Part shown: positions 1-44,188 of the stretch, piece after piece
How positions within the stretch are numbered: position 1 is the first letter of the stretch
How the letters are laid out: each line of letters opens with the position of its first letter
Notes under the pieces: generated by a model
What the model was told of the DNA's origin: nothing
What the model saw: only the letters and a program-made list of their open reading frames with translations
Database searches by the model: none
Virus record (IMG/VR): IMGVR_UViG_2541047701_000003
Length of the DNA stretch: 44,188 nt
Source: a virus
Taxonomy: Duplodnaviria; Heunggongvirae; Uroviricota; Caudoviricetes
Strand: one strand, 5' to 3'
Made by a program: the position numbers and the translations under genes

Positions 1-342
1 ATGATGAGAAAAAGTATTCTGGCGTTTCTGTTACTCACCAGTTCTGCAGCTGCGCTGGCGGCACCGCAGGTGATTACCGTCAGCCGTTTTGAAGTGGGTA
101 AAGACAAATGGGCGTTTAATCGCGAAGAGGTGATGCTGACTTGCCGACCGGGTAATGCTTTGTATGTCATTAACCCAAGTACCCTCGTGCAGTATCCTTT
201 AAACGATATCGCACAAAAGGAAGTTGCCAGTGGGAAGACTAAAGCCCAACCCATTTCGGTGATTCAGATTGATGATCCTAACAATCCCGGCGAAAAAATG
301 AGTCTGGCACCGTTTATAGAGCGAGCTGAAAAACTCTGTTAA
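1..342 (+). CDS. yebY: YebY-like secreted protein (DUF2511-type), host gene flanking the prophage
   Basis: 113-aa ORF with N-terminal signal peptide ([23 protein letters not shown]); recalled as near-identical to E. coli YebY, the neighbour of pphA; recall-based. Confidence 0.6.
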
Positions 343-377
343 TTACCTAAAATAGCCTTTTGATTTCCAATAAAAAA

Positions 378-412
378 CCGCCTCAGTTCTTTCACCAGAA
401 CGGGCGGTTTTT
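378..412 (+). terminator. Rho-independent terminator downstream of yebY
   Basis: Interrupted hairpin CCGCC..GTTCT/AGAAC..GGCGG followed by TTTTT. Confidence 0.5.
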
Positions 413-499
413 AACATTTAAGCTGATGACCACCACGCTTTTTATTGACCATTTTGCACGCAAACTGGAAAACCTGGCGTCGTCATCTATTCTTAAAGA

Positions 500-602
500 G
501 CAAGGCAACTAAGCCTGCATTAATGCCAACTTTTAGCGCACGGCTCTCTCCCAAGAGCCATTTCCCTGGACCGAATACAGGAATCGTATTCGGTCTTTTT
601 TT
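500..602 (+). ncRNA. sdsR: SdsR (RyeB) Hfq-dependent small RNA, 3' end reconstituted by phage sequence; 5' end approximate
   Basis: Sequence ...gcctgcattaatgccaacttttagcgcacggctctctcccaagagccatttccctggaccgaatacaggaatcgtattcggtcttttttt matches my recollection of SdsR including its terminator hairpin CCGAATAC/GTATTCGG plus U-run. Confidence 0.6.
577..602. repeat. attL core (direct repeat shared with attR)
   Basis: acaggaatcgtattcggtcttttttt here versus acaggaatcgtgttcggtctcttttt at 43096..43121; adjacent to integrase gene. Confidence 0.6.
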
Positions 603-637
603 AATTGTATTTAAAATCAATTAGTTGCAACCGTCTC

Positions 638-666
638 CCCGAAATTACTCGAAATTTACTCGAATT
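638..666. promoter_or_regulatory. Candidate integrase arm-type binding sites (left arm)
   Basis: cccgaaatt followed by actcgaaat and actcgaatt between attL core and int; a similar cccgaaatt..actcgaaaa pair occurs at 42952..42980 near attR. Confidence 0.35.
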
Positions 667-733
667 TCTGTATTCCGGTCTTTTTTGGTTATATCACAAC
701 CAAAACACATTTAACAATCCATTTACGTTAAAA

Positions 734-1810
734 TCAGAGCAGTAAGTACGTTTTTTCTCTCTCATCAAGATACATTTTTGTTGTCTTCTCCGATGTGTGG
801 CCAAGTAGACGTTGAGCAAATTCTTCCCCACATGTTTCTTTGTACAATCGTCCAGCCAGGCTTCTGATCTCGTGAAAAGTTGGTGGGTTTTCACTGAACT
901 GGATACCTGTTAATTTTCTGGCTGCGACAAATTTCTTTGTCAGGCCGTCCGGGTGAATGCTGCCGTCAGGGCTGTTTTTTCTAATCCCGGCACTGATTAG
1001 ATAATCCCCCCTACTTACCATGCGGCACTGTTCAACTACTGCACCAAGTCGTAAACCAGCGACAGGAAGGCTGAGTGACAGGGGGATAGCAATCATCATT
1101 CCTGTCTTAATTTGCCTGATGTGGAGACGATCATCATAAATCTCACTGAACCGCATATTTGTTATGTCTTCGCGACGTTGTCCTGTTACAAGGGCTAAGT
1201 CCATAGCTAATGGGAACCATGTCGGAAGTTGATCTGCTGCCTCCCTGATGCAGTTGTATGTCTTTAGTTTCAGCCGTTCTCTTGTAACTACTATTTTCGG
1301 TGCTCTTGTTGGCGTTACTGGATTTTGAGATATACGTCCTTCAACAATGGCCTCGCGGAACATATCAGATAACACAGAACGCATTGATCCTGCCATCGTG
1401 TTTTTCCCTCCTTCAATCCACAAATCAAGAAACTCGGCAATATGGCGAGTGGTTATTTCTGTCAGTAAAACCCCTCCTAATTTTTCTTTTATTGTCTCCA
1501 GTTGATTTACCCGAATTTTATAAGTATTTCTGGACACTTTTCTCCTTATAAGAATCGTTTTGTAACGTTCAATCCAGTCTGCCATAGTAAATGAGTCGAA
1601 CCCTTTTAGTTTTTCAATTAAGGCAGCAGGAGAGTAGTTTTTGTATATATAATGATTTGCTTCAATTGCCTGCGCTACTGCATCTCTTCTTGAAATTTTA
1701 CCTAGTGTAAATTCTTCTTTCGTCAGAGGGTTGCGCCAGTAATATGCTTTGTCCCTCCTTCGATATGTTAAGTTTTTAGGCAAATTGGGATCGTATTTTT
1801 TCCGCTGCAT
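734..1810 (-). CDS. int: Tyrosine integrase, lambda Int family
   Basis: 358 aa; alignable by eye to lambda Int along its length ([29 protein letters not shown]-terminal catalytic motifs); adjacent to attL. Confidence 0.85.
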
Positions 1811-2057
1811 GTTTTAACTTCTCCAGTAACGGACTGTCTCTCCCTTGTCGCCCATTAGGCTGATGGTGTGTTATATCGGTATCAACCTTATTTGGGTTGA
1901 TATAGAAAGCTTCCGGAACCACCCTGTAACTCCTCCCGTGTAGTTCAGGTGCAGGATAAATGTTTCCATTCCTTGCCCATCGTCTCAGCGTTGATATTGA
2001 TGGTGGGTTATCCGGATATCTGAGTTTTCCCCACGTTTTGAGTGTCACAAGATTCAT
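1776..2057 (-). CDS. xis: Excisionase (Xis-like)
   Basis: Small basic protein immediately upstream of and overlapping int; start chosen at second ATG (MNLVTL...) which has AAGAGG at suitable spacing. Confidence 0.6.
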   Translation of the reverse strand: MNLVTLKTWGKLRYPDNPPSISTLRRWARNGNIYPAPELHGRSYRVVPEAFYINPNKVDTDITHHQPNGRQGRDSPLLEKLKHAAEKIRSQFA

Positions 2058-2163
2058 TGCCATACCTCTTACGATATGACCGCCAGTAAATATACAGAAT
2101 ACTGGCGGGTGTGGTTGATTTTTAATAATCAGCTATGAAGTTCTAATTTGTATATAATGCAAC

Positions 2164-2352
2164 TCACGAGGACAGAAGTTTCTCGCAATTAAAATTTATC
2201 AGCTTTACTTTCTGCTCTCTGGACACGCCTGCTTCTTTTTTCCCTGAGAGCATTTTTTCGCATTCTGATTTCGTTAATTTAGATTTTGAATATCTTGTCC
2301 AGTTAGTAGGAGTGCCACCTTCTTTTTCAATAGTGGCAGTTATTTTATACAT
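2164..2352 (-). CDS. Hypothetical small protein (position equivalent to Rac ydaC)
   Basis: 62 aa from ATG with GGAGG SD; overlaps stop of upstream Lar gene by 8 nt. Confidence 0.4.
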   Translation of the reverse strand: MYKITATIEKEGGTPTNWTRYSKSKLTKSECEKMLSGKKEAGVSREQKVKLINFNCEKLLSS

Positions 2353-2554
2353 GAACACCTCCATTATTATTTCCAGTAGTTCGTTTATTCCATCTTTCGA
2401 GTGCTTCTTTTTCACTTCCACCATAGCCAGTTCGGGATTCGCATCCGTTGCATTTTGCCCGGTAATATCCTGAAATGGCTTTCACCGTTACTGATGGACA
2501 ACCACAAAACGGACATGGTTTGACTTTTTCATACCGCATTGTCTTTTCTCTCAT
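2345..2554 (-). CDS. Lar-family restriction alleviation protein (zinc ribbon)
   Basis: 69 aa with CPFCG...C..C motif and WNKR, as remembered for Lar/RalR family. Confidence 0.6.
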   Translation of the reverse strand: MREKTMRYEKVKPCPFCGCPSVTVKAISGYYRAKCNGCESRTGYGGSEKEALERWNKRTTGNNNGGVHV

Positions 2555-2602
2555 AAAATAAAGTTTTGTTATGGCGGTGAGGCTACACCGCCATAGTAAA
2601 TA

Positions 2603-3655
2603 TCAGGAGCCGATATATTCTGGTTTCATATCTGTCAGTGTCGTTTTATACGCCTCATATAATTCTCCCAGATGTGGTCGTGCAGCATTCAGCGTATTTT
2701 CCAGAGCAATAAATTTTTGTTCTGCTTCTGGATCACCTGATGAAGGCAGGTCATTTATCATCTTCTCAATACGGGCAATAGCATTGAGACGGTGATGACG
2801 CTGAACCACTTTTCCTTTAAGTTCTGTGTAGAGAGCGCCAAGTGTATTTTTATGATCTTCCACTTCCTGGCGAAGTGCTGTTGTTTCTCCGGTGCTTTGT
2901 GCCTGCTCAATACGTTCACGGAAAGCACTGATCCAGTTTTCCCCGGCATCCTGCTCAATAATTGTTGTTTCACGTTCCGCACGGCAGGCGGATGTGTTTT
3001 TATGTTCCTGAACCGGATTAATGATTTTTTCCTGTGGTTCGTCCAGTTCGTCCCGGGTGTACACTCCAAGAATCACTTCAGGGCAATAAAGGCGCGCCCA
3101 GCGTTTCAGAGCCAGATAGGCAAGCTGCTGGCGAGGATCATCGGCCCATAACGTTGAGTTACGTGTTCTGGCCTGCGCCAGAAGTAACTCCAGTACGCGT
3201 GGCTTGCTCTCTCCGCGTAGTGTTGCCTGGACGCGAACACCGATCCCGTTTTCATCGGCCAGCTTCCAGCCAGGTACACGATATTCTTTCCCCTTGTCGT
3301 TCTTCCTGATTTCAAATTTCCCGATAATTTTTTCCCACGGCCCGAACCAGTCATATTCAATACGCCCGGTTAGCGGCCCACGAGTACTGATTACGGCATT
3401 AACCAGTTGCGCTTCATATCCGAGCACACCATTCACAACGAAAGTTTTCTGAGCTACTGCGTAAGGGTTCATTTGCCACTGCATCGCCTGCATGGTGATG
3501 GCCATGCAGTCTGATGGATTTCCCCGGAGGTGTTCCGGTACAGTAGCCATGCCGGAAGCCATTACCTGGGAAAATGTCTGAATTGCAGCCAGGGACTGAG
3601 GGCTGAAAACCGCAACATTAGAGTTAATATTTTCTTGTTGAGTTAATTCGTTCAT
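2603..3655 (-). CDS. Phage single-strand annealing recombinase (RecT/Red-beta-like)
   Basis: 350 aa directly downstream of recE; segment RQQLAYLALKRWARLYCPEVILGVYTRDELDE resembles the conserved Red-beta region; GGAAGGA SD. Confidence 0.6.
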   Translation of the reverse strand: MNELTQQENINSNVAVFSPQSLAAIQTFSQVMASGMATVPEHLRGNPSDCMAITMQAMQWQMNPYAVAQKTFVVNGVLGYEAQLVNAVISTRGPLTGRIEYDWFGPWEKIIGKFEIRKNDKGKEYRVPGWKLADENGIGVRVQATLRGESKPRVLELLLAQARTRNSTLWADDPRQQLAYLALKRWARLYCPEVILGVYTRDELDEPQEKIINPVQEHKNTSACRAERETTIIEQDAGENWISAFRERIEQAQSTGETTALRQEVEDHKNTLGALYTELKGKVVQRHHRLNAIARIEKMINDLPSSGDPEAEQKFIALENTLNAARPHLGELYEAYKTTLTDMKPEYIGS

Positions 3656-3666
3656 TGTGTCCTTCC

Positions 3667-6600
3667 TCAGATGCTCAGTGCTTCAAGACGACGAAGATCA
3701 AAGTCGTTTAATTCGTCGGTATAACTTTCGGTAATCGGTGCTGGCCAGTTGTTTGTCTCCAGAGCTTCGTTTATCTGTCGTAGTGTCCGGCGATATTCCT
3801 GTCGACCAAGTTCCAGGAGTTCCTGCGAGGCTTCCACGACGGCCACCCAGTGATAGCCAGCATCTTTGTTGACGAAGATCCAGAAAAATTTGTCCAGGTT
3901 TGCCACATCGCAATACATTGCTGCGCTGAGGTGATAATCACGTTCAATAATTTCACGGTGCAGGCGATCTTTCAGTCGTTCCTGTCGCACATAACCGAGG
4001 CTGACTGACTTCACGTCGGCGCAAATGCTTTCGTATGGCAGCCGGATTTCGATATCAGGACGGACCCTGATTTCCAGCCCGGTTTCTTCATCAAACCCGA
4101 AATAGCTGATTTCAGATTTGCGATCCGGGTGGTTGAGTAGCCTTGCTGCATCGGTATTGTTTTGCAGTGCCGCGTGAATATTTTTTGCCTGTTCATACAT
4201 ATCCGGACTGATAAACGTTTTCCCGGCGTTTTCTTCTTGCTGGCGTTTTTGCCAGTCCTCCAGCGTCACCAGTTCCGGGCGAATTTTCCGCGCGATTTCG
4301 GTTAATTGCTCTTTTGTGCCACTGATGTTGTAAGGCAAAGATTTAGCACGTTCTTTTTTTGCCAGTTCTGGGTCTACAGCTTCAATTTGATCCAGAAGCT
4401 GCTCCCGTGCTCCACTGGTTTTCAACAGAGGAGGGAGGCTTGCGTTGTATTCTTTAATACAGGCTTTCATTGCTGATGCTGTGTGTTTTTCCCCCTCAGG
4501 AATACGCCGAAATTCCACCGGAAGCGAACCGTAAAGGATGCCTGTTTCTTCGGCCCCAGCACTTATAGACAGTGGCTGTATAAGAGTGCTGTTGTAGCTT
4601 TCGATCCACTCTTTCATCTGCTCTGGTGTCATCAGTGCTGGCAGACTGGCATTGTGTTTTTTAATGATGGCGATCAGTTCGTTAGAAGTAGTAACCACAT
4701 ATTCAGGAACCGGTACCGGAATGGCATATTCATCAGCGAATTTATCCGTTTCCAGAACATAGCTGTGAATGATCCGCCCACGCAGCAGTGCATCACTTTC
4801 CTCGTTCGGAATAGTTCCGGCAATGTGCCGCCCGTGGTAATACATCAGGCTGATACGGGCATCCTTCAGCATCGTGCTGCTTATTCCGTTGGCGGAGTGA
4901 TAAACCTCGTTCGGGAGGTTTTCATAGCGGCCAGGCTCGAAATATGATGGCCACATGATTTCAGTTACTACAGGTGCTGTCGCTTCACCAGTTTCATCAC
5001 CGCAATCGCGATGCAGATCGCTGCCAGCATTCTCATTGTGCGGATGTTCAGGGCCTTCCATTTCCTCCGGCTCTTTTTCCTGAGATTCATCCAGATTTTC
5101 TTCATTAAAGGTTTCCTGATACGTTGCGTCGCCCATCACCGCGCCACAGTCAGGACAGTTGCCGCCGCCAGTCTGACCGCAGGCGGTGCAAACTTTCTCC
5201 GTTTCCTGTTGTTGCACTACTGGCTCAGGCTGTTTCGTTTCTGGCTCGTTTTGTTGCGTATTTGGGTCGTTCTGTTCCGTTTCTGGCTGATTCTGGTACA
5301 CAGAATCGCGGGTCTGGATCCCCTTAACCCATTTCGGATCATTCGGGTCGCTAATCCCTTCAACAAATTCTCCGCGAGAGGCAGCCAGTAATTTGTCTGC
5401 ATCGACAGGATTTTTGGGCGGAATGTTTTTCCGGGCTTCATAGAGTTCTGCCCGCAGTTTCTGATATTTCGCATCAACAGAATTTACCTGTGACTGAGCA
5501 TCCAGCGGCTGCGTGTCCTGATGATGTTCAGTTGCATCCGGTTCCACTGTTTCAGCCGTTGCCTGTTCATCTGCCATTGCGCAAGATGGTTGCAGTTTTT
5601 CTTCATCATCCTGTTTTTCTTCTTCTGTTACACGCTGCGGCATCGGGGCAGAGGAACGACCGCAGGCAATATCCACGATTTCTGGATCAGGGTTGGCATG
5701 ATCAGTTTCAGTCAGTACTTTGTTAAGATATTCAGTGACGTGTGCGGGGATAACCTCGATCCCAATTGGTGCTTCTTTTACGGACGCAACCACGATGGCG
5801 CGGGAATAATCCAGCCCGCCAGGCATGGTGATGAATTTGTCGCGGAAAACAGAAAAGGGCGGTTTATTTTCAGCGATAATTTCCTCGACACGTTTAGCGT
5901 GTGCCGGATGAAGGTTATAAATGTCCACGTCCATTGAACGAGCCAGTACGCCAGTCGCTACGTCGCGCGCCAGTGACGTCAGATCGTGAACGAAACCTTC
6001 GCCGCGATCGGTGAGGTTCCCGCCGCCAGCATTAGCGCCGGAAGCCGTGCGCGTGATGCATGAAACACGATTTCCTTTCATCCACTCTTTTGTCAGCAGA
6101 CCGCGATCGGTGTAGTCTGCGTCCAGGTATGCTTCGAAAAAAGCAGTCATCAGCCCCAGGCTTGAATTGCCTGGATTAGGGAAAACTCTGTCAGTATCAC
6201 GCACCAGTTTGTGGAGATCGCGAATTTCCAGCGGGTCGAGCAGGCTGGTTTTGTGGGAAACAGCCAGGGCAGTAACAGCTGGTAGTTCTTCAGCTCGTGC
6301 AATGTGTAATGCCTGTAGTTCGTCGCGTGAAACGTGCGTTACCGGTTTTTCGCTGCCGTGTTGAGCAAGCCAGCGAATGGGCAGCTCCTGACCGGAAATC
6401 GGGAGTAGCATATTCTCCTCAATCTCCGTCATGTCTTCGCCATTAACATTGGTATTGTCAGTGCTGGCTGGTTTGTCCTGCGCAGAGGATGAGGGCGTGA
6501 TAAATACCATTGTGATGCCATCTTCCCCGCCTTTTTCGTAACGGTTGCAGAATTCCGTATCAAATACGCCTTCTGGTGGAAGGTCATCAACAACGGGCAA

Positions 6601-6795
6601 ATTGACGCGAACAGGTTTTTTAAAGTCATCTTCATCGTAGCCAGCATCGTCAATCGCAACAGCACCACGGGAGATGGCAATGGATAATTTTTTCGCTTCA
6701 GCCCAGTAGAAACCGCCTTTAATACCGAGACGTTTTCTTACTTTGTCATTTTTTGCTTCGTAATACAGTGGGTAAACTTGTTTATCGGTGCTCAT
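3667..6795 (-). CDS. recE: Exodeoxyribonuclease VIII (RecE-like)
   Basis: 1042 aa; long stretches ([43 protein letters not shown]...) recalled as RecE of Rac; C-terminal nuclease domain. Confidence 0.7.
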
Positions 6796-6894
6796 TGTTT
6801 TTTAACCTCAACTCAGATTAAAATTAATGCGAGTGATGAATAAATGTCCCAGGTTCTTCACTCAGGCCTGCACAGTGTGCAGGCTTTCTTTTTT

Positions 6895-7170
6895 TCAGAT
6901 TTCACCTTTTAATTTCATTGCAATCAGAGTTGCCAGAAATTCGGCTTTTTTTTCTGCGGGCAGATTCTTTCCTATGTGCACCAGACACATTTTTTTAACA
7001 CCATCGTTAAGTGTTTTAACGTTGCCTGATGGACCGTCGATATCAACCACAGTGAATGGGGTTTCTTTATTTTCTGTCTTAATCACGTAGCCAATACGCT
7101 TTCCTTCCAGGGTAACTTCGTGAACAATGTCATCAGTAGTAACAACAGTGGCTTCATAACTGGTAATCAT
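6895..7170 (-). CDS. RacC-like hypothetical protein
   Basis: 91 aa from ATG with AAGGAGAAAAAC SD; size and position match racC of Rac. Confidence 0.45.
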   Translation of the reverse strand: MITSYEATVVTTDDIVHEVTLEGKRIGYVIKTENKETPFTVVDIDGPSGNVKTLNDGVKKMCLVHIGKNLPAEKKAEFLATLIAMKLKGEI

Positions 7171-7244
7171 GTTTTTCTCCTTAATTAAGGTTGAGCGAAT
7201 CCCTGCCATTGCTGGCATAAATTCAGTTTCGGATAGTCAGTTAA

Positions 7245-7415
7245 TTAAAGTTCGTGTGCCATCTGGTCTTTTTCGGCACAGATTTCACTACAATATTTTT
7301 TCATTTCCGTCGTTGGTATAACTCCACGCATGAAATGAAGTGGTCTTGTAATGATTTTGCTCTCTTCAATTTCTTTATTGCAAAGGTGATAAGCACATTT
7401 TATTTTCTTAGTCAT
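7245..7415 (-). CDS. YdaE-like small zinc-ribbon protein (not in supplied ORF track, below 60 aa)
   Basis: 56-aa [23 protein letters not shown]...CSEICAEKDQMAHEL with two CxxxC pairs; ATG overlaps the kilR stop (TAATG coupling). Confidence 0.5.
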   Translation of the reverse strand: MTKKIKCAYHLCNKEIEESKIITRPLHFMRGVIPTTEMKKYCSEICAEKDQMAHEL

Positions 7416-7636
7416 TACCATGACTCCGCCTTTACAGGTAAACCATCACGACCGAGGAAGACTCTAATCATGCAGTCAGAAATGCATGTTTTTGTAGTCA
7501 GGCTACGAATATAAAGTTTTCGCTTTTTAATATTGTTTGCCGAGGCGATATATGTCCGACCTTCATGAAGAACATAATCGCCAGGGGTCACACACTGACG
7601 TGGTATTTCATCAGTTCCGAAGTGATGAGCAATCAT
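7415..7636 (-). CDS. kilR: KilR-like FtsZ inhibitor (Rac kil)
   Basis: 73 aa from [44 protein letters not shown]..., recalled as near-identical to Rac KilR; GGAG SD before this ATG. Confidence 0.7.
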
Positions 7637-7988
7637 AATTATCTCCATTTTTACAAATGAATTTTGTCGATGCGGTGCCTGGTGCCTCCAGGTGACGTTA
7701 ACCAGTTAACAATTAACGCCGGATAATCCACCCATAACACTGATGCTTTTAACTGTGCCGCGTGCGCTTAGCCGCATTCACCGCATCACAAAATTCACTT
7801 TAAAAAGGGGCGGCAGGGCAGCCACGGAGTAGAACTGATGCCGCCAAAGACTACACATAGCAATGTCGTTATTTACAACCGGAGGCGCACTCCCACCATT
7901 TAAATTTAACAGACAAGACCGACTCTTTATGAATACCGGAAATGCGCCTTCGTGTTGTGCGCCTGTCTTTTTACCACTTCAGGCTCGG

Positions 7989-7997
7989 TGGTATACT
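7989..7997 (+). promoter_or_regulatory. Extended -10 promoter element (TGgTATACT) upstream of the 8032 gene
   Basis: TGGTATACT about 35 nt upstream of the ATG at 8032. Confidence 0.4.
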
Positions 7998-8031
7998 GGA
8001 GTTCTCACACAACCAGTAATAAGGTATTCCG

Positions 8032-8226
8032 ATGGATAATAAAGACAAAGCCTGGCTACTTGCTTTAGCTTTCAGCATCAGATCGCAGCGAGAAACAACT
8101 CATCAAGAATTTTTCTCGGAAATCGAGAATGCTGAGAATGAGTTTTTGTCACTACTCAATGAACGTGATGCTAAAAAAAGCGCCGATTCACTTAAGGCTT
8201 GGGCGAAACTAGGCTCTTCAAAATAA
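8032..8226 (+). CDS. Hypothetical small protein, opposite strand to the early-left operon
   Basis: 64-aa ORF with own promoter-like element; predicted helical/amphipathic. Confidence 0.4.
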   Translation: MDNKDKAWLLALAFSIRSQRETTHQEFFSEIENAENEFLSLLNERDAKKSADSLKAWAKLGSSK

Positions 8227-8410
8227 TTGCTTCTGTAGCGGCATGAACAACTGTTTTTGCCGCCTCTTCAACTTCCTTGTCTGGACGACCAGCCTTTACT
8301 TTTTCTGCAATGACATCCAGCACAGTTGGAAGAACCTTGCTAATAAGCATGGCTGCCACATCTTTGCTGCACAATTGACCGTTAATAACAACCAGATCTT
8401 CACCAACCAT
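8192..8410 (-). CDS. Hypothetical small protein
   Basis: 72 aa from ATG with AAGGGG SD (MVGEDLVVINGQLCSK...); 3' end overlaps the convergent 8032..8226 ORF by 35 nt. Confidence 0.45.
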   Translation of the reverse strand: MVGEDLVVINGQLCSKDVAAMLISKVLPTVLDVIAEKVKAGRPDKEVEEAAKTVVHAATEAIILKSLVSPKP

Positions 8411-8653
8411 CTTTTTTCCCCTTAACGCCGGGTGGCGGAACGTTTTATCTACTGCGCTTTGTATCAATCAACAACTGCCGTCATGTTCGTATGCCTCAGG
8501 CTGGCTACTTAGCCCTGTTCAGTGGCTGGATAACTCGAGGTATTGTCCTGCCGTTCTCTGGTGGGGCGTTGTTTGGATATGCTTATTAAACACAATGCGT
8601 TTTCTTATGTCAACACGAAATGTGTTTTATGGTGAGTGTCATATGATGATGGT

Positions 8654-8679
8654 ACAAAAAAGCCCGCTGATAGCGGGCT
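8654..8679 (-). terminator. Rho-independent terminator after the repressor gene
   Basis: On minus strand AGCCCGC-tatca-GCGGGCT followed by TTTTTT. Confidence 0.5.
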
Positions 8680-8709
8680 GATTGGCATATTACTGTGATA
8701 GCAAGATCA

Positions 8710-9129
8710 TTACTCCGGTGGGGGATTATCTTTAAGCCTGCCTCTCAAATATTTTTCTACATACTCATCGATTTCTTTTAGCCGGACTTCAAATAGCTCA
8801 ATCATTCGTTGTTGTTCTGAGCCCGGTAGCTGGTTAAACAACTCAAGAAGTTTTCGTTGGGATTCATTTAACCACAATTCAGAAGATTCCTGTTCTCCAA
8901 ATAGGAGCTCAGGAGGAGATATGCCAAGTGCCTTTCCCAATACGACAGCGTCATGCACTCCAACATTTCTGCTGCCCGCCTCATAGTTACCTATACGCGA
9001 TTGCGTCCATCCGCAGATTTCAGCAAGTTTTCCTTGAGATAAACCAAGCTTCTGCCTGCGCTCTTTAAGACGCATTGCAATTTTGTCATTGAGCCTACTA
9101 GCGGCAATTTTTTCGTTTTCTTTTTCCAT
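8710..9129 (-). CDS. Prophage repressor, XRE-family HTH (cI/RacR-like)
   Basis: 139 aa; HTH LGLSQGKLAEICGWTQSRIGNYEAG; divergent from Cro-like gene across an operator-containing intergenic region. Confidence 0.7.
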   Translation of the reverse strand: MEKENEKIAASRLNDKIAMRLKERRQKLGLSQGKLAEICGWTQSRIGNYEAGSRNVGVHDAVVLGKALGISPPELLFGEQESSELWLNESQRKLLELFNQLPGSEQQRMIELFEVRLKEIDEYVEKYLRGRLKDNPPPE

Positions 9130-9140
9130 TGCATCCTTGT

Positions 9141-9155
9141 ATCACGAATCGTGAT
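9141..9155. promoter_or_regulatory. Candidate operator palindrome in the divergent promoter region
   Basis: ATCACGA-A-TCGTGAT perfect palindrome; second palindrome ACACA-agg-TGTGT at 9188..9200; TTGACC -35-like at 9177..9182. Confidence 0.45.
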
Positions 9156-9225
9156 TTATATAAAACACAAAACAGCTTGACCATATAACACAAGGTGTGT
9201 TTAAAATTGTCATCGGAGGTTTTCA

Positions 9226-9468
9226 ATGAACAAAATTTCAACATATCGAAAACAGCTTGGGCTGTCTCAAAGACAACTTGCTGTTCAGTTAGGGTGGATA
9301 CAAAGCCGACTGGCAAATTACGAAGCAAATTTTCGTACCCCTGGACTAGAGGAGTGCAGAAAAATTGTTTCTACCCTTAATCGGCTTGGCGCTCATTGTG
9401 GACTTGACGATGTATTCCCCCCAGACGGTAAGCATAGCGAAAACAGCATAGGAGCGGTTGATTCATGA
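9226..9468 (+). CDS. Cro-like HTH regulator (YdaS-like)
   Basis: 80 aa; HTH LGLSQRQLAVQLGWIQSRLANYEA; GGAGG SD; first gene rightward of operator region. Confidence 0.6.
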   Translation: MNKISTYRKQLGLSQRQLAVQLGWIQSRLANYEANFRTPGLEECRKIVSTLNRLGAHCGLDDVFPPDGKHSENSIGAVDS

Positions 9469-9887
9469 AAATCAGGCATGAGCACATCGAATCAGTGTTG
9501 TTAGCCCTGGCAGCCGAAAAAGGGCAGGCGTGGGTCGCTAACGCAATTACTGAAGAATATCTGCGCCAGGGGGGCGGCGAATTGCCCCTTGTACCAGGCA
9601 AGGACTGGAACAATCAGCAGAATATCTATCACCGTTGGTTGAAAGGTGAAACGAAAGCGCAAAGGGAAAAAATTCAGAAACTGATCCCTGCGGTTCTGGC
9701 AATTCTTCCGCGCGAGCTGCGTCACCGACTCTGCATCTTCGATACCCTGGAACGCCGTGCATTACTGGCGGCGCAGGAAGCGTTGAGTACGGCAATTGAT
9801 GCGCATGATGATGCAGTCCAGGCCGTTTACCGGAAAGCACATTTCAGCGGTGGTGGGTCGCCCGGCGATTCTGTCGTAGTGCATTGA
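9465..9887 (+). CDS. YdaT-like protein (early regulator/toxin family of Rac)
   Basis: 140 aa, ATGA-coupled to Cro-like gene; size and position match ydaT of Rac. Confidence 0.5.
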   Translation: MKIRHEHIESVLLALAAEKGQAWVANAITEEYLRQGGGELPLVPGKDWNNQQNIYHRWLKGETKAQREKIQKLIPAVLAILPRELRHRLCIFDTLERRALLAAQEALSTAIDAHDDAVQAVYRKAHFSGGGSPGDSVVVH

Positions 9888-9932
9888 TTGAAATTAATCG
9901 TGCCGGATTGTTTTGTTCGGTATCAGTTAAAT

Positions 9933-10350
9933 GTAACGCTGCGAGCGTTACAAGGTGAAAACAAATGGCTTCAAACTGGATAAAGCTCGAGGTTATTACG
10001 CCGGATAAGCCGGAAATATTCAGGCTTGCTGAGATTCTGAATATTGATCCAGATGCCGCATTAGGGAAGGTTATTCGCTTCTGGGCATGGGCGGATCAAC
10101 AAATGATAGACGGTAATGCAGATTGTAACGCTCGCGGCGTTACAAAAAGTGCAATAGATCGCATCACTTTTATGGCTGGTTTTGCTGATGCGTTAATTCA
10201 GGTTGGATGGCTGGTCGAAAATGACGGTGGGCTTTCTCTACCTAACTTTGAACGTCATAACGGGAAAAGCTCTAAAAAACGGGCGGTTACAAACGAGCGA
10301 GTTACAAAAATACGCGAACTGAAACGAAAAGGTAACGCTGCCAGCGTTAC
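9933..10350. repeat. Iteron-like palindromes, probable origin of replication within and upstream of the initiator gene
   Basis: GTAACGCT-n3-AGCGTTAC at 9933..9951, 10125..10143, 10332..10350 plus GTTACAAA direct repeats at 10286 and 10301. Confidence 0.45.
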
Positions 10351-11095
10351 ACAAACGGATCAAAAAGCGTTACCAGAGGAAGAGGAAGAGGAAGATATAA
10401 ATACTGATCTAACCCATCCCAAACCCTTCCCTTCCGGAAGGGAGTTCCGGGATTTTGTGGCTGGAGTGCTTGAGGGGAGATTATCTGGCGGTACTGCAGC
10501 GGAATTTTGTAATTCTGCGGTGGTTGCGTTGCAGGCTGCTGGCCTGGATGTCTGTCGTGAGTATCCGGTGCCAGAGCGTGGTGACGGCTGCGGAGGGCGG
10601 ATTGATATCGTCGTGACTGACAGGAACGGTGTCCGGTGTGGGATCGAGCTTGACCGAAATTCTCCGCGACAGAAATCACTGCTCAAAATCAGTGCTGTTG
10701 AAACCGGGATATGTGTCTTGCGGCGCAGTGATATCGCAAGGCACACCGAGCAGGGAATTCTGGTTATCGGTGGGGCTGTTCGCCAGAAAAAATTTGACCC
10801 GTTGTCTGTTGATCTGCCCGACTGGTTGCCAGAAACACTCTGGCATGAGTGGGTTCAGTTCAGGCAGGCATTGCGAAAACCGATTCGAACGGAGCAGGGC
10901 GCTAACGGGGCGATACGGGAGCTGGAAAAATTCCGCCAGCAGGGTTTTACCCCTGAGCAGGTGATTAGACACAGCATCGCCAATGAATACCAGGGCTTGT
11001 TCGCGCCGAAAGGCGTTCGGCCTGAGACGTTACTCCGACAGGTTAACACCGTCTCGTTTCCAGACAGTGCTATCCCGCCAGGCTTCAGGGGGTAA
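9965..11095 (+). CDS. Phage replication initiator (lambda O-like role)
   Basis: 376 aa; contains iterons in its 5' part, acidic EEEEEED linker, followed by DnaC-like loader. Confidence 0.6.
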   Translation: MASNWIKLEVITPDKPEIFRLAEILNIDPDAALGKVIRFWAWADQQMIDGNADCNARGVTKSAIDRITFMAGFADALIQVGWLVENDGGLSLPNFERHNGKSSKKRAVTNERVTKIRELKRKGNAASVTQTDQKALPEEEEEEDINTDLTHPKPFPSGREFRDFVAGVLEGRLSGGTAAEFCNSAVVALQAAGLDVCREYPVPERGDGCGGRIDIVVTDRNGVRCGIELDRNSPRQKSLLKISAVETGICVLRRSDIARHTEQGILVIGGAVRQKKFDPLSVDLPDWLPETLWHEWVQFRQALRKPIRTEQGANGAIRELEKFRQQGFTPEQVIRHSIANEYQGLFAPKGVRPETLLRQVNTVSFPDSAIPPGFRG

Positions 11096-11101
11096 CAGAC
11101 C

Positions 11102-11848
11102 ATGAAAAATATTGCGACAGGAGGCGTTCTGGAGCGTATCCGCAGACTGGCCCCACCACATGTAACCGCCCCATTCAGAACGGTTGCGGAGTGGCGCGAG
11201 TGGCAACTTGCTGAAGGCCAGAAACGTAGCGAGGAGATCAACCGCCTGAATCGTCAGTTGCGGGTGGAAAAAATTCTGAATCGCTCAGGCATCCAGCCGT
11301 TGCACCGTAAATGCTCGTTTGCGAATTACCAGGTGCAGAACGACGGCCAGCGATACGCGTTAAGCCAGGCGAAATCCATCGCCGATGAACTGATGACCGG
11401 GTGTACAAATTTTGCGTTCAGCGGAAAACCTGGTACCGGGAAGAATCACTTAGCGGCAGCTATCGGGAATCGCCTGCTGAAAGACGGTCAGACAGTGATT
11501 GTGGTTACCGTGGCTGATGTTATGAGCGCCCTGCACGCCAGCTATGACGACGGGCAGTCAGGCGAAAAATTTTTGCGGGAGCTGTGCGAAGTGGATCTGC
11601 TGGTTCTTGATGAAATTGGCATTCAGCGCGAGACGAAAAACGAGCAGGTGGTGCTGCATCAGATTGTTGATCGCCGGACAGCGTCGATGCGCAGCGTGGG
11701 GATGCTGACAAACCTGAACTATGAGGCCATGAAAACATTGCTCGGCGAGCGGATTATGGATCGCATGACCATGAACGGCGGGCGATGGGTGAATTTTAAC
11801 TGGGAGAGCTGGCGTCCGAATGTTGGTCAGCCAGGAATTGCGAAGTAA
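11102..11848 (+). CDS. DnaC/IstB-like AAA+ helicase loader
   Basis: 248 aa; Walker [16 protein letters not shown] and Walker B LLVLDEIG. Confidence 0.75.
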
Positions 11849-11870
11849 TTTTTACCGGGAGGAAATTTTA

Positions 11871-12632
11871 ATGGAGACTGTTTTTGACGCCCTGAAAGCA
11901 ATGGGAAAAGCCACATCCATAGAACTTGCTGCGCGACTTGATATCAGTCGTGAAGAAGTGCTGAGCGAACTATGGGAACTGAAAAAGGCTGGTTTTGTTG
12001 ATAAAAGCGCGTACACCTGGCGTGTGGCTGATAACAACGTTCAGCAGGAACAGCCAGCGCAGGCAGAACAGCCGGAAGAAACTACCACGGCAACAGTAGC
12101 GAAAATCTCAGAGTGCGATTTAACCGCGACGATTGAACAACGCGGACCACAAACGGCGGATGAGCTGGCTGCGTTGTTCGGTACCACATCACGCAAAGTA
12201 GCTTCAACGCTGGCAATGGCAATCAGCAAGGGGCGTCTGATTCGCGTAAGTCAGAACGGTAAATTTCGTTACTGCATACCGGGCGATAATTTACCAGCAG
12301 AGCCGAAAGCTGCATCGGTAACGGAAACTGATGGTAAGGCCTTTCCTCAGCCCGCAGGTGTTGCGTTACCAGTACAGGAAGCGGCAACACAGGAAGATAT
12401 TAAAACAGAAACTGTGGCGGACATTGTGCAGTCGTTGCCATCGTTTACTGAAATGCAAGCGGATGACCTGATTTTACCATCACTGCATATGGCAAACCGC
12501 GAGCTGCGCCGGGCAAAAGGTCAGGTTCAGAAGTGGGAGCGAGTCTGCGCCGCGCTGCGGGAGCTGAATAAACACCGGGATATTTTCAGTTCGATTGCTG
12601 ATATTCCGGTTCATTCACCGACAACAAAGTGA
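11871..12632 (+). CDS. Hypothetical protein with two winged-helix-like segments
   Basis: 253 aa from ATG with GGGAGG SD (METVFDAL...). Confidence 0.5.
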
Positions 12633-12647
12633 TCTCCGGAGGTGCTT

Positions 12648-13070
12648 ATGACAAGAGCATTTACACCAGAAGAGCGGGAAAAAATTAAGGGGCTGATCGT
12701 GGAATTCGTACGCCTTAACGGACGAGGCACGATTCGGCAGTTATCGGATGAAATTGGTGTCAGTCATGCGTCTGTCGGTCGTTTATGCATGGAGCTGGCC
12801 GCCAGTGGTGATGTTTACAATTCCGGTTACGGAGTATTCCCGTCTGAGCAGGCGCGCAAGGACTGGCAAAACGCCCGCAAAAAACTCTCAAGGGCAAAGC
12901 TGAAGAAACCATCTGTGGTTGATCCGGACCTTATCTGGCTATTACCAGACGGCGAAATACGCCGCTACGACAGGCGCCTAAACATAATCTGTCGCGAGTG
13001 CCGGAAGAGTGAAGCTATGCAGCGTGTACTGGCTTTCTATCAGGGTAATTTTCAGGAGACGGTACTGTGA
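12648..13070 (+). CDS. Hypothetical protein
   Basis: 140 aa from ATG with GGAGG SD (MTRAFTPEE...). Confidence 0.5.
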   Translation: MTRAFTPEEREKIKGLIVEFVRLNGRGTIRQLSDEIGVSHASVGRLCMELAASGDVYNSGYGVFPSEQARKDWQNARKKLSRAKLKKPSVVDPDLIWLLPDGEIRRYDRRLNIICRECRKSEAMQRVLAFYQGNFQETVL

Positions 13071-13127
13071 GTGAAATTAGCTATCAGGCTTCAATTACCG
13101 CTGGCATTCGCATCAAAGGAGAGGAGC

Positions 13128-13484
13128 ATGGAAATAAAACCAGAGGATGAGTTAAGCAATATCGTTTTATTTCCGGTAAAAGAGGATGACCCTCGTAATC
13201 AGGTTAATTTTCTTTATGAGCCATCGGAAAGACCATATTGTCATCACGCCTCTGTCCGGGTTGACGAAAAAGAGCGTCAGGTCCGCTGTAAAATCTGCGG
13301 TGCAGTTGTGGAGCCATTTGACTGGATGCTCTCTGTGGCGAAAAGAGAAACTAGGCTGGCAGATGATGTAAAGCTATTGCGCCAGGAGGAACAGGAAAGG
13401 CGGAAAAATATAGAAAAGTTAATTCAGATTGAGCGTAACGCGAAAGCGCGGATACGCAGGGTGACAAAATCCAGAACTGAATAA
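13128..13484 (+). CDS. Hypothetical zinc-ribbon protein
   Basis: 118 aa from ATG with AAAGGAGAGGAG SD; CHH...CKIC motif. Confidence 0.45.
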   Translation: MEIKPEDELSNIVLFPVKEDDPRNQVNFLYEPSERPYCHHASVRVDEKERQVRCKICGAVVEPFDWMLSVAKRETRLADDVKLLRQEEQERRKNIEKLIQIERNAKARIRRVTKSRTE

Positions 13485-13579
13485 TTAAATTTAGCACTGT
13501 AAATAAAATCAAATCCTTAACCGGAGGGATTTCTGCACCCTCAGAACATCAGGAGGCCGTCCGAAAGGGCGGTAGTGAA

Positions 13580-13762
13580 ATGCGAAAACTCAAAATAATT
13601 ATTGAAACGGGAATAGCCGGTGGAGATTTCGAGGATGAATTCGAAGTGGATGATGATGCAACACCAGATGAAATACAGGATGAAGCTAAAGATATTTTCT
13701 TTAACTACTGCAATTACTCATACCACGAAATAAAAGACGAAGAGGAAGAACAAAATGGCTGA
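13580..13762 (+). CDS. Hypothetical acidic small protein
   Basis: 60-aa ORF, very acidic; weak RBS. Confidence 0.3.
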   Translation: MRKLKIIIETGIAGGDFEDEFEVDDDATPDEIQDEAKDIFFNYCNYSYHEIKDEEEEQNG

Positions 13763-13931
13763 TTTTGGTTCAACTAAATATAACGCCAGTTTTGAAGAAT
13801 GGCATGAACTGTTAATGGATTATGCAGAGTTACGCGGTGGAAGTGCCGCTGATGCTGAAGCATGGCGTGATGATTATGAAGCAGGGAAAACACCGGTCGA
13901 AGCATATTGTGATGAGTGGGGCGATGAATGA
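13755..13931 (+). CDS. Hypothetical small protein (not in ORF track)
   Basis: 58-aa ORF MADFGSTKYNASFEEWHELL...; start overlaps previous stop and its stop overlaps the next ATG. Confidence 0.35.
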   Translation: MADFGSTKYNASFEEWHELLMDYAELRGGSAADAEAWRDDYEAGKTPVEAYCDEWGDE

Positions 13932-14287
13932 GCGAGATTAATTATCAGGAAGGGCATGAAAAGGCAGGGCAGGCAAAACCAGTGGCATGGCGATATCGCT
14001 ACGTGAAAAAAGGCGTTACAGACTTTCAGGGGAAGCAGTGGGTTGGTGACTGGAAATATGTCCCGACAAAAGAGGATTGTAACGACAGACCAAACTATGA
14101 AATTCAGGCGTTATTCACGGCCCCGCCAGCTTCGGTGACATCAGAAGGACTGGTTAAAGCTGTGCGCTTTTATGAACAGGTACGGCGTGAGGATCCGCCA
14201 GTTGAAACCGGAGCATGGAAAGACGCTATTGACTGGGTGCTCAAAGAGGCTTGCCTGGCTGTAAATATAGGCATCAAAGGAGGGTGA
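13928..14287 (+). CDS. Hypothetical protein
   Basis: 119-aa ORF, translationally coupled. Confidence 0.5.
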   Translation: MSEINYQEGHEKAGQAKPVAWRYRYVKKGVTDFQGKQWVGDWKYVPTKEDCNDRPNYEIQALFTAPPASVTSEGLVKAVRFYEQVRREDPPVETGAWKDAIDWVLKEACLAVNIGIKGG

Positions 14288-14288
14288 T

Positions 14289-14576
14289 ATGGCAACTTTG
14301 CAGGAATTAATCGACCTGACGCCAGAACAGGAAAAAGCGTGGAATCGCCTTGTAAAGGCTGTAAAGGATTTCAGGGCAGCCGGAGGAAAGTTTTATAGCG
14401 TCCTGGACACGCTGAGCGCATACAACGGCGAGCACGTTGCCAGCATTGATAACGATAAGGGCTACCACACTGCAAGCGTCTATATGCCTAGCATTGATGC
14501 GCCAGGGCTAACCAGTTGGGCTGATGATTGGCACGGCATCACGCTGAAAGATGGGGTTGAAGTGGATGAGGACTAA
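14289..14576 (+). CDS. Hypothetical protein
   Basis: 95-aa ORF with GGAGGG SD. Confidence 0.5.
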   Translation: MATLQELIDLTPEQEKAWNRLVKAVKDFRAAGGKFYSVLDTLSAYNGEHVASIDNDKGYHTASVYMPSIDAPGLTSWADDWHGITLKDGVEVDED

Positions 14577-14579
14577 CAC

Positions 14580-14750
14580 ATGACTACTTTTACCGACAAA
14601 GAACTGATTAAAGAAATCAAAGAGCGCATAGGCAGCCTGGACGTCCGAGACAATATTGAGCGTCGGGCTTATGAAATTGCGCTGGCATCGCTGGAAGCAG
14701 AGCCGGTTGTGTTCTGGTTTGAAAAATATCAAGAAGGGGCTACGGCATGA
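14580..14750 (+). CDS. Hypothetical small protein, paralog of N-terminus of next gene (not in ORF track)
   Basis: 56-aa [21 protein letters not shown]...[10 protein letters not shown]; ATGA-coupled to next gene. Confidence 0.4.
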
Positions 14751-15091
14751 CGACTTTTACCAGAGAGCAGTTAATAGCTCACGCAGAGGAGACTATTGAA
14801 GCACAGAGACTGTGCATACCGGGCACAATCGACCATGACATCATCCGCACATATAAGATGGATATTGCTGTTCTGGAAATCGCACTGGTATCGCTGGCAG
14901 CAGAGCCAGCCGGTAAATTGCATGAATACAAACCAGTGGGATATCAGCGTCTGGTCGATGAGTTAACCATGCTGGTAAAGCAGTTAACCTGGCAACTGAG
15001 GAAAGCGAAGCCAGACTGCAAATTACCGGATAAGGCGATGAGTTATCTGGAGCGGAACGGACTGATAAGCGTGGAGGATATTTTACGATGA
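14747..15091 (+). CDS. Hypothetical protein
   Basis: 114-aa [18 protein letters not shown]...[10 protein letters not shown]. Confidence 0.5.
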
Positions 15092-15171
15092 CCTGGCCTG
15101 AAGCATTAACAACGGTAGGAATTGCGATGGCGGTGACGCTGATGGTGTATTCGATTTGCCGCTGGGGATAA
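15088..15171 (+). CDS. Possible small hydrophobic membrane peptide (27 aa)
   Basis: [27 protein letters not shown]; GGAGGA SD; ATGA overlap with upstream stop. Confidence 0.25.
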
Positions 15172-15325
15172 AAACGGTTTGCGGGAAAAGGAGAGTTAAG
15201 TAGAATTGCTGCGGGTGCTTGAGGCTATCTGTCTCAGGCATGAACACCAAAAGGCAGATAGAGAAAAGCCCCAGTTAACATTACGCGTCCTGCAAGACGC
15301 TTAACATTAATCTGAGGCCCAATCT

Positions 15326-15538
15326 ATGTCTCACAAATGTAGGTTAGCCTCTTACGTGCCGAAAGGCAAGGAGAAGCAGGCTATGAAGCAGCAAAAGGCG
15401 ATGTTAATCGCCCTGATCGTCATCTGTTTAACCGTCATAGTGACGGCACTGGTAACGAGGAAAGACCTCTGCGAGGTACGAATCCGAACCGGCCAGACGG
15501 AGGTCGCTGTCTTCACAGCTTACGAACCTGAGGAGTAA
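15326..15538 (+). CDS. mok: Mok-like reading frame (N-terminal extension of hok)
   Basis: 70-aa ORF in frame with hok, as in chromosomal mok/hok loci. Confidence 0.45.
   Translation: MSHKCRLASYVPKGKEKQAMKQQKAMLIALIVICLTVIVTALVTRKDLCEVRIRTGQTEVAVFTAYEPEE
15383..15538 (+). CDS. hok: Hok/Gef-family type I toxin
   Basis: 51 aa MKQQKAMLIALIVICLTVIVTALVTRKDLCEVRIRTGQTEVAVFTAYEPEE, typical Hok sequence; 5'/3' fold-back complementarity in flanking RNA. Confidence 0.75.
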   Translation: MKQQKAMLIALIVICLTVIVTALVTRKDLCEVRIRTGQTEVAVFTAYEPEE

Positions 15539-15608
15539 GAGACCAGGCGGGGGAGAAATCCCTCGCCACCTCTGATGTGTCAGGCATCCTCAACGCACCC
15601 GCACTTAA

Positions 15609-15628
15609 CCCGCTTCGGCGGGTTTTTT
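15609..15628 (+). terminator. Rho-independent terminator of hok mRNA
   Basis: CCCGC-ttcg-GCGGG followed by TTTTTT. Confidence 0.6.
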
Positions 15629-15813
15629 GTTGCGCGCTGAATACGCAGGGTGAAAAATAACCATATATTTGATTATATACACAACAAAAAATAAAAGTCA
15701 TTGTATCTGCACATTAAATAATCAAATATACGGCGTGAAATAAATATTTTTCAGATTAATATTTTTGTCTCTATGTGGATATAACCGTTTGTACTTATAA
15801 ACTCGGAGGCATC

Positions 15814-16026
15814 GTGGAAAAAATAAAGAAACTATTTAGTTGCAAATACGCAGTCATACGTCGTGATGACCTGTCAGTTATAGTCGAAATGGATTACTTC
15901 CCTGAAACCCCAAAATCAATGATGTATCGTAATGGTCGAAAGGCAATTTTTTTACCGATGAGGTTAAGTGACATTATGGGAAATGATAAACTGCTGGATG
16001 AATTGCGAGTCAGAGCATCCTGTTAG
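15814..16026 (+). CDS. Hypothetical protein downstream of an AT-rich promoter region
   Basis: 70 aa from GTG with GGAGG SD; start uncertain (ORF track begins at 15775). Confidence 0.35.
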   Translation: MEKIKKLFSCKYAVIRRDDLSVIVEMDYFPETPKSMMYRNGRKAIFLPMRLSDIMGNDKLLDELRVRASC

Positions 16027-16097
16027 TATTGGCATTAATTCTGGTATACTACATAACGGGCTGAACACCCATTCTACTGCGCCAGCGGAGAACTACG

Positions 16098-16697
16098 ATG
16101 GCGCATATACAACTGGTCAAACAAACCTCTTCCGGATTACTTCTCCCGGCGACGCCGGAGAGTTGCGATTTTTTGCATCAAATCAAAATAGGTGAGTGGA
16201 TACACGCAGACTTTAAGCGTGTGCGTAACTACGCATTCCACAAGCGTTTTTTCAAACTCCTGCAACTGGGATTCGATTACTGGACTCCGGTCGGTGGGGC
16301 GATCACGCCTCGCGAACGAAAACTGGTATCAGGCTTCGTTGATTACCTGTGCGAATCAGTAGGTCGGGAACACACTCCAGCCCTGAGTGATGCCGCAGAG
16401 CAATACCTTAATACAGTTGCGACATGCAGAACCCGGGATACGGCATTGCTAAAGTCGTTTGACGCTTTCCGCGAGTGGGTAACCATTCAGGCCGGATTTT
16501 ACACCGAGCATATTTATCCTGATGGTAGTCGTGGGCGCAGGGCAAAATCTATCGCATTTGCGAACATGGACGAAACCGAGTTTCAGCAGGTTTATAAATC
16601 TGTACTGAATGTGCTGTGGAACTGGATCCTGTTCCGTAAATTTTCCTCTCCGGAGGAAGTCGAAAATGTGGCCGCGCAGTTACTGGAGTTTGCGTAA
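16098..16697 (+). CDS. DUF1367-like protein (YbcN-like, nin region)
   Basis: 199 aa; size and synteny with following YbcO-like and Q-like genes as in DLP12-type late control regions; recall-based. Confidence 0.5.
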   Translation: MAHIQLVKQTSSGLLLPATPESCDFLHQIKIGEWIHADFKRVRNYAFHKRFFKLLQLGFDYWTPVGGAITPRERKLVSGFVDYLCESVGREHTPALSDAAEQYLNTVATCRTRDTALLKSFDAFREWVTIQAGFYTEHIYPDGSRGRRAKSIAFANMDETEFQQVYKSVLNVLWNWILFRKFSSPEEVENVAAQLLEFA

Positions 16698-16987
16698 TGG
16701 TGGATTTACGTAAAGCGGCGCGGGGGCAGATGTGCACCGTCAGAATTCCTGGCTACTGCAATCACAATCCCGAAACTTCTGTGCTGGCGCATTACAGGCT
16801 GGCGGGGACGTGCGGAACAGCGACAAAACCACACGATATGCAGGCAGCGATTGCCTGTAGCTCATGCCACGATTTAATCGACGGGCGGGTAAAAACCAGC
16901 GATTACACCAAAGAAGAATTACGCCTGATGCATGCAGAAGGTGTTTTTCGCACACAAGAAATCTGGAGAAAGGAAGGTTATTTATGA
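16697..16987 (+). CDS. DUF1364-like protein (YbcO-like, putative nuclease, Cys-rich)
   Basis: 96 aa with C..C / C..C..H motifs; ATG overlaps previous stop. Confidence 0.5.
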   Translation: MVDLRKAARGQMCTVRIPGYCNHNPETSVLAHYRLAGTCGTATKPHDMQAAIACSSCHDLIDGRVKTSDYTKEELRLMHAEGVFRTQEIWRKEGYL

Positions 16988-17538
16988 TTTACCCAACAAA
17001 TACAGGCAAAAGCGGGGAACACCTTCGTCTCACCACGCTGGAAAGAGTCTGGATTCAGGGAAAACTGCGCATGTGGGGGCGCTGGTCGTATATTGGCGGC
17101 GGTAAGACGGGAAATATGTTCAACCAGTTGCTGACCTCTAAAAAGCTGACAAAAACGGCAATTAACGAGGCGCTCCGGAGGATGAAAAAAGCAGGTCTGG
17201 ACAAACCTGAACTTGAGGCTTTTTTGCGGGATATGATCAACGGCAAGCAAAAAAGCTGGCTGGTGCATTGTACTGATGCAGAGGCGTTATGCATTGATCG
17301 TGTGATTAGTGAAGTGCTGGCAGAACACCCAGGATTGATTTGTATCCTCCGGCAACGATATGAAGGGAGGGGGATGACTAAGCGAAAAATGGCTGAATTG
17401 CTGAATGATTCACACCCTGAGTGGTGTTACGCCACGTGCCGTAATCGCATAGATGCGTGGTTGAAAATGGCAGAGTTTATGCTCTATCTGCCGATGCGTG
17501 ATGCATTCTCTTCCGGGGATCTAAAAACCGTCTGTTGA
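16984..17538 (+). CDS. Late-gene antiterminator Q-like protein
   Basis: 184 aa; RMWGRWSYIGGG motif reminiscent of Q-family; immediately followed by promoter plus terminator (pR'/tR' arrangement). Confidence 0.5.
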   Translation: MIYPTNTGKSGEHLRLTTLERVWIQGKLRMWGRWSYIGGGKTGNMFNQLLTSKKLTKTAINEALRRMKKAGLDKPELEAFLRDMINGKQKSWLVHCTDAEALCIDRVISEVLAEHPGLICILRQRYEGRGMTKRKMAELLNDSHPEWCYATCRNRIDAWLKMAEFMLYLPMRDAFSSGDLKTVC

Positions 17539-17564
17539 CTCAATCTGTTATCCGGGGCTATATT
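17535..17564 (+). promoter_or_regulatory. Candidate late promoter pR'
   Basis: TTGACT (17535..17540) - 18 nt - TATATT (17559..17564) directly after Q stop. Confidence 0.4.
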
Positions 17565-17625
17565 CCTCACGCGCCAGCAAAATCTGGCGTCGGGATTGGC
17601 GTCCTGGATAGAGACCGCGACAGAT

Positions 17626-17648
17626 ACACGCCGCGAGCGTGTTTTTTA
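17626..17648 (+). terminator. Candidate tR' terminator
   Basis: ACACGC-cgcga-GCGTGT followed by TTTTTTATT about 60 nt downstream of the -10. Confidence 0.5.
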
Positions 17649-17808
17649 TTGTCGTATGCACGCGCACATCTGAATTATGGTGGGCTGTGTGGGGGCGGAG
17701 AGATCCGCGCCGGTCGGTTTCCCGGTTACGCCAACCCCGCACAGTTCACCACCAGACGATTGGCGTCGTCGGTGGTGAGTTATTAAGAAACCACCAGAGG
17801 GCGTCATT

Positions 17809-18420
17809 ATGACAACTCAAATTTCTGTTGAAACTCTCTCCCCTATCACCCATAACCAGATTCCTGTTATTACCACCGAACTTTTGGCGCAGCTTTACGG
17901 CACTGAGCCGGTGCGTATTCGCCAGAATCATCATGAGAACAAAGCACGCTTCGTTGAAGGGAAACACTTTTTCAAAGTTGTTGGTAATGACCTTAAAGAA
18001 TTGCGGGTAGCTTTAAACTACTCACAAAATTTGCGGGTTACTTTAAGTAACTCACAAAATTTGCAACCATCTTTAAGAGGGTTACAAATTTCCCCGAAAG
18101 CCCGCTCCCTCATCCTCTGGACAGAACGCGGAGCAGCCCGTCACGCCAAAATGCTCGAAACCGATCAGGCGTGGGATGTGTTCGAAAAACTGGAAGACTG
18201 CTATTTCAGACAAAAGGATCCGTCAGCGCCAGCTTCATGCCAGAAAAGTTACGACACGCGAGTTCTCTGTTATCAGCGAGGCGGTGTCACTGTTTCCACA
18301 ATTCAGTTGCGGGATGATGATATTGTTATTTCCCTTGAGTCATGGCTGGAACTGGCGAGAGCCAATGGTTGGTTTGTTGTTCGCAGAGATAAACTGGTGG
18401 AAAGGTTGATGCAGCTTTAA
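17809..18420 (+). CDS. ORF6N-domain protein (putative antirepressor-like DNA-binding protein)
   Basis: 203 aa; N-terminal ELLAQLYGTEPVRIRQNHHENKARFVEGKHFF resembles ORF6N/KilA-N-type domains; recall-based. Confidence 0.5.
   Translation: MTTQISVETLSPITHNQIPVITTELLAQLYGTEPVRIRQNHHENKARFVEGKHFFKVVGNDLKELRVALNYSQNLRVTLSNSQNLQPSLRGLQISPKARSLILWTERGAARHAKMLETDQAWDVFEKLEDCYFRQKDPSAPASCQKSYDTRVLCYQRGGVTVSTIQLRDDDIVISLESWLELARANGWFVVRRDKLVERLMQL
18001..18090 (+). repeat. Three imperfect 30-bp in-frame tandem repeats inside the ORF6N gene
   Basis: cttta(a)a...ctcacaaaatttgcgggt units at 18011..18040 and 18041..18070 with partial flanking copies; encodes LRVALNYSQN/LRVTLSNSQN. Confidence 0.5.
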
Positions 18421-18516
18421 AAAAGTTCTTGCAATTTTAGCCATAAACTGCTTCAATTCCGGTACGCTTCGCAAAGCTTTATCGCGAGGCGAACCAAGCG
18501 CATGAACTTTACCAGA

Positions 18517-18540
18517 ACCCGCCATTGAGCGGGTTTTGTT
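18517..18540 (+). terminator. Rho-independent terminator
   Basis: ACCCGC-cattga-GCGGGT followed by TTTTGTTGTTT. Confidence 0.45.
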
Positions 18541-18557
18541 GTTTCTGGAGAACACCC

Positions 18558-18788
18558 ATGAAATTTTATGAATTATCTTCTGAGTCCCGATCTCAGGCCA
18601 AAATCACACTGGGTCAGTTGATTGTGGCTCGGGCTAACACCGGGATGGATGATTTTGAAAATTTGGGGCATTGCATCGCTGCCGCGTTTATTGCGATGGA
18701 GCGCCATGAAAGCGCCCCTGAGGTTGGTGAGGGGCGTAGCGGGAACGGAATACCCGTTAATGGCGATCAAAACTCACTTCTTGATTAA
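18558..18788 (+). CDS. Hypothetical small protein
   Basis: 76 aa from ATG with GGAG SD; 3' end overlaps convergent minus-strand gene by 15 nt. Confidence 0.4.
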   Translation: MKFYELSSESRSQAKITLGQLIVARANTGMDDFENLGHCIAAAFIAMERHESAPEVGEGRSGNGIPVNGDQNSLLD

Positions 18789-19052
18789 ATGCCATGAGCG
18801 ATCTGCCGCCTGGGTGACTAGCACCCGAGGGTTCTTTTTTATTGTCCCAGCGATGGCTACAACTTCATCTCGGACTGCGCGAGCAGATGCGTTTTTTTCG
18901 GCTGTGTACTCAGCGTCAGGAAGATAAAACCAGTTTCCAGCTCCATCTTGAATTTCGCGAAAGTATCTTCGGGATTCCATCGCCTCATGAAGGCGATTGT
19001 AGTCATCGGATGATGCACCCACAAGCTCAACGCGGACAGTAAAACTAGCCAT
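18774..19052 (-). CDS. Hypothetical protein, opposite orientation to late operon
   Basis: 92 aa from ATG with AAGGAG SD (MASFTVRVELVGASSDDYNRLHEAMESRRYF...). Confidence 0.5.
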   Translation of the reverse strand: MASFTVRVELVGASSDDYNRLHEAMESRRYFREIQDGAGNWFYLPDAEYTAEKNASARAVRDEVVAIAGTIKKNPRVLVTQAADRSWHLIKK

Positions 19053-19146
19053 ATATACTCCTTTAATTGATATGGTTACTTTTGGCGATTTAACGATATC
19101 AAACACGAGGATATACCGCCAGAAGCTTAATCTGGCACTCCATCTG

Positions 19147-19171
19147 GCCCCGGCATGTCCCGGGGCTTTTT
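19147..19171 (+). terminator. Rho-independent terminator upstream of the lysis cassette
   Basis: GCCCCGG-catgtc-CCGGGGC followed by TTTTT. Confidence 0.5.
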
Positions 19172-19269
19172 CGTTGTTAGGCTCCGGAAACATCCTCGAC
19201 TTCTTGTGAGCAAGCCTGAGAGCCTGAATCTTACATTTAGCACCATCCGAACTCTCGGAGGTGAGGCTT

Positions 19270-19611
19270 ATGAAAATGCACAATGCCCCTCATTCCTGGC
19301 CTGACTTACTGGAACTCTTACAAAGTTGGTGGCGTGGAGATACGCCGCTGGGCGCAGTGGTCATGTCAATTATTATGGCTGGTTTGCGCATTGCCTATTT
19401 TGGCGGTGGCGGCGGCTGGAAACGAAAAACGCTTGAGATTCTGCTTTGTGGTGCCCTGACGCTGACCTTTGCATCCGCGCTTGAGTACGTTGGATGGCCT
19501 AAATCACTTTCTGTTGCCATTGGTGGTGGGGTGGGGCTGATTGGTGTTGATGCTATTCGTGGTGCGGCAATGAGGGTCATCGGTAACAAGTTTGGTGCCC
19601 ATAAGGAGTAA
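19270..19611 (+). CDS. Holin with lambda-S-like dual start (MKM...)
   Basis: 113 aa; Met-Lys-Met start, hydrophobic segments, basic C-terminus; precedes endolysin; GGAGG SD. Confidence 0.55.
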   Translation: MKMHNAPHSWPDLLELLQSWWRGDTPLGAVVMSIIMAGLRIAYFGGGGGWKRKTLEILLCGALTLTFASALEYVGWPKSLSVAIGGGVGLIGVDAIRGAAMRVIGNKFGAHKE

Positions 19612-19614
19612 TTA

Positions 19615-20091
19615 ATGCAGACACTAAATTCCCAGCGTAAAGCTTTCCTTGATATGGTGGCATGGTCAGAAGGAACGGATAACGGACGGCAGAAAACCAG
19701 AAATCACGGTTATGATGTTATTGTCGGTGGCGAACTGTTCACTGATTACTCCGATCACCCCCGCAAACTTGTCACGCTAAATCCGAAACTCAAATCAACA
19801 GCCGCCGGACGTTACCAGCTTCTTTCACGCTGGTGGGATGCCTACCGCAAGCAACTTGGTCTGAAAGATTTTTCTCCAGAAAGCCAGGATGCTGTAGCGC
19901 TGCGGCAGATTAAAGAGCGTGGCGCTTTACCGATGATTGACCGCGGCGATATTCGTCAGGCAATTGACCGTTGCAGCAATATCTGGGCGTCGTTACCTGG
20001 TGCAGGTTACGGTCAGTATGAACATAGAATCGGTGACCTGATTGCCCGATTTAAAGAAGCGGGTGGGGTGGTAAATGAAGCTGAGATATAA
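19615..20091 (+). CDS. R: Endolysin, lambda R-like lytic transglycosylase
   Basis: 158 aa, near-identical to my recollection of lambda R (NSQRKAFLDMVAWSEGTDNGRQKTRNHGYDVIVGGELFTDYSDHPRK...). Confidence 0.85.
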   Translation: MQTLNSQRKAFLDMVAWSEGTDNGRQKTRNHGYDVIVGGELFTDYSDHPRKLVTLNPKLKSTAAGRYQLLSRWWDAYRKQLGLKDFSPESQDAVALRQIKERGALPMIDRGDIRQAIDRCSNIWASLPGAGYGQYEHRIGDLIARFKEAGGVVNEAEI

Positions 20092-20467
20092 GCTGGTTAT
20101 TGTTGCCTTCTTTGTTACCGTCATCGGTTTTTTTATCTGGTCTGCCGGGCATTACTACAGCAAATATCAGCACGAAAAGGAGCGTGCTGATGAGGCTGTA
20201 CGAAATGCTGAATCTGCAACAGCCATTACCAGTAACGTCCTGCAATCACTGCAAATCATCAATACAGTTATAGAGGCTAACCAGCATGCAAAACAGCAGA
20301 TCGCACTGGAGTCACAGAGAACCCAGGAAGATATCAAAGTGGCTGTTGCGGATGATGATTGCGCTGTTCGTATCGTTCCTTCTGGCGCAGTTAAGCGGTT
20401 GCACGAATACGCGAACGGTATACGTGTCGGTGCCGGTCGTTCCGTTACCAGCCAGTCTGACGGATGA
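20075..20467 (+). CDS. Rz: i-spanin (Rz-like)
   Basis: 130 aa, N-terminal TM segment, follows endolysin, contains embedded +1-frame lipoprotein ORF. Confidence 0.55.
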   Translation: MKLRYKLVIVAFFVTVIGFFIWSAGHYYSKYQHEKERADEAVRNAESATAITSNVLQSLQIINTVIEANQHAKQQIALESQRTQEDIKVAVADDDCAVRIVPSGAVKRLHEYANGIRVGAGRSVTSQSDG

Positions 20468-20630
20468 AACACCCCAGCCAGATTTACCCGACCCGTTTAC
20501 GTGGGGAGCCAGCCTTAACCTGAATGTTGCGTTGCTGTCAGCGTTAGCACAGTGCAACAGGGATAAGGCCGATATCAGGACTTTTGAGAAAAACAGGGCA
20601 GCACAAACTAATGGCACGATTAAACGTTGA
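20352..20630 (+). CDS. Rz1: o-spanin (Rz1-like lipoprotein), embedded/overlapping Rz
   Basis: Lipobox LAQLSGC and proline-rich mature region; start at internal ATG of the 20286 ORF. Confidence 0.5.
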   Translation: MMIALFVSFLLAQLSGCTNTRTVYVSVPVVPLPASLTDETPQPDLPDPFTWGASLNLNVALLSALAQCNRDKADIRTFEKNRAAQTNGTIKR

Positions 20631-20796
20631 AGTTATCCCACCAGACAGCGAAACGATGAACGGGATTTTTGCAGAGATTGAACGTAAATATGCGCATCAG
20701 CCGATGACGCCAAAAGTTATCGATGAAATGCAACGCGAAGCGGCGCGCCTTGTACGGCGAGCGACAAACACGAAGGTTACGTTCGTTCGGGACTGA
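20611..20796 (+). CDS. Hypothetical small protein
   Basis: 61 aa from ATG (MARLNVEVIPP...); weak RBS. Confidence 0.3.
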   Translation: MARLNVEVIPPDSETMNGIFAEIERKYAHQPMTPKVIDEMQREAARLVRRATNTKVTFVRD

Positions 20797-20853
20797 CATT
20801 ACAGAAGCTCCTTTGATAAGGGGCTTCGATAATGTCACTAAGAGGAAAAATTC

Positions 20854-21603
20854 ATGGCAAAACCGGACTGGGAGGCCATCGAATCGGCATACCGGGCCGG
20901 AGTCCTTAGCCTCCGTGATATAGGCGAGAAATACGGCGTAACAGAAGGGGCTATCAGGAAGAGGGCTAAAAAGCTTGGTTGGGTACGCAGTGGCGGTACG
21001 CAGGTTTGCAAAAATGGTACGCAAAAAAGAAAAGTGCGTACCAGCAGAAAGCCTGCCATTACTGGCCTTACACAAAAAGGTACGCAACCAAAAACAGAAG
21101 CTACACCGGATACGAAACCGATACGCGGAATGCGTACCGATCCCCCGACTAACCCATTCCAACCCGGTAACCAGCAGGCATTAAAACACGGTGGTTATGC
21201 CCGTCGCCTTCTGCTCAAAGATGAGGTGATAGAGGACGCTAAAGCGTTGACGCTCGAGGACGAATTATTTCGCCTTCGTGCTAACAACCTTGTCGCTGCA
21301 GAGAATATTGGTCGGTGGCTGGTGTCGCTGGAAGATGCTAATGGGGACCAGGAAAGGAAGATGCTGATGGAAAATATCAGCGCCGCCGAGAAAGCAATGA
21401 TGCGCAATACAGTTCGTATTGAGTCCATCGTTGGCACGCTTGCGACGGTAGGAAAAATATTTGCTGATACAGCCTACCGCAAGGCCGCCACTGATAAGGT
21501 GTCTCTGGAGGCTGATCGTCTTCGCCGTGATGCAGGTATTGATGATGGCAATGGAGAGCGTGACCTCAATGACTTCTACTCTGACATCCAAACCGACGCT
21601 TAA
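20854..21603 (+). CDS. Terminase small subunit
   Basis: 249 aa, N-terminal HTH-like region, immediately upstream of and overlapping large terminase; AGAGGA SD. Confidence 0.55.
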   Translation: MAKPDWEAIESAYRAGVLSLRDIGEKYGVTEGAIRKRAKKLGWVRSGGTQVCKNGTQKRKVRTSRKPAITGLTQKGTQPKTEATPDTKPIRGMRTDPPTNPFQPGNQQALKHGGYARRLLLKDEVIEDAKALTLEDELFRLRANNLVAAENIGRWLVSLEDANGDQERKMLMENISAAEKAMMRNTVRIESIVGTLATVGKIFADTAYRKAATDKVSLEADRLRRDAGIDDGNGERDLNDFYSDIQTDA

Positions 21604-22972
21604 TCCGGCTTTACGTAGTTTCTGGACTACGCGGGCACGTAACAAAGTGCTTTATGGTGGCCGGTCATCGTCAAAATCATGGGATGCCGCTGGCATTGCC
21701 ATATTTCTGTCGAATAAATACACCCTGCGTTTTTGTTGTGCCCGTCAGATCCAGAACAAAATCGAAGAGTCGGTGTATACCCTGCTCAAAATTCAGATAG
21801 ACAGGTTTGGCCTGCGGCACCGTTTCCGTATTCTGAACAACAAAATCATTAACCGGGTTACAGGCTCGGAATTTGTTTTTTATGGATTATGGCGCAACAT
21901 CGAAGAAATTAAGTCACTGGAGGGGATCGATGTGTTGTGGCTGGAAGAAGCCCACGCACTGACGGAATACCAGTGGAAAATTCTGGAGCCAACGATCCGT
22001 AAAGAGGGGTCGGAATGCTGGTTCATATTCAACCCCGGACTTGTTACTGATTTCGTCTGGCGCAACTTCGTTGTTGATCCGCCCGAAGGCACTCTCATCC
22101 GCAAAATTAACTATGACGAAAATCCGTTTCTGTCTGACACCATGCTTAAGGTTATCGACGCGGCGCGACGCCGTGATCCGGATGGTTTTAAACATGTGTA
22201 TGAGGGCGTTCCGGAGTCTGATGATGATGCGGCAATCATCAAACTGTCCTGGATAGAAGCCGCAGTGGATGCGCACAAAACGTTAAATTTCGAACCCAGT
22301 GGAAGAAAGCGTATTGGCTTTGACGTGGCTGACAGTGGTACAGATAAGTGCGCTAACGTTTACCGTCACGGATCCGTTGTTTTCTGGGCCGACGAATGGA
22401 AGGCCAAAGAAGATGAATTACTGAAGAGCTGCCAGCGTACTTATCAGGCGGCGCTGGAGCGTGAAGCAGATATTGTTTACGACTCTATCGGTGTTGGTGC
22501 GTCTGCCGGTGCTAAATTCTCTGAAATTAACGCTGACCGGAAGAGCGAGAATGCATACGCGAGACGTGTGAATTACCAGAGGTTTAACGCCGGTGCTGGT
22601 GTGCATGAGCCAGATGACGAATACAACGGCATCCCCAACAAAGACTTTTTCGCAAATCTTAAGGCTCAGGCATGGTGGCTGGTGGCTGACCGTTTCAGAA
22701 ATACGTTTAACGCCATTAACAACGGAGAACAGTATCCTGTGGATGAGCTGATCAGCATAGATTCTCGTTGTCCGTTGCTTGAAAAGCTGAAACTGGAACT
22801 GACAACACCTCATCGCGATTTTGACCGTAACGGACGTGTGATGGTCGAAAGTAAAAAAGACCTCGCAAAACGCGAGATACCGTCACCAAACGTTGCTGAC
22901 GCATTCATTATGGCCTTCGCGCCAATTGATACATCGCTGGATATCTGGGAACAGCTGGGGAGACAGGCCTGA
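21569..22972 (+). CDS. Terminase large subunit (start uncertain; ORF opens at 21461)
   Basis: VLYGGRSSSKSWDAAG Walker A-like motif near N-terminus, C-terminal nuclease-like region. Confidence 0.8.
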   Translation: MTSTLTSKPTLNPALRSFWTTRARNKVLYGGRSSSKSWDAAGIAIFLSNKYTLRFCCARQIQNKIEESVYTLLKIQIDRFGLRHRFRILNNKIINRVTGSEFVFYGLWRNIEEIKSLEGIDVLWLEEAHALTEYQWKILEPTIRKEGSECWFIFNPGLVTDFVWRNFVVDPPEGTLIRKINYDENPFLSDTMLKVIDAARRRDPDGFKHVYEGVPESDDDAAIIKLSWIEAAVDAHKTLNFEPSGRKRIGFDVADSGTDKCANVYRHGSVVFWADEWKAKEDELLKSCQRTYQAALEREADIVYDSIGVGASAGAKFSEINADRKSENAYARRVNYQRFNAGAGVHEPDDEYNGIPNKDFFANLKAQAWWLVADRFRNTFNAINNGEQYPVDELISIDSRCPLLEKLKLELTTPHRDFDRNGRVMVESKKDLAKREIPSPNVADAFIMAFAPIDTSLDIWEQLGRQA

Positions 22973-24438
22973 TGGCACGAAACAAACAAGCCCTGCGGCG
23001 AACTGCGCAGGCCACAGCTGATGGTTATGAGAATTTTATTGCCCGCGTAGGGATGCAGACACCTAACCAGCACTCAGCATCCACCTACCGGGCTAATTTC
23101 ACCAGTCGTAACCGCATGCTGGTGGAATGGTCCTATCGTTCGTCCTGGATCATCGGCGAAGCAGTCGATGCTATCCCGGATGATATGACCCGCAAAGGCA
23201 TTCGCATCACTTCGGAAATTGATGCAAAAGATCGCGGCATTCTCGAATCACAACTGGATGAGTTGCAAATCTGGGATGCACTGAACGACGTGCTGAAATG
23301 GTCGCGCCTCTATGGCGGCGCGGTGGGTTTCATCATGATTGAGGGGCAGGCACCAATGACCCCTCTGCGACCCGAAACCATCGGTAAAGGCAAGTTTAAG
23401 GGGATTCTCCCGCTCGACCGCTGGATGATTGACCCGGTACTGACCCGCCGCATTAAAGATATGGGGCCGGACCTGGGTAAACCTGAGTTTTACGATGTGG
23501 TGACCACAGCAACGGGAATTCCTGCCTGGCGCATTCATCACAGTCGCCTGATTCGCTTTGATGGCGTCACGCTGCCATTTCAGCAGAAGATGACTGAGAA
23601 CGAATGGGGAATGTCGGTTGTAGAGCGTATCTGGGATCGTCTTACCGCGTTCGACAGCGCTACTGTCGGTGCGGCGCAGCTGGTCTACAAGGCGCATCTG
23701 CGTACCTACAGCGTGGAGAAGCTACGTGAGCTTATCGCACTTGGTGGTCCTGCGTATGAAGCGTTGCTGAAGAATATCGACCTGATTCGACAGTTCCAGA
23801 GTAATGAAGGCATGACGCTCATGGACTCGCGGGATAAGTTTGAAACCCATCAGTACAGTTTCAGTGGTCTGGATGACATCCTTTCGCAGTTTGCAGAACA
23901 GATTAGTGGCGCTGTTGGTATTCCACTGGTGCGGCTGTTTGGACAGTCCCCGAAAGGATTTTCTACCGGTGATGCAGACCTTGCCAACTATTACGACCGG
24001 GTAAGCTCGCTGCAGGAGAGGCGTTTACGTCTTCCGGTGCGGCGGATACTGGACATCATGCATCGCTCGGAACTTGGCAAGCCGCTGCCGGACGATTTCA
24101 CGTTTGAGTTTAACCCGCTCTGGCAAATGTCTGATGTCGATCGCTCAACGGTGGCGTTAAACACTACCAACGCAATCAGTACGGCGCTGGGTGATGGTCT
24201 GATGACACTGAAAGCCGCTATGACTGATTTGCGCGAAAATTCTGACGTAACCGGCATCGGGGCATCCATTACCGACGAGGACATCGAGAATGCCGAAGAT
24301 GAAGCGCCGCCCGGCATCGGCGAACCTGATGACGAACCGCAGGAACCGTCAGGCGGAAATCCGCTATCGAACCAGCCTACGCAGGATAGCGCGGGCGGTC
24401 GGAGACATCGTAAATGGTCGCTACGATGGTTCAAATGA
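22972..24438 (+). CDS. Portal protein
   Basis: 488 aa directly after terminase; size and position typical; C-terminal 50 aa overlap the next gene. Confidence 0.7.
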   Translation: MARNKQALRRTAQATADGYENFIARVGMQTPNQHSASTYRANFTSRNRMLVEWSYRSSWIIGEAVDAIPDDMTRKGIRITSEIDAKDRGILESQLDELQIWDALNDVLKWSRLYGGAVGFIMIEGQAPMTPLRPETIGKGKFKGILPLDRWMIDPVLTRRIKDMGPDLGKPEFYDVVTTATGIPAWRIHHSRLIRFDGVTLPFQQKMTENEWGMSVVERIWDRLTAFDSATVGAAQLVYKAHLRTYSVEKLRELIALGGPAYEALLKNIDLIRQFQSNEGMTLMDSRDKFETHQYSFSGLDDILSQFAEQISGAVGIPLVRLFGQSPKGFSTGDADLANYYDRVSSLQERRLRLPVRRILDIMHRSELGKPLPDDFTFEFNPLWQMSDVDRSTVALNTTNAISTALGDGLMTLKAAMTDLRENSDVTGIGASITDEDIENAEDEAPPGIGEPDDEPQEPSGGNPLSNQPTQDSAGGRRHRKWSLRWFK

Positions 24439-25063
24439 CAGTATCACGGAAATTATTGAGGCGCTGGAACGCTACAGTGAAATCATCACCCCCTGGGCGA
24501 CAAAGGTCGCGGAAAACTTTACTGCGGACCTAACCCGGCAGAACGAGAAAGTTTGGCGGCAACACAGCAAGAACATCAGTCGCGAGCTCCGCAATCTTGT
24601 GGAAAGCGCTCCTGTGGGCCAGGTGATGCAATCCATCATCGCCGAACAGGTCAAGTACATCAAATCGCTCCCCCTCGAGGCGGCTGACAGGGTGTACGAC
24701 ATCCAGAATCGGGCGATAGAAGCTGTTGTGACCGGTGGGAGAGCAGAACATTTTGCTAAAGAAATAGCCGCATCGGGTGATATAGCAAAGTCCAGAGCTG
24801 ACCTGATTGCCCGTACTGAACTTGGACGTGCAACCGGCGCGCTGGATCAGGCGCGTGCGCTGTCAATTGGTTCGAATGGTTATATCTGGCGTACAGCCGA
24901 AGATGGTGACGTCAGGCATTCTCATCGGGAAATGGAAGGTAAATTTGTCGAATGGGGCAAACCTCCAACGCTTGACGGCATGACCGGTCACGCTGGCGAG
25001 CTCCCGAATTGTCGCTGTTATAAAGAAATCGTTTTTCCCACCTCCCAATCTTATCCCGCCTGA
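24290..25063 (+). CDS. Head morphogenesis protein (SPP1 gp7/Mu F-like minor head protein); start uncertain
   Basis: 257 aa; follows portal; family recognised by gene order and composition. Confidence 0.6.
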   Translation: MPKMKRRPASANLMTNRRNRQAEIRYRTSLRRIARAVGDIVNGRYDGSNDSITEIIEALERYSEIITPWATKVAENFTADLTRQNEKVWRQHSKNISRELRNLVESAPVGQVMQSIIAEQVKYIKSLPLEAADRVYDIQNRAIEAVVTGGRAEHFAKEIAASGDIAKSRADLIARTELGRATGALDQARALSIGSNGYIWRTAEDGDVRHSHREMEGKFVEWGKPPTLDGMTGHAGELPNCRCYKEIVFPTSQSYPA

Positions 25064-25077
25064 ATCGCAGGTAACAC

Positions 25078-26298
25078 ATGAAATATTTTTTCAATACCCG
25101 GCTGGGGGAAACCCGCTATCAGCTGGCTGACGGCTCGTTGCTGTGCAGAGACGTGCCGATAGGACGAACAGGTAAGCAGCTCTATGGTGCTGATGACTTG
25201 CCAAAACTGAAACCCGATAAGTTCGGTGAAATAGTCGTCACGCGTTCTCCTGAGCAGGTATTCCATCCGGCCACGCTTGCCTCATTCGAAGGGATGAGCA
25301 TCACGATTCTGCATCCTGAAGATGAAAACGGGAATGTGCGGCTGGTAAATCCCGAGAACTGGAAAGAGCTTGCTGTCGGGCACCTCCAGAATGTCCGGCG
25401 CGGGACGGGTGAGCAGTCTGATTTGATGCTGGCTGATCTTATCGTCAAAGACGAAAACGCCATTCAGCTTATCGAAGATGGCCTGCGCGAAGTGTCGTGC
25501 GGCTATGACGCGGAGTACGAGCAGACCGAGCCAGGTAAAGCTGAGCAGGTCGATATTACCGGAAACCATGTGGCTCTTGTCCCTAAAGGCAGAGCCGGAA
25601 ATCGTTGTGCAATTGGAGACAGAGACACAATGGCAAATCAAAAGAAAAACTGGTGGAACCGCATGCGTGCGGCCATCAAGACAGGAGATGCCGACACCAT
25701 GAACGAACTGGTGGAGTCGGCTCCCGCATCGGTTACAGGAGATGAGGGGGATTTGCCGCAGGGCGTTAATCTCAACATCAACCTGTCCCCGCAGCAACCA
25801 CTACCGGACAAAGCACCAGAGATGGGTGGAGGTCCAACCGGCGACAGTGATGATGACCTCAAAACATTACTGAAAGCCCTGCTGGCTAAGCTGGAAGGAC
25901 ATGCGACGGGCGATAACGATAATAAACCTGACGATAATCCGACCGGTGACGGCGAGGACGATGAAGAGGAAACCACGATTACTGGTGACTCAGCCTGGCG
26001 TGCCGAAGTTATCGTTCCGGGTATCGATCTGAGCCGTAAGATAAAACCGACCGCGTTCAAACGCGAGGTTCTGGCTTCCGCAGATAAAACGCTGGTTCGC
26101 CAGATCGTCGGTGATGCGGATATCCGCAAATTACCGAAACAATCGGTCGACATGGCGTTTAATGCCGTGTCTGAGATTGCCAAAGGGCGAAACACCCGCG
26201 CCACCACCGGCGATGCACAGCGCCTAAACATGGGCATGACCAGTATCGCTTCCCTGAACAAACAAAACGCTGAATTCTGGGCAAACCGTAAAGGGTAA
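25078..26298 (+). CDS. Putative scaffolding/prohead protease-like protein
   Basis: 406 aa with long acidic Gly/Asp/Pro-rich linker; between morphogenesis protein and capsid genes. Confidence 0.4.
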   Translation: MKYFFNTRLGETRYQLADGSLLCRDVPIGRTGKQLYGADDLPKLKPDKFGEIVVTRSPEQVFHPATLASFEGMSITILHPEDENGNVRLVNPENWKELAVGHLQNVRRGTGEQSDLMLADLIVKDENAIQLIEDGLREVSCGYDAEYEQTEPGKAEQVDITGNHVALVPKGRAGNRCAIGDRDTMANQKKNWWNRMRAAIKTGDADTMNELVESAPASVTGDEGDLPQGVNLNINLSPQQPLPDKAPEMGGGPTGDSDDDLKTLLKALLAKLEGHATGDNDNKPDDNPTGDGEDDEEETTITGDSAWRAEVIVPGIDLSRKIKPTAFKREVLASADKTLVRQIVGDADIRKLPKQSVDMAFNAVSEIAKGRNTRATTGDAQRLNMGMTSIASLNKQNAEFWANRKG

Positions 26299-26301
26299 AA
26301 A

Positions 26302-26808
26302 ATGAATAATGTATTTCTGTACCGGATGCCTGTTGGCATTGCCGGGGCTGTCTCTCGCCCGCAGGACTTAACCGTCGAACCGGTGGTCCTTAAATCCGAT
26401 AACGCCTTCGCTGCCTATGGCCTGGCTGGTAAATACGATGATGACGGTTTTTTCGTGCCGCTGGCAGATGGTGATACCGCAGACAAGGTGAAGGGGATCT
26501 ACGTGCGCCCTTATCCGACCACGTCGCAGCCGGACATGGTTCGCCAGGTGGGAACAGGCAAGAACTTCCCGGGAGACGCCATGAAGCGTGGCTACGTGAC
26601 TGTTAATCTCGGTTCTGATTTTGATGCCAGCACCATCAAAAAAGGCGACCCGGTATACGTTGTCGTCTCCACTGATGAATCCATCAAAGTGCCGCTGGGG
26701 GGATTCATGTCCACGTCAGTCAGTGGCAAAAATGTGGTGCTGACCAACGCTGAATTCACAGGTGCCGGTGATGCTGACGGCAATGCAGAAATTTCCTGGA
26801 AGATTTAA
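26302..26808 (+). CDS. Putative head structural/decoration protein
   Basis: 168 aa immediately upstream of major capsid gene. Confidence 0.4.
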   Translation: MNNVFLYRMPVGIAGAVSRPQDLTVEPVVLKSDNAFAAYGLAGKYDDDGFFVPLADGDTADKVKGIYVRPYPTTSQPDMVRQVGTGKNFPGDAMKRGYVTVNLGSDFDASTIKKGDPVYVVVSTDESIKVPLGGFMSTSVSGKNVVLTNAEFTGAGDADGNAEISWKI

Positions 26809-26819
26809 GGAACAGACGA

Positions 26820-27761
26820 ATGATTACTTTTGATCAGGCAACCGTTGACAGCTCTGGTGCCTTTCTCATCGGGGAGCTGGAGCGACTCGACCAGACGCTG
26901 AACCTGCCACTGGTGGGGTACACCTGGACCCGCGATATTCAGTTGCGTGAAGATGTCTCTATCGCAGATGACATTTCCAGCTGGACGAATACCAGCTTCG
27001 CCGCTGCGGGTACTGGTGCAAATCCGAATGGCAAAAACTGGGTAGGCAAAGACTCAACCGCTATTGCTGGCGTAAACGTGAATATCGGCAAATCCGGTAA
27101 CCCGCTGAACCTGTGGGGGATGGAACTTGGCTGGACGGTCATAGAATTGCAGGCTGCTCAGCAGGTCGGACGCCCGATTGATACGCAGAAGTATGACGGG
27201 ATGCAACTGAAATGGCAGATGGATAACGATGAACAGGTATATGTTGGCGATTCAGCGTTAAACCTGAAAGGCCTTGTTACCCTGGACGGCGTGCCTGTCA
27301 ACAACGCTGCCAAAACGTGGGCAACCTCAACACCGGACGAAATCCGCGCAAGCATTAACCAGGTGCTGTCTGATGCGTGGGCCGCTTCTGGTTACTCTGT
27401 GGTTCCGCGTGATTTGCTGATCCCGCCTGAGCAGTTTGCTCTGTTGTCCAGCATCATCGTTTCATCTGCGGGTAACCAGTCCCTGTTGACGTACCTTCAG
27501 ACCAACACCATCAGCTATCACCAGAACGGTGTTCCGCTGAATATCCGCGCGGTTAAATGGCTGAAAGGCCGTGGTGTGGGGAATAAGGATCGCATGGTTG
27601 CGTACACCAACGATAAAAAATACGTCCGCTACCCGCAGGTTCCGCTTCAGAGCGTGCCGGTGCAGTATCGCGGTCTGTATCAGATCGTCACTTACTACGG
27701 CAAGCTGGGTGCAGTCGAGCCAGTGTACAAAGAAACCATTTCGTACGTTGATGGCATTTAA
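26820..27761 (+). CDS. Putative major capsid protein
   Basis: 313 aa; position after scaffold-like gene; strong expected expression context. Confidence 0.55.
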   Translation: MITFDQATVDSSGAFLIGELERLDQTLNLPLVGYTWTRDIQLREDVSIADDISSWTNTSFAAAGTGANPNGKNWVGKDSTAIAGVNVNIGKSGNPLNLWGMELGWTVIELQAAQQVGRPIDTQKYDGMQLKWQMDNDEQVYVGDSALNLKGLVTLDGVPVNNAAKTWATSTPDEIRASINQVLSDAWAASGYSVVPRDLLIPPEQFALLSSIIVSSAGNQSLLTYLQTNTISYHQNGVPLNIRAVKWLKGRGVGNKDRMVAYTNDKKYVRYPQVPLQSVPVQYRGLYQIVTYYGKLGAVEPVYKETISYVDGI

Positions 27762-27802
27762 CAGCCATATGGCCCCCTGGCGGGGCCATTAAGGATGACC
27801 CG

Positions 27803-28024
27803 ATGGCAAAAAATAATGCAGTAATACACGTACATACCCCGTTTGTGCTCACGCTTCCCGACGGTTCGCGGCGCGAGTTTGTTAAAGGCCGTCATGCTGT
27901 GGAGGAAGACGTTGCCACGCACTGGTTCACTCGTGCGCACGCGGAAGTATCCGTTGGCAAAGCCACAGACGCGCGTAACGAGGTAAAAAATGCCAAAGAA
28001 TCAAAGTCTGCCAGCGGTAAGTGA
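27803..28024 (+). CDS. Hypothetical small structural-module protein
   Basis: 73-aa ORF. Confidence 0.35.
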
Positions 28025-28397
28025 TTTTCGCCGCGACTTCCCGCAGTTTGCTGACCCTGCCAAATATCCCGAAGCGCAAATCCAGTTTCGTCTGAATCTG
28101 GCCGATGAACTGCTGAGCGAAAACGTCACCGGCAAAAAGTTGTTTCCGTACTTTGCCGGATTGTTCGTTGCACACTACATGACGCTCTGGGCGGCAGACA
28201 GCCGGGCGATGCTGGCTGGCGGGCCGGGCGGTTCAACCAATGGTGTTCAGTCCTCAAAGTCCGTGGATAAGGTAAGCGTCAGTTATGACACCAGCGCGAC
28301 GCTGAATCCTGATGCAGGTTTCTGGAATAACACCCGATATGGCGCTGAATTTTATCAGTTGATCACGATGTTCGGTGCAGGTGGTCGCCAGCTATGA
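27990..28397 (+). CDS. Putative head-tail connector protein
   Basis: 135 aa, GAGGT SD, in head-tail joining block. Confidence 0.4.
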
Positions 28398-28948
28398 GTT
28401 TCAAAAGCGGTGTAACAACGAGGGTGGATAACGCTAAGGCCATTCTGGATGCGCTCAGGTCGTTAACCAAAAAAGATGTGCTGGTCGGCATCCCTTCGGA
28501 AGACAGCGAGCGGGATGATGTTCCGTTTGGTAATGCGGGCATCGGTTACCTCAACGAATACGGCTCACCAGAGCAGAACATCCCGCCACGACCTCACCTG
28601 GTCCCCGGCGTTAAATCGGCAGAAGAGCAGACGGTGCCGCAGCTCAAAGCCGCGGCGCAGGCTGCACTTGATGGTAATGCTGCGGGAGCAGAAAGTGCAC
28701 TCAACCGTGCCGGAACACTGGCCGGTAATGGCGTCAGGCGTTACATGACCATTACCGGCTTTACGCCGCTTGCTGACAGTACTGTTGAAGCCCGGGCTCG
28801 TCGGGGGCGCAAGGGGGCAACACTGGAACTTGCCCGGCGTGTTGCTGGCGAATCCCCGGGAACCGAACTGGCGAAACCATTAATTGACACCGGGCAATAT
28901 CGCAGAGCGATTACCCATGTTGTGAGGGATAAAAATGCCGACTCTTGA
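28394..28948 (+). CDS. Putative head completion/tail joining protein
   Basis: 184 aa, ATGA-coupled. Confidence 0.4.
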
Positions 28949-29324
28949 TGTAACAGATGTGCTTTTTGACCCCGATTTTTGCGACTTCAATTTGTGGGTA
29001 ACACGCCGTGTGCAAACGGTGGATGAGGACGGGATCGGCAGCGACAGCGAAGTTAAAAAGCAGTTTGCCGGAGTCGTAACTGTTGATCGCTCTCTGGAAA
29101 ACCGTCGTATGCAGGCCGGGCAGGTAATCAGTGGTGCAATTCTGATTGTGACGACTGAGCGACTGACGCAGGGACAGACTGGCCGTGATGCCGATATCGT
29201 GACGTATCAGGGCCGTGATTATCGTGTGACTTTCGTCGACCCGTATACAGCGTATGGTGCCGGATTCGTTCAGGCGCATTGTGAGTTGCTGCCGTTTGAT
29301 GGGGGAATTCCGGTTGAGCAATAA
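28935..29324 (+). CDS. Hypothetical structural protein
   Basis: 129 aa, overlapping coupled ORF. Confidence 0.4.
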   Translation: MPTLDVTDVLFDPDFCDFNLWVTRRVQTVDEDGIGSDSEVKKQFAGVVTVDRSLENRRMQAGQVISGAILIVTTERLTQGQTGRDADIVTYQGRDYRVTFVDPYTAYGAGFVQAHCELLPFDGGIPVEQ

Positions 29325-29862
29325 CACCAGCACAGAGCGCGGATGGCTGATACCAACCAGTGGCGATCCGGATTATGACGAAGCGCTCGACAGGCTGTTA
29401 AGCAAGTGGATGCGTAACGTTTCCGGTCTGTCTGCCGGGATGGTTCGCCCGCGCTGGCAGAAAGAGCAGCCGCCACTGCTACCGGCTGAAACGAACTGGT
29501 GTGCGTTTGGGGTTATCGGATGGTCAGGTGATGACAGTCCGGCATTCACCAGACAGACTGATGATGGCTCTCAGCTCTGGCGGCATGAAACGATTGAGTG
29601 TATGGCTTCGTTTTATGGTCCGGCGGGGATGGTGTATGCGTCCCGGTTTCGTGACGGTATATCTGTACCGCAGAACAACGCAGCACTGAATGTGCTGGGG
29701 CTGTCTATTGGCGATTACACAGGTCTGACTCCCTTCCCTGAACTTATTAATCAGCAATGGGTCCGCCGCTACGATATGACGGTGCGTCTGCGCCGGAAGG
29801 TTGTGCGCGAGTACGGTATTAAATCGCTGGTGGAAGCACCAGTCATCTTTTTCGGAGATTAA
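29299..29862 (+). CDS. Hypothetical structural protein (start uncertain; ORF opens at 29254)
   Basis: ORF upstream of sheath gene. Confidence 0.4.
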   Translation: MGEFRLSNNTSTERGWLIPTSGDPDYDEALDRLLSKWMRNVSGLSAGMVRPRWQKEQPPLLPAETNWCAFGVIGWSGDDSPAFTRQTDDGSQLWRHETIECMASFYGPAGMVYASRFRDGISVPQNNAALNVLGLSIGDYTGLTPFPELINQQWVRRYDMTVRLRRKVVREYGIKSLVEAPVIFFGD

Positions 29863-29865
29863 GCT

Positions 29866-31011
29866 ATGGCACAGGGCTTGCCTGTATCAAACGTTGTTAA
29901 TGTTGATGTGATCATGTCGCCGCGTGCAGCATCAGGGCGAAATTTTGGTGCATTACTCATTCTCGGCCCGTCCACAATCATTCCGGTAAGTGAGCGCATT
30001 CGCCGTTATTCTGCCGCGGAAGATATTGGAAAAGATTTTGGCGTGGAATCACCAGAATATAAGGCTGCGCAGGTGTTTTTCTCTCAATCACCGAAACCTC
30101 AGGAGGTTTTTGTTGGTCGTTGGGTGAAAACGAAGGGAGACAGCGAACAGGCCACGCCTGAGACGCTGGAGCAGGCTGTGAATGCCATGCTCGATTATAC
30201 TTCATGGTATGGGCTGGGGATTGCAGACGATGCAGATATTCCGGATGCAGACTGGCTGAAAGTGGCTGCGGCGATCGAATCCTCTTCTGTAAGCCGTATT
30301 CTGGCGATTACGACAAGCGATGAGAAATGCCTGCAGACTGCATCCAGCGATGATTTGGCATCAAAACTGAAAACCGCCGGATATTCACGCAGTTTTATTC
30401 AGTATTCATCGGGTAATAAATACGCTGCGTTATCTGCATTTGGCCGGGCATTCACGGTTAATTTCAATGGCAGTAATACCGCGATTACGCTCAAGTTTAA
30501 GCAGGAGCCGGGTGTCGGGTATGAAACACTGACAGTCAGCCAGGCATCGGCACTTGATGCAAAAAACTGCAATGTATTCGTGTACTACCAGAATGATACG
30601 GCTATCCTCCAGCAGGGAGTGATGGCTAACGGCGATTTCTTTGATGAACGCCACGGCCTGGACTGGTTACAGAATTATGTGCAGACCAACCTCTATAACC
30701 TGCTTTATACCAGCACCACGAAAGTTCCCCAGACTGAAGCCGGTATTACCCGACTGTTATCAAATGTTGAAAAATCACTGGATCAGGCCGTTCAGAATGG
30801 ACTGATTGCTCCGGGCGTATGGAACGGGGGCGACCTTGGTCAGTTGTCATCAGGTGACACACTGCCCAAAGGTTATTACGTATACGCCCAGCCGCTGGAT
30901 GAACAGGCACAATCAGAACGTGAAGCCCGTAAGGCTCCGGTGATTCAGGCTGCAATAAAACTTGCAGGCGCGGTTCATTACGCTGACGTACAGATTAACG
31001 TTGTTCGCTAA
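29866..31011 (+). CDS. Contractile tail sheath protein (DUF3383-like)
   Basis: 381 aa followed by tube and chaperone/tape-measure genes; family recalled from composition and order. Confidence 0.6.
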
Positions 31012-31021
31012 GGGGAAGTGA

Positions 31022-31462
31022 ATGTCTACCTATTCTTTTATGGATGTCACTGCGACGCTGACCGGGCCGACCGGTTCGATTGACCTCGGGTACGGTTCGG
31101 CAAGTTCTGAAGAGGGGATTGTGGTTGCGATGGGCGGTCCTAAAAACACCATGACCATCGGTGCTGATGGCGAAGTGATGCACAGTCTCCATGCAGATAA
31201 AAGCGGGACGATTACCGTTAACCTTCTGAAGACATCACCGACAAATAAAAAATTGTCGCTGGCGTATAACGCACAGAGCCAGTCTTCTGCCACATGGGGG
31301 AATAACGTTATCGTGATCCGCAACAAGGTCAGCGGCGACATCATCACGGCACGCAGTGTTGCGTTCCAGAAACAACCGGATAACGCCAACGCTAAAACCG
31401 GTAATACGATGCCGTGGGTGTTTGACTGCGGCAAGATTGACCAGGTTCTCGGGGAGTTTTAA
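31022..31462 (+). CDS. Tail tube protein
   Basis: 146 aa between sheath and chaperone. Confidence 0.55.
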   Translation: MSTYSFMDVTATLTGPTGSIDLGYGSASSEEGIVVAMGGPKNTMTIGADGEVMHSLHADKSGTITVNLLKTSPTNKKLSLAYNAQSQSSATWGNNVIVIRNKVSGDIITARSVAFQKQPDNANAKTGNTMPWVFDCGKIDQVLGEF

Positions 31463-31465
31463 TAC

Positions 31466-31918
31466 ATGGAATTCGAAATCAAAGGCGTGAAATATCGCGT
31501 GGCAAAACTCAGCGTTTTTGACCAGCTGAAAGTGACCCGCAAACTTCTGCCGGTACTGGCAGGAATGATGTCAGATTTCGGGAGCATTTGCTCCCGTTTG
31601 CCTGCTGACGGCAAAATCGACACCGTGAAATTCGAGCAGTTAAAACCGGTGTTTGAAACCATGCTCCCGCGTATCGCTGAGGAACTGTCTTCCCTGACCG
31701 AAGATGACACCGATGCGATTATTCATCCCTGTCTTGCGGTGGTGTCGCGGCGTCATATGGATGGATGGGTGCCGGTATTTACCCAGGGCGAACTGATGTT
31801 TGATGATATTGACTTGCTGGTCATGCTTCATCTGGTGGCGCGGGTGGTCGCCGATTCGCTGGGAAATTTTTTGCCTACACCCCTTACCAGCACGACACAG
31901 AGCCTGCAACAGGGCTGA
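31466..31918 (+). CDS. Tail assembly chaperone (short form)
   Basis: 150 aa directly upstream of tape measure; contains slippery site near 3' end with open -1 frame beyond. Confidence 0.55.
   Translation: MEFEIKGVKYRVAKLSVFDQLKVTRKLLPVLAGMMSDFGSICSRLPADGKIDTVKFEQLKPVFETMLPRIAEELSSLTEDDTDAIIHPCLAVVSRRHMDGWVPVFTQGELMFDDIDLLVMLHLVARVVADSLGNFLPTPLTSTTQSLQQG
31861..31873 (+). other. Candidate -1 programmed ribosomal frameshift slippery sequence (G GGA AAT / T TTT TTG)
   Basis: GGGAAATTTTTTG in zero frame of chaperone; -1 frame stays open to a stop at 32104..32106. Confidence 0.45.
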
Positions 31919-32095
31919 CGTTTAACAGCCTGCCGGACGGGCTGTCCTACCTTCTCAATCCGGTTGACGCCGGGTTAATTCCCTATACAGCACTTAAAGA
32001 TGGCTCTGTCGATTTGTATGACATTGCTCTCTTGAATGACCATCTGGCGGTAAAAGCGGATAACCAGCGGCGCATTGAGAAATGGAGAGAGGATA

Positions 32096-34081
32096 ATGAA
32101 CGCTGAAACTATTAAAGATTTCCTCGTCTCGCTTGGCTTCAGTGTGGATGATGCAGGAGCGAAAAAGTTCGGTTCTGTCCTCGCCGGTACAACTGCAAAT
32201 GTCATCAAAATGGGGCTGGCTGTTGAAGGAGCTGCGCTGTCCGTGGTGGCCTTCACGGCTAAGATCGCCTCCGGCCTGGATAATCTTTACTGGGCGTCAC
32301 AGCGCACCGGTGCGACGGTCCAGGGAATTCAGTCTATTGGCTATGCGGTTTCGCAGGTTGGCGGCAGCGTGGACGCTGCGCGATCTTCTCTGGAAAGCCT
32401 CTCCCGGTTTATTCGTAACAATCCCGGGGCGGAAGGCTTCCTGAATCGCCTTGGTGTACAGACCCGTGACGCCAGCGGCAACATGCGTGACATGGCCGCT
32501 ATTTTTACAGGTGTAGGCCAGAAGCTCAGCGGTATGCCGTATTACCGGGCTAACCAGTATGCGCAGATGCTGGGCATTGACGAAAATACCCTGATGGCCA
32601 TGCGTCGTGGTGTGGGGCAGTTCAGCGCTCAGTATTCAGAAATGGTGAAAGCGATCGGATTTAATGCCGATCAGGCTGCCTTATCGTCAAACCGGTTTAT
32701 GACCTCGCTGAAATCGCTCGGTGAAATGGCCGGGATGGCGCGGGACAAAATCGGATCGAATCTTGCGGACGGACTGGCGGGGCAGATTGATAACCTGCGC
32801 AAAAAGATAATTGAAAATTTTCCCAAAATTGAAGTCACCATCACAAAGGTCATAAAGGGGATCCTCTGGCTGGGTGAGATAGTCGGGCGGGTAGCATTTC
32901 GGATAGTCGATGGTGTCGGAGATATCATCGAGTGGTGGGGGAAACTGGATGCCGAAACGAAAACCCTGATAGAGGTTATCGGCGGTCTGGTTGTCGCCAT
33001 GCGGATACTTAACTCTACTTTCTGGATGTCACCTATAGGGCTGATTACCGGTCTGATCGTGGCTCTCGGTCTCTTGTGGGAAGACTACAAAACATGGAAA
33101 GAAGGCGGTAACAGTCTTATCGACTGGGAAAAATGGCAACCGGCAATAGATAAAGCGAAGGATGCGATCACCTGGCTTCGTGATCACCTTCTGGAACTAA
33201 AAGATGGTGTTGGCGGCTGGCAAAATGCACTGGAAATCCTCGGTACATTCATCGCGGGTGTCTGGGTATCCAAGGTTCTGGGGGCTTTCGGGAAAATATC
33301 TGGTTTGCCGGTACCGCCATGGTTAAAAGGCTGGATGGCTTATGCTGCTTATTTGTACTCCGATCGCGAAAATATTGGTGCCAGTGCGAAGTCATCCTGG
33401 GATTACACGAAACAAAATATTGGAGATTCATTGCGCTGGCTTGGCATTGATACCGATTTTGGTCGTAATCCTCATACCGTAAAAGGCGCAAATATTCAGT
33501 CAGATATTCCAGGTGCTGAGCCGGAACAACATGCACAGGCTACGAAGCGAGGAGAACGGAATAACAATCCGGGAAACCTTAATTTTGCTGGTCAGGCGGG
33601 GGCTTCTCTTGAACGACCGGGCGGGCGATTTGCCAGATTTGAAACTGCTTTTGATGGATTACGGGCTCTTGCTCGTCAGTTAATGCTGTACGCCGGACGG
33701 GGAATAAACAGTGTGGAGAAAATTATCTCTACCTGGGCACCTGCGTCTGATAATAACAACACAACCGCGTATATCAGGGCTGTATCGCAACGACTGGGAG
33801 TGGATCCCCGGGCTGCCCTGAATATGAGCGATCCGCAAACCATGTCAGCATTGATGAGCAGCATTATCCAGCATGAGAATGGAAGAAATATCTATTCTCG
33901 AGAGCTGATTAATAAGGCTGCCGTGGCGGGAATTAGTGGCAAAGTGACAGAGGTTAACCAGCAAAATACCTACCACATTTACGGTGGCGGAGATCCGCAC
34001 GCTGTCGGTAATGAGGTTGCACGTCGGCAACAGTCTGCAAATGCTCAGGTCATGCGAAGTAATCAGGTGAGGGTGGGTTAG
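32096..34081 (+). CDS. Tail tape measure protein
   Basis: 661 aa from ATG with GGAGAGAGG SD; long helical protein with hydrophobic segments after chaperone. Confidence 0.7.
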   Translation: MNAETIKDFLVSLGFSVDDAGAKKFGSVLAGTTANVIKMGLAVEGAALSVVAFTAKIASGLDNLYWASQRTGATVQGIQSIGYAVSQVGGSVDAARSSLESLSRFIRNNPGAEGFLNRLGVQTRDASGNMRDMAAIFTGVGQKLSGMPYYRANQYAQMLGIDENTLMAMRRGVGQFSAQYSEMVKAIGFNADQAALSSNRFMTSLKSLGEMAGMARDKIGSNLADGLAGQIDNLRKKIIENFPKIEVTITKVIKGILWLGEIVGRVAFRIVDGVGDIIEWWGKLDAETKTLIEVIGGLVVAMRILNSTFWMSPIGLITGLIVALGLLWEDYKTWKEGGNSLIDWEKWQPAIDKAKDAITWLRDHLLELKDGVGGWQNALEILGTFIAGVWVSKVLGAFGKISGLPVPPWLKGWMAYAAYLYSDRENIGASAKSSWDYTKQNIGDSLRWLGIDTDFGRNPHTVKGANIQSDIPGAEPEQHAQATKRGERNNNPGNLNFAGQAGASLERPGGRFARFETAFDGLRALARQLMLYAGRGINSVEKIISTWAPASDNNNTTAYIRAVSQRLGVDPRAALNMSDPQTMSALMSSIIQHENGRNIYSRELINKAAVAGISGKVTEVNQQNTYHIYGGGDPHAVGNEVARRQQSANAQVMRSNQVRVG

Positions 34082-34668
34082 TGGATATTCTCTCTACACT
34101 TTTTCATCAGCAGAGCAGAAAAATAGGAATGATTGTTCCCAGTGTTGTTATTTCAGAGAAGCATACAGATATGCTTGAAATAACAGAGCATCCGGTAGAG
34201 GTCGGGGCCGCTGTCGCTGATCATGCCTATAAAAAACCGTCAGAAGTGGTGATGGAGGTTGGTTTCGCCGGTGGCGGCGCATTGCTGGATTTTGCCAGTA
34301 ACCTGACGGCTACCAGCCTGCTCGGCCTGAGTCCTCAGCAGACGTATCAGGAGCTACTGGATCTGCAGGAAAGCCGTATCCCCTTCGATGTGGTAACCGG
34401 TAAACGGCTGTACAGCAACATGTTGATCCGGGCGCTGGAAGTGACGACGGACAAGACAACCGAAAACGTCCTGTCCGCCGTCCTCACCCTGAGGGAGGTC
34501 ATTATCTCCCGGACACAGCAGATTACCGTCGCGGATAAAACCAACATGAAGGAAGGGGCCAGCACGTCGGCGGTACAGAACAGCGGCAACAAAACCACAA
34601 AACCTCCAGATACTTCACTGCTGAAAAGCATCACGGGTAACGTGGCGTCATTACTGGGGGGCGGCTAA
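34081..34668 (+). CDS. Putative tail/baseplate protein
   Basis: 195-aa ORF from GTG overlapping TMP stop. Confidence 0.45.
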   Translation: MDILSTLFHQQSRKIGMIVPSVVISEKHTDMLEITEHPVEVGAAVADHAYKKPSEVVMEVGFAGGGALLDFASNLTATSLLGLSPQQTYQELLDLQESRIPFDVVTGKRLYSNMLIRALEVTTDKTTENVLSAVLTLREVIISRTQQITVADKTNMKEGASTSAVQNSGNKTTKPPDTSLLKSITGNVASLLGGG

Positions 34669-34970
34669 TGACAATTCAGGAAATTCCGCTGACAGCGGAC
34701 AACCAGCAGTTCAGCATCGTCCTGGGTGGTGTCACCTGGCGGATTAGCATCATATGGCGCGATCTGTACTGGATTATGGACCTGCAGAACGACAGAGGGG
34801 AGCCGGTAATCTCCGGTATTCCTCTCGTCACTGGTGCTGACCTGCTGGCGCAGTACGCCTGTATGGGGCTTGGTTTTAAGCTGGTGGTGGTCTGTGATGA
34901 CAACACACAGGATTACCCCACAAAAACTGACCTGGGCGGTCGCAGCCATTTACTGGTATCAACGGAGTAA
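34668..34970 (+). CDS. Putative tail/baseplate protein
   Basis: 100-aa coupled ORF. Confidence 0.4.
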   Translation: MTIQEIPLTADNQQFSIVLGGVTWRISIIWRDLYWIMDLQNDRGEPVISGIPLVTGADLLAQYACMGLGFKLVVVCDDNTQDYPTKTDLGGRSHLLVSTE

Positions 34971-34972
34971 GC

Positions 34973-36037
34973 ATGTCACAGAACTGGATGAGACATTTCG
35001 AGCTGCAGCTTGTGGACGGGAACGGTCAGGGAATTGAGCTAAGTGATTTTAAAGTCACCTTTACGATCGACTGGTTCAACATCAGCAGCGCGTCCCGGGT
35101 AGGGACTATCAAAATTTATAACCTCTCGGCAGATACTGTGAACCGAATTACCGGGCAGGAGTTTTCGAAAGTGCGTCTGATTGCGGGTTACGACGGTATC
35201 GCGCCGGAGGTGTCGGCAAGCGACGTCGGGACAGTGCGGGAAGTTGACGCGGCGGACGTGGGCCAGAGTGATGGTCGCAACTACGGACTGATTTTCAGCG
35301 GTGAAATTCGCTACTCGGTCACAGGAAAAGACAGTCCGGTTGATTCCTACGTCCTGATTCAGGCAGCCGATACTGATCTGGCTTTTGCCACCAGTATAAC
35401 CTCACAGACGCTGGCTGCCGGTTACACGGTCGCTGATGTAAACCGTGCGCTGATGAAAGACTTCGAAGCCAAAGGCGCGACCGAAGGCCTGACGCCTGAA
35501 ATGCCTGCTACTGTATTCCCCCGGGGGCGGGTACTCTTTGGCATGACGCGGCATCTAATGGATAACGTAGCCGGGCAATGTGGCGCAACATGGCAATTCG
35601 TGGATGGTCAGCGCCAGATGGTGGCGAATAACGAATATGTTCATGAAGCGATTGTGCTCAACAGCGCTACCGGGCTTATTGGCATGCCGCAGCAGACTAT
35701 CGGTAACGGCGTAAACGTCCGCGCGCTTATTAATCCGAACATCCGGGTTAATGGACTCATTCAGCTGGATCAGGCTTCAGTGTATCGTACCGCGTTGTCG
35801 AACAACGATATTGCGATGGCTGGTGGTCAGATCACCGACCAGAACACGGATGGAAATATCACGCTAAGCGGCACCACATCGCAGCCTGCCAGCATCGCAA
35901 CGGATGGCGTTTATATTGTGCGCGGGATTATGTACACTGGCGACACAAGGGGCCAGGCGTGGTACATGGATATGATGTGCGAAGCGCGCGGTGCGCAGGA
36001 TATGCCATCCAGCACTGCTTTGCAGAGAGGATTATAG
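34973..36037 (+). CDS. Putative baseplate hub/tail protein
   Basis: 354-aa ORF in tail block. Confidence 0.45.
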   Translation: MSQNWMRHFELQLVDGNGQGIELSDFKVTFTIDWFNISSASRVGTIKIYNLSADTVNRITGQEFSKVRLIAGYDGIAPEVSASDVGTVREVDAADVGQSDGRNYGLIFSGEIRYSVTGKDSPVDSYVLIQAADTDLAFATSITSQTLAAGYTVADVNRALMKDFEAKGATEGLTPEMPATVFPRGRVLFGMTRHLMDNVAGQCGATWQFVDGQRQMVANNEYVHEAIVLNSATGLIGMPQQTIGNGVNVRALINPNIRVNGLIQLDQASVYRTALSNNDIAMAGGQITDQNTDGNITLSGTTSQPASIATDGVYIVRGIMYTGDTRGQAWYMDMMCEARGAQDMPSSTALQRGL

Positions 36038-36039
36038 AA

Positions 36040-36387
36040 ATGAAACGATGGATATTTTCATTGCTGGCGTTAGTGTCTGTTGGTGTAAGTGCAAACACCA
36101 TAACGATGCAATGCGGCAACTTTCGTATGGATGCGATCCCTGACTCATTATTTAAAATCAATGGCGAAACAGTAACATCCCAAAAAGTAAAAATGTTGGG
36201 TAAAGACGGTACAGGCATGCAGATCAAAATGGAGCTGATGCCTGCCAAAGATGGCAACAATTATGGGTTCGAGTATATCCATCGACCGGGCACTAAAACG
36301 CGTTTCCTGAACGTCCAGTTGTTGCAGAACAGCATGGACGCGCCGAAAATTATCGGCTCCTTCCCGTGTAAAAAAGTGCCTGGTTGA
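36040..36387 (+). CDS. Secreted protein with signal peptide (moron)
   Basis: 115 aa; MKRWIFSLLALVSVGVSA signal peptide, two Cys; lower GC than neighbours. Confidence 0.5.
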   Translation: MKRWIFSLLALVSVGVSANTITMQCGNFRMDAIPDSLFKINGETVTSQKVKMLGKDGTGMQIKMELMPAKDGNNYGFEYIHRPGTKTRFLNVQLLQNSMDAPKIIGSFPCKKVPG

Positions 36388-36400
36388 AGGCAGGCACTTT
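36373..36400. terminator. Bidirectional hairpin terminator between convergent moron genes
   Basis: AAAGTGCCTG-gttgaagg-CAGGCACTTT with T-rich flanks on both strands. Confidence 0.45.
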
Positions 36401-36406
36401 CTTTAA

Positions 36407-36772
36407 TCATTCCTTTTTGATTTCGATTTCTTCTTTAGCCTCACTGAATAGTTTAAAAAGTTCTTCATCGGTGAGGTTGCTTGCTTCGATTTTGTAGCCG
36501 CCTTTTTTGATGATTATCTTCTTACTGTGTTTTGCTCTAATCCATGCGGCCACAACAGCAGCGACGCTATAACAAACATCTTTGTTTTGGATAAATTCAA
36601 AAATGTATCCGAGTATCACTGATGCGGGTGAGGATGCAGAAGGCGCTGAATCACCTACCCGCGCCCTTACACCCATTTTTCTGGCTTCAGCGGGGATGAT
36701 CTCCTCGATATAAGGGATCAACTCTTCCCCTACGGATTTTGAGAGGCGTACTTTGAAAACTGATTTAGTCAT
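36407..36772 (-). CDS. Hypothetical protein (moron, opposite strand inside tail operon)
   Basis: 121-aa ORF, Lys/Glu/Ile-rich, AT-rich codon usage. Confidence 0.5.
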   Translation of the reverse strand: MTKSVFKVRLSKSVGEELIPYIEEIIPAEARKMGVRARVGDSAPSASSPASVILGYIFEFIQNKDVCYSVAAVVAAWIRAKHSKKIIIKKGGYKIEASNLTDEELFKLFSEAKEEIEIKKE

Positions 36773-36953
36773 AACCTTTGGCGGCTCCTTCCGGAAAAGA
36801 ATTAATGCTATATGGTCACTGGCTGGAACTTTGTTGGCTTTGGTCTTTTATGGCGAGGCAAAAATCGTTCTTAAAAACTATTGCCATCAAGATGAGCCGA
36901 AAAAGGTGTAACACCAACACCTGATAATTTATATCCTGATATTTGATCAGTAA

Positions 36954-36976
36954 CCCGCCACCCGGCGGGTTTTTTG
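36954..36976 (+). terminator. Rho-independent terminator just upstream of baseplate genes
   Basis: CCCGCC-accc-GGCGGG followed by TTTTTTG. Confidence 0.45.
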
Positions 36977-36994
36977 CTTTCTGGAGCCTACAAA

Positions 36995-37747
36995 ATGGCA
37001 GTATCTGACCAGACCCGCAGCGGCGACCTTGCCGAAACATTCAAATCCGAGCGGGAAACCACAAAGAACCAGATCCGCGTCGCTTTGCCTGGCATCGTTC
37101 AGTCATTCGATCCTGACGCGGTGACGGCGGTTGTGCAGCCTGCTATTCGTTCGGTTGAAACCGACAACGACGGCAACCGCGTAACCAAAAATTACCCGCT
37201 GCTGGTGGATGTGCCGGTGGTATTTCCGCGCGGCGGCGGCTGCACGTTAACTTTCCCGGTAAAAGCCGGCGATGAATGCCTGGTGATTTTTGCCGATCGT
37301 TGTATTGATTTCTGGTGGCAGAACGGCGGGATACAGGAGCCTGTTGATGACAGAATGCATGATTTATCGGATGCGTTTTGTATTGTCGGTCCCCAGTCGC
37401 AGGCAAGGAAGATTAGCGGTATTAATACCAGTGCCACACAGTTGCGTAGTGATGACGGCAGCACCTATTTTGAGCTTAATCCTGATACCAGGAAAATTAA
37501 AATTGTCGCTCCGGGGGGCCTTGATGTGGTTGCCCCTCTGGCTGATTTTTCTGAGAAAGTAACCATTCATGGCCTGTTAACCTGGATGGGAGGCATGGTG
37601 GGGTCTGTTGTTTCTGGTGTGGCTTCAAAAATCACTGGTGCTGTTGAGTTTTTGGGTAGCGTGAAGGCTAACGGCAAGCCAATCGATGATACGCACACTC
37701 ATGGTGGTGTTCAGCGCGGTGGAAGCAATACCGACGGAGTAAACTGA
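36995..37747 (+). CDS. Baseplate central spike protein (gpV/Mu gp45-like)
   Basis: 251 aa from ATG with TGGAG SD; PLLVDVPVVFPRGGG...GDECLVIFADRCIDFWW pattern typical of phage baseplate V proteins. Confidence 0.55.
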   Translation: MAVSDQTRSGDLAETFKSERETTKNQIRVALPGIVQSFDPDAVTAVVQPAIRSVETDNDGNRVTKNYPLLVDVPVVFPRGGGCTLTFPVKAGDECLVIFADRCIDFWWQNGGIQEPVDDRMHDLSDAFCIVGPQSQARKISGINTSATQLRSDDGSTYFELNPDTRKIKIVAPGGLDVVAPLADFSEKVTIHGLLTWMGGMVGSVVSGVASKITGAVEFLGSVKANGKPIDDTHTHGGVQRGGSNTDGVN

Positions 37748-38100
37748 TGCGATACAGACGTGAAGACGCCGATGGCGATTACACCTTTGGCAGCGGTGAT
37801 GACACCTGGCTGATTAACTCGCCTGAGGCCGTAGCACAGGCTGTGAAAACGCGATTCGAATTGTGGTATGGGCAATGGTTTCTCGACACCACCGAAGGGA
37901 CTCCGTGGATCCAGTCCGTGCTCGGTAAGCAGAAGCCGGAAACCTACAACCTGGCGATCCGTAAGCGCATCCTCGAAACGCGGGGCGTTAAATCAATCCT
38001 CTCTTTCAATACGACAGTGGATACCACGACCCGACGTGTCATGTTTTCCGCTGAAATCGACACTCTTTATGGAATAACGACTGTTACATCGGAGGCGTAA
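37747..38100 (+). CDS. Putative baseplate protein
   Basis: 117 aa, ATGA-coupled to spike gene. Confidence 0.4.
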   Translation: MRYRREDADGDYTFGSGDDTWLINSPEAVAQAVKTRFELWYGQWFLDTTEGTPWIQSVLGKQKPETYNLAIRKRILETRGVKSILSFNTTVDTTTRRVMFSAEIDTLYGITTVTSEA

Positions 38101-39299
38101 TGGCTCTGAACCTTGATTCTCTCGGTTTATCTGCAAAGGTAACTGCGGAGGGGATCAGTGCGCCTGATTATCAGACGATACTCAGCACCCTGATTAGCTA
38201 TTTTCAGCAGATTTATGGCAGTGATGCCTACCTCGAACCGGACAGCAAAGACGGCCAGATGGTGGCTCTGATGGCGCTGGCGATTCATGATGCCAATAAT
38301 ATGGCGATAACTGTCTACAACTGTTTTTCACCGGCAACCGGCTATGGGGCTGCACTGACCAGTAACGTGAAAATAAATGGTATTTCACGTAAAGGCGCGA
38401 CGAACTCTACGGTTGATTTGCTTCTTACAGGAGCTGCCGGAACAACCATCATTAATGGCAGCGTGAAAGACAGTAATAATGTGATATGGCGTTTGCCTGC
38501 TTCAGTGGTGGTCGGCGTGGATGGTACAGTGATGGCGACCGCAACATGTTCCGTCAGTGGTGCAGTGGCGGCGCTGGCTGGAACTATCACTGAAATTAAT
38601 ACGCCAACCCGTGGCTGGGTTTCGGTAACTAATCCTGCTGTGGCTACTGTGGGCACTCCGGCAGAAACTGACGCGGAGTTACGTATCCGCCAGTCGCAAA
38701 GTGTTGCGTTGCCATCAATAACCCCATTTGAAGCACTGGATGGTGCTGTTTCTAATGTTACCGGTGTAACCCGCCACAAACTCTATGAAAACGATACTGG
38801 TTCGGAGGACGGTAACGGGTTACCGCCACACTCTGTTGCTGTAATTGTGGATGGCGGTGATGTGACGGATATTGCTCAGGCTATCAGAGGAAATAAAGGC
38901 CAGGGGACAGCCACTCACGGTACAACATCCGTTACAGTTCCGGATAAATACGGCAATCCCCATGTAATCAAATTCTCGCGTTCCAGTGATGTGCCTGTTT
39001 ATGCCCGGATCAAATTAAAAGTTTTTACGGGTTATACCTCACAGATAGGGCAGCAGATCCAGCAGGCTATTTCCGACTATATCAATAGTCTGATGATTGG
39101 TGATTCGGTCCTTTTAAGTCGCATTTACTCACCGGCGAATCTTGGCGTGGTGAGTGGCGGGAATGCACGCTATTACGATATTCAGGAACTGACGATTGGG
39201 AAATCCCCGGGGGCTTTGTCGTCATCAAACATTGATATCAGATACAACGAATCTGCGTCCTGTACCCCGGAAAATATCGTTATAACGGTGGAGTCATGA
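38100..39299 (+). CDS. Putative baseplate wedge protein (J-like)
   Basis: 399 aa, coupled, position typical. Confidence 0.45.
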   Translation: MALNLDSLGLSAKVTAEGISAPDYQTILSTLISYFQQIYGSDAYLEPDSKDGQMVALMALAIHDANNMAITVYNCFSPATGYGAALTSNVKINGISRKGATNSTVDLLLTGAAGTTIINGSVKDSNNVIWRLPASVVVGVDGTVMATATCSVSGAVAALAGTITEINTPTRGWVSVTNPAVATVGTPAETDAELRIRQSQSVALPSITPFEALDGAVSNVTGVTRHKLYENDTGSEDGNGLPPHSVAVIVDGGDVTDIAQAIRGNKGQGTATHGTTSVTVPDKYGNPHVIKFSRSSDVPVYARIKLKVFTGYTSQIGQQIQQAISDYINSLMIGDSVLLSRIYSPANLGVVSGGNARYYDIQELTIGKSPGALSSSNIDIRYNESASCTPENIVITVES

Positions 39300-39976
39300 G
39301 CAAATACACCGAACTGATCACGAACTACCACGCCACCAAACCTAAATTTCTTGCACATGTTGATCTGATGACCCGGCCGCTTATTGATGTTGCGGCTGCC
39401 ACCAGAGGGCTGATTACTGCATTTGATATTGACTCTGCGGTTGGTGTGCAACTTGACATTCTTGGATTGTGGATCGGACGTAGCCGTGTTGTCAGCCAGC
39501 CTATCTCAGGTGTCTATTTCAGCTGGGATACCGACGGGCTTGGATATGATCAGGGTGTATGGCAGGGGCCATACGATCCTGATTCCGGATACATGTACCT
39601 CAGCGATGAAACTTATCGTGTCATCCTTAAAGCGAAGATTGCGATTAATAACTGGGACGGACGGAATGATTCGCTTCCGGCAATTCTTGACGCGGCGACA
39701 GCAGGATCCGGACTGCGAATGCAGATAGTCGATAACCAGGACATGACGATATCGGTCTGGCTCTTTCCTGATACTGATATTTCAGATGTATCGCGTGAGT
39801 TAATTGCTGCAATTAAACAGGGATATCTCACAGTAAAAGCCGCCGGGGTTTGGGCGGGTGGCATTGAAACACCTTCGGTGGAAACTCCATCGGAAGGTTC
39901 AAAATTTTTTGGTTTTGATATGGATAACGAATTCATCAGTGGTTTTGATGTAGGGGCATGGGGAGTATTACTCTGA
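39296..39976 (+). CDS. Putative baseplate/tail fibre attachment protein
   Basis: 226 aa, coupled. Confidence 0.4.
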   Translation: MSKYTELITNYHATKPKFLAHVDLMTRPLIDVAAATRGLITAFDIDSAVGVQLDILGLWIGRSRVVSQPISGVYFSWDTDGLGYDQGVWQGPYDPDSGYMYLSDETYRVILKAKIAINNWDGRNDSLPAILDAATAGSGLRMQIVDNQDMTISVWLFPDTDISDVSRELIAAIKQGYLTVKAAGVWAGGIETPSVETPSEGSKFFGFDMDNEFISGFDVGAWGVLL

Positions 39977-42399
39977 TGGCGAAAAATGACTTTAAAGCGT
40001 TTGCAACTGATCGGAATGCCAATGTTATGTCGCAGGAGGAATGGGAAGCGTTGCCTGCGCTTTTATCCGGATTTACAGCAGGGAAAGCATCCAGTGCGCA
40101 GGTGAACAAAGCCATTCGACAGGCCAGCTTTATTGCTGCAGCTCTGGCCCAGTTTGTAAGTGACAAAACGCAACGGGATGTGCTTGATAATGGTGATCTG
40201 CCCGGTTTTGTTGAATTGCTTGGATCGGGGTTTGCTGTTGAATACCTGAGTCGCAAGAATCCGTTTGGTGATATCAAATCGGACGGCACGGTAGAACGCG
40301 CTCTTGAAAATCTGGGGTTACAGGATGTAAAAGCTGGTTCATTGAACAATCTGTACACTAACCATTCCCGTAGTGTCTTAATGGAATTGCCGTTATTATT
40401 CCCGGACTACGATACGGTGCTGGCTGCTCAGTCTGGTGCGGAATATATGTATCCACAGGGATTTGTGGTGACAGGAGAAAAAATCTATCTGAGTTATACC
40501 GTTGAGCCAAAGCAGACACGGAACGTTATAGTTCAGTACACAACATCCGGCGAATATGAGGGATATTATTATGTCGATAATGGAGGTCGTGGCGTTGTCA
40601 GCGAAGGCCTTGTGGTGACAACGGATTACGGTGGATTACGTTTGTTCATGTCAGGAGAAAATGGATTACTGAAACAGTTTTCGCTTGATGGGGCAATTTC
40701 TGGTTCAGTATTGCCGTTAATTGATGAACATGATGTCGGTGTTTACAACCAGTTCAGCTATCGTAAAAACCGCTGGGTGGTTGAACAGTCAGCGCCGGAA
40801 GTGGGAGGCCTGATCACCCGCACAGTATTTGCGGTGTATGATTTTCAGTTTCGTCGGACAGGGACATTCACATTACCGTTGCATGATTCCGGATATATCA
40901 CGGAAAGCACAGACAGCTATGCAAGACGCTTCACAAAACGTCAGGGAATTGCTGTGGGAGACGATTATATTGCCTGTTCTTATGGTGGCTATTTTAATAC
41001 CGGGGCATCAGCCGGATTTAACCAGTTTCAGGGGGTTAAGGTCTTTTCTCCGGATGGAGTAAAGCAGCAGGAATCCATTCTTCATCCCCAAAAAATGATA
41101 GATGTGCTTACCAGGCAGGGTTTTACACCTTCGCGCATTGAGAACGAAGGAATTTGTATTTCTGACGACGGCGGCAGTATATATTCGCTTTATATCTTTC
41201 TGGAGCGTGGGTTACCACAGGCTTATCAGAAAGGAATTGTTCTGATGAAAGAGTTCAGTACTGGCAGAGATGCTATTGATTTTCGTCAGGCAGCCTGGTT
41301 GTACACGGGGTTTGATGTGTCTCATGCCAGTATTGGAACATTTCCCCGTAGTGCCCAGGGGTTGGTAAACCCGGTGTTGGGGACGGTATTCACATCCCTG
41401 TCTGAAATTCTGGCATATATGCGTTCTGTGAGTCAGAAATGGTTTTGTCTGCATACAACCACGACACCGATTAAAGATCTGAGTGGAAATGACATTCCTG
41501 CTGACAATTATGTGTTCATCAAGAATGCTAATAACCAGACATTCTATATAACGCAGGAGTCAGCTGAAGGTGGAATAAAATATAAAGCTGTCACTACAGA
41601 CAGCGGAGAATATGGTTTTCAGCGACAAAGAGAGGCAATCTGGTCCAATGTTATCACCATCGCACAAAAGAGCGATGGTGAGGATCAGTTTAATCGTATT
41701 ATCGCTGCCTCGAAAAGTGGTTCAGGTAAAAATCAGGATAAAATACTGGTAGTTGACCAACAGGCATCAGAGGGGAATAACACGCTGGTAATTGGCGGTG
41801 GTTCATCTGTGTTCAGGTCAGCGACAGTGATTGATTTTGCAACGAATCAGGATGCAAATGCCACAGGAGGAGAAAAGAGATGGCGCATAGATTCATCAGG
41901 AAATCTCCGCCCTTATACAGATAATACGTATTCGATCGGTTATGCCTCATGGCGACCCGCACAGGTTTATTCAGCTACGGGAAGTATCAGTACATCAGAC
42001 CGGACTCATAAACAGGACGAAACAATTCTGTCGGATGCAGAAAAAAGGGTTGCCAGAAAGCTGCTCGGGTATATCTGTCGGTTCCGTTTCAGGGATGCAG
42101 TGTCCAGCAAAGGGAACGCAGCCAGATGGCATGTAGGAGTGATTGCTCAGGACGTACAGAAGGTCTTCTCTGAGGAAGGGCTGGACGCTTTTGATTACGG
42201 TATTTTGTGTCGTGATGAATATCCGGCGGAATATGAAGTGGTTTACGGGACTCGTATGGAGCTTGGTCCTGACGGACTCCTTACAATGGAAGAATACGAT
42301 ACCGGAGAGCGCAAGCTGGTCAGGGAGGCTGGTGAAATAATGTCTGTAAGGAATGATGAGCTGCATTATTTCATGCTGGCATCGCTGTCTGGCCAGTGA
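39958..42399 (+). CDS. Tail fibre/tailspike with C-terminal intramolecular chaperone (peptidase S74-like) domain; alternative start at 39976
   Basis: 813 aa; C-terminus ...DRTHKQDETILSDAEKRVARKLLGYICRFRFRDAVS...WHVGVIAQDV... resembles self-cleaving chaperone domains of endosialidase-type fibres. Confidence 0.7.
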   Translation: MGSITLMAKNDFKAFATDRNANVMSQEEWEALPALLSGFTAGKASSAQVNKAIRQASFIAAALAQFVSDKTQRDVLDNGDLPGFVELLGSGFAVEYLSRKNPFGDIKSDGTVERALENLGLQDVKAGSLNNLYTNHSRSVLMELPLLFPDYDTVLAAQSGAEYMYPQGFVVTGEKIYLSYTVEPKQTRNVIVQYTTSGEYEGYYYVDNGGRGVVSEGLVVTTDYGGLRLFMSGENGLLKQFSLDGAISGSVLPLIDEHDVGVYNQFSYRKNRWVVEQSAPEVGGLITRTVFAVYDFQFRRTGTFTLPLHDSGYITESTDSYARRFTKRQGIAVGDDYIACSYGGYFNTGASAGFNQFQGVKVFSPDGVKQQESILHPQKMIDVLTRQGFTPSRIENEGICISDDGGSIYSLYIFLERGLPQAYQKGIVLMKEFSTGRDAIDFRQAAWLYTGFDVSHASIGTFPRSAQGLVNPVLGTVFTSLSEILAYMRSVSQKWFCLHTTTTPIKDLSGNDIPADNYVFIKNANNQTFYITQESAEGGIKYKAVTTDSGEYGFQRQREAIWSNVITIAQKSDGEDQFNRIIAASKSGSGKNQDKILVVDQQASEGNNTLVIGGGSSVFRSATVIDFATNQDANATGGEKRWRIDSSGNLRPYTDNTYSIGYASWRPAQVYSATGSISTSDRTHKQDETILSDAEKRVARKLLGYICRFRFRDAVSSKGNAARWHVGVIAQDVQKVFSEEGLDAFDYGILCRDEYPAEYEVVYGTRMELGPDGLLTMEEYDTGERKLVREAGEIMSVRNDELHYFMLASLSGQ

Positions 42400-42438
42400 A
42401 TAATATTAATGTAAGGAGCGATATAAGCTCCTTACATC

Positions 42439-42618
42439 ATGCATTTTATGCTGCGATTATGCGTTCTCCTGTTGTTTGTTGCTGAGAGTGAAACACCGGA
42501 AACATACTGGTGGATTGAAATGTTCTGTGTGGCAGCGTATGAATATGTCGTGGTAGGGTGGATAAAAAATGCCCGTGATGATCCGGGCAACATAGCAGTA
42601 TGCATTTTTCTATTGTGA
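42439..42618 (+). CDS. Possible small secreted/membrane peptide
   Basis: 59-aa ORF MHFMLRLCVLLLFVAESE...; start sits in a hairpin containing AAGGAG; weak support. Confidence 0.2.
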   Translation: MHFMLRLCVLLLFVAESETPETYWWIEMFCVAAYEYVVVGWIKNARDDPGNIAVCIFLL

Positions 42619-42951
42619 ACTGATGCATTATACAAGTAATGCTGTTATTGAGGAAAGTTTAAAGAAGCGGCTCTTCTCCGCCTGTAAAGTTTGGTCATTA
42701 TTGCTTTATATATAAGTTCCACCAGTAGGCGATCATCTATGATGTTGGCGTATCGACTTTGTATAAGAAGTTTCCAGTCGGAGATAAATGAAACCGTAGC
42801 ACGTCGTATGCAAGAACGTGCCACGGCTGGCTGATGGACGTTCGATAGCGCGAGTTTGAATGAAAATCAGCCGGAGGTGATTTTACATAATTGTTGCGGA
42901 ATCATTCAATATAGGGATTGCTTATTTCTGCCTGGATTGGTCTGAAATAGT

Positions 42952-42980
42952 CCCGAAATTTTCTCTAAAAAACTCGAAAA
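42952..42980. promoter_or_regulatory. Candidate integrase arm-type sites (right arm)
   Basis: cccgaaatt and actcgaaaa, matching motifs next to attL. Confidence 0.3.
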
Positions 42981-43095
42981 AAATGGTAACTAATTGAATG
43001 CATTAATATGCAATGGTACGTGTTTGGGATTAAAAGATGAGCGTGATTTTGTTTAACACATTAATTTAAAAAGGGTTTCTTGTTTGTTGACGAAA

Positions 43096-43121
43096 ACAGG
43101 AATCGTGTTCGGTCTCTTTTT
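43096..43121. repeat. attR core (direct repeat, displaced copy of sdsR 3' end)
   Basis: acaggaatcgtgttcggtctcttttt matches 577..602 at 24 of 26 positions. Confidence 0.6.
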
Positions 43122-43255
43122 ATCTGTTAAAAGCCAGAAGCATTCCCTTCGCTGACTTTATAGTCAACCATAACACACACTCTACTGTCTGAGTCCAGCG
43201 TTTTTTAACATTCTTGTTAAGATTATGTGATCTTTAGCGCGGGAGGAAAATATTG

Positions 43256-43912
43256 ATGAAACAGCCTGCGCCCGTTTATCAGAGAATTGCGGGTCATCAA
43301 TGGCGACATATCTGGCTTTCAGGCGATATACACGGTTGTCTTGAGCAGTTGCGCCGCAAATTATGGCATTGTCGTTTTGATCCGTGGCGAGATTTACTTA
43401 TCTCAGTGGGAGACGTTATCGATCGTGGGCCGCAAAGTTTACGTTGCCTGCAGTTACTGGAACAACATTGGGTTCGTGCGGTAAGAGGCAATCATGAACA
43501 GATGGCGATGGATGCGCTGGCATCCCGGCAGATGTCTTTATGGTTGATAAATGGCGGCGACTGGTTTATTGCGCTGGCAGATAATCAACAGAAACAAGCG
43601 AAAACGGCGCTGGAAAAATGTCAGCATTTGCCCTTTATTCTTGAATTACACAGTCGCACCGGCAAACATGTTATTGCTCATGCCGATTATCCAGATGATG
43701 TCTATGAATGGCAAAAGGACGTCGATTTGCATCAGGTCTTGTGGAGCCGCTCGCGATTAGGTGAACGCCAAAAAGGGCAGGGAATTGCAGGTGCTGATCA
43801 TTTCTGGTTTGGTCATACACCTTTGCGCCATCGCGTGGATATTGGCAACCTGCATTATATTGATACCGGTGCTGTCTTTGGGGGAGAACTGACTCTTGTG
43901 CAATTGCAATAA
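43256..43912 (+). CDS. pphA: Serine/threonine protein phosphatase 1 (PrpA/PphA)
   Basis: 218 aa MKQPAPVYQRIAGHQWRHIWLSGDIHGC...; metallophosphatase motifs GDxHG, GDxxDRG, GNHE; GGGAGG SD. Confidence 0.85.
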   Translation: MKQPAPVYQRIAGHQWRHIWLSGDIHGCLEQLRRKLWHCRFDPWRDLLISVGDVIDRGPQSLRCLQLLEQHWVRAVRGNHEQMAMDALASRQMSLWLINGGDWFIALADNQQKQAKTALEKCQHLPFILELHSRTGKHVIAHADYPDDVYEWQKDVDLHQVLWSRSRLGERQKGQGIAGADHFWFGHTPLRHRVDIGNLHYIDTGAVFGGELTLVQLQ

Positions 43913-44104
43913 TTAAAAATCACCGTATTCCTGTGCAGGTCGCCAGAAACCATCTATAAAATCCTCAATCGGAAAACAACCGCCATGGCGGATCCGTTGA
44001 TCGCTCATAGAATAAAGACACTGCTGTTCCGTGTTGTAGACATCCACAACAATATCTTCACAACCGCCATCCAGGTAGCAAACAAAAAGTACCAGCGCGA
44101 ACAT
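43913..44104 (-). CDS. yebW: YebW-like small protein (ORF remains open to window edge)
   Basis: 63 aa from internal Met (MFALVLFVCYLDGGCEDIVVDVYNTEQQCLY...); convergent with pphA as I recall for yebW. Confidence 0.55.
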   Translation of the reverse strand: MFALVLFVCYLDGGCEDIVVDVYNTEQQCLYSMSDQRIRHGGCFPIEDFIDGFWRPAQEYGDF

Positions 44105-44188
44105 TTCATCCCCGAAGTGTGGTGCCGTACCGTTAAGTTTAGGAGAGATTTTACAACGGGGGAATAACCAGGACAAATAACCCGCCAT

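Follow-up and report, generated by a model that had tools for sequence, protein, structure and literature searches.

The stretch from position 15178 to 15630 of the 44,188-nucleotide viral DNA analysed here (the window) is, as read from its sequence, a complete and intact hok/mok/sok type I toxin-antitoxin cassette of the hokD type. We put the probability at roughly 90% that it is a complete, apparently functional member of the hokD/hokW lineage, with a mechanism like those of plasmid R1 hok/sok and hokW-sokW, and that it is preceded by a separate gene for a 27-aa peptide. A sequence-only reading of the same DNA had recognised a hok/mok type I cassette with a fold-back arrangement; the locus is indeed a complete hokD-type one, and a close relative of hokW-sokW. 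The cassette type is already known, and the window holds an ordinary copy, one of thousands, of a textbook type I system. All elements of the plasmid R1 model are present, namely promoter, tac, metastable partner, ucb, in-frame mok, hok Shine-Dalgarno sequence, fbi and terminator. The features of the locus and of the upstream ORF, with the basis of each assignment, are as follows.

15073..15077, plus strand: Shine-Dalgarno sequence GGAGG of the 27-aa ORF, within the 3′ end of the preceding gene (read from the sequence)
15088..15171, plus strand: 27-aa small ORF with a single transmembrane segment (ORF list, pN/pS, conserved start and stop)
15178..15206, plus strand: putative hok/mok promoter, −35 TTTGCG at 15178-15183, 17-nt spacer, −10 TAGAAT at 15201-15206 (conservation)
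15213..15630, plus strand: full-length hok mRNA, ~418 nt, with a probable 5′ end at G15213 (start of the RF01794 match, terminator)
15213..15224, plus strand: tac (translational activator) box GGGUGCUUGAGG (pairing with fbi in the minimum free energy (MFE) fold, covariation)
15231..15241, plus strand: partner of tac in the metastable 5′ hairpin (fold of the 3′-truncated RNA)
15264..15334, minus strand: predicted Sok, 71 nt, whose single-stranded 5′ tail of 14 nt spans the mok start codon and is followed by a long hairpin and a U tail (transferred from sokW of AF125520)
15266..15274, plus strand: ucb or anti-Shine-Dalgarno box AAGCCCCAG (pairs with the mok Shine-Dalgarno sequence in the full-length fold, with tac in the Rfam consensus)
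15314..15317, plus strand: mok Shine-Dalgarno sequence GAGG, 8 nt before the mok start (read from the sequence)
15326..15538, plus strand: putative mok, 70 codons, frame and stop in common with hok (ORF; aligns with the annotated mokW of 933W)
15341..15369, minus strand: predicted Sok promoter, −35 TTGCCT at 15369..15364, 17-nt spacer, −10 TAACCT at 15346..15341 (identical to 933W)
15369..15373, plus strand: hok Shine-Dalgarno sequence AGGAG (read from the sequence)
15383..15538, plus strand: hok toxin gene, 51 aa (intact ORF, Pfam PF01848, identity to K-12 HokD)
15521..15524, plus strand: UACG TadA-editing motif at hok codon 47 (preprint 10.1101/2025.08.07.668861)
15588..15600, plus strand: fbi (fold-back inhibition) box CCUCAA(C)GCACCC (fold, covariation, uniqueness)
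15607..15630, plus strand: intrinsic terminator, a 7-bp GC-rich stem with a UUCG loop and a U run (terminator scan; common to K-12 hokD)

The 51-aa product of hok matched the Pfam HOK_GEF family (PF01848) with E = 1.2e-23 and 82.9 bits against a cut-off of 22, and has the length of about 50 aa and the N-terminal transmembrane helix of the Hok/Gef toxins. Comparison with known hok families showed it to be identical to K-12 HokD/RelF at 51 of 51 positions (100%) and to HokW of 933W at 47 of 51 (92%); the C-terminus reads TAYEPEE in the window and VDYESEK in HokW. HokW is itself only ~44% identical to the Hok of R1 (PMC8621323). NCBI PGAP names identical copies hokD, and the identical protein WP_000813254.1 is labelled HokD. 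Scores of this Hok against the NCBIfam HMMs of the Hok family and of HokA stayed below the cut-offs (48.5 against 73), and the name hokD is therefore based on identity and not on an HMM. No PADLOC defence model matched Hok, the 27-aa peptide or the flanking ORFs. A preprint describes HokD as toxic and its codon 47 as a possible site of editing by TadA, at the UACG (10.1101/2025.08.07.668861).

The earlier description of an intact Hok with an in-frame Mok extension also held. The 51-codon hok ORF is overlapped from its 5′ side by a mok frame that has its own Shine-Dalgarno sequence, starts at 15326 and runs to the common stop, predicting a product of 70 aa. PHROG 251 ('MokW-like host killing') matched mok at 8e-33.

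The hexamers TTTGCG and TAGAAT probably form the hok promoter. The −10 sequence TAGAAT was kept in about 43 of 48 distinct upstream versions that retain tac, even where unrelated DNA lies further upstream, and each alternative upstream module brings its own TTGgcN or TTGcgN hexamer, placed 16-17 nt from the −10. A simple consensus promoter scan reported neither the hok nor the Sok promoter, both being weak matches to the consensus; the two were assigned via conservation and published sokW mutagenesis in place of the scan. The 5′ end of the mRNA is placed at G15213, where the RF01794 match begins and before which the −10 box ends by 6 nt. At the other end of the transcript, fbi lies 51 nt past the hok stop, directly 5′ of the only terminator-like site in the region, which was located at 15607-15624. 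The tac box was invariant in 106 hokD-type copies, a result for which the construction of the sample is partly responsible. Rfam family RF01794 ('sok') matched 15213-15388 on the plus strand with 120 bits against a threshold of 59. Since this match is on the plus strand, it covers the leader of the hok mRNA, and it shows the place of Sok but not its strand.

The sequence 5′-GCGGGUGCUUGAGG pairs with CCUCAA(C)GCACCCGC in 14 base pairs with one bulged C. When 15211-15628 was folded, the tac/fbi pairing was found in both the MFE and the centroid structures, with z = −8.4 and none of 100 shuffles as good. The complementarity that the sequence-only reading saw between the 5′ leader and the 3′ end just before the terminator is thus real, with its coordinates shifted by 1-2 nt: ctgcgggtgcttgagg occupies 15209..15224 rather than 15211..15226, and the 3′ string 15588..15602 rather than 15589..15603. 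The 3′ box is unique in the 44-kb window when both strands are searched with one mismatch allowed (0.32 occurrences expected).

In the full-length fold, positions 15268-74 of ucb were paired with 15312-18, masking the region of the mok Shine-Dalgarno sequence, and in the Rfam consensus structure positions 15213-20 of tac are paired with 15266-72 of ucb. When a 3′-truncated RNA (15213-15586) was folded, tac was found in a local hairpin with 15231-15241, which matches the metastable structure of R1 (PMC9841398). For the truncated mRNA, ViennaRNA favoured this metastable 5′ hairpin and gave no tac/ucb stem, which marks a limit of the prediction. A ucb box that alternates between the mok Shine-Dalgarno sequence and tac was found together with a metastable hairpin, the tac/ucb pairing coming from the Rfam consensus and not from the energy model.

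R1 proved too divergent for blastn: a distant search of plasmids recovered no R1-type hok/sok loci, and covariation was therefore tested on chromosomal loci of other genera. Each 5′ box of a hok locus from another species was matched to its own 3′ region, yielding 13 distinct tac plus fbi pairs. The tac/fbi pairing covaried across Escherichia, Kluyvera, Photorhabdus, Pantoea, Citrobacter and Pseudocitrobacter. In the alignment 87.9% of cells were paired, as against 30-54% when the partners were slid by 1-3 columns; the fbi segments were chosen by a permissive motif, which may inflate the percentage paired but cannot create compensatory changes. Three pairs showed such changes, and the covariation score was reached by none of 500 shuffles. 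A U-A pair was replaced by C-G in Photorhabdus and Pantoea, and a G-C pair by A-U in Kluyvera, Photorhabdus and Citrobacter. Conservation in other genera did not extend to the two outermost pairs (G15211 and C15212), which fits a transcript starting at G15213. Long-range closure of tac on fbi is therefore seen both in the fold and in the covariation.

The antisense RNA was placed by carrying the sokW feature of 933W (AF125520) through the DNA alignment. The minus strand, on which a promoter and a Sok-like transcript had been suspected, holds by homology a predicted Sok at 15334..15264 with a promoter at 15369..15341. In the fold of the predicted RNA (z = −5.3) the tail is followed by a hairpin and then by a U run. 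The promoter stretch is the same as that of 933W throughout and is nearly invariant in the 106 copies. Takada et al. (2021) silenced sokW with primers YO-421/422, which change the plus-strand sequence TAGGTTAG to CCGGCTCG (PMC8621323). This change destroys exactly the −10 sequence TAACCT; a harmless construct became growth-inhibiting and antitoxin activity was abolished (PMC8621323). As this promoter does not differ from that of 933W at any position, the place of Sok, which the sequence-only reading could not assign, is settled at the level of sequence. The locus is thus predicted to encode in cis an antisense RNA that has a promoter of its own and is complementary to the mok initiation region. 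Variation among the 106 cassette copies was concentrated at 15319-15340, a segment that takes in the Sok 5′ tail and the opening codons of mok.

The experimentally validated hokW-mokW-sokW locus of Stx2 phage 933W and Sakai prophage Sp5 (AF125520, PMC8621323) aligns with 95% of the query 15088-15640 at 92.6% DNA identity, the match extending from the first base of the 27-aa ORF as far as fbi. The alignment starts exactly at the ATG of the 27-codon ORF, which precedes hokW as well, and the 933W record annotates mokW, hokW and a 71-nt 'SokW antisense RNA' at the homologous position. The two loci have the same hok promoter, tac and ucb, the same Sok promoter and hairpin, and the same in-frame mok and fbi, and both belong to lambdoid prophages. 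The first five mok codons, which correspond to the Sok 5′ tail, differ between the two at 6 of 15 positions. Unlike the window, 933W has no terminator hairpin after fbi, and the position in the phage genome is also different, the window locus lying between the replication genes and a Q-like gene.

The Hok encoded by K-12 hokD (relF) of the Qin prophage is 100% identical to that of the window, and the hok Shine-Dalgarno sequence, 3′ UTR, fbi and terminator are nearly identical. In K-12, however, relBE is fused upstream, and the hok promoter, tac, ucb, mok and Sok, all of which are present in the window, are missing. As K-12 relE-hokD shares only 15369-15631 with the window, the K-12 locus is the truncated form and the copy in the window the whole one. 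Plasmid R1 hok/sok (parB) has the same set of elements in the same order (tac, metastable partner, ucb, mok Shine-Dalgarno sequence, mok, hok and fbi) and an antisense Sok with a single-stranded 5′ tail, and it was on this family that the Rfam model matching the window at 120 bits was built. In R1 mok is out of frame with hok, whereas in the window it is in frame. The replicon and role differ too: R1 hok/sok serves plasmid stabilisation, and the window locus is carried by a prophage.

The window seems to hold a complete lambdoid prophage, Rac-like in type and inserted next to yebY/ryeA-sdsR. Its genes are arranged in the order yebY, ryeA/sdsR, integrase, ralR/RalA, recT, recE, kil, DicF, repressors, ydaS/T/V and replication genes, followed by a DUF977/DUF551/Ea22-like block, the 27-aa ORF, hok, DUF1367, YbcO and the Q-like gene, and then by ORF6N, lysis genes, terminase, and head and tail genes. 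The hok gene thus lies in the early-right (replication-to-Q) region and is co-directional with the early-right operon. A megablast search with 15088-15640 found similar DNA in 4948 of 5426 complete E. coli genomes, at 12,805 places in total (median 2 and maximum 10 per genome), and in 107 phage records, mostly of Stx-converting phages. At 80 IMG/VR loci with an identical Hok the upstream DNA was mosaic, homology starting at 15088, ~15166, ~15193-15201 or 15369. The class starting at 15369 has the K-12 arrangement, in which relE leads directly into the hok Shine-Dalgarno sequence.

The 27-aa ORF is the last gene of the DUF551/Ea22-like block, and it is probably a real, translationally coupled gene for a small membrane protein. 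The sequence-only reading had it coupled to the preceding gene, and the sequence fits this: its ATG (15088-90) overlaps the TGA (15089-91) of the preceding 114-codon ORF (14747-15091) in the sequence ATGA, and GGAGG lies 10 nt 5′ of the start. A degenerate search of IMG/VR for the 3′ third of the ORF gave 144 instances, of which 74 were distinct sequences. The search pattern did not include codons 2-19, over which the pairwise pN/pS was 0.31, compared with 1.04 and 1.72 in the other sense frames, and third codon positions held 134 of 212 non-consensus cells. These values argue against the proposal that the 27 codons are no gene at all but a chance frame in DNA kept for some other purpose, for instance as an upstream promoter element of hok or as an antisense ORF of 55 codons. 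We consider that proposal unlikely, although PGAP annotation omits the ORF, no match was found in Pfam, NCBIfam or PADLOC, and in 7 of the 144 copies the frame is broken at codons 2-3, by a stop or a frameshift. The antisense frame has a similarly low pN/pS (0.27), as expected because its wobble positions are shared with the 27-aa frame.

The two ends of the ORF also speak for a gene. An ATG or GTG start with the ATGA or GTGA overlap, and with GGAGG or AGGAGG 8-10 nt before it, was kept behind at least four unrelated upstream genes. The stop fell at codon 28, as TAA or TGA, in 60 of 62 versions with an intact start, and its position was constant before at least six unrelated downstream sequences, many of which are intrinsic terminators. 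Mosaic joints coincide exactly with both ends of the ORF (15088 and ~15166). The antisense 55-codon ORF (15250..15083) was rejected as the selected frame, since it extends across the mosaic joints and over the hok promoter, and would require a start codon in every unrelated downstream module. A fusion of DUF551 with a transmembrane tail was likewise rejected, as DUF551 proteins clustered with the 27-aa peptide do not contain it.

The 27-aa ORF was present in 1198 of 5426 complete E. coli genomes (~22%). It matched PHROG 4612 (unknown function) weakly, with E = 0.0011, and a look-up of exact-sequence clusters showed that the peptide has been deposited sporadically as 'hypothetical' or 'bacteriophage protein'. 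A full-text literature search for the peptide sequence found no paper. The plasmid pBAD18-hokW-sokW of Takada et al. begins at the ATG of this ORF (primer YO-432), and the ORF is not discussed there (PMC8621323).

A mechanism for the window cassette can be transferred from plasmid R1 hok/sok and hokW-sokW. In the full-length RNA of R1, tac and fbi are closed on each other while ucb hides the mok Shine-Dalgarno sequence; 3′ trimming then leads to tac/ucb pairing, which makes the RNA accessible to ribosomes and to Sok (PMC9841398). A metastable 5′ hairpin prevents translation during transcription, and the duplex with Sok is cut by RNase III (PMC9841398). Processing of the 3′ end to a translatable mRNA, and killing upon decay of Sok, are documented for R1 (PMC9841398), and partly also for hokW (PMC8621323). 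HokW is toxic, is located in the inner membrane and is neutralised by SokW, partly via RNase III and Hfq (PMC8621323). From the sequence elements, folds, covariation and homology shown above, we infer transcription, processing, toxicity and a biological role for the window cassette.

By analogy, a weak constitutive promoter would give rise to a stable mRNA of ~418 nt, in which tac would be kept in the local 5′ hairpin during synthesis. In the finished RNA, tac (15213-24) would lie on fbi (15588-600) and ucb (15266-74) over the mok Shine-Dalgarno sequence, excluding both ribosomes and Sok. Slow 3′ trimming of fbi would allow tac to move to ucb, exposing the mok Shine-Dalgarno sequence and the Sok target. 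The unstable Sok, made from its own promoter (minus strand, 15334..15264), would pair via its 14-nt 5′ tail across the mok start, stopping translation of mok and hence of the coupled hok, and RNase III cleavage would follow. Once Sok synthesis was switched off, Hok (51 aa, with a single transmembrane segment) would be produced and would damage the inner membrane.

In the case of hokW-sokW, SokW is lost upon RecA-dependent prophage induction, HokW is seen about 1 h ahead of endolysin, and deletion of hokW-sokW delays growth arrest and halves phage release (PMC8621323). The 93% DNA identity and the identical regulatory boxes led us to assign the hokW-sokW mechanism to the window cassette, and make the same role the most likely one: Sok would be lost at induction, and early Hok would aid lysis and phage release. 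Prophage retention or the exclusion of other phages are possible alternative roles.

The cassette might instead be a silent relic, as inert as hokA/B/C/E of K-12, with no role in the prophage and hitch-hiking on mosaic phage DNA. According to the account given in preprint 10.1101/2025.08.07.668861, the chromosomal hok loci tested by Pedersen and Gerdes gave no post-segregational killing. With two to ten places per E. coli genome (median and maximum), redundancy and cross-silencing by other Sok RNAs are conceivable, and a truncated hokD is retained in K-12. We nevertheless hold this to be quite unlikely. All regulatory elements of the cassette are intact and nearly invariant in the 106 copies, compensatory change preserves tac/fbi, the 93%-identical hokW-sokW is active and influences phage release (PMC8621323), and the HokD peptide was toxic in published assays (preprint 10.1101/2025.08.07.668861). 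The preferred reading remains that of an apparently functional cassette.

Its relation to the 27-aa ORF is one of neighbourhood. In roughly half of its distinct contexts the ORF comes directly before the hok promoter, and in roughly two-thirds hok is no more than 500 nt away. About 30% of the copies have no hok within 700 nt, and terminators are often inserted between the ORF and hok; conversely, 15 of 83 hokD-type loci examined contain the ORF and 68 do not. The 27-aa ORF often sits beside hok, but as a mosaic module in its own right and not as part of the toxin cassette.

In ~60% of hokD-type loci a small hydrophobic ORF stops 6-35 nt short of the hok −35 box. These ORFs belong to three families that are unrelated to one another: the 27-aa ORF, a family with the motif ...YCL..LMDRLxx, and a 59-aa family with two transmembrane segments. 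For the ...YCL..LMDRLxx family, hok was directly next in 65 of 70 distinct copies. Despite these frequencies and the nearness of hok in two-thirds of the 27-aa ORF copies, it is very improbable that the 27-aa peptide functions as a third part of the toxin system, such as a Hok modulator or a second membrane effector, as the title of the sequence-only reading hinted, given the copies without hok, the loci without the ORF, the interposed terminators, and the R1, K-12 and chromosomal hok loci that work or exist without it.

A link of another kind between the hydrophobic peptide genes 5′ of the hok promoter and the cassette, in which read-through would silence Sok and so turn Hok on, is a speculative idea to which we give little credence. 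The DNA that separates the 27-aa ORF from the hok promoter contains no terminator, and transcription of the early operon at induction would therefore cross the convergent Sok promoter.

Beyond correct annotation the importance of this locus is small, its nearest relative having already been characterised in a Shiga-toxin phage. The window copy shows the untruncated ancestral form of K-12 hokD, as it was before the relBE fusion, and next to it a conserved, coupled membrane-peptide gene of 27 codons that standard annotation has missed. The variation in the Sok 5′ tail and early mok falls at the site where antitoxin specificity is expected when several hok loci share one cell. If the read-through idea were true, transcriptional interference on Sok would account for the unexplained RecA-dependent loss of sokW RNA in Sp5, and the upstream peptides might also act alongside Hok at the membrane.

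Two further families of small hydrophobic ORF were seen next to hok. The members of one (...AIYCLAVVLMDRLSD and MSDDISLAMEGALAV..VYCLVVFLMDRLGN) have their 3′ end a few nucleotides before the hok −35 box. They lie upstream of hok at loci L004, L013, L019, L023, L033 and others, and also occur at L260–L338; in IMG/VR, 65 of 70 distinct copies were followed directly by a hok cassette. The last 6–7 codons of this ORF are retained at one chromosomal hok, whose neighbour gene we take, from sequence alone, to be DUF208/QueH-like. The other family (...FMAVMCIEYWR), of 59 amino acids with two TM helices, occupies the same position before hok in other phages.

Near the 27-aa membrane-peptide ORF of the window and 3′ of hok lie the following additional ORFs:

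15083–15250, minus strand, 55-codon antisense ORF that runs across the 27-aa ORF as well as the promoter and 5′ end of hok
15775–16026, next ORF after hok, PHROG 1813

Low pN/pS was obtained in one antisense frame, and is probably only an effect of the wobble positions that it has in common with the sense ORF. The hok terminator is separated from the PHROG 1813 ORF by an AT-rich spacer of approximately 135 nt (15640–15775), in which two minus-strand promoter-like sites face back towards hok. Within hok itself, codon 47 is UAC and is followed by G, forming a TadA editing motif at 15521–15524; A-to-I editing at this codon would recode Tyr47 to Cys. Such Tyr-to-Cys recoding has been reported for hokB, and hokC/D/E have been proposed as further cases (2026 preprint, 10.1101/2025.08.07.668861).

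The Rfam model RF01794, 'sok antitoxin', matched the plus strand at 15213–15388, which is the hok mRNA leader and lies opposite to the strand encoding Sok. Annotation pipelines relying on this model would assign the antitoxin to the wrong strand and give it incorrect ends. Rfam also matched other RNAs of the prophage:

462–606, both strands, SraC/RyeA and SdsR/RyeB, at the integration site
2168–2346, plus strand, RalA (219 bits), the type I antitoxin to RalR
7808–7859, minus strand, DicF
17558–17756, plus strand, IsrK / C4 / c4-a1b1 cluster, downstream of the Q-like gene

Some relatives carry doubtful source labels. 'Actinobacillus phage vB_Apl-pPE4' (PP818812.1, L003) is 98.9% identical over 553 nt to this E. 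coli prophage region and has flanking genes in common with it, and 96–100% identical Hok is encoded on very short contigs of Acinetobacter idrijaensis and Xanthomonas pisi assemblies (L220, L225). These seem to be E. coli DNA, either mislabelled or present as a contaminant.

When 106 distinct hokD-type cassettes were compared, the Sok hairpin, both promoters, tac (the 5′ box of hok mRNA) and hok were almost invariant. Nearly all variation was confined to about 20 nt, at 15319–15340, where as much as 67% of a column departs from the consensus. This segment covers the first mok codons, the 5′ single-stranded tail of Sok and the Sok start site, and is the expected determinant of Sok/target specificity where one cell holds several hok loci.

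Follow-up and report, generated by a model that had tools for sequence, protein, structure and literature searches.

Organization of the Locus

The window analysed here, i.e., the whole stretch of 44,188 nucleotides numbered from its first letter, comes from a temperate, contractile-tailed E. coli prophage that is a relative of Salmonella SEN34, Yersinia YP3 and Klebsiella Mulock. Its tail genes follow the order sheath, tube, chaperone, −1 ORF and tape measure, and an overlapping ORF pair is situated between the tube and tape measure genes (Table 1). The gene directly upstream of the chaperone probably encodes the tail tube, which is suggested by its position, by the ‘putative tail tube protein’ of phage Magia and by the DUF3277 label in RefSeq. 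The tape-measure ATG at 32096, preceded by GGAGAGAGG at 32084-92, agrees with the RefSeq start.

Table 1. Features of the tail gene region of the window.
Feature	Coordinates	Strand	Basis and remarks
Tail sheath gene	29866..31011	+	PF11863 DUF3383, E=5e-101; phrog_205 ‘tail sheath’, E=1e-135
Tail tube protein gene (probable), directly upstream of chaperone	31022..31462	+	PF11681 KPP10_Orf10 / DUF3277, E=8.8e-61
Tail assembly chaperone, short form, zero frame	31466..31918	+	ORF; 150 aa, 16.7 kDa; stop TGA 31916-18
Slippery patch G_GGA_AAT_TTT_TTG (GGGAAATTTTTTG)	31861..31873	+	Three overlapping in-phase X_XXY_YYZ heptamers
−1 frame extension, 77 codons and TGA, readable only after a shift	31873..32106	+	Open frame
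DUF6889 domain, residues 173-211 of the 213-aa fusion	31981..32097	+	Pfam PF21829 and phrog_4364
Tape measure protein gene, 661 aa	32096..34081	+	phrog_2276 ‘tail length tape measure protein’, E=1.9e-265

The earlier note on this DNA proposed comparing the fused translation with tail chaperone families, and both of its parts were matched to conserved families. The short form belongs to Pfam PF21822 Phage_TAC_15 over residues 6-136 (104.1 bits, gathering threshold 22, E=9.6e-30) and to phrog_1688 ‘tail assembly chaperone’ (E=8e-61), while the extension matches PF21829 DUF6889 (70.6 bits, gathering threshold 23.9, E=8.9e-20) and phrog_4364 (E=1.8e-23). A PDB sequence search returned nothing relevant (best E=0.76), NCBIfam gave no match, and a literature search for DUF6889 retrieved no paper mentioning the family. 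AlphaFold2 modelling of the in-frame fusion P0001 from a 40-sequence alignment reached a mean pLDDT of 40 and a pTM of 0.24, values too low to base a fold search on.

Between 31813 and the TGA at 32104-06 the −1 frame has no stop, 97 codons in all. Elsewhere in 31000-32600 the same frame contains 34 stops in ~436 codons, which gives, as a rough estimate, a chance of ~4e-4 for a stop-free gap of 97 codons; in a null test inside the window (ORFs ≥100 aa that have a long extension in the −1 frame) the −1 frame past many stops is simply the next gene. No ATG, GTG or TTG is present in the −1 frame between 31813 and 32014, i.e., the −1 ORF runs for 67 codons without a start codon. The first ~15 codons of the extension overlap the tail of the short form, then a linker and the DUF6889 domain follow. 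Since the tape-measure ATG lies at 32096, the extension overlaps the tape measure gene by 11 nt. The earlier note had claimed this overlap, and its coordinates for the end of the chaperone ORF, for the run and for the end of the open −1 frame are all correct.

The Slippery Patch and Conservation of the −1 Frame

Read in the zero frame, the patch is CTG GGA AAT TTT TTG CCT and includes three in-phase heptamers, GGGAAAT (31861-67), AAATTTT (31864-70) and TTTTTTG (31867-73), that sit 45-57 nt ahead of the chaperone stop. The T TTT TTG heptamer, to which attention had been drawn before, is indeed in X_XXY_YYZ phase; G_GGA_AAT and A_AAT_TTT, not noted earlier, are in phase as well. By itself the 13-mer is statistically unremarkable (one match in the window; 19 of 100 shuffles yield at least one match at ≤1 mismatch), and its significance rests on comparative data. 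In 74 unique relatives GGA is used 69 times (8% background usage), AAT accounts for 70/70 Asn codons (36% background; NNT in 74/74), TTT for 73/73 (54% background) and TTG for 68/69 (11% background), and T_TTT_TTN is present in 73 of the 74. The third-position entropy is 0-0.5 bit at the slippery codons vs. 1-1.7 upstream. The slippery codons are fixed at synonymous sites far above the codon-usage expectation.

For the extension, 80 related loci were compared (77 species-representative genome loci, the window, and phages YP3 and SEN34). At 77 of them, in many genera, the −1 frame contains the DUF6889 part, although relatives share phylogeny and such conservation counts are not independent events. 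The tblastn match typically begins at the first codon past the T-run. Entropy by −1-frame codon position is 0.77/0.64/1.39 (73 sequences) and 0.96/0.76/1.35 inside the overlap with the short-form tail, and within the 10 codons that follow the slip amino-acid identity reaches 0.59 in the −1 frame vs. 0.34 in the zero frame; the −1-frame residues ARTPRQRD are conserved within the chaperone ORF. From the slip site on, the −1 frame carries a coding signature. A lack of conservation in related phages, which the earlier note named as an argument against the fusion, is not what is found: the extension is conserved, and by these measures under coding constraint, in about 75 prophages and phages.

At 30-40% identity, relatives still have the −1 arrangement, and the homologous NLG-x-F position is occupied there by different in-phase heptamers, i.e., C_CCT_TTT in Magia and BgManors32 (CCCTTTTAT), G_GGA_AAT alone in Bordetella IFTN9 (GGGAAATAC) and Salmonella L025 (GGGAAATATTTTG), T_TTT_TTT in PSTCR3, and G_GGT_TTT_TTC in Ralstonia. 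The arrangement is intact also in Burkholderia, Acinetobacter, Bordetella and Ralstonia phages. In some copies the fusion frame is broken by indels (E. coli IAI1, with a 1-nt deletion, and locus L036), and at loci L011 and L078 the chaperone is disrupted.

A Probable Programmed Frameshift and Its Alternatives

Taken together, these sequences are very probably explained by programmed −1 ribosomal frameshifting of the G/GT type in the gene for the tail assembly chaperone, and a frameshift at this place is the ordinary arrangement for tailed phages. The features by which the G/GT type is recognized are found here, namely the position of the ORF pair, the in-phase heptamers, a −1 ORF without an initiation signal and conservation despite divergence. 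The G/GT class described by Xu, Hendrix and Duda in 2004 is said to comprise two proteins with a common N-terminus, made in a fixed ratio, both needed for tail assembly and absent from virions. The putative long-form chaperone fusion put forward in the earlier note is supported by both family matches, by site conservation and by the coding constraint on the −1 frame. A literature search for an experimental demonstration of this frameshift found none. We infer that the ribosome rather than RNA polymerase slips, and the choice of heptamer, the efficiency and the role of DUF6889 are assigned in the same way.

The first alternative, which we regard as improbable, is that RNA polymerase adds one U in the T6 run (31867-31872), so that a subpopulation of mRNA encodes the fusion in frame. 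The T6 run is invariant in 73/74 enterobacterial relatives (some have T7), assemblies include a T7 DNA variant (P0001) that codes for the 213-aa fusion in frame, which implies that the run is indel-prone, and the expected product, …GNFFAYTPYQ…, is the same as if ribosomes had shifted on either of the two heptamers upstream. However, known bacterial transcriptional slippage sites are runs of ~8-9 or more A/T, while the run is only T6 in the window and in 68/74 relatives and T7 in a few. Moreover, distant relatives hold the −1 arrangement with T4 (Magia, BgManors32) or with no run at all (IFTN9, L025), and their motifs stay in the X_XXY_YYZ phase, which is relevant to ribosomes only.

A second alternative assumes that DUF6889 is an independent small gene, translated from CTG 31942 or another internal codon, maybe by re-initiation past the chaperone stop, with no frameshift involved. 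Existing annotation speaks for it: PGAP/RefSeq calls a 54-aa ‘DUF6889 family protein’ (WP_071819661.1) in E. coli genomes, with CTG as the start because the −1 frame offers no ATG, GTG or TTG before 32014, a short ORF is called at this position in some phage records, and 28 stand-alone DUF6889 proteins are deposited in the protein database. These stand-alone calls, however, have ragged N-termini and range from 43 to 108 aa, and the fused query gives 671 matches, nearly all of them short-form chaperones among the matches listed, vs. those 28. The lack of a usual start codon in the −1 frame of the window between 31813 and 32014 likewise argues against an independent gene, and among relatives the first start-like codon of the frame is widely scattered, with no conserved start and none at all in locus L068. 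In addition, the amino-acid constraint on the −1 frame begins at the slippery site, inside the chaperone ORF and ahead of every candidate start, and an independent gene would not explain why the slippery codons are fixed at synonymous positions, which makes this reading very improbable. The view that the −1 ORF is an unexpressed decaying remnant or a chance open frame, for which the broken copies mentioned above could be cited, may be considered effectively refuted by the strong purifying-selection signature in ~73 distinct sequences, by the Pfam family match, and by the frame being intact at 77/80 loci and in Burkholderia, Acinetobacter, Bordetella and Ralstonia phages.

Proposed Course of Frameshifting and Stimulatory Elements

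Under the favored programmed ribosomal frameshift, most ribosomes would translate 31466..31918 into the 150-aa chaperone, and a minority would slip back by 1 nt on G_GGA_AAT_TTT_TTG and continue in the −1 frame to the TGA at 32104-06. The long form would thus have 213 aa (~24 kDa) and consist of chaperone residues 1 to 135-136, a variable linker and the C-terminal DUF6889 domain. A slip on T_TTT_TTG would create the junction peptide SLGNFLAYTPYQ (…SLGNFL/AYTPYQ…), while a slip on A_AAT_TTT or G_GGA_AAT would create SLGNFFAYTPYQ (…SLGNF/FAYTPYQ…). If lambda gpG/gpGT and P2 E/E+E′ serve as a guide, the N-terminal part common to both forms may coat the tape measure protein, whose gene lies directly downstream, the additional domain found only in the rare long form may recruit the tube protein, and a fixed slip frequency would set the short:long ratio.

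A downstream stimulatory stem-loop, which the earlier note suggested looking for, was found neither in the single sequence nor in the 73-sequence consensus. The fold of 31874-31960 (−20.9 kcal/mol, z = −0.69) is not unusually stable, and RNAalifold on 73 sequences gave 2 pairs at −0.31 kcal/mol with no covariation, i.e., no conserved stimulator structure. The hairpin or pseudoknot located 5-9 nt past the heptamer in the dnaX / IS3-IS911 type is absent here. For that type the SD-like element is expected ~10-14 nt 5′ of the heptamer, and GGGTGG at 31842-47 lies 13 nt 5′ of G_GGA_AAT, whereas its distance to the other two heptamers is 16 and 19 nt. At this motif Val is encoded by GTG in 91% of cases, yet the R-V-V peptide forces most of these bases, and GGGTGG is a weak candidate for an SD-like stimulator.

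In an E. coli reporter devoid of stimulators each of the three heptamers gave ~0.07-0.12% frameshifting vs. 0.055% background, and A-site AAG is far more slip-prone in E. coli than AAU (0.28/3.8/43% for GGGAAAG vs. 0.07/0.11/1.05% for GGGAAAU; PMC4066793 Table S3). Since no conserved stimulator was found and the heptamers are weak in the reporter, a useful efficiency in the native context is an assumption. A stimulatory element is nevertheless unnecessary to explain the data. One possible, though rather doubtful, explanation is that the 13-nt patch acts as a composite site, with three consecutive chances to slip and two distinct long forms (…GNFL-A… and …GNF-F-A…), and that a useful frequency is reached stimulator-free or through an unrecognised stimulator, for example GGGUGG ahead of the patch or the nascent peptide LVARVVADSLGNF. 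For each of the three heptamers there is a relative that uses it alone. If the composite site were true, this family would be a naturally occurring system in which to study frameshifting that is additive or needs no stimulator. The −1-frame stops directly 5′ of the T-run in loci L068 and L073 were considered as proof of T_TTT_TTG and rejected; they rule out only slips upstream of the T-run and do not single out this heptamer, since ribosomes could also slip while the first TTT occupies the A site.

Consequences for Annotation

The value of the locus lies mainly in annotation, and it brings nothing new on the working of phage tails or of frameshifting. In hundreds of E. coli, Salmonella and Klebsiella prophages, as well as in several phage records, an apparent gap of 177 nt separates chaperone and tape measure, and other records contain a spurious ORF of 43-108 aa named ‘DUF6889 family protein’ or, wrongly, ‘NTP pyrophosphohydrolase’. 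Judging from sequence comparison, the real product behind the gap or the spurious ORF is most likely the 213-aa frameshift fusion. DUF6889 thereby gains a probable identity as the frameshift-encoded C-terminal domain of Phage_TAC_15 chaperones and, by analogy, may be the counterpart of the lambda T domain.

Comparison with Known Systems

The class of frameshift arrangement and the annotations in Mulock and Magia were already known, and the locus in the window is new as a further case. Klebsiella phage Mulock (MN098327) carries CPT_Mulock_014/015, which bear the names ‘tape measure chaperone’ and, for the longer form, ‘tape measure chaperone frameshift product’. Its homologous proteins have 57.8% identity to the conceptual fusion, the identical 13-nt GGGAAATTTTTTG stands at the same position, the gene order is the same, and its DUF6889 part, also in the −1 frame, ends within the tape measure gene. 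It is, however, another phage of another host, and its frameshift annotation is a curator's prediction; neither the Mulock genome announcement nor the SEN34 paper discusses a frameshift. In Burkholderia phage Magia (CPT_Magia_015/016) the homologue is likewise annotated as a frameshift product (MT701587; PMC7883833). Both families recur there, again in a −1 arrangement that lies between the genes for tube and tape measure, but identity is only ~36%, and at the slippery site C_CCT_TTT precedes an A, the T6 run and GGGAAAT both being absent.

For P2 E/E+E′ a −1 shift at TTTTTTG with no downstream hairpin was experimentally demonstrated (PMC3091744, citing Christie et al., 2002; Xu, Hendrix and Duda, 2004), and the heptamer that the earlier note gave for P2 is correct. 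P2 resembles the locus in its contractile tail, in the TTTTTTG heptamer, in the gene lying just upstream of the tape measure, in the absence of a hairpin and in the common N-terminus of the products. It differs in that its products have 91 and 142 aa as compared to 150 and 213 aa here, and in that TTTTTTG is here abutted by two further in-phase heptamers; in Pfam the fusion matches only PF21822 and PF21829 at E≤0.01, with no homology to the P2 gpE family. The heptamer of lambda is G_GGA_AAG, and the G_GGA_AAT of the window differs from it in the last base only. Although lambda is a siphovirus with unrelated sequence families, its gpG/gpGT likewise pair a chaperone with a rare −1 fusion, the extra domain of which is thought to link tape measure and tube (PMC5009743, reviewing Levin, Hendrix and Casjens, 1993; Xu et al., 2013, 2014).

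Architecture of the Locus

The locus lies exactly where tailed phages encode the G/GT-type pair, i.e., a tail chaperone and its −1 fusion, as identified by Pfam and PHROGs searches of the parts.

Features of the tail gene region (window coordinates)
Feature	Coordinates	Strand	Source or match
Tail sheath, DUF3383	29866-31011		Pfam/PHROGs
Tail tube, KPP10_Orf10/DUF3277	31022-31462		Pfam/PHROGs
Tail assembly chaperone ORF, 150 aa	31466..31918	+	ORF listing over region 31300-32400; PF21822 Phage_TAC_15, 9.6e-30; phrog_1688, 8e-61
Slippery string GGGAAATTTTTTG	31861..31873	+	sequence inspection
Tape measure	32096-34081		phrog_2276, 1.9e-265
Dit-like, plug and hub baseplate proteins	after tape measure		Pfam/PHROGs

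The zero frame across the slippery patch reads CTG GGA AAT TTT TTG CCT, thus T_TTT_TTG (31867-73), the heptamer proposed in the earlier note, stands in the X_XXY_YYZ phase for simultaneous −1 slippage; two more in-phase heptamers, G_GGA_AAT (31861-67) and A_AAT_TTT (31864-70), overlap it. The −1 frame, claimed to continue to 32106, is open from 31813 to a TGA at 32104-06 (97 codons, 77 of them past the T-run) and contains no ATG, GTG or TTG upstream of 32014; outside this stretch the same frame holds 34 stops between 31000 and 32600. The proposed overlap with the tape-measure start amounts to 11 nt, since the tape-measure ATG, preceded by GGAGAGAGG, lies at 32096. When the fused translation was searched against tail chaperone families, the chaperone part matched PF21822 and phrog_1688, and the extension matched PF21829 (DUF6889; 70.6 bits, 8.9e-20) and phrog_4364 (1.8e-23). 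The PDB and NCBIfam searches returned no relevant matches, and AlphaFold2 gave no usable model for the fusion (pLDDT 40). In a chance-expectation test the 13-mer GGGAAATTTTTTG by itself is statistically unremarkable, and the case for the predicted frameshift rests on context and comparison.

Residues ~407-650 of the tape measure (C-terminal third) match endolysin/lytic transglycosylase families (phrog_873, phrog_7182), which suggests a built-in cell-wall hydrolase; RefSeq names this protein "lytic transglycosylase" in some genomes.

Conservation among Enterobacterial Loci

Scanning the chaperone alignment against species-representative genomes gave 80 Enterobacterales loci (38-84% identity); once the window, YP3 and SEN34 were added and truncated contigs dropped, the set compared again comprised 80 loci. 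In 77 of them the DUF6889 homology is in the −1 frame with respect to the chaperone, and its tblastn alignment typically starts at the first codon past the T-run. All three exceptions have indels: E. coli IAI1 has lost one G of the window's GGG at 31939-41 (about 3138-3140 in its own locus), which puts DUF6889 out of the −1 frame, Enterobacter sp. R1 shows a comparable break, and in L011 the chaperone itself is broken, as it is in Apirhabdus. Prophage decay or sequencing error seems to account for these four copies.

Among 74 distinct sequences, the codons of the L-G-N-F-L peptide are nearly fixed: CTG in 65, GGA in 69/74, AAT in 70/70 Asn (third base T in 74/74), TTT in 73/73 and TTG in 68/69, vs. 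synonymous shares of 8% (GGA), 36% (AAT), 54% (TTT) and 11% (TTG) in the rest of the same genes. Third-position entropy is 0-0.5 bit across these five codons, compared with 1-1.7 bits over the preceding 20 codons. By −1-frame codon position, entropy is 0.77/0.64/1.39 downstream of the patch and already 0.96/0.76/1.35 within the 15-codon overlap with the end of the short form. In the first 10 codons past the slip, where ARTPRQRD is conserved in the −1 frame, mean pairwise amino-acid identity is 0.59 in that frame vs. 0.34 in the zero frame. Fixed slippery codons and −1-frame constraint from the slip site onward argue, at the level of sequence, that this frame must be entered at the patch and not at an internal start.

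In Izhakiella australiensis (2812-3631) the −1 ORF has 273 codons, vs. about 95 usually, and apparently continues into the tape measure region; a stop may have been lost or an indel acquired. Enterobacterial-type chaperones (53-75% identity) also occur under non-enterobacterial hosts, i.e., Chryseobacterium sp. 18061, Bacillus sp. AFS073361 and Elizabethkingia phage EKP1, which suggests contamination or host misassignment; T_TTT_TTG is kept in the first and the last, EKP1 having the identical GGGAAATTTTTTG.

Distant Relatives and Alternative Origins of the Proposed Long Form

The conceptual fusion, compared by tblastn with phage genomes, gave 40 records, and DUF6889 was in the −1 frame in every record examined. 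A slip-prone motif occupies the homologous NLG-x-F position: GGGAAATTTTTTG in Mulock and EKP1, GGGAAATTTTA in Acinetobacter Ab105-1phi, G_GGA_AAT alone in Bordetella IFTN9 and also in a Salmonella locus (L025), C_CCT_TTT in Magia and BgManors32, GGGCCCTTTTA in WC36-2, T_TTT_TTT in Providencia PSTCR3, G_GGT_TTT_TTC in Ralstonia phage PY059, and non-canonical N_NNT_TTT in E192a and ZHS. Replacement of the motif with phase and position kept is what ribosomal frameshifting would predict.

Such turnover counts against transcriptional slippage on the T6 run, because several relatives manage without any long homopolymer; the run is also short, and although a T7 DNA variant encoding an in-frame fusion exists, this origin of the long form is quite improbable. 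The variant, P0001 from a Logan assembly (window 31466-32106; cluster of 16 member sequences), would give only the long form, 213 aa with the junction GNFFAYTPYQ, and its T7 may be a homopolymer indel or assembly error. That DUF6889 is an independent gene is very improbable: it has no start codon, the called proteins are ragged (43-108 aa) and form only 28 clusters vs. 671 matches to the fused query (of those listed, almost all are short-form chaperones), and coding constraint begins upstream of any candidate start. A non-expressed relic is virtually ruled out by the signature of purifying selection.

Candidate Stimulators, Heptamers and Predicted Products

The stimulatory stem-loop that the earlier note proposed to look for did not emerge: the predicted fold of the 87 nt past the patch is no more stable than those of shuffled sequences (z = −0.69), and the 73-sequence RNAalifold consensus there has two trivial pairs only (−0.31 kcal/mol). 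A weak SD-like GGGTGG (31842-47) lies 13 nt 5′ of G_GGA_AAT, and 91% of relatives use GTG for its Val codon; the string could act as a stimulator, or simply mirror the R-V-V peptide, which largely dictates its bases. In E. coli reporters, −1 frameshifting without stimulator, with IS911 stimulators and with the IS3 pseudoknot was 0.069, 0.11 and 1.05% for GGGAAAU, 0.070, 0.36 and 11.4% for AAAUUUU, and 0.118, 0.25 and 0.77% for UUUUUUG (PMC4066793 Table S3). T_TTT_TTN is the most conserved candidate in the enterobacterial clade, and U followed by a UUU codon is the family-wide common denominator. In two loci (L068, L073) −1-frame stops just 5′ of the T-run rule out only shifts upstream of the run. 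The two candidate long forms differ by one residue, with computed masses of 23.95 kDa (…GNFL-A…) and 23.99 kDa (…GNF-F-A…). The triple overlapping heptamer without detectable stimulator is the sole mildly unusual feature.

Existing Annotation and Known Systems

The E. coli prophage region is present in 315 of 5,426 complete genomes. It shares 98% identity with Escherichia phages vB_EcoM-606R2 and relatives; the figure falls to 84% for Yersinia phage YP3 and to 77% for Salmonella phage SEN34. None of these phage records annotates a frameshift, and those of YP3 and SEN34 leave a 177-nt unannotated gap between chaperone and tape measure. RefSeq lists a 54-aa "DUF6889 family protein" (WP_071819661.1) starting at CTG 31942, and the literature search found DUF6889 named in no paper. 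Stand-alone DUF6889 ORFs (P0122-P0148; window 31942-32106) are often called "NTP pyrophosphohydrolase" at NCBI, including several Klebsiella prophage records; the label is without any sequence support and looks like propagated misannotation. Corrected annotation of DUF6889 ORFs is the practical use of these results.

Anatomy, families and comparative conservation thus support the originally proposed programmed −1 frameshift, and the site is most likely an ordinary example, not annotated until now, of the well-known tail-assembly-chaperone class. The likeness to P2 drawn in the earlier note is accurate, as E/E+E′ shifts at TTTTTTG with no downstream hairpin (PMC3091744). The mechanism, the roughly 30:1 ratio and the wide conservation of lambda G/GT have been reviewed (PMC5009743). 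Homologues are already annotated as frameshifts in two phages: the GenBank record of Klebsiella phage Mulock links both ORFs under the name "tape measure chaperone frameshift product" (its tape measure gene, CPT_Mulock_016, 2107 onward, is itself labelled "tape measure chaperone," probably a labelling slip), and that of Magia joins them likewise, its genome announcement reporting the programmed frameshift (PMC7883833).

Follow-up and report, generated by a model that had tools for sequence, protein, structure and literature searches.

EACC1 proteins (Pfam PF19953) form one half of the EACC1-caspase two-gene conflict system (PMC7159879; 10.1101/2025.11.14.688446) and have been described as small alpha+beta proteins with a central hydrophobic helix that bears a patch of small residues (PMC7159879). 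Recently, EACC1 was characterised as a death effector that needs a neighbouring caspase-like protease, and cleavage of the protein at Asp49 yields fragments of 5.7 and 7.1 kDa, the C-terminal one of which is pore-forming (10.1101/2025.11.14.688446). In prophages of Staphylococcus aureus, the Tha/Ith pair consists of a defence gene, whose product Tha is a HEPN protein encoded in the cI operon, and a small overlapping gene in antisense, which turns it off on induction and whose product Ith is soluble (PMC11087260). The locus that we compare with these systems here sits in the tail module of a SEN34-like temperate myovirus, a prophage, within a stretch of 44,188 nucleotides which was analysed as a whole and is referred to as the window. 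An initial annotation had read the segment between its tail and baseplate genes as one AT-rich moron of two genes. Although the individual features it listed are all real, the block is not such a unit. Rather, it is a composite of a resident exported-protein gene (ORF1) and a swappable cargo slot, and it holds three conserved genes, the third of which (smORF) the initial annotation had missed. The features are as follows.

34973-36037, plus strand: baseplate hub gene, the left anchor (Pfam E217_GP41 at 22.8 bits, below the curated cut-off of 27; 96.6-100% identity across 80 IMG/VR loci)
36040-36387, plus strand: ORF1, an exported protein of 115 aa (signal peptide aa 1-18, mature part 97 aa; phrog_3443)
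36369-36405, unstranded: bidirectional intrinsic-terminator hairpin, the left slot edge (core stem 36376-36382 / 36391-36397)
36391-36951, unstranded: variable cargo slot, defined by homology breakpoints and the cargo catalogue and occupied here by the ORF2/smORF cassette
36407-36772, minus strand: ORF2, an alpha/beta protein of 121 aa, EACC1-like by transitive homology
36753-36911, plus strand: smORF, a predicted small membrane protein of 52 aa (TTG start, GAGAGG 6 nt upstream)
36935-36952, plus strand: invariant 18-nt element CCTGATATTTGATCAGTA, located after the smORF stop and ahead of the terminator
36952-36977, plus strand: backbone intrinsic terminator, the right slot edge (AACCCGCC-ACCC-GGCGGGTT plus T-run)
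36995-37747, plus strand: baseplate spike gene, the right anchor (Pfam spike N-terminal domain at 3e-44 and Apex motif; RefSeq start confirmed)

According to the initial proposal, ORF1 and ORF2 were inserted together in recent times and serve superinfection exclusion or host interaction. In keeping with this, terminators are present, ORF1 alleles share 52-99% identity compared to at least 96.6% for the hub, and GC throughout the block (ORF1, 0.445; ORF2, 0.423; intergenic, 0.397) lies under that of the hub (0.540) and the spike (0.522), as had been claimed and as windowed comparison bears out, albeit without being extreme for the window, 8% of whose 912-bp windows are lower still. Synteny, however, contradicts a single unit. 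ORF1 directly follows the hub in 72/79 and 71/74 related loci from two hub lineages, hence in over 90% of relatives, deeply diverged ones among them, and family members at ~30% identity keep the same site, as does a lipoprotein fusion variant, whereas the ORF2/smORF cassette is rare (3/79 and 7/74 loci, i.e. 4-9%). Conservation of the same genes in homologous phages, which the initial annotation had itself held against its proposal, is thus found in part, namely for ORF1. Moreover, DNA homology with relatives ends at ~36374-36393 and restarts at 36952 (36963 or 36982 in some loci); these sharp breakpoints separate ORF1 from ORF2 and define a swappable unit of ~36391-36951. In locus L005 the cassette is found after the spike, away from the ORF1 position, and the presence of a third gene also speaks against a two-gene insertion, which we therefore regard as extremely unlikely.

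The moron reading is partly supported, as it fits the right-hand part alone. Classical lambdoid morons, such as HK97 gp15, provide the comparison. By the Juhala/Hendrix definition (PMC3594210), the 36391-36951 cassette is likewise extra, AT-richer than its neighbours (0.40-0.42 versus 0.52-0.54 GC), flanked by terminators, with a terminator of its own, and variable among close relatives, being present or absent at the same junction; ORF1 does not fit. The cassette differs from lambdoid morons in that it has no identifiable promoter and comprises a pair of divergent, overlapping genes in place of a single promoter-gene-terminator unit. ST64B with its effector SseK3 was considered as a precedent for a tail-region moron and rejected, as the ST64B tail is Mu-like and sseK3 follows a tail-fibre assembly gene.

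Both edges of the slot are hairpins. The one between ORF1 and ORF2 (36369-36405), rightly called bidirectional before, has T-runs on both strands, carries the ORF1 stop codon inside its loop and reaches a dG of -16.3 (plus) and -17.6 (minus) kcal/mol (z -4.8 and -5.95), with 0/200 shuffles being equally stable; a hairpin 3' of ORF2 is found in most lineages. The terminator ahead of the spike (36952-36971 plus T6; dG -15.4, z -3.96) is real as well, but it belongs to the backbone and not, as had been assumed, to the insert: most relatives retain it whatever their cargo, and one compensatory pair change is seen among them. Since three terminator-like sites in the region are not above chance (2.0 +/- 1.8 expected), it is stability and conservation, not number, that give these sites their weight. 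Rfam models over 35800-37200 gave nothing near gathering score. As for transcription, consensus sigma-70 promoters number 0 in the block against 2.8 expected, and neither consensus nor weighted scans nor positional comparison of 12 lineages revealed a conserved sigma-70 promoter; candidates for the cassette are weak and not conserved in position, and none that the promoter scans returned for ORF2 or smORF was convincing. In relatives, this slot is occupied by a YafO toxin-antitoxin pair, by DUF4282 or DUF2335 proteins and by further cargo with weak HEPN-like and PycTM-like proteins; the alternative cargo is toxin-antitoxin-like or encodes membrane proteins. PADLOC and NCBIfam gave no matches for ORF1, ORF2, smORF or most of the other cargos.

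ORF1 is translationally coupled to the hub, its ATG lying 2 nt past the hub stop codon with GAGAGG upstream, which runs counter to the earlier view of a block that interrupts a tightly coupled operon. Synteny together with purifying selection (dN/dS of 0.12-0.24) marks it as a conserved module gene rather than a recent insert. The signal peptide and two cysteines ascribed to its 115-aa product are borne out by an N-terminus with the n/h/c layout typical of Sec signal peptides, in which Ala at -1 (A18) and Val at -3 (V16) show conservation among alleles, with entropies of 0.26 and 0.43 bit, while the remaining signal positions vary by 1-2 bits, and by C25 and C110, which are invariant. Loci without ORF1 have a different exported protein or a lipoprotein in its place. 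Structure prediction yields an 8-stranded beta-barrel, in line with the earlier speculation about a beta-barrel with an inhibitor-like fold as far as the barrel goes. While ORF1, as a predicted exported 8-stranded barrel, resembles MliC/PliC (PF09864), a Pfam scan with ORF1 returned neither that nor any other family, and the conserved loop motifs of MliC are not seen in the ORF1 sequence. Also, fold matches to PliC/MliC and PhiA are generic since equal or better scores are obtained with avidins, Cap15 and DUF1842. A BFVD fold search gave none at E<=0.001, and an exhaustive HMM search with the ORF1 profile retrieved only 44 representatives; matches of this profile to giant PKD/Ig-repeat proteins were dismissed as beta-strand bias, not homology.

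One option is that ORF1 serves the phage's own lytic cycle, for example in envelope breakdown or, in a less likely variant, as a baseplate assembly factor or virion component. This would suit its hub-coupled translation without a promoter of its own as well as the near-universal synteny in the tail module and the purifying selection. Yet tails are assembled in the cytoplasm, while the cleavable Sec signal and the invariant cysteine pair of ORF1 indicate a periplasmic location. Also, the alternative genes at the site encode lipoproteins or secreted proteins, and the lysis cassette, located elsewhere, looks complete. We thus find a lytic-cycle role doubtful, and it is unlikely that the exported product is part of the virion. 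Our best guess is, instead, an exported periplasmic entry-exclusion or inhibitor protein. T4 Spackle and Glo of Vibrio phage K139 are small phage proteins that are exported to the periplasm, mediate superinfection exclusion and are encoded outside tail operons; they may serve as functional analogues for ORF1 only, with no apparent sequence or fold relationship to it. ORF1 alleles showed no co-variation with tape measure, Dit, plug, spike, W or J, the hub being the only gene with which linkage was seen, and with Spearman coefficients of 0.02 (tape-measure C-terminus) and 0.17 (spike) no target is indicated.

The convergent 121-aa Lys/Glu-rich protein on the opposite strand (ORF2) was found as described, Lys and Glu making up 24% of it. 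The cassette it belongs to occurs in three deeply diverged types, among which type 1, that of the window, was detected in a scan of the genome collection in only three Erwiniaceae species, and types 2 and 3 were absent from 50,697 GenBank phage records. ORF2-like proteins of types 2 and 3 share 25-31% identity with ORF2, and hhalign matches the type 1 alignment to them over full length (98.9% probability, E 2e-17). Among PDB sequences, no significant match was obtained with profiles built for ORF1, for ORF2 or for the ORF2 superfamily as a whole. Same-position homologues score 25.6, 23.6 and 18.9 bits against Pfam EACC1 (gathering cut-off 23.6), with the two type 2 proteins (23.6 and 25.6) covering most of the model, while the window's own ORF2 had no Pfam match at E<=0.01. 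Profile comparison thus places ORF2 with proteins at the EACC1 threshold, and its kinship to EACC1 would be transitive and at the limit of the family.

The likeness extends to architecture. Like EACC1, ORF2 is an alpha+beta protein of ~115-125 aa, for which AF2 predicts the order beta-alpha-beta...beta-beta-alpha-beta, and its conserved central hydrophobic helix (residues 64-82, VCYSVAAVVAAWIRA; type 2 equivalent, SSPACIAIASIA) is rich in small residues, so the structural description of EACC1 fits. In addition, there is an Asp in the inter-domain linker: D41, one of only four residues invariant across the family, opens a stretch (40-48) of pLDDT<50, and a cut at this residue would, by calculation, produce fragments of 4.6 and 8.9 kDa. 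Unlike EACC1, however, ORF2 has next to it neither a gene for a caspase-like protease, the partner by which EACC1 is defined, nor a sensor gene. In all loci examined, it is flanked by ORF1, smORF and spike or else by baseplate genes, and its partner is instead the antisense-overlapping gene for a predicted membrane protein of 52 aa. Also, it resides in a tail operon of Enterobacterales prophages, whereas described EACC1 systems are mostly from actinobacteria and cyanobacteria. With Tha/Ith, the ORF2/smORF pair has in common that a prophage conflict gene is overlapped by a small gene on the opposite strand. The two pairs are unrelated in sequence, and here it is the larger gene that is antisense to the late operon, as in every locus seen, an arrangement reminiscent of non-contiguous operons, and the small gene encodes a predicted membrane protein.

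The smORF, which the RefSeq entry for this sequence does not annotate, overlaps the 5' end of ORF2 head-to-head by 20 nt and is conserved across the three cassette types. Behind a cluster of basic residues, its product has a hydrophobic stretch whose Kyte-Doolittle value over 15 aa is 1.87. It may be objected that smORF is no gene and that constraint on the promoter or leader of ORF2 explains its conservation: it is short, starts with a non-ATG codon in type 1, is annotated in almost no record and overlaps with its first 12 codons the ORF2 start and Shine-Dalgarno region. Outside the overlap, however, substitutions by codon position (231/112/382) and a dN/dS of 0.08-0.26 in frame, as opposed to values mostly above 1 in two other plus-strand registers tested, argue for a coding sequence. 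Furthermore, of the six frames only its own stays open throughout the seven lineages, an NTG start preceded by GAGAGG is present without exception, and types 2 and 3 keep an ORF of 53-54 codons with ATG starts at the same site. We consider the objection very unlikely to hold. An N-terminal extension of ORF2 on the minus strand, as another explanation for the open region, was discarded because stop codons interrupt it in 4/7 lineages.

Both the ribosome-binding site and the start codon of smORF lie inside the ORF2 coding region, and any ORF2 mRNA is therefore antisense to them. This, together with the size of the smORF product and its hydrophobic segment behind basic residues, would accord with an addiction module, in which a type I-like membrane toxin is checked by the ORF2 transcript or protein and the prophage is stabilised rather than defended; a YafO toxin-antitoxin pair at the same slot in relatives adds to this. 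Against it stand that the antisense partner is not a small RNA but a conserved protein (116-124 aa) under its own constraint, that smORF runs in the same direction as the late operon around it, pointing to expression at late times, and that ORF2 relatives match a toxin rather than an antitoxin family. To us, an addiction module is unlikely. As another alternative, ORF2 might be a nucleic-acid-binding regulator that recognises the 18-nt element next to its own gene, a palindrome (CTGAT/ATCAG) containing GATC, and controls read-through or expression of smORF or the downstream baseplate genes. Since the motif is invariant, covariation within it is uninformative. We rate this regulator role as quite improbable.

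Taken together, we favour a composite model in which ORF1 is a periplasmic protein, encoded by a long-standing accessory gene of the tail module, next to an insulated slot that houses a life-cycle-switched ORF2/smORF module, and to which we would give a probability of roughly 45%. ORF1 would be exported via Sec, cleaved after A18 and folded in the periplasm as a disulfide-closed 8-stranded beta-barrel, where we infer that it acts at the envelope side of infection. Most likely, it would bind a conserved component that enters the periplasm at tail penetration, so as to exclude related phages; alternatively, it may inhibit a muralytic activity. Because of its translational coupling to the hub, ORF1 should be produced along with the late genes, and this fits exclusion by a quiescent prophage poorly unless an internal promoter exists. 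The prophage encodes a Q-like antiterminator (16864-17538), and late transcription should therefore pass the slot terminators, which in the lysogen would insulate whatever the cargo expresses. With the late operon silent, ORF2 could be expressed from the prophage as a latent effector of abortive infection or exclusion, to be armed when a protease encoded elsewhere cuts after D41. Once the prophage is induced, read-through from the late operon would cross ORF2 in antisense and thereby silence it, and since the same transcript carries smORF in sense, the smORF product could neutralise or partner ORF2.

A bolder version sees a new type of prophage module: an EACC1-like pore former without its protease, a head-to-head overlapping gene that encodes a membrane protein of 52 aa, and an invariant, operator-like palindrome of 18 nt. 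The module would be armed during lysogeny and set off by a protease acting in trans (e.g. one brought in by an invading phage), and induction would disarm it as read-through silences ORF2 and expresses smORF. Separately, ORF1 would be the dedicated periplasmic self-exclusion factor of the tail lineage. Taken as a whole, we deem this version improbable.

If the composite model is true, a phage relative of EACC1 that has no protease and instead overlaps a small membrane-protein gene would imply a different control of the toxin and extend the EACC1 family into enterobacterial prophages. That smORF escaped standard annotation suggests that other cargo cassettes, too, may conceal small partner genes of this kind. 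The locus also defines a cargo hot spot, a slot between two terminators next to a conserved exported-protein gene in a common group of prophages of E. coli, Klebsiella and Salmonella, which is useful for mining defence and toxin genes. Finally, ORF1 would represent a putative class of periplasmic proteins whose loss from this tail lineage is very rare.

The block between the hub and spike genes consists, at a probability we put at about 0.9, of three genes arranged as a conserved exported-protein gene (ORF1) followed by a terminator-bounded slot. The window, an E. coli prophage that matches the chromosome of strain FDAARGOS_1289 at 100% identity over 35900-37100, has lambda-like regulation and lysis genes and a contractile-tail module of the SEN34/E217/Pam3 kind; its relatives include Salmonella SEN34, Hafnia yong1, Yersinia YP3, several vB_EcoM phages and Klebsiella myophages. 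Gene order in the tail module is tape measure, Dit-like, plug, hub, block, spike, 117-aa gene and baseplate J.

Features of the prophage (window coordinates)
16864-17538, Q-type antiterminator-like gene
19261-19611, S holin gene
34081-34668, Dit-like gene
34668-34970, plug gene
34973-36037, hub gene
36040-36387, plus strand, ORF1, 115-aa protein with a Sec signal and two cysteines (C25, C110)
36369-36405, hairpin between ORF1 and ORF2, stable on both strands, T-runs on both sides
36407-36772, minus strand, ORF2, 121-aa protein, 24% Lys+Glu
36753-36911, plus strand, smORF, 52-aa protein
36935-36952, 18-nt element CCTGAYATTTGATCAGTA, between the smORF stop and the terminator
36952-36971, terminator hairpin, then T6
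36995-37747, spike gene
37747-38100, 117-aa gene (relatives encode the sheath initiator at the same position)
38100-39299, baseplate J gene

Where the initial annotation had described an AT-rich two-gene moron, its observation is sound but incomplete and its interpretation half right. The secreted protein, the Lys/Glu-rich protein on the opposite strand, the bidirectional hairpin (z against shuffles -4.8 and -5.95 on the two strands) and the terminator before the spike (z -3.96) are all present, and GC is indeed lower in the block (0.40-0.45) than in hub and spike (0.52-0.54), yet this is only the 8th percentile of the whole window. As for moron status, it suits the ORF2/smORF cassette, which is rare and fills a variable slot, but not ORF1. 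Elsewhere in the prophage, a GC trough (0.35-0.40, 42750-43200) precedes a calcineurin-like phosphoesterase (Metallophos) ORF (43253-43912), which lies downstream of the tail-fibre gene and may be another cargo gene. The C-terminal part of the tape measure (32075-34081), around ...GERNNNPGNLNF..., resembles the lytic-transglycosylase domain of relatives, which is annotated in yong1 and detected as PF01464 in two further loci (L095, L096); in the window's own protein Pfam makes no such call at E<=0.001.

ORF1 is not cargo. Its family (phrog_3443, E 1e-51) directly follows the hub in 72 of 79 loci from a set of 80 viral contigs, chosen for hub proteins that share at least 96.6% identity with that of the window, whose hub-to-spike content we catalogued; another sample, centred on a hub of only about 64% identity, gave 71 of 74. 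Its ATG lies two bases past the hub stop with GAGAGG upstream. An exhaustive profile search returned few relatives (44 representatives); those that can be placed also sit there and are coupled to the stop codon of the hub gene. One is a protein of roughly 30% identity, another a lipoprotein of 292 aa (L095 5001-5879) that carries an ORF1-like domain at its C-terminus. The few loci lacking the family again have a post-hub gene for an exported protein, either a lipoprotein of 241 aa or a signal-peptide protein of 158 aa; alternative or variant genes of this sort occur in L031, L032, L034, L063, L073 (about 5068-5793), L002 (2520-2996), L016 and the L095 locus. Our data point to a probable envelope-side role that the tail lineage has almost never given up. 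In relatives with a different or no ORF1 allele, DNA similarity is lost about 40 bases before the hub stop (window 35994-36037), so the ORF1 allele carries along roughly the final 14 codons of the hub gene.

The N-terminus of ORF1 is a textbook Sec signal without a lipobox, in which -1 Ala (0.26 bit) and -3 Val (0.43 bit) are nearly fixed while the remainder varies freely (46 distinct alleles). C25 and C110 are invariant, and purifying selection acts on both the C-terminal two thirds (dN/dS 0.12) and the N-terminal part (0.24) of the mature protein. An AlphaFold2 model gives a confident 8-stranded barrel (pLDDT 83 overall, about 86-91 over most of the mature part), compatible with the earlier guess of a beta-barrel inhibitor-like fold, though the match is unspecific. 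ORF1 alleles track neither the tape-measure C-terminus nor spike alleles. Our preferred reading, a periplasmic exclusion factor against related phages, is a tentative one.

The stretch that separates the ORF1 homologue from the spike terminator (L008-L087; window 36391-36951) is a cargo hot spot. Within the first hairpin, at 36374-36393, DNA similarity to relatives breaks off; in most loci it picks up again where the terminator stem begins, at 36952 (36963 or 36982 in a few). The terminator itself, AACCCGCC-loop-GGCGGGTTTTTT, occurs in 65 of 79 loci scanned irrespective of cargo, with one compensatory pair change in phage yong1. Cargo differs between loci: 35 of 79 have a 243-256 aa protein plus a weakly HEPN-like 142-153 aa protein, and elsewhere there is a YafO toxin accompanied by a 192-aa protein, DUF4282, DUF2335, a membrane protein of 184 aa that weakly resembles PycTM, a Cys-rich minus-strand ORF of 94 aa (L070, L074) and more. 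In yong1 (L002 2987-3055) only the last 23 codons of ORF1 are left (83% identity), and they lie just before the ORF2 cassette. This suggests that the cassette moves by recombination in the 3' end of ORF1 and the 5' region of the terminator and spike.

Relatives of ORF2 are rare, with 23 clusters among 5.8 billion proteins, hits in 3 of 185,579 species genomes and one sequenced phage, and always lie within, and antisense to, a SEN34-like tail module. A wider set, the minus-strand genes beside the 18-nt element (see below), forms three types, 25-31% identical to each other; profile-profile comparison joins the window's type 1 to types 2 and 3 over full length (98.9% probability, E 2e-17). Against the Pfam family EACC1 (curated cut-off 23.6 bits), type 2 proteins score 23.6 and 25.6 bits and type 3 18.9 bits. 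By definition EACC1 is a small alpha+beta protein whose central hydrophobic helix is conserved and contains many small residues, and whose gene adjoins that of a caspase-like protease (PMC7159879); it was recently shown to be an autoinhibited monomer until cleavage at Asp49 frees its C-terminal fragment, which forms oligomeric pores in membranes (10.1101/2025.11.14.688446). Just four residues are invariant in the ORF2 superfamily (M1, D41, W77, L100); D41 starts the model's sole disordered segment (residues 40-48, pLDDT <50), and helix 64-82 is rich in Ala, Ser and Val. So size, layout and a candidate cleavage site (D41) fit, but the defining adjacent protease is missing at every ORF2 locus. 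We consider ORF2 probably homologous to EACC1 and file it as EACC1-like, outside the described two-gene system.

Aligning different lineages revealed unexpected conservation upstream of ORF2, and translation uncovered a plus-strand ORF, smORF, which overlaps ORF2 head-to-head by 20 bases. Its frame is the sole one of six open across all seven lineages, substitutions outside the overlap fall 231/112/382 at codon positions 1/2/3, and dN/dS is 0.08-0.26 where computable, as opposed to 0.4-4 (mostly >1) in the other two plus-strand registers. Type 1 lineages start at a fixed TTG or GTG with GAGAGG six to seven bases upstream; in each of the three types a distinct small ORF of 52-55 codons overlaps the minus-strand gene, and types 2 and 3 start theirs with ATG. 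The identical RefSeq record (L098, NZ_CP069882) annotates nothing here and yong1 (L002, MT135176) a 39-aa wrong-frame ORF (3476-3595), while the exact sequence is in the protein collection and a 52-aa cluster-mate at NCBI is a hypothetical protein. We found no match in Pfam (E<=1) or PADLOC (E<=0.01) and only a chance-level one, for one variant, in PHROGs (E 0.08). We are highly confident that smORF is a real gene. In its product a hydrophobic stretch comes after a basic cluster. A rival reading makes the cassette a type I-like addiction module with smORF as toxin.

The 18-nt element is invariant in every lineage, far beyond the needs of its own 5-bp hairpin, and contains a GATC site; we know of no binding-site consensus that it fits. 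Among 51 matches in viral contigs it precedes the same terminator and spike gene in about 35, most of which have, by tblastn, a minus-strand gene starting 162 or 168 bases to its left. Because a weak -10-like hexamer follows it on the minus strand in most lineages, it may be an operator in a weak ORF2 promoter; a further rival has ORF2 as a regulator binding the palindrome. The motif also occurs in contigs without recognisable hub, spike or ORF2 (L100, L111, L123, L148, L118, L124, L130, L145, L149), beside a terminator of the same kind in L130, L145 and L149 and none in L100, L111, L123 and L148.

No consensus promoter was found in the block and none could be assigned to ORF2 or smORF; since, in addition, the weak ORF2 model does not allow a fold to be inferred, we offer what follows as a hypothesis, not a result. 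In Tha/Ith, an S. aureus prophage conflict system, one gene lies antisense within an operon and a small gene in the sense direction overlaps it, an arrangement that couples prophage defence to the life cycle (PMC11087260). ORF2, nested antisense in the late operon, and smORF, its small sense partner, share this layout, so that a life-cycle-switched toxin/immunity mechanism can be entertained for the cassette, if with considerable doubt. By classical moron logic, the two terminators would confine transcription of cargo in the lysogen, where ORF2 would be made while the late operon is silent and, by analogy to Tha/Ith, be kept in reserve in latent form as a toxin. A protease of other origin, perhaps that of an infecting phage, might then cut after D41, free a pore-forming fragment and abort infection. 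Given its Q-type antiterminator, late transcription of the prophage should ignore both slot terminators: upon induction, Q-modified polymerase would run past the first hairpin, its transcription colliding with that of ORF2 and pairing against it, and, by read-through, supply smORF in sense, whose membrane product might block or partner ORF2.

Follow-up and report, generated by a model that had tools for sequence, protein, structure and literature searches.

The window, a stretch of 44,188 nucleotides (IMG/VR record IMGVR_UViG_2541047701_000003), contains towards its right end the last gene of a temperate E. coli prophage. This gene encodes a tail-fibre or receptor-binding protein and is followed by prophage DNA without annotated genes and then by the chromosome. 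The features are as follows (coordinates are those of the window, residues those of the complete frame):

39958..42399, plus strand: open reading frame of the tail-fibre / receptor-binding protein, last prophage gene (ORF list and PHROG matches)
39976..40320, plus strand: baseplate-attachment (anchor) domain, residues 7-121 (identity to related myophage fibres)
40351..41313, plus strand: predicted five-bladed beta-propeller, residues ~132-452, presumed receptor-binding and possibly enzymatic (AF2, Foldseek)
41326..41622, plus strand: small alpha/beta domain, residues 457-555, in a 'tower/neck' position (AF2 models)
41623..41994, plus strand: presumed trimeric beta stalk / distal tip, residues 556-679 (similarity to the T5 pb1 tip)
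41995..42396, plus strand: Peptidase_S74 intramolecular chaperone, residues 680-813, 134 aa (Pfam, PDB sequence matches and fold)
42409..42437, plus strand: hairpin with an 11-bp stem, 10 nt past the fibre stop, strong (dG -17.5 kcal/mol, z = -5.3)
42729..42791, plus strand: 3' remnant of a Gin/Pin-type DNA invertase, 20 codons, AIIYDVGVSTLYKKFPVGDK* (blastn to DNA invertase / Gin genes, translation)
42400..43090, no strand: prophage-specific DNA without annotated gene, from the fibre to the right prophage end (cross-genome conservation)

The frame at 39958..42399, the position given by a previous sequence-only reading, is uninterrupted and encodes 813 aa. The true start codon is probably the ATG at 39976, which would shorten the protein to 807 aa; this ATG overlaps the upstream stop codon as TGATG and has a GGGGAG Shine-Dalgarno sequence 9 nt upstream. 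PHROG tail spike and tail fiber families match the frame with high significance (phrog_1171, E=6e-126; phrog_11303, E=7e-65). The PGAP annotation of the locus is a different one: residues 7-122 are given as an incomplete 'gp53-like' pseudogene and a separate CDS starts at Met142. The fibre gene of strain THO-003 is split by PGAP in the same way, and the frame is open there too, over 791 codons. Such a split is an expected artefact when a mosaic protein is annotated by homology, and PGAP mis-annotates mosaic fibres of this type as pseudogenes.

The split annotation in both strains, together with an invertase remnant that indicates a deletion in the region, could also be taken to mean that the locus is a decayed, non-functional chimera left over from a rearrangement of the fibre region. 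We consider such decay very improbable. The frame is continuous in both strains and is kept across the mosaic junction, and none of the family-invariant and catalytic residues (see below) has been lost. The 791-aa form stands for a cluster with 365 members, 58 records contain the distal module at an identity of at least 99%, and the remainder of the prophage also looks complete, from the integrase through to the baseplate. It may be that the prophage is cryptic and that the fibre is never expressed.

The N-terminal part of the fibre belongs to the phage's own lineage: over residues 1-121 it shares 96.7% identity with the fibres of three vB_EcoM phages, and the anchor domain is matched by tail fiber N-termini of phrog_11303/1396. 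For one phage, vB_EcoM-611R5, residues 1-115 of the fibre are 96.5% identical to the fibre studied here, and the two genomes share 96% nucleotide identity from position 36952 to 40319, where the similarity ends. Related temperate myophages have the anchor, in conserved form, on their side tail fibre. The junction, at residue ~121, is in frame. At the same position, 611R5 has a fibre gene, a Tfa gene, an inverted Tfa/fibre pair (forming an invertible cassette) and an invertase gene.

No separate tail-fibre assembly gene follows the fibre, in agreement with the sequence-only reading: between 42400 and pphA (43253) no ORF exceeds 67 aa and PGAP places no gene, the small ORFs downstream of the fibre have no significant PHROG match, and tblastn with the Tfa proteins of 611R5 detects no similarity within 42400-43252. 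The region does contain the 20-codon invertase remnant, which appears to be a relic of an invertible fibre/Tfa cassette that was displaced by the present fibre module. A weak minus-strand tblastn match to an invertase N-terminus (~42921-43043, E=0.009) was discarded, as its translation has no invertase motif.

The C-terminus of the fibre has a match to Pfam Peptidase_S74 (PF13884) at residues 680-742 that lies well above the curated cutoff (39.5 versus 22 bits, E=6.7e-10). It also matches, by sequence, the solved chaperone structures of T5 pb1 (4uw8, 7.6e-18), phi29 gp12 (3gud, 3.3e-16) and K1F endosialidase (3gw6, 1.8e-14), as well as 7y5s. The putative catalytic dyad, Ser680 and Lys685 (codons checked at 41995-41997 and 42010-42012), aligns with A(S1264)/K1269 of 4uw8 and A(S911)/K916 of 3gw6, the serine being mutated to alanine in both constructs, and S680 aligns with residue 1 of the cleaved phi29 fragment in 3gud. 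An AF2 model of residues 686-813 (pLDDT ~85) has the same three structures as its top Foldseek matches (3gw6, 1.3e-11; 4uw8, 1.4e-10; 3gud, 2.6e-8 with a TM-score of 0.76); the ICA domain of MyRF (7dc3) is also among the fold matches, at a lower rank. Sequence and predicted fold both indicate that this is a genuine S74 intramolecular chaperone, with autocleavage predicted, by analogy, between T679 and S680. The released fragment would have 134 residues, close to the ~140 residues of the sequence-only reading, whose self-cleaving fibre without assembly gene is upheld by the domain match, the three solved chaperones, the Ser/Lys dyad, the fold and synteny.

Some fibres keep non-cleaving C-terminal knobs, and the C-terminal domain might likewise stay on the mature fibre as a distal receptor-binding knob. 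This is very improbable: both the dyad and the motif ARWHVGVIAQ (HxGxxAQ-type) are shared with proteins that have been crystallised in cleaved and uncleaved forms, and the dyad is conserved across those members of the propeller family (below) that have an S74 domain (Ser in 39/41, Lys in 38/41).

Upstream of the chaperone, residues ~625-679 match the mature tip of T5 pb1 (4uw7, 2.1e-5; 5aq5, 4.4e-5), both structures being T5 pb1 without chaperone, and there is a weak match to PF12219 (End_tail_spike) at residues 643-679 that is below the cutoff (E=0.092). Residues 556-685 have low pLDDT in the monomer model, as is expected for an intertwined trimer. Between propeller and stalk there is a single confident alpha/beta domain (residues 457-555, pLDDT ~80-90 in both AF2 models), for which Foldseek returned no specific fold match; a match to phrog_22693 spans residues 140-554 and includes this domain.

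For the central part of the fibre, the sequence-only reading had proposed a beta-helix and a depolymerase-type architecture. Neither is supported: residues 132-452 are predicted to form a propeller, in a model of ~20 strands whose pLDDT is above 90 for the most part, and no beta-helix protein is among the top fold matches. The count of five blades and the placing of conserved residues in a 'central cavity' were deduced solely from strand order, and both structural models were predicted as monomers, the alignments behind them being shallow (13-14 sequences). The best Foldseek matches in the PDB are receptor-binding protein (RBP) platforms of Staphylococcus phages (9m7x, 7e-14; 6v8i, 2.6e-11; 5efv, 6.4e-11; 6iab, 2.2e-10), with modest TM-scores of 0.37-0.39 that are partly lowered by the inclusion of disordered tail residues; the fibre of Staphylococcus phage vB_SscM-1 matches the propeller fold with a TM-score of 0.72. 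At the sequence level, the propeller profile found nothing better than E=0.35 among all PDB sequences, and no phage RBP, so that homology to phi11 Gp45 is not established. No Pfam family matched the propeller at E<=1, either in the fibre or in 11 family members, and there was no match in NCBIfam.

A search for the propeller family returned ~365 clusters. The family occurs both in Staphylococcus Twortvirinae and in enterobacterial phages and prophages, with the propeller fused to many different phage anchors: T7-tail, P22 head-binding, TSP1/gp66 and tail-collar domains. In T7-like phages the homologues occupy the position of gp17, the sole RBP; the Kayfunavirus phages Milel and Bia have a propeller with 52% identity. 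The fibre proteins of the Staphylococcus Twortvirinae are detectable sequence homologues (22-32% identity), and family members without S74 have C-terminal extensions of the size of a tower (~150-270 aa). The distal module is present in ~57 complete genomes. In a different prophage it recurs, with 99.7% identity from nt 292 of the gene onwards, behind a StfP-type anchor; this version is an intact 791-aa ORF, is the last prophage gene and likewise has no Tfa. The same module circulates among T7-like, N4-like and Mu-like phages. The GDPD label carried by Staphylococcus homologues gives no functional clue to the propeller: gp113 of vB_SscM-1 has no Pfam phosphodiesterase match. We found nothing useful in the literature on the coliphage homologues U8, ZCEC02/08, ST1UNAM, PBM-2 and 611R5. 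A link to the O25b-specific Kayfunavirus LM33_P1 was dropped: the fibres of LM33_P1 and ES17 are of an unrelated, pectinesterase / K5-lyase-like type (PMC7885116).

In GenBank, the homologues of ZCEC02, ZCEC08, U8, PBM-2 and ST1UNAM are labelled endo-N-acetylneuraminidase, and the succession of propeller, stalk and S74 domain matches that of K1F endoNF; the weak End_tail_spike match points in the same direction. That the fibre is a K1-specific endosialidase is nevertheless extremely improbable: neither the endosialidase propeller family nor BNR repeats match the fibre or any of 11 family members, even at E<=1, the only K1F entry matched in the PDB is the chaperone construct 3gw6, over query residues 612-804, the ~20 strands of the model give five blades rather than six plus an inserted barrel, and endosialidase structures are missing from the top fold matches. 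The labels are best explained by transfer from the shared S74/stalk region, and GenBank homologues are mislabelled as endosialidases or as phosphodiesterases. The only propeller in a Kayfunavirus tailspike that we found in the literature is that of the K1 endosialidase case, which is not applicable here.

Residues P166, E216, R288, K327, Q329, E395 and E397 are conserved across the propeller family. All but P166 show a conservation of 87-99% in a set of 165 cluster representatives. Pairwise identity within this set does not exceed 50%, and homologues from E. coli, Rahnella, Bacillus and Staphylococcus phages are part of it. In the model, the conserved polar residues sit where the presumed innermost strand begins, in successive blades. 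The central cavity of the Staphylococcus RBP platforms (phi11, 80alpha, P68, NF5) has been proposed as a GlcNAc site (PMC4901313; PMC6795507). The proposal that the central part is the receptor-binding determinant is supported, indirectly, by its likeness to known receptor-binding platforms and by being the part that was horizontally swapped; capsule or O-antigen is a plausible putative target.

Binding sites for differing glycans would be expected to vary more than this polar constellation does, and the place of the constellation corresponds to that of the active site in five-bladed GH43/GH32 enzymes and in glutaminyl cyclase. The propeller could for this reason be an enzyme, a tailspike depolymerase or glycan-modifying protein that cleaves or deacylates O-antigen or capsule, with S74-assisted assembly unchanged. 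GH43 enzymes are among the lower Foldseek matches, the homologue is the only RBP in Kayfunavirus, phages with typically enzymatic tailspikes (PMC11990801), and PHROG names the family 'tail spike protein'. We regard an enzymatic role as a real possibility that is nonetheless rather unlikely: no enzymatic domain or known catalytic family was recognised in the fibre by Pfam, NCBIfam or PDB sequence searches, the closest folds are wall teichoic acid-binding platforms that are not enzymes, and the conserved buried charges could be structural or bind ions. Slightly more speculative still is the idea that the propeller represents an undescribed family, in which E216/R288/K327-x-Q329/E395-x-E397 would form the catalytic centre of a novel class of enzymes that depolymerise or modify surface glycans, carried on an S74 stalk.

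Together, the data make it likely that the protein serves a temperate, contractile-tailed E. coli prophage as its host-recognition fibre and that it is a mosaic, with an anchor joined to a foreign module of propeller, stalk and self-cleaving S74 domain. Residues 7-121 would be the lineage's own baseplate attachment, and everything from ~122 onwards a foreign, self-contained module that probably took the place of the original fibre tip, of the gene for the Tfa chaperone and of the invertible cassette that sets the host range. In the order propeller (132-452), alpha/beta domain (457-555), trimeric beta stalk (556-679) and S74 chaperone (680-813), the central cavity of the propeller would most likely bind a glycan of the host surface. 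By analogy to K1F endosialidase, T5 pb1 and phi29 gp12, three chaperone domains would trimerise first and template the stalk upstream; the Ser680-Lys685 dyad would then cut at T679|S680 and release the 134-residue fragment, and residues 7-679 would remain on the baseplate as a mature, kinetically stable trimer.

The chaperones of K1F (3gw6), T5 pb1 (4uw8) and phi29 gp12 (3gud) resemble that of the fibre in sequence and predicted fold and also in layout: like other C-terminal intramolecular chaperone domains (CIMCD), it is C-terminal and follows a (here presumed) beta stalk, has the Ser-x4-Lys dyad and the ARWHxGxIAQ motif and comes without a separate chaperone gene. The cargo differs: K1F has a sialidase propeller, T5 a fibre shaft and phi29 a beta-helix, where a five-bladed propeller is predicted here, and cleavage is only predicted here. 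The Staphylococcus RBPs (phi11 Gp45, 5efv; 80alpha, 6v8i; P68 gp17, 6iab; NF5, 9m7x) are of a stem-platform-tower type and share with the fibre, as modelled, an anchor, a five-bladed propeller of ~300 residues with four-stranded blades that starts at ~140, and further domains C-terminal to it. No sequence relationship to the Gp45 and gp17 chains of these structures could be detected, their tower is two-lobed where the fibre would have a stalk and a cleavable S74 chaperone, and the host here is Gram-negative E. coli, which, unlike the hosts of the Staphylococcus RBPs, has no wall teichoic acid.

With the Tfa-dependent fibres of the 611R5 type (Mu G segment / P1 C segment / e14 Pin), the prophage shares the order of baseplate genes, the anchor and the remnant of an invertase; in comparison to 611R5, it lacks the fibre tip and its alternative, the two Tfa genes and most of the invertase. 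As a single self-chaperoning module replaces the cassette, the host range would be fixed and not switchable. The beta-helix (pectate-lyase fold) tailspikes of P22, HK620, K5 lyase and O16-specific BASEL phages are likewise modular, with exchangeable anchors and a glycan-directed centre, and occur in the same phage groups (Kayfunavirus, N4-like phages and siphoviruses), whereas the fibre has a predicted propeller, no right-handed beta-helix and no recognised enzymatic signature.

The overall layout of the fibre is an ordinary case of a known design, except for the five-bladed propeller as the presumed receptor-binding part, and it leaves the current understanding of S74 chaperones and of tail-fibre modularity unchanged. 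Its value is as a clean natural example of prophage retargeting: one in-frame recombination at residue ~121 appears to have put a self-contained receptor-binding module with its own chaperone in place of a Tfa-dependent tip that an invertase could switch. The propeller family could serve host-range prediction or phage engineering if its ligand were identified.

The hairpin at 42409..42437 is terminator-like and poor in its U-tract. The right boundary of the prophage was set from conservation across genomes: positions 692-853 of the query are present in 5426/5426 genomes, the remainder only in the 4 genomes that have this prophage, and the core chromosome resumes at ~43091, followed by the chromosomal gene pphA, which begins at 43253. 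A search for att-site direct repeats of at least 14 nt flanking the prophage gave none that were convincing. The prophage is integrated at the ryeA/ryeB sRNA locus, adjoining pphA.

The fibre ORF was confirmed at 39958..42399 (+ strand), with 813 uninterrupted codons; residue numbers throughout refer to this 813-residue ORF from 39958. Its true start is probably the ATG at 39976, which shares bases with the stop codon of the DUF2612 baseplate gene before it (TGATG) and is preceded at 9 nt by a Shine-Dalgarno sequence (GGGGAG); PGAP and the PHROG profile also start here. PHROG places the protein among tail spikes (phrog_1171, 6e-126). PGAP treats the ORF not as one gene but as a pseudogene at the N-terminal end ('gp53-like' or 'StfP', C-terminus missing) and a shorter, separate CDS. 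This split occurs in two prophage backgrounds with continuous ORFs in both (813 and 791 codons), and we regard it as an annotation artefact of mosaicism. The fibre ORFs split by PGAP are:

Window, 39976-42399
Comparison record L001, 6019-8442
Comparison record L005, 4776-7151

The sequence-only reading had proposed a self-cleaving chaperone at the C-terminus, and formal searches bear this out: residues 680-742 align to the entire length of the Pfam model PF13884 (Peptidase_S74, "chaperone of endosialidase") and score 39.5 bits (curated Pfam cutoff: 22 bits). Residues 600-813 and, separately, the full-length protein were searched against the sequences of all PDB chains. Residues 600-813 matched the T5 L-shaped fibre pb1 with chaperone (4uw8, 7.6e-18), the released phi29 gp12 chaperone (3gud, 3.3e-16), the phage fibre 7y5s (2.6e-15), the K1F endosialidase chaperone construct (3gw6, 1.8e-14) and two tailspikes. 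4uw8 and 3gw6 were crystallised as non-cleaving mutants in which Ala stands in for the nucleophilic Ser; S680 aligns with this Ala, and also with the first residue of the phi29 fragment, which is released naturally. The conserved Lys of the solved chaperones aligns with K685, and the motif ARWHVGVIAQ is in common: dyad position and motif are as in the T5 pb1, K1F and phi29 proteins of the S74 family. At the codon level (GSIST/SDRTHK), Ser680 lies at 41995-41997 and Lys685 at 42010-42012. Based on this alignment and the S74 matches, the mature chain is predicted to end at T679 and to release a fragment of 134 residues; the earlier estimate of roughly 140 was accurate. In an AF2 model of residues 457-813, pLDDT is ~85 over 686-813, and the best PDB folds for the chaperone are 3gw6, 4uw8 and 3gud (TM 0.76 on target), with the eukaryotic MyRF ICA lower. 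By analogy with these proteins, the fibre would cleave itself and trimerise.

The central part had been expected to form a beta-helix, which did not hold: the AF2 model of residues 125-640 (13 sequences, mean pLDDT 77.6) and Foldseek indicate a five-bladed propeller instead, and a beta-helix depolymerase was rejected because of this predicted fold. Residues ~132-452 are modelled confidently (pLDDT mostly >90) as all-beta; their 20 strands recur in a regular pattern that predicts five four-stranded blades, the last of them completed by the N-terminal strand. Behind the propeller come a small alpha/beta domain (457-555) and then a stretch of low confidence, which a trimeric stalk with intertwined chains would be expected to give in a monomer model. 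In Foldseek searches of the PDB, receptor-binding proteins of Staphylococcus phages take the first places (NF5 9m7x, 7e-14; 80alpha 6v8i; phi11 Gp45 5efv, 6e-11; P68 gp17 6iab), above generic propellers and GH43 enzymes. TM values to these solved proteins are modest, ~0.38; the query length used to normalise them includes about 100 disordered residues. The best match among predicted viral structures is the fibre of Staphylococcus phage vB_SscM-1 (4.7e-35, TM 0.72). According to the model, the propeller has its five-bladed fold in common with the "platform" of phi11 Gp45 and P68 gp17, which carries a proposed binding site for teichoic-acid GlcNAc in phi11 (PMC4901313) and in P68 (PMC6795507). 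Given the modest TM, and as a propeller-only profile had no match among PDB sequences, the link to Gp45 lies in fold and architecture rather than in demonstrated homology.

The propeller has no Pfam, NCBIfam or PDB-sequence match, and yet it belongs to a sizeable family: an exhaustive search of its profile against 1.84 billion cluster representatives found 365 proteins at E<=1e-3 and 220 at E<=1e-30. The domain is matched from end to end in almost every case; its place in the protein varies, as does protein length (about 330-1400 aa). Of the 165 members retrieved, 41 end in S74, with ~350 residues behind the propeller as in the window protein, and these mostly keep the Ser (39/41) and the Lys (38/41); 100 have a tower-sized extension of ~150-270 residues without S74, and 14 stop at the propeller. 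N-terminal anchors of the homologues are of T7 tail-fibre, P22 head-binding, TSP1/gp66 and tail-collar type. In the T7-like phages ZCEC02 and Kayfunavirus Milel, the homologue at the gp17 position is the sole receptor-binding protein, and no chaperone gene follows. Only 51 of 50,697 phage records contain the propeller: 30 from Staphylococcus, one from Mammaliicoccus (31 together) and 20 enterobacterial.

Conservation across the 165 members is 86-99% at P166, E216, R288, K327, Q329, E395, E397 and at several glycines. From the strand order in the model we infer that the polar residues may start the presumed innermost strands of successive blades, ringing one mouth of the central channel. That they are conserved across hosts whose surface glycans are unrelated is the main argument that the propeller may act as a catalyst and not just as a lectin; they could equally well be structural or bind ions.

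In GenBank, coliphage homologues are labelled "endo-N-acetylneuraminidase" (for example ZCEC02, L002 2251-5106), most likely by transfer from the common S74/stalk region. Scans of the window protein and of the propeller regions from 11 family members gave no Pfam sialidase match. An endosialidase was rejected, as neither the protein nor these 11 relatives have a sialidase-propeller or BNR signal. Endosialidases share the propeller-stalk-chaperone layout but have six blades where five are predicted here, and similarity to K1F is limited to the chaperone construct. Staphylococcus homologues are labelled 'glycerophosphoryl diester phosphodiesterase' (for example vB_SscM-1 gp113, L007 1163-3985); Pfam finds no phosphodiesterase in gp113 and the label thus gives no clue to the function of the propeller.

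The absence of an assembly gene behind the fibre was likewise upheld: ~690 bp follow without an ORF >67 aa, a PGAP gene or a significant PHROG match, and sequence common to all 5426 complete E. coli genomes restarts at ~43091. The features of this region are:

42400-43090, ~690 bp of prophage-specific DNA with no annotated gene
42409-42437, strong 11-bp hairpin 10 nt after the fibre stop (dG -17.5 kcal/mol, z -5.3 vs shuffles)
42729-42791, + strand, 3' remnant of a Gin/Pin-type DNA invertase, 20 codons (AIIYDVGVSTLYKKFPVGDK, then stop)

The hairpin has only a weak U-tract and is likely the end of the late operon transcript. Parts of the region have ~82% identity to DNA without annotation that lies close to the tail-fibre regions in HK97, HK106, phi80 and Stx phages; its positions 400-691 match an Actinobacillus phage record at 92% identity, again in a part that carries no annotation.

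The related temperate myophage vB_EcoM-611R5 has the same baseplate genes with identical spacing, and 96% nucleotide identity over 36952-40319 that ends abruptly at fibre residue ~121. There, a 264-aa fibre is followed by the assembly chaperone gene Tfa, an inverted Tfa with a fibre fragment and a DNA invertase: an invertible host-range cassette of the Mu/P1/e14 type. The window has one self-chaperoning module at the place where vB_EcoM-611R5 has Tfa genes and an invertible switch; tblastn of the window with the vB_EcoM-611R5 Tfa proteins gave no match, and the invertase remnant is a relic of such a cassette. This is most simply explained if a recombination, in frame at residue ~121, put the module in place of the tip, the two Tfa genes and the switch. 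The module, 99.7% identical from gene nt 292 (residue ~98), also occurs in strain THO-003 and many other genomes, where a different, Mu-like prophage beside zinT has it joined to a StfP-type anchor. There it forms an intact 791-aa ORF that is the last prophage gene and lacks Tfa; this form represents a cluster of 365 member sequences.

Domain make-up, dyad, mosaic junction and loss of Tfa are shown by the analysis; for the mechanism, we propose that the C-terminal chaperone domains bring three chains together and would template the upstream trimeric stalk (556-679). Ser680, activated by Lys685, would then cut the T679-S680 bond and the chaperone would leave. The mature trimer would sit on the baseplate via residues 7-121 and present three propellers that may bind, and possibly process, a host surface glycan. 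Residues ~625-679 are similar to the mature T5 pb1 tip; as the new C-terminus after cleavage, they might add a second contact. Self-cleaving S74 chaperones, modular exchange of receptor-binding parts and propeller-stalk-chaperone layouts (endosialidases) are already well known. Of modest interest are the uncharacterised propeller family common to phages of Gram-positive and Gram-negative hosts, the clean footprint of a displaced Tfa/invertase cassette and the systematic mis-annotation of such ORFs and their homologues.

The window is a piece of E. coli chromosome with a complete-looking prophage, and the fibre gene is 100% identical across its whole length in E. coli FDAARGOS_1289. The integration site is an sRNA locus, with the integrase gene immediately beside it:

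462-606, both strands, SraC/RyeA - SdsR/RyeB bidirectional sRNA locus (Rfam, 180 and 118 bits)
734..1810, - strand, integrase, adjoining this locus
2168-2346, 7808-7859, 15213-15388 and 17558-17756, regulatory RNAs (RalA, DicF, sok, isrK, C4; Rfam)

Head, tail and baseplate genes follow the integrase on the + strand, and the right end of the prophage abuts pphA, which with yebW forms the chromosomal right end of the window. RalA (antitoxin of RalR), DicF, sok, isrK and a C4 antisense RNA with a1/b1 targets in the prophage all score above the Rfam gathering scores. The baseplate operon also differs from vB_EcoM-611R5 by an insert of low GC (36378-36952, ~0.43). It has a small + strand ORF that ends at 36387 and whose product resembles a signal peptide at its N-terminus (MKRWIFSLLALVSVGVSA). 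A second ORF, of 121 aa, lies on the other strand (36407..36772). Neither matches Pfam, and the insert looks like a moron or cargo cassette.
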